Under the pieces are notes generated by a model, which was not told the origin of the DNA, did no database searches, and saw nothing but the letters and a program-made list of their open reading frames with translations. Below, in pieces: positions 1 to 4,133 of a stretch of 4,133 nt of DNA. Origin of the DNA: a virus. Taxonomy: Duplodnaviria; Heunggongvirae; Uroviricota; Caudoviricetes. The translations under genes were made by a program, and so were the position numbers. The DNA is taken from IMG/VR virus record IMGVR_UViG_2606217110_000002, one strand, 5' to 3'. Positions within the stretch are counted from its first letter, which is position 1. The number at the start of each line of letters is the position of its first letter.

Positions 1-155
1 TGCACCAGAAAATTAAGGCTGCGCAGGACCTGAAATGGGCCAATGAAGCCAGGGCTAAGCAGGCTGAAAATCTGTCCGCTCTGGAGCAGGATATCACCAA
101 TCTGGAAAAAGCAGCGGCATTAAGCATTGCCAGAATGATTACATACCCACGTTAA
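1..155 (+). CDS. 3' end of an upstream ORF, 5' truncated by the window edge; hypothetical protein, function unknown
   Basis: Frame 3 is open from the window start to TAA at 153-155, giving HQKIKAAQDLKWANEARAKQAENLSALEQDITNLEKAAALSIARMITYPR. It is on the same strand as, and 22 nt upstream of, the next well-supported ORF, which suggests an operon. The K/A/Q/E-rich heptad-like composition suggests a helical or coiled-coil tail. No family was recognised. Confidence 0.5.
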   Translation, partial: HQKIKAAQDLKWANEARAKQAENLSALEQDITNLEKAAALSIARMITYPR

Positions 156-177
156 TGGTTAACCAACGAGGCTAATA

Positions 178-585
178 ATGGAATTTAAAGATTTACCAAA
201 AGAAATCCAGATAATTGCTGCAACGACACTCGGTGATAGTCTGGTGAAAATTGACCCGGCATACACCAAAAAAGAAACCATCGATAATATGGTTCGTAAT
301 GTGCGCAATGCTTTTTCAGGGCTATATGGTTCTGATAATCAAAAACAGGAAAACGATATTGATGAACGGGTAATTTCTGTTTGCCTGAATGGTCATGTTA
401 TTTCAGCAATCAGAACAGAAACGGCAACTGTTTTTGATTATCTCTGCATGATTCAGAGTCTTGCTGATGTTCTGTTGAAATCAAAAGATTTAGAAAACGA
501 TGCAAATTTACAGGGGCGCACAATAGCACATCCATATGCACATACTTTAGACTCTGTGGATATCAAAGATCCCACAAATCTTTAA
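178..585 (+). CDS. hypothetical protein, 135 aa, AT-rich accessory gene of unknown function
   Basis: Complete ORF from ATG 178 to TAA 583-585. A Shine-Dalgarno GAGG at 168-171 lies 6 nt upstream of the ATG. A rough by-eye count over the first 60 nt gives about 35% GC, below the downstream exonuclease gene. No catalytic motif or known family was recognised. Confidence 0.8.
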   Translation: MEFKDLPKEIQIIAATTLGDSLVKIDPAYTKKETIDNMVRNVRNAFSGLYGSDNQKQENDIDERVISVCLNGHVISAIRTETATVFDYLCMIQSLADVLLKSKDLENDANLQGRTIAHPYAHTLDSVDIKDPTNL

Positions 586-796
586 TGAAATAGTTAACGC
601 GAATTGTACTTGCTCTTTCAGTTGCTTTCAGAATACGCGTTGAAACTGCTGGCGGTAATTTAGTATTCCATTTATTAAAATCATGCCCGGGAAAGTACTC
701 TTCGAAAATACTTTTAACTGCAGACTCGCCTATTGAAATGCTGCTTACCATGCGATTTTGATAAAGGCATTTAGCAATAAGAGTTGATTTTAACAT
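563..796 (-). CDS. possible small hypothetical protein, 77 aa, convergent with and overlapping the 3' end of ORF 178-585
   Basis: It is the only open frame across the AT-rich stretch 586-796, where every + strand frame has stops. The start is ATG (reverse complement of 794-796) and the stop is TGA (reverse complement of 563-565). Only a weak purine-rich stretch (AGAAGAG) precedes the ATG, so the start and the reality of the gene are uncertain. It overlaps ORF 178-585 by 23 bp tail-to-tail. Confidence 0.35.
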   Translation of the reverse strand: MLKSTLIAKCLYQNRMVSSISIGESAVKSIFEEYFPGHDFNKWNTKLPPAVSTRILKATERASTIRVNYFIKDLWDL

Positions 797-831
797 TCAC
801 TCTTCTGAGGGTTGGTAATTAAGGAGTTCTC

Positions 832-870
832 CACGGGTGAGGTGGAGTGCGTGCGCCGGACACGGGTGAG
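832..870 (+). repeat. 10-bp direct repeat CACGGGTGAG, two copies (832-841 and 861-870)
   Basis: Read directly from the sequence; the copies start 29 bp apart. The second copy forms most of the loop of the hairpin GCCGGA(855-860)/TCCGGC(873-878). Only two copies are present, so this is not an array. Confidence 0.85.
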
Positions 871-1136
871 CATCCGGCACTGACAGTTTACTGAAAGGAT
901 ATATCCCTGAAAAGTCAGGGCATAACACGAAAGCGTACGGCGAAGGCCTTCACCTATGAGGCTTGTCGTTAAATTTAATTCGACCGTACGCTTCCGGTTG
1001 TGGCAATCCGCGAAATGGCGCGGCGGTAAGTATGGCAGGGGGACTATTCTCCCTCCCCTGTGGAGCACCGGGTTGTCAGGTTGACCATACGCCTGAGTGA
1101 CAACCCCGCTGCAACAACCCATGTTGATTACCTTTT

Positions 1137-1180
1137 GGCGGGTATCCGTTTTGTTTTTCCCATGATACCCGCCCCTTTTA
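1137..1180 (+). terminator. putative intrinsic (Rho-independent) terminator, + strand
   Basis: A perfect 10-bp GC-rich stem, GGCGGGTATC (1137-1146) with GATACCCGCC (1164-1173), has a 17-nt loop and is followed by CCTTTTAAA. The T-tract is only 4 nt and the loop is large, so termination would be partial at best. On the - strand the stem is followed by AAAAGG, so it is not a terminator in that orientation. Confidence 0.45.
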
Positions 1181-1183
1181 AAG

Positions 1184-1345
1184 TGAATTTTGTGATGCGG
1201 TGAATGCGGCTCAGCGCACGCGGAACAGTTAAAAAGGCCAGTTGACTTCCGTATTGGTTCTTATGGGTGGGTTCTCTGTATCCGGCGTTAATGGTTTACT
1301 GGTTAACGTCACCTGGAGGCACCAGGCGCCGCATCACAAAATTCA
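1184..1345. repeat. perfect 17-bp inverted repeat (TGAATTTTGTGATGCGG 1184-1200 / CCGCATCACAAAATTCA 1329-1345) flanking a 128-bp segment
   Basis: Verified base by base: the reverse complement of 1184-1200 equals 1329-1345. Allowing G-U wobble it extends outward by up to two more pairs (G1183-T1346, A1182-T1347). The left arm begins 4 nt after the terminator-like T-tract; the right arm ends 5 nt before the GAGGA Shine-Dalgarno (1351-1355) of small ORF 1363-1551. Confidence 0.9.
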
Positions 1346-1362
1346 TTGTTGAGGACGAGATA

Positions 1363-1551
1363 ATGGAAACGTTATTACCAAACGTTAATACGTCTGAAGG
1401 TTGTTTTGAAATTGGTGTCACTATCAGTAACCCAGTATTTACTGAAGATGCCATTAACAAGAGAAAACAAGAACGGGAGCTATTAAATAAAATATGCATT
1501 GTTTCAATGCTGGCCCGTTTACGCCTGATGCAAAAAGGATGCTGGCAATGA
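1363..1551 (+). CDS. small hypothetical protein, 62 aa (prophage early-region small ORF)
   Basis: ATG at 1363 is preceded by GAGGA (1351-1355) with a 7-nt spacer. The track's longer version starting at 1267 has no RBS. The stop TGA 1549-1551 overlaps the next start in an ATGA arrangement. Protein: METLLPNVNTSEGCFEIGVTISNPVFTEDAINKRKQERELLNKICIVSMLARLRLMQKGCWQ. No family recognised. Confidence 0.6.
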   Translation: METLLPNVNTSEGCFEIGVTISNPVFTEDAINKRKQERELLNKICIVSMLARLRLMQKGCWQ

Positions 1552-1751
1552 ATACTACATTTGCACTTGTTCTGACGGTTTTTCTTGTTTCCGGTGAACC
1601 GGTTGACATGGTTACTGGCGTATACGGCTCAATGAAAGAATGCATGGTTGCCGCAGCGGAACAGAAAATTCCCGGTAACTGTTATCCGGTCGATAAAGTT
1701 ATTCACATGGATAATAACGAAATCCCGGCAGGACTTAAAACAGCACCGTAA
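1548..1751 (+). CDS. small hypothetical protein, 67 aa, with hydrophobic N-terminus (possible signal peptide or membrane anchor)
   Basis: ATG 1548-1550 overlaps the upstream stop (ATGA, translational coupling). AAGGA at 1535-1539 lies 8 nt upstream. The N-terminus MNTTFALVLTVFLVSG is hydrophobic and there are two Cys (KECM, GNCY). The stop is TAA 1749-1751. The track's start at 1494 is less likely because most of that extension lies inside the upstream ORF. Confidence 0.6.
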   Translation: MNTTFALVLTVFLVSGEPVDMVTGVYGSMKECMVAAAEQKIPGNCYPVDKVIHMDNNEIPAGLKTAP

Positions 1752-1831
1752 TTAATATCCGGTTTCATTTTTATATGCCAGCAATGGCAGGGATTTGTTC
1801 ACCCTTAAATCTGTAATGAGGTTAAAACAAC

Positions 1832-4133
1832 ATGAGTAAAGTCTTTATTTGCGCCGCCATTCCGGACGAACAGGCAATAAAGGAAGAAGGTGCAGTCGCT
1901 GTAGCCACTGCCATTGAAGCCGGCGACGAACGTCGCGCCCGTGCCAAATTTACCTGGCAATTCCTGGAGCAATATCCGGCTGCTCAGGACTGCGCTTATA
2001 AATTTCTTGTTTGCGAGGATAAACCCGGTATACCCCGCCCTGCCCTCGATTCCTGGGATGCTGAATATATGCAGGAAAACCGCTGGGATGAGGAGTCAGC
2101 TTCCTTTGTCCCGGTTGAGACTGAATCAGATCCGATGAACGTCACTTTTGACAAGCTGGCCCCTGAAGTGCAGAACGCTGTCATGGTTAAGTTCGACACA
2201 TGTGAAAACATCACCGTTGATATGGTGATTAGTGCACAGGAACTGTTGCAGGAAGACATGGCAACATTCGACGGACATATCGTTGAAGCGTTGATGAAAA
2301 TGCCAGAAGTTAACGCCATGTATCCGGAACTTAAGTTGCATGCCATCGGGTGGGTTAAGCATAAATGTAAGCCTGGAGCTAAATGGCCCGAAATTCAGGC
2401 AGAGATGCGCATCTGGAAAAAACGTCGCGAAGGTGAACGCAAGGAAACCGGAAAATACACGTCTGCTGTTGATCTCGCCCGCGCCAGAGCCAATCAACAG
2501 AACACTGAAAGTTCAACAGGAAAAATCAGCCCGGTCATTGCTGCCACTCATCGCGAATACAAGCAGACATGGAAAACACTGGATGACGAACTGGCCTACG
2601 CTCTCTGGCCTGGTGATGTGGATGCCGGAAACATTGACGGCAGCATCCATCGCTGGGCAAAAAATGAAGTTATCGACAACGACCGCGAAGACTGGAAGCG
2701 TATCTCGGCATCAATGCGCAAACAGCCTGATGCCCTTCGCTACGACCGCCAGACTATTTTTGGCCTTGTCCGTGAACGTCCGATCGACATTCACAAAGAT
2801 CCTGTGGCACTGAACAAATACATTACTGAATACCTGACTACAAAGGGCGTGTTTGAAGATGAAGGAAGAAATCAGAGCGCAACTGATACTCTCTCGTCGC
2901 CAGTACCAGAAACTGATGCAGTGGAAACGGCAATTCCGGACAACGAAAAAACCGAATGCAAAGTGGAAGTCGAACCATCTGTAGAGCGTGAAGGGCCGTT
3001 CTACTTCCTCTTCACCGACAAGGATGGCGAAAAATACGGTCGCGCAAACAAACTTTCTGGTCTGGATAAGGCGCTGGCTGCCGGGGCTACTGAAATCACG
3101 AAAGAAGAATATTTCGCCCGCAAAAACAGTACATACTCAGGTTCACAACAAAATACTGGTGCATCTGACACGACCGCACAGCCAGAACCGGTAAAAGTTA
3201 CCGCTGACGAAGTAAACAAAATTATGCAGGCAGCCAATATCAGCCAGCCTGATGCCGATAAGTTGCTTGCTGCATCACGTGGTGAATTTATTGAAGGGAT
3301 TAGCGACCCGAATGATCCGAAATGGGTTAAGGGGATCCAGACCCGCGATACTGTGAACCAGAACCAGCAAGAAACGGAACAGAACGACCAGAAAGCGGAA
3401 CAAAACAGCCCAAATACGCAACAAAACGAGCCAGAAACGAAACAACCTGAACCAGTAGTGCAACAGGAACCGGAAAAAATCTGCACCGCCTGCGGTCAGA
3501 GCGGTGGTGGCAACTGCCCTGATTGTGGTGCGGTGATGGGCGACGCAACATACCAGGAAACATTCGATGACAAGAACCAGGTTGAAGTTCAGGAAGACGA
3601 TTCGGAGAAAATGGAAGGCGCTGAACATCCACACAAGGAGAATGCTGGCAGCGCTCAGGATCACGCCAGCGATAGTGAAACTGGCGAGACGGCAGATCCC
3701 TTAATTACGGTGAACGGTCATCGCGTTATCACATCCACCAGCAGGACGTGTGACCATCTAATGATCGACCTTGAAACCATGGGAAAAAATCCCGATGCCC
3801 CGATCATCTCAATAGGTGCAATATTTTTCGATCCACAAACCGGAGATATGGGACCGGAATTTAGTAAGACTATCGATCTGGAAACTGCTGGCGGAGTCAT
3901 TGATCGGGACACCATTAAATGGTGGCTTAAGCAATCACGCGAAGCGCAATCTGCCATTATGACCGATGAAATCCCGTTAGATGATGCACTGTTACAATTG
4001 CGGGAATTTATCGACGAAAACTCCGGCGAATTTTTTGTTCAGGTCTGGGGAAATGGAGCCAACTTCGACAACACGATTTTGCGCCGTTCATACGAACGGC
4101 AGGGGATCCCCTGCCCGTGGCGTTACTACAACG
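1832..4133 (+). CDS. large prophage exonuclease, RecE-like / exodeoxyribonuclease VIII-type, with C-terminal DEDD-type 3'-5' exonuclease domain; 5' complete, 3' truncated by the window end
   Basis: ATG at 1832 follows an in-frame TAA (1823-1825) and a GAGG at 1818-1821. Frame 2 translates without a stop to the window end, at least 767 codons; I translated the N-terminal ~117 codons and the zinc-ribbon/DEDD regions codon by codon and the rest less rigorously. It is missing from the supplied track only because it has no stop in the window. The protein starts MSKVFICAAIPDEQAIKEEGAVAVATAIEAGDERRARAKF and contains DKLLAASRGEFIEGISDPNDPKWVKGIQTRD, which I recall (unverified) as conserved in RecE-family proteins. 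All alternative-frame and antisense ORFs in this span are taken as spurious. Confidence 0.9.
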   Translation, partial: MSKVFICAAIPDEQAIKEEGAVAVATAIEAGDERRARAKFTWQFLEQYPAAQDCAYKFLVCEDKPGIPRPALDSWDAEYMQENRWDEESASFVPVETESDPMNVTFDKLAPEVQNAVMVKFDTCENITVDMVISAQELLQEDMATFDGHIVEALMKMPEVNAMYPELKLHAIGWVKHKCKPGAKWPEIQAEMRIWKKRREGERKETGKYTSAVDLARARANQQNTESSTGKISPVIAATHREYKQTWKTLDDELAYALWPGDVDAGNIDGSIHRWAKNEVIDNDREDWKRISASMRKQPDALRYDRQTIFGLVRERPIDIHKDPVALNKYITEYLTTKGVFEDEGRNQSATDTLSSPVPETDAVETAIPDNEKTECKVEVEPSVEREGPFYFLFTDKDGEKYGRANKLSGLDKALAAGATEITKEEYFARKNSTYSGSQQNTGASDTTAQPEPVKVTADEVNKIMQAANISQPDADKLLAASRGEFIEGISDPNDPKWVKGIQTRDTVNQNQQETEQNDQKAEQNSPNTQQNEPETKQPEPVVQQEPEKICTACGQSGGGNCPDCGAVMGDATYQETFDDKNQVEVQEDDSEKMEGAEHPHKENAGSAQDHASDSETGETADPLITVNGHRVITSTSRTCDHLMIDLETMGKNPDAPIISIGAIFFDPQTGDMGPEFSKTIDLETAGGVIDRDTIKWWLKQSREAQSAIMTDEIPLDDALLQLREFIDENSGEFFVQVWGNGANFDNTILRRSYERQGIPCPWRYYN
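3350..3478 (+). other. low-complexity Q/N/E/T-rich linker inside the exonuclease CDS
   Basis: Translation TVNQNQQETEQNDQKAEQNSPNTQQNEPETKQPEPVVQQEPEK. The DNA is T-poor with reiterated gaacca/gaaacg-type units. It probably forms a flexible interdomain linker. Confidence 0.7.
3482..3526 (+). other. CxxC-x7-CxxC motif (putative C4 zinc ribbon) inside the exonuclease CDS
   Basis: Cys codons at 3482, 3491, 3515 and 3524 give ICTACGQSGGGNCPDCGAV. The spacing is typical of a small zinc-ribbon knuckle. Confidence 0.55.
3761..4133 (+). other. DEDD(h)-type 3'-5' exonuclease domain, N-terminal part (continues beyond the window)
   Basis: The motif MIDLETMGKNPDAPIISIGAIFFDP has an acidic D-x-E pair (D 3767-3769, E 3773-3775) at the start of a hydrophobic strand, the classic Exo I motif of DnaQ-like exonucleases. 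The downstream WGNGANFDNTIL resembles the Exo II region. Confidence 0.75.

Follow-up and report, generated by a model that had tools for sequence, protein, structure and literature searches.

The early region of the prophage DNA analysed here (a 4,133-nt stretch, referred to as the window) contains a 387-nt block, at positions 797–1183, for which an original prediction made from the sequence alone had proposed a novel small RNA or a structured leader, and the question raised by this locus is what that block encodes. Alignment identifies the block as untranslated, sense-strand spacer RNA from the dicB (early-left) operon of a Qin-type lambdoid prophage of Escherichia coli. The block is colinear with the K-12 spacer (L003 2543–3109; mean column identity in the alignment, 92%), and the order of genes around it is the same as in K-12 (ydfC-dicF-dicB), a synteny also observed in one genome that is 99% identical across window positions 560–1400. 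The operon runs through ydfABC, two inserted genes, the spacer, dicB, ydfD, an exonuclease gene, xis, and int, with DicB and DUF1482 confirmed by Pfam among the genes of the locus. The entire untranslated ydfC-dicB spacer measures ∼570 nt, and the roughly 340 nt upstream of the DicF slot are homologous to K-12, as is the leader downstream. Of the initial proposal, a structured, noncoding, plus-strand RNA with a terminator at its end is retained, while the idea of a free-standing gene or a new locus is dropped, the block being the homologue of the K-12 dicF region; overall, this is a known locus holding an uncharacterised structured element. DicF is among the oldest known bacterial small RNAs, and to our knowledge the conserved RNA of roughly 340 nt that precedes it has never been explained. 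[quoted passage not shown] Transcripts that pass the terminator are known in K-12 to extend to dicB.

Composition sets the block apart from the genes to its left, as the original prediction had noted (GC content of 0.52–0.54 vs 0.37–0.39 in the left flank). The accompanying claim that neither strand carries a credible ORF requires amendment in that a minus-strand ORF of 110 amino acids is present at 790–1122, and it stands in that this ORF was judged noncoding. A minus-strand protein gene, intact or decayed, would accord with this ORF, with the absence of minus-strand stops over at least 100 codons in 42 of 88 homologues, and with the hypothetical proteins annotated at the position of the block in some phage records. 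However, the open minus-strand frame is not the same in the window and in K-12 across identical junction sequence, homologues are separated by indels of 1 to 2 nt, and variability by codon position (0.064/0.081/0.081) exhibits no third-position excess. A Pfam search of the minus-strand ORF gave no match, the PHROGs match covers 19 residues only (E = 0.0012), no gene is called in the block by RefSeq in K-12 or in the 99%-identical genome, and the G-U pairs of the junction described below are compatible with the plus strand only. Because the frame shifts, codon periodicity is absent, Pfam is empty, and the PHROGs match is confined to 19 residues, the block is considered noncoding; a protein gene at this position, including the degraded gene that had been raised as a possibility, is very improbable. 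ARAGORN detected neither a tRNA nor a tmRNA in the window.

Folding energy supports a structured RNA and leaves the choice of strand to other evidence. The plus strand of the block folds at −147 kcal/mol (z = −3.2 vs dinucleotide shuffles) and the minus strand reaches z = −4.3 vs dinucleotide shuffles, so the strand is not identifiable from folding energy alone; the entire spacer also folds better than shuffled sequence (z = −4.9). Helices P1 and P4 of the junction contain frequent U-G and G-U pairs, which fit the plus strand only, because their equivalents on the minus strand are A·C mismatches. The predicted clustering of stems exceeds chance: of the 8 inverted repeats that the 4,133-nt window contains at a seed length of 8 nt or more, 4 lie inside the 387-nt block. 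All three perfect stems originally described are present (931–940/984–993, 10 bp; 1070–1078/1098–1106, 9 bp; 1137–1146/1164–1173, 10 bp), the first of them extending to 928–940/984–996, and the shorter hairpins (855–878, 905–920, and 1036–1060) are visible in both the sequence and the minimum-energy fold. The features delineated are collected in Table 1.

Table 1. Features of the ydfC-dicB spacer RNA and its immediate context (window coordinates).
Feature	Positions	Strand	Evidence
ydfC-dicB spacer, upstream two-thirds	797–1183	+	Colinear alignment with K-12 spacer
Hairpin M1a (CUCCAC/GUGGAG), GGAG just before	829–846	+	Two unrelated sequence types fold there, −11.7 and −12.2 kcal/mol
Hairpin M1b (GCCGGA/UCCGGC)	855–878	+	Six pairs kept in 58–65 of 65 sequences; loop variable
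Hairpin M2 (CCCUG AAAAGU CAGGG)	905–920	+	In window type; K-12 type only CUGA/UCAG
Long hairpin M3, outer stem 928–944/980–996, apex variable	926–996	+	Pair table
Module M4, four-way junction with pseudoknot	997–1115	+	Covariation, covariance model
M4 helix P1	997–1004/1108–1115	+	
M4 helix P2	1008–1012/1019–1023	+	
M4 helix P3a	1025–1027/1067–1069	+	
M4 helix P3b	1036–1041/1055–1060	+	
M4 helix P4	1070–1081/1091–1106	+	
M4 pseudoknot, GUAUGG with CCAUAC	1030–1035 with 1085–1090	+	
A/U-rich single-stranded linker; DicF 5′-end equivalent at ∼1132	1116–1136	+	Alignment with K-12, dicF start L003 2883
Intrinsic-terminator hairpin GGCGGGUAUC / GAUACCCGCC, 17-nt loop, then CCUUUU; DicF slot, non-DicF allele	1137–1180	+	Perfect 10-bp stem 1137–1146/1164–1173
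dicB leader M6 (context), closed by long duplex 1188–1204/1328–1345	1184–1362	+	Minimum-energy fold
dicB, cell-division inhibitor gene (context)	1363–1551	+	Pfam DicB PF05358, E = 3e-40

Compensatory base changes, which the original prediction had proposed as a check, were found among the homologues, including in the first of the long stems, where the window has U-A and most homologues have C-G. One pair of hairpin M3 is C-G in 60 sequences, U-G in 3, U-A in 1, and C·A in 1, with G-U variants at several other pairs, and the apex of M3 is occupied by at least six unrelated sequences among homologues. Retention of shape with replacement of sequence is observed in hairpins M1a, M3, and P3b. Hairpin M2 is weakly supported, as it is reduced to CUGA/UCAG in the K-12 type. 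One homologous locus (L037) carries a gene insertion immediately 3′ of hairpin M1b. A long-range helix in the minimum-energy fold of the window (814–824/1124–1132) was rejected, as across homologues the type of 5′ sequence shows no covariation with the type of linker.

The conserved core of the block is M4, a pseudoknotted four-way junction that contains two of the hairpins originally noted (1036–1060 and 1070–1106). Across 95 distinct sequences, 97.5% of cells in the M4 pairing are paired, as compared to 33 to 54% in slid-partner controls, although fitting to the covariance model makes the large alignment lean to the proposed structure. Ten M4 pairs change on both sides, and the observed values were reached by 0 of 500 shuffles; many of the covariation counts are not independent events, because the sequences are closely related. 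The central pseudoknot pair is U-A in 76, C-G in 13, and U-G in 6 of the 95 sequences, with zero mismatches, and its C-G form is present in two different sequence backgrounds. In the phage P1 group, helix P4 has C-G in place of U-A, the same change is seen in helix P3a of loci L176, L150, and L145, and helix P3b is represented by several unrelated hairpin sequences. The closing helix P1 is not clearly retained in the phage P1 group. Loop and junction nucleotides of M4 are ∼76% identical between lambdoid prophages and phage P1, while their surroundings are replaced; apparent conservation of 1071–1092 and of other seed sites is inflated, as M4 loci were fetched by exact seeds. Two pairs of an earlier M4 model (1030–1031/1065–1066) were discarded, being C·C in the phage P1 group, and the never-mismatched pseudoknot was adopted in their place. 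No Rfam family matches M4.

A match to M4 is present in 4,135 of 5,426 complete E. coli genomes (about three quarters), with no annotated feature under it among the five matches listed, and the fold is also present in P1-type plasmid prophages; the M4 core is conserved more widely than DicF itself. Scans of viral contigs with 16-mers returned mostly chance matches, and the covariance model confirmed 68 hits among 198 loci. Several genetic contexts were observed. In the Qin type, M4 follows three genes (ydfABC) and is itself followed by a terminator and then dicB. In the cdtI/CPS-53 type, M4 lies ∼280 nt past a near-consensus promoter that follows cI, and no N gene occupies that position in the cdtI-type phage, as judged from annotation. 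In phages P1, P7, SJ46, and RCS47, M4 starts ∼30 nt past the C1-controlled Pban promoter, before tRNA genes and ban. M4 is also present in Salmonella phage F1055. In every allele inspected, a GC-rich hairpin and U run lie within about 10 to 35 nt 3′ of M4, and these terminators are hypervariable and unrelated in sequence; the arrangement of junction and then terminator is therefore fixed across unrelated downstream genes. Shigella phage 75/02 Stx retains the slot for the terminator and the leader beyond it but only the last 28 nt of M4, such that M4 is dispensable in this phage. The M4 model detected one copy per locus and no second, putR-like copy in about 330 loci, which extend over at most about 15 kb and some of which may not reach the pR operon.

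The phage P1 copy underlies an existing annotation, a “dicF-like region” (misc_feature, NC_005856 68791–68892) in the leader of the ban operon, which spans the 3′ half of the junction only and names no function. The P1 leader shares with the window the junction core (P2, P3, pseudoknot, and P4) followed by an intrinsic terminator, and a location downstream of a repressor-controlled early promoter. It differs in sequence (identity ∼76%), in its closing helix, which is different or absent, and in having a short UUCG terminator hairpin with tRNA genes and ban following, rather than dicB. This P1 terminator (GCCCAUC-UUCG-GGUGGGC and six or more U) looks strong.

The block ends, as had been noticed, in a terminator-like plus-strand hairpin with a 10-bp stem and CCUUUU, which may be a weak terminator because its loop is large (17 nt) and only four U follow. 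Like DicF, this hairpin is placed upstream of dicB with the same conserved flanks on either side, and in both cases an A/U-rich single-stranded segment leads into a terminator hairpin that is followed by a U run. In contrast to DicF, the window allele lacks the 5′ segment UUUCUGGUGACG and the ftsZ-pairing loop AGUUUUACUCCG, both the DicF 5′ seed UUUCUGGUGAC and the loop complementary to the ftsZ ribosome-binding site being replaced, and it is without RefSeq annotation. In a simple duplex fold of the window allele with ftsZ mRNA, shuffles scored similarly. The exclusion of DicF by the original prediction is upheld with regard to Rfam family membership, as the DicF model (RF00039, gathering score of 48 bits) gave 76.7 bits on the K-12 control and no match even with the E cutoff relaxed to 10 for window 790–1200 or to 5 for the full window, but the terminal hairpin sits exactly in the DicF slot. 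Likewise, the Rfam covariance-model search that had been suggested returned no family for the block, and homology to the DicF slot was shown instead by alignment with K-12. At least five allele families with unrelated terminator hairpins occupy this slot between conserved flanks, and annotation with the DicF model misses the other alleles because the DicF position is allelic. The window terminator allele is present in 190 of 5,426 complete E. coli genomes (∼3.5%), with no annotated feature under it among the eight matches listed.

We consider it somewhat probable that the spacer, a small RNA replacing DicF, and M4 acting in cis together constitute a termination and processing module in the Qin-type dicB operon. 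The block would be transcribed as part of a polycistronic early-left mRNA, and a fraction of polymerases would halt at the terminator (1137–1180). A cut in the linker near 1132, putatively by RNase E as suggested by K-12 experiments (cited in PMC5069750), would then yield a terminator-hairpin small RNA of ∼50 nt in place of DicF. This candidate small RNA probably has different targets, because its 5′ segment and loop differ from those of DicF, and the window slot allele may accordingly regulate targets other than those of DicF. The remaining polymerases would continue past the terminator and transcribe the dicB leader and dicB. M4 is proposed to act in cis on the choice between read-through and processing at the adjacent terminator, and in the preferred reading M4 would let some RNA polymerase past that terminator and mark the 5′ boundary of the small RNA. 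Among seven alleles folded, no conserved antiterminator pairing of M4 with the variable terminators was found. More tentatively, M4 (119 nt) may represent a class of cis-regulatory phage RNA that has so far gone unrecognised, gating terminator passage in a put-like manner or by sensing, with the terminator slot being a swappable small-RNA cassette of which DicF is the best-known allele. M4 would thereby offer a concrete, mutable object for asking how the early operons of N-less phages and the P1 ban operon pass their leader terminators, and it also bears on how operon-internal small RNAs have their ends defined. Literature searches for M4 or allele sequences, and for antitermination in the dicBF or P1 ban operons, returned nothing relevant.

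Other roles for the junction were weighed against this reading. M4 may be a cis-acting processive antiterminator that binds elongating polymerase and confers resistance to the adjacent and later early-operon terminators, for which the HK022 put RNAs provide precedent as structured early-operon leader RNAs upstream of terminators in a lambdoid phage without N protein (PMC9378689). Consistent with such a role, M4 always lies on the promoter side of the first intrinsic terminator in early operons under repressor control (P1 Pban, the cdtI pL leader, and the Qin type), no N gene is seen at the M4 position in the cdtI phage, tRNA genes and ban lie beyond the strong-looking P1 leader terminator, and the variation of downstream genes with context argues for a generic role at the level of transcription. 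However, put RNAs are ∼70 nt in length, with two stem-loops in a V shape and a short triplex, and occur in two copies (putL and putR), whereas M4 is a ∼120-nt four-way junction with a pseudoknot, present once per locus with no putR counterpart. The location of put in an N-less early leader may be matched by the cdtI type and P1, the absence of N being judged from annotation only, whereas Qin-type M4 follows three genes and is not beside the promoter. Phage 75/02 Stx is without most of M4, and antitermination gives no reason for a terminator to be immediately adjacent every time; this role is possible but on balance doubtful. Somewhat more doubtful is a purely structural role, in which folding of the block would keep Rho off and shield the RNA from nucleases, with M4 as a stable barrier fixing the RNase E cut. 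The 570-nt untranslated stretch and its favourable folding relative to shuffled sequence agree with this role, as do the shapes held by M1a, M3, and P3b despite replaced sequence, the processing by RNase E that takes place in K-12 immediately 3′ of the junction position (PMC5069750), and an analogous long duplex located beyond the terminator in two leader types that are otherwise unrelated. Nevertheless, a plain barrier needs no pseudoknotted junction and would not keep the loop and junction nucleotides shared by lambdoid prophages and phage P1 amid replaced surroundings.

A sensor role, with M4 as a riboswitch or protein-binding attenuator whose bound state decides formation of the adjacent terminator, is suggested by the compact pseudoknotted junction, the conserved unpaired nucleotides, and the intrinsic terminator next to them, a classic layout of aptamer and expression platform. 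In addition, in the global minimum-energy fold of the K-12 allele, the G-rich 5′ half of M4 is paired to the DicF terminator through the 3′ arm of the latter. However, just one allele out of the seven folded shows this alternative pairing, M4 is separated from terminators of unrelated sequence by anywhere between about 10 and 35 nt, and no riboswitch family in Rfam gave a match, making a sensor unlikely. Equally unlikely is release of M4 to act in trans as a stable RNA, e.g., by sequestering a host or phage factor as a decoy or sponge. M4 is indeed strongly structured and conserved in sequence, its 3′ side is bounded by an RNase E site in K-12, and in phage P1 it begins ∼30 nt from the 5′ end of the transcript; a trans-acting role nonetheless leaves the fixed position beside a terminator unexplained, and complementarity to any known target was not found.

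With regard to other small RNAs, we know of no conserved pseudoknotted domain directly upstream of SroC or CpxQ, which arise from mRNA 3′ UTRs or within operons. As proposed for the window allele, these two are derived from a longer mRNA by early termination and RNase E cutting (PMC9438474). When the whole window, the block alone, and the K-12 spacer were scanned against Rfam, nothing was returned for the 340 nt upstream of the DicF slot, and matches to mir-138, Hrs13, and RAGATH-25 were dismissed as chance (E about 0.3–4). The families that we take to be relevant for comparison with phage antisense regulators are C4 antisense RNA and IsrK, and no P1 c4, P4 CI, or IsrK antisense match was obtained with Rfam release 15 for the window block and K-12 spacer at E up to 10. 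The Pas small RNAs and STnc100 were also rejected as an identity for the block, as they belong to the late region or match below threshold in the neighbouring dicB leader only. PasD, an STnc100 relative, adjoins late-region genes (antiterminator Q and holin/lysozyme) and not the early-left operon (bioRxiv 10.64898/2026.05.13.724894). The resemblance to the STnc100/PasD model (RF02076) is confined to the dicB leader, at 28.2 bits in the window (1186–1340, outside 797–1183) and 34 bits in K-12, neither of which reaches the gathering score of 47. The same M6 leader precedes kil in Shigella phage 75/02 Stx.

The gene-free spacer ahead of dicB corresponds to the dicF untranslated region, an already known locus, in which two features had gone unrecognized: a small-RNA slot occupied by a non-DicF allele and a conserved, predicted pseudoknotted junction. 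The ORF map, Pfam matches, and comparison of neighboring genes put the window within the early-left operon of a Qin-type lambdoid prophage of E. coli. The complete gene order is seen in an E. coli genome with 99% identity across window 560–1400: a dicA-like repressor, ydfA, ydfB, ydfC, two inserted genes, the spacer, dicB, DUF1482, exonuclease, xis, and int; no RNA is annotated in the spacer of that record. Relative to K-12, the region between ydfC and the spacer contains the phrog_1363 and phrog_10348 genes as insertions, with a convergent overlap of 23 nt. Within the exonuclease ORF, window 3300–3500 shows extreme A-over-T skew (maximum 0.64) and codes for a linker of low complexity with many Q, N, E, P, and K residues.

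Genes of the window and folded RNA modules (M1a to M4) of the spacer
Feature	Window position	Strand	Remarks
ydfC 3′ end	1–156		Assigned from position and sequence reading
Gene of unknown function, phrog_1363	178–585	+	Without counterpart in K-12
Gene of unknown function, phrog_10348	563–796	−	Without counterpart in K-12
Gene-free stretch	797–1362
M1a	829–846		Two unrelated sequences, both fold (−11.7 and −12.2 kcal/mol)
M1b	855–878		Six pairs kept in nearly all sequences
M3	926–996		Outer stem conserved, apex hypervariable
M4	997–1115		Predicted junction
dicB	1363–1551		Pfam DicB, E = 3e-40
ydfD-like DUF1482 gene	1548–1751
Long exonuclease gene	from 1832

Window 797–1363 is colinear with the K-12 ydfC-dicF-dicB spacer (92% mean column identity, four sequences), and the hairpin at 1137–1173 falls exactly at the dicF position, with the DicF 5′-end equivalent at ∼1132. 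A terminator-like hairpin had been predicted here and is present, but the view that it was unrelated to DicF was wrong, since it occupies the dicF position of K-12. According to passages of PMC5069750 and PMC9438474, both citing Faubladier et al. 1990, the DicF 5′ end is made by RNase E, and the 3′ end arises by Rho-independent termination (53 nt) or, in transcripts that read through, by RNase III cleavage (72 nt). Among 88 unique full-length homologues including the window, collected mostly from IMG/VR via an exact 22-mer seed (seven genomic sequences via DicB), the segment between the conserved flanks of the slot takes at least five unrelated forms: canonical DicF in the majority, the window type (GGCGGGUAUC..GAUACCCGCC; relatives L004, L121, L076, L081, L082, and L005), a short GGCGGAAAUGGAUAUCCGCC type, an L113/L128 type, and an L062 type. 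Additional forms were seen in other contexts. With the Rfam DicF model, K-12 reaches 76.7 bits and the window gives no match even at E = 10. Two DicF segments reportedly serve target pairing, as described in an mSystems paper; both are absent from the window allele. This allele is a positional replacement of DicF, outside the DicF family. Megablast located its own allele family in 190 of 5,426 complete E. coli genomes; none of the eight matches listed overlaps an annotated feature.

The block at 797–1183 had been proposed from sequence reading to be a structured RNA devoid of credible ORFs. The spacer is indeed a structured noncoding RNA of the sense strand. All stems listed in the original prediction were found where it had placed them, four of the eight inverted repeats of the window lie inside the 387-nt block, and the GC content is higher than in the left flank, as claimed (0.52–0.54 versus 0.37–0.39). 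Folding energy of the + strand is −147 kcal/mol (z = −3.2 versus dinucleotide shuffles); because the minus strand folds well too (z = −4.3), this measure cannot identify the strand. The only sizeable ORF of the block lies at 790–1122 on the minus strand. The minus strand is free of stops for 100 to 130 codons in 42 of the 88 homologues, in differing frames, and the open frame is not the same in the window and K-12 across identical sequence. No codon periodicity was detected (variability by codon position 0.064/0.081/0.081), and no credible protein family matched. Minus-strand coding is rejected on these grounds; the open frames reflect base composition, an effect that probably accounts for “hypothetical protein” calls over the region in phage records (e.g., HannyBb, F1055_0036, and cdtI orf40).

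M4 is the best conserved module and is predicted to form a four-way junction of helices P1 to P4, in which the P4 loop CCAUAC (1085–1090) would pair with GUAUGG (1030–1035) as a pseudoknot. In a covariance-model alignment of 95 distinct sequences, which are close relatives and were fitted to that model, 97.5% of M4 cells are paired, as compared to 33 to 54% with partners slid; two-sided change occurs at ten pairs, and the observed values were matched by none of 500 shuffles. Search seeds imposed identity at 1071–1092 and two further sites. The central pseudoknot pair is U-A in 76 sequences, C-G in 13, and U-G in 6, with no mismatches; the C-G form is shared by the phage P1 group and L184, which has an E. 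coli-type background, and U-G intermediates are seen in four backgrounds. U-A is replaced by C-G in P4 of the P1 group and in P3a of three P1-like sequences, helix P1 shows the series U-G/U-A and G-U/G-C, and P3b varies as GGGG/CCCC, CAGGUG/CACCUG, and CUGGGG/CUCCAG. The closing helix P1 is not clearly retained in phage P1. Read from the opposite strand, the abundant G-U pairs would turn into A·C mismatches, so the RNA is assigned to the + strand, which is sense for the operon. The junction matches no Rfam family, and a literature search yielded no account of it.

BLAST and the covariance model placed the junction in three further settings, one copy per locus. In cdtI/CPS-53-type lambdoid phages, it lies ∼280 nt past a near-consensus promoter (TTGACA-16-CATAAT) located after cI, with yfdP- and yfdQ-like genes and xis downstream and no N gene at that position. 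In phage cdtI (L333 4657–4711), a terminator separates cI from this near-consensus promoter. The junction is also present in Salmonella phage F1055, and in P1, P7, SJ46, RCS47, and P1-type plasmids of Escherichia, Salmonella, Klebsiella, and Shigella, where it starts ∼30 nt past the C1-controlled Pban promoter and tRNA genes, tciABC, and ban come after it. The annotated “dicF-like region” of P1 overlaps the junction, and this annotation, together with a 1994 hybridization study that reportedly dealt with dicF-related prophage sequences, shows that the homology itself was noticed earlier; a core shared with phage P1 was beyond what the original prediction could have known. Junction matches occur in 4,135 of 5,426 complete E. 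coli genomes, and the five matches listed all lack an annotated feature. A GC-rich hairpin and U run follow the junction by ∼10 to 35 nt in every allele inspected, and the hairpin sequence is unrelated between contexts. Junction, linker, and terminator form a conserved unit, with hypervariability restricted to the terminator slot and hairpin apices. Shigella phage 75/02 Stx has just the final 28 nt of the junction; the slot hairpin and downstream leader are retained, before kil.

By analogy with K-12 experiments, transcripts would terminate at the slot hairpin, be cleaved by RNase E within the linker, and be cut by RNase III downstream. The junction may act in cis on the transcription or processing outcome at the terminator. 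Help with read-through is favored, because a terminator stands directly after the promoter or leader of early operons whose downstream genes are essential, and the fold is the sole conserved companion of that terminator. A processive mechanism like that of put, the cis-acting antiterminator RNA of HK022, may apply instead, as may a sensor role or a purely structural one (blocked Rho loading and a nuclease barrier); a classical riboswitch is disfavored in that no conserved antiterminator pairing was found.

Upstream, one M3 pair is C-G in 60 sequences, U-G in 3, U-A in 1 (the window), and C·A in 1. Two homologues (L010 1630–1758 and L042 5219–5347; cf. window 926–1016) show a deletion of M3 together with the 5′ portion of the junction, with the deletion point at a short repeat, CGCGAAA, present there and in P2; the window reads ACGAAA at the M3 start. 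An insertion of ∼600 nt between M1b and M3 (cf. window about 880–925) occurs in L037, L111, L023, L042, L064, L120, L099, and L014, in L037 (2200–3400) with a 143-aa gene on the opposite strand; such inserted genes indicate that the spacer modules are separable. Both unrelated M1a sequence types carry a GGAG motif 5′ of M1a (window 821–869 region) and a short GUG-initiated frame of 8 to 10 codons with its stop, UGA or UAA, in the M1b loop (window GUG 837, stop 867–869), which could be a mini-ORF or coincidence.

The dicB leader (1184–1362) is closed by a long-range duplex of ∼17 to 21 bp (1188–1204 with 1328–1345), a plausible RNase III substrate. A comparable duplex lies past the terminator of cdtI-type leaders; in phage cdtI (L333 5173–5262), 18 bp (ACAAAACAGAGAAGAGCA with UGUUCUUCUCUGUUUUGU) enclose the leader of the first gene past the junction’s terminator. 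Scores of the dicB leader against STnc100 (RF02076) are subthreshold, at 28 bits in the window and 34 bits in K-12 (gathering score 47). In Shigella phage 75/02 Stx (L334 3097–3272), this leader stands before kil rather than dicB.

Follow-up and report, generated by a model that had tools for sequence, protein, structure and literature searches.

Rac RecE (exodeoxyribonuclease VIII, b1350) is a large modular nuclease whose neighbour is the annealase gene recT, and the locus described here raises the question of what becomes of such a protein when its central part is joined to a nuclease domain of another family. The window, by which we mean the whole 4,133-nucleotide stretch of viral DNA analysed (Caudoviricetes, IMG/VR record IMGVR_UViG_2606217110_000002), ends in an open frame in which the first-pass annotation saw a RecE-like motif fused to a DnaQ-like 3'-5' exonuclease and, should RecE truly share the motif, a recombination enzyme of reversed polarity. 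We asked whether the fusion is real, how common it is and which function best fits its domains and gene neighbours.

An intact prophage exonuclease gene

Positions 1832-4133 form one stop-free frame of 767 codons, running from the ATG at 1832 to the window end. An in-frame stop lies at 1823, the ATG at 1832 is the next start, and GAGG is found at 1818-1821.

1832..4133, + strand: prophage gene of the YdfE family joining a scaffold to a DEDDh exonuclease, codons 1-767 of 823; the open frame leaves the window

The locus NZ_AP043612 (97.3% identity) carries the gene as WP_244077888, a "3'-5' exonuclease" of 823 residues, and the PHROG 2082 "exonuclease" profile matches across residues 1-767 of 823. 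The gene is intact and evolves under purifying selection, with dN/dS values of 0.06 in the N-terminal domain and 0 in the DEDDh domain. Homologs 89-96% identical to it carry PF27430 (YdfE_N), PF27432 (YdfE_C) and PF16473 according to precomputed Pfam assignments, which places it in the YdfE family. The family's K-12 member, ydfE of the Qin prophage, is a pseudogene, a remnant truncated by IS2 whose first 257 residues are 95% identical to ours. The phage Tritos exonuclease (TRITO_27) is the same gene, with about 90% DNA identity, 823 residues and no essential difference, and the operon order dicF-dicB-ydfD-exo-xis-int is common to both. In the Tritos record the gene bears the misleading name "exonuclease VIII".

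At least 80% of the window was found in 2,177 of 5,426 complete E. coli genomes (about 40%); carriers include strains bearing Stx phages. Full-length copies of 823-826 residues dominate, and one 90% cluster comprises 23,183 member sequences. The fusion is thus real but ordinary, a very common and already annotated E. coli prophage gene, much as the first-pass annotation had said of the family. The Tritos-type module with a nuclease only (PMC12315714) and the Pfam families YdfE_N and YdfE_C are likewise already known.

Upstream of the gene, the window differs from Tritos in carrying an insertion of 634 bp (176-809) and in its dicF, a diverged allele. This allele was seen by direct alignment; Rfam returned no DicF at the gathering threshold in the whole window and none at E <= 1 in 560-1850, and the K-12 dicF sequence had no match in the window with up to three mismatches.

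Domain organisation of the protein

Judged from its sequence, the protein is a three-part mosaic of a YdfE-type N-terminus, a RecE-homologous middle and an Rv2179c/DexA-type DEDDh domain. All elements and coordinates quoted in the first-pass annotation were recovered in the frame translation. The profile match of the C-terminal part, the alignment with RecE, the invariant cysteines and the low dN/dS show that they are no chance features. The features along the gene are as follows.

1832..2542, + strand: YdfE-type N-terminal domain (residues 1-237), not RecE's N-terminus
2543..2866, + strand: central helical domain (residues 238-345), with distant RecE likeness (about residues 278-360)
2867..3241, + strand: variable region (residues 346-470), acidic and disordered in part, with a small ordered unit
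3257..3349, + strand: DKLLAASRGEFIEGISDPNDPKWVKGIQTRD, signature motif of the whole scaffold family, from which RecE differs at two positions only
3350..3478, + strand: Q/N/E/P-rich disordered linker (residues 507-549, 43 residues; Q11, E8, N6, P5)
3482..3526, + strand: CxxC-x7-CxxC knuckle CTACGQSGGGNCPDC (C551, C554, C562, C565)
3527..3706, + strand: acidic disordered segment common to RecE (residues 566-625, pLDDT about 30), at whose end the recE homology stops
3735..3742, - strand: single Chi octamer GCTGGTGG, within the 55 nt separating the recE-homology breakpoint from the DEDDh domain
3755..4133, + strand: Rv2179c/DexA-type DEDDh 3'-5' exonuclease domain (residues 642-767 of 642-813), Pfam PF16473

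The non-catalytic scaffold consists of the YdfE-type N-terminus, the central helical domain, the DKLL...GISDPNDPKW peptide and the four-Cys knuckle, and disordered linkers join it to the DEDDh catalytic domain, which is complete in the full-length gene. The N-terminal domain folds as an ordered alpha/beta plus helical unit over residues 1-205. The first 260 residues are of YdfE type rather than RecE type; the Exonuc_VIII N-terminal family PF06630, which K-12 RecE matches with E = 6e-98, has no match in this protein. The central helical domain (pLDDT > 90) occurs in most relatives (module B). In the variable region, where dN/dS reaches 0.3-0.6, pLDDT is below 50 at residues 347-382 and 439-453 and above 90 at 390-435, and an ordered beta-hairpin/helix unit spans residues 385-435 (nt 2984-3136). 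The linker (pLDDT about 30, dN/dS 0.35-0.53) exceeds that of RecE by 14 codons, seen as a 42-nt indel against recE. For the scaffold, searches by fold and by sequence found no relatives of known function. A single Chi octamer in 4 kb is nothing unusual in E. coli-type DNA.

The RecE-like segment and the domain junction

BLASTP against Rac RecE aligned residues 262-626 with RecE 278-592 (E = 6e-63), the alignment ending at RecE residue 592. The stretch from DKLLAASRGEF to the knuckle is almost identical to RecE 462-536 as protein, so that the motif ascribed to RecE in the first-pass annotation is shared almost letter for letter, together with the linker and the knuckle. At the DNA level the recE-homologous block covers window positions 3251-3705, with 77.8% identity by blastn with the indel counted and roughly 90% over ungapped aligned columns as read from the alignment. 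Past about nt 3706 identity to recE collapses, and the sharp breakpoint near 3707 bears out the proposed swap of catalytic domains: the DEDDh domain occupies exactly the place of RecE's PD-(D/E)XK domain. The NCBIfam profile PRK09709 matches with its positions 261-603 at residues 238-626, and the RecE equivalog NF007259 scores 285.6 bits against a cutoff of 1269, aligning over profile positions 261-603 of 877 only. PF12684, the PD-(D/E)XK family that K-12 RecE carries at 615-850, as the earlier reading expected of a canonical RecE, has no match in this protein.

The protein thus resembles Rac RecE in being a large modular protein with a C-terminal catalytic domain, encoded in a pL operon, and in the nearly identical motif, Q/E-rich linker, knuckle and acidic tail. 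It differs in that a DEDDh 3'-5' domain replaces the PD-(D/E)XK 5'-3' domain PF12684, in an N-terminus of YdfE_N instead of PF06630 type, and in having no recT downstream.

The DEDDh exonuclease domain

The module beginning with MIDLETMG (3761-3784, residues 644-651) had been read as a DEDD-type 3'-5' exonuclease, and the domain search assigned the C-terminal region to just such a nuclease family. On the window copy, cut at residue 767, PF16473 matches with E = 1.2e-45 and 155.8 bits against a gathering cutoff of 27; on the full-length 97%-identical gene the match rises to E = 1.5e-67 and 227.2 bits and covers positions 2-177 of 177. Exo I supplies D646 (3767-3769) and E648 (3773-3775) within DLET, and Exo II supplies D746 (4067-4069) within NFD. 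Since the window ends at residue 767, Exo III (H796 and D801, H-x4-D) lies outside it; the full-length homologs L001, P0001 and Tritos all have both residues, unchanged. Across seven homologs including T4 DexA the catalytic D, E, D, H and D are invariant, down to 25% identity, and the domain shows zero non-synonymous differences from two other copies.

T4 DexA, which degrades DNA in the 3'-5' direction and whose structures have been solved (8KEL and 8KEN; PMC12153337), belongs to the same catalytic family, as do stand-alone PF16473 proteins including EcD of E. coli. The PDB sequence match was 8KEL. A PDB profile search, which is circular for DexA since its alignment contained DexA, gave apart from it marginal DnaQ matches only. 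The domain is 25-28% identical to DexA and up to 60% identical to stand-alone phage homologs, and PF16473-type domains were found in 1,617 phage records. Stand-alone proteins of the DexA type are single-domain proteins of about 180-230 residues, whereas here the domain makes up the C-terminal 180 residues of 823; the extra loops of DexA are absent, and Tyr stands at the position of DexA W152. In the full-length AlphaFold model the domain reaches pLDDT values of 65-87, with a shallow alignment over it. A Foldseek search of this domain against the PDB gave no match at E <= 0.001, a weak result that we ascribe to the shallow alignment, and all matches with probability above 0.8 were DEDDh enzymes (4L8R, 5CY4, 9F7M), with no PD-(D/E)XK protein among them.

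A conserved peptide and the exchange of domains

The signature motif is made up of DKLLAASRGEF (3257-3289) and GISDPNDPKWVKGIQTRD (3296-3349). Its consensus, K-x-LAAxRGE[FY]xxGISDPxDPKW, is kept among relatives whose overall identity is no more than about 20-50%, and the peptide is present in relatives with a DEDDh domain, with a PD-(D/E)XK domain and without a catalytic domain. It is predicted to form a short helix inside disorder (pLDDT 69-84), and its dN/dS is 0.06-0.13. The C4 zinc ribbon proposed earlier was borne out as a four-Cys knuckle but as nothing larger, and in one lineage: the four Cys are invariant wherever the segment exists (RecE and the representatives P0128, P0139, P0135 and P0156), the segment is missing from most of the divergent relatives, the match to Pfam DZR is not significant (E = 0.11), and the AlphaFold pLDDT is about 55-68.

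Among relatives, each kind of N-terminus is found with each kind of catalytic domain, giving four pairings. In one hybrid, P0128, RecE's N-terminus is combined with a stretch that begins at the DKLL motif, extends as far as the stop codon and shows 93% identity to this gene. Recombination between the 5' half of one such gene and the 3' half of another has taken place in the conserved DNA segment from DKLL to the knuckle. The "RecE-2" proteins without a nuclease domain (PMC12315714) belong to the same scaffold family, and P0125 and about 15 other representatives have YdfE_N and YdfE_C but nothing recognisable as a catalytic domain, and xis/int follow them. Unlike "RecE-2", the protein described here has a complete and strongly constrained DEDDh domain.

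Gene neighbourhood

The gene is the last before xis/int and lies distally in the pL operon, which is under repressor control. The window ends inside the exonuclease gene; the earlier reading suggested looking for a RecT/Bet-type annealase in the downstream gene, where the 97%-identical locus has (xis)/int instead. The same holds directly downstream of DEDDh forms in 6/6 contexts, Tritos included, and RecT lies immediately downstream of PD-(D/E)XK forms in 3/3. No annealase was found downstream or elsewhere in the early region of the six independent DEDDh contexts, one of them the complete phage Tritos, and none is annotated in L001 or L004. In this small sample of six against three, the co-variation is strict: PD-(D/E)XK goes with RecT, and DEDDh stands alone. 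The locus fits the Tritos-type lambdoid Rec module, with a nuclease only in the early-left operon and no SAP, SSB or anti-RecBCD genes. Tritos serves as prototype for phages that have a nuclease and many Chi sites but neither a SAP nor an anti-RecBCD protein (Genome Res 2025, PMC12315714). According to the same study, lambdoid early-left operons carry DnaQ-like 3'-5' nucleases, often adjoining int; such exonucleases usually inhibit rather than promote recombination, and one-gene modules are termed "somewhat suspect" (PMC12315714).

Probable function

We favour, with a probability of roughly 60%, the view that the gene product is a modular nuclease from the early-left (pL) operon of lambdoid prophages of the Qin/Tritos type, and that it acts alone and is likely to process DNA ends. 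Such an enzyme would remove nucleotides from free 3' ends by two-metal catalysis through D646, E648, D746, H796 and D801. Its substrate is most likely DNA, given the analogy with T4 DexA and the position of the gene in the slot of the recombination module. The enzyme would work by itself and not as half of an exonuclease/annealase pair, and the scaffold, particularly its invariant peptide, may bring the nuclease to its target, either a DNA structure or a protein of the host or the phage. In these Chi-rich phages, which have neither an annealase nor an anti-RecBCD protein, the likeliest role would be to trim 3' tails or otherwise process DNA ends while the phage grows lytically, and so to supply the RecBCD/RecA pathway of the host; production of 3' tails for annealing is unlikely.

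A broader idea, which we put forward only tentatively, is that the scaffold is a general tethering platform whose peptide docks onto a host or phage target, while effector cassettes are exchanged by recombination within the conserved segment, the PD-(D/E)XK cassette travelling with RecT and the DEDDh cassette alone. The former together with RecT would then make a two-component recombinase, and the lone DEDDh cassette would provide a distinct activity independent of an annealase: it might blunt 3' tails so that RecBCD loads on Chi-rich phage DNA, or else attack the DNA of competing phages.

The attack on foreign DNA could even be the main purpose, the protein being a prophage defence or superinfection-exclusion nuclease that degrades incoming, possibly modified, phage DNA in the manner of the "HREX" protein EcD. 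This E. coli DexA homolog cleaves 5hmC DNA and protects against T4 (PMC12153337); our catalytic domain falls in its family, with Asp at the position of DexA D169 and the aromatic Y766 at that of W152, and the gene is extremely common in prophages. We nevertheless consider a defence role improbable. EcD is a different, stand-alone protein, and at the DexA D90 "tetramer" position the MAFFT alignment places Asp (D718) here, whereas EcD has Ala. Moreover, expression in lysogens is doubtful, as the gene is distal in a repressor-controlled pL operon and a scan for consensus matches only found no promoter-like site upstream of it, and PADLOC yielded a generic Cas-associated DEDDh match and nothing else. 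Identity of the protein with the EcD of PMC12153337 was considered separately and is ruled out by the EcD primer sequences, which encode MIDTET... and ...IPETYD*.

About equally improbable is a 3'-5' exoribonuclease resembling Rv2179c or RNase T and acting on phage or host RNAs, such as the 3' ends of sRNAs or tRNAs. The substrate could be RNA since the best Pfam family, "Rv2179c-like 3'-5' exoribonuclease", is named after Rv2179c, which resembles RNase T and has been described as its ortholog; many copies are named "3'-5' exoribonuclease" at NCBI, and the top Foldseek matches are oligoribonucleases and 3'hExo. Such family names leave the substrate unsettled, because enzymes of the DEDDh type frequently accept DNA as well as RNA. 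Against RNA, the only sequence relative with a solved structure is the DNA exonuclease T4 DexA, and in the recombination slot the domain stands where the RecE scaffold otherwise carries a DNA exonuclease.

The first-pass annotation had gone further and made the protein a domain-swapped recombination exonuclease with a RecT/Bet-type annealase, its opposite polarity changing the strand on which the partner loads. A scaffold common to RecE and a place in the lambdoid recombination-module slot are what one would expect of such an enzyme. However, in the six DEDDh and three PD-(D/E)XK contexts compared, DEDDh forms have no annealase beside them and RecT adjoins PD-(D/E)XK forms only, and a partnered recombinase therefore lacks support; with Tritos also scored SAP-negative (PMC12315714), we regard it as very unlikely. 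Least credible of all is that a RecE-like gene has lost its function and is decaying in defective prophages. The IS2-cut K-12 ydfE and the relatives without any catalytic domain could be cited for this, but the low dN/dS largely refutes it, and the predominance of full-length copies and the presence of the gene in Tritos, deposited as a complete phage genome, speak against it too.

Implications

The main practical value of these results lies in annotation. Many records say "exodeoxyribonuclease VIII" for a protein that has neither RecE's nuclease domain nor its N-terminus nor its partner and is probably of opposite polarity. The co-variation of catalytic domain and annealase in the small sample, together with the conserved peptide, offers a handle on the role of the large non-catalytic part of RecE, a question dating from the truncation of RecE for recombineering. 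If it is true that the DEDDh form aids RecBCD/Chi-dependent growth or defence, this would add modestly, but genuinely, to the biology of lambdoid phages.

The open frame and its prophage setting

In frame 2 of the window, an open frame without a stop runs from an ATG at 1832 to the final base (767 codons); this ATG is the earliest start after an in-frame stop at 1823, and GAGG stands at 1818-1821. The coordinates of motif, linker, knuckle and MIDLETMG in the first-pass annotation were every one exact on recheck of the window.

Elements of the open frame (+ strand)
3257-3289: DKLLAASRGEF motif
3296-3349: GISDPNDPKWVKGIQTRD
3350-3478: Q/E/N/P-rich linker, 43 residues
3482-3526: CTACGQSGGGNCPDC, CxxC-x7-CxxC Cys knuckle
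3761-3784: MIDLETMG

The window is a fragment of a lambdoid prophage that is very common in E. coli: 2,177 of 5,426 complete E. coli genomes contain at least 80% of the window, and the family, expected to be commonly annotated, is annotated in thousands of genomes. The closest match was strain AST19 (97.3% identity). The gene there has 823 codons and the annotation "3'-5' exonuclease"; ydfC, dicB and a DUF1482 (ydfD-like) gene lie upstream of it, and downstream come excisionase, integrase and then chromosomal potC. The lambdoid phage Tritos has the same operon, dicF-dicB-ydfD-exo-xis-int, as has the defective K-12 prophage Qin, where ydfE is an IS2-cut pseudogene with 95% identity to the first 257 residues of the window protein.

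Other elements upstream in the window
176-809: insertion of 634 bp, lacking in Qin and Tritos, that separates ydfC from the dicF region
178-585 (+): 135-aa ORF in the insertion, RefSeq 'hypothetical', no Pfam match
563-796 (-): 77-aa ORF in the insertion, RefSeq 'hypothetical', no Pfam match
1131-1185 (+): diverged dicF allele
1163-1347 (+): dicB leader, ~78% identity to the Rac kilS-kilR intervening region

The dicF allele has flanks identical to Qin and Tritos dicF but has lost 9 nt, and its core is rewritten; the hairpin GGCGGGTATC...GATACCCGCC and the T-run behind it are kept. The Rfam DicF model and a 3-mismatch search both missed this allele. The dicB leader is a candidate for a conserved RNA element preceding the cell-division inhibitors of prophages; at 1186-1340 it gives a sub-threshold Rfam match to the sRNA STnc100 (28 bits vs 47, E = 7e-4).

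RecE homology and the catalytic domain

In K-12 Rac RecE, Pfam places PF06630 at residues 2-178 and the PD-(D/E)XK-like PF12684 at 615-850; neither is present in the window protein, which shares only the central region with RecE. By BLASTP, residues 262-626 aligned with RecE 278-592 (E = 6e-63), matching near letter for letter in DKLLAASRGEF, linker, Cys knuckle and acidic tail up to ETGE-ADP, so that the sharing of this motif with RecE was borne out. The NCBIfam RecE equivalog was matched only at profile positions 261-603 (285 bits vs cutoff 1269). At the DNA level, the block common with recE covers 3251-3705 with 77.8% identity (blastn, 42-nt linker indel counted), or ~90% over ungapped columns as estimated from the alignment, and identity falls away abruptly at ~3707, 55 nt upstream of MIDLETMG. 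The proposed domain swap thus corresponds to replacement of PF12684 by a DEDDh domain at a sharp breakpoint. The description as a RecE-like mosaic holds for the central region and the catalytic swap, but the first 260 residues are of YdfE type and not of RecE type; the protein is therefore a three-way mosaic. The window has a single Chi octamer (3735-3742, - strand), which lies in the 55-nt gap between breakpoint and DEDDh start (3761), in the majority orientation of Tritos (8 vs 2 in 39.7 kb examined); by itself, one Chi in 4 kb is nothing out of the ordinary.

The catalytic domain matches PF16473 (Rv2179c-like 3'-5' exonuclease) at residues 642-767 of the window protein (E = 1.2e-45) and, in the full-length gene, over the complete profile at residues 642-813 (E = 1.5e-67). 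The active site is intact: D646 and E648 (Exo I), D746 (Exo II) and, past the window end and numbered from the full-length gene, H796 and D801 (Exo III) do not vary across an alignment that includes six stand-alone phage homologs (25-60% identity), T4 DexA among them, which confirms the DEDD-type domain of the first-pass annotation. The full-length AlphaFold model gives this domain at moderate confidence only, and with it Foldseek returned nothing at E <= 0.001; the high-probability matches above that value were solely DEDDh enzymes (3'hExo, oligoribonucleases), none of them PD-(D/E)XK. The fold assignment, very strong at that level, therefore rests on sequence. Single-domain phage versions are widespread (tblastn matches in 1,617 phage records), and the sole solved structure found by sequence was that of T4 DexA (8KEL, 8KEN), a 3'-5' DNA exonuclease (PMC12153337). 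We predict a Mg2+-dependent 3'-5' exonuclease that acts alone, most likely on DNA; RNA is the rival substrate, since Rv2179c, on which the Pfam family was founded, is an enzyme of the RNase T kind.

Misannotation of the gene and its homologs is systematic. Tritos (locus L004, 17372-19843) and several other phage records carry the gene under the name 'exonuclease VIII, ds DNA exonuclease' or 'exodeoxyribonuclease VIII', though it lacks the RecE catalytic domain. Its stand-alone homologs go by names such as 'endodeoxyribonuclease' or 'ribonuclease T'.

Module shuffling on a conserved scaffold

Of 1.84 billion clusters at 50% identity, only 256 have a representative with the non-catalytic part, or scaffold (aa 1-640), which thus defines a narrow enterobacterial prophage family. 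Mapping modules onto its long representatives (P-numbers) revealed all combinations of N-terminus and catalytic domain.

Module combinations among long representatives
YdfE-N + DEDDh: gene under study
RecE-N + PD-(D/E)XK: RecE
RecE-N + DEDDh: P0128 (confirmed by Pfam), P0141, P0241, P0139
YdfE-N + PD-(D/E)XK: P0132, P0201, P0227
Scaffold without recognisable catalytic domain: many members, with the "RecE-2" proteins (PMC12315714) as counterparts

Between the DKLL motif and a point 9 nt beyond the stop codon, the P0128 gene is 93% identical to the gene under study, which marks the conserved DKLL-to-knuckle segment as the crossover zone. By far the most conserved scaffold element is the peptide K-x-LAAxRGE[FY]xxGISDPxDPKW, kept whichever module comes after; the four knuckle cysteines are invariant, but limited to the RecE-proximal E. 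coli lineage.

In P0193 (703 aa), which has no nuclease domain, a RecE N-terminus (PF06630, DKLL motif) is fused directly and in frame to the RecT domain PF03837 (528-678), either by a natural recE-recT joining deletion or as an assembly/annotation artefact. P0125 (loci L018-L020) and ~15 other representatives are scaffold proteins of ~700-790 aa with YdfE_N and YdfE_C, whose C-terminal 250-350 residues matched no Pfam family or mapped module and could represent a third effector cassette so far unrecognised, or else a domain-less form.

The AlphaFold model of aa 1-480 (mean pLDDT 83) shows ordered units at ~1-205, 240-345 and 385-435 with disordered stretches between; in the full-length model, the linker (502-547) and acidic segment (574-648) are disordered and the DKLL motif is a short helix. 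No informative relatives of the scaffold were found in PDB or BFVD by structure or sequence. According to a 2023 review, the RecE N-terminal part is of unknown function, dispensable for basic recombineering and helpful in linear-linear recombination (PMC11611040).

Genomic context and selection

A defence nuclease like EcD/HREX would be a further reading; EcD is a different, stand-alone protein, and our gene lies at the distal end of a repressed pL operon, where its own promoter was not detected. The first-pass annotation had envisaged a recombination partner, possibly encoded downstream, as for a two-component recombinase of reversed polarity. Context contradicts this: in 6/6 independent contexts (AST19, Tritos and the loci of P0128, P0141, P0241 and P0122) the DEDDh scaffold gene is the last before (xis)/int, with no annealase, and xis/int also follows a scaffold-only form. 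A RecT-family gene comes directly after PD-(D/E)XK forms in Rac and two relatives' loci (L016, L017), with either N-terminal type (RecT Pfam matches E = 2e-36 and 1.6e-33). In this small but fully consistent sample, PD-(D/E)XK travels with RecT and DEDDh travels alone. The pattern agrees with a survey (Genome Research 2025, PMC12315714) in which Tritos is the prototype of a nuclease-positive, SAP-negative, anti-RecBCD-negative and Chi-rich class, DnaQ-like 3'-5' nucleases of lambdoid early-left operons often adjoin int, and such exonucleases usually inhibit recombination.

A decaying relic is contradicted by selection: in comparisons with the copies of Tritos and AST19, dN/dS was 0.06-0.07 in the N-terminal domain, 0.06-0.13 in the DKLL motif and 0.35-0.6 in linker and acidic segments, with zero amino-acid changes in the DEDDh domain. 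Full-length copies are in the majority in databases, and by evolutionary criteria the gene is functional.

The gene and family are already known, Pfam families YdfE_N, YdfE_C and Rv2179c-like covering the protein, and the nuclease-only module class was described in 2025, its domain shuffling being left unanalysed (PMC12315714). In the literature searched there was no functional study of YdfE, nor any explicit statement that DEDDh cassettes are exchanged on the RecE scaffold, that this exchange co-varies with RecT or that the scaffold has an invariant peptide. We propose that scaffold and invariant peptide would target the exonuclease to a DNA structure or protein partner, and that it may serve DNA-end processing in lytic growth of phages dependent on host RecBCD and Chi.
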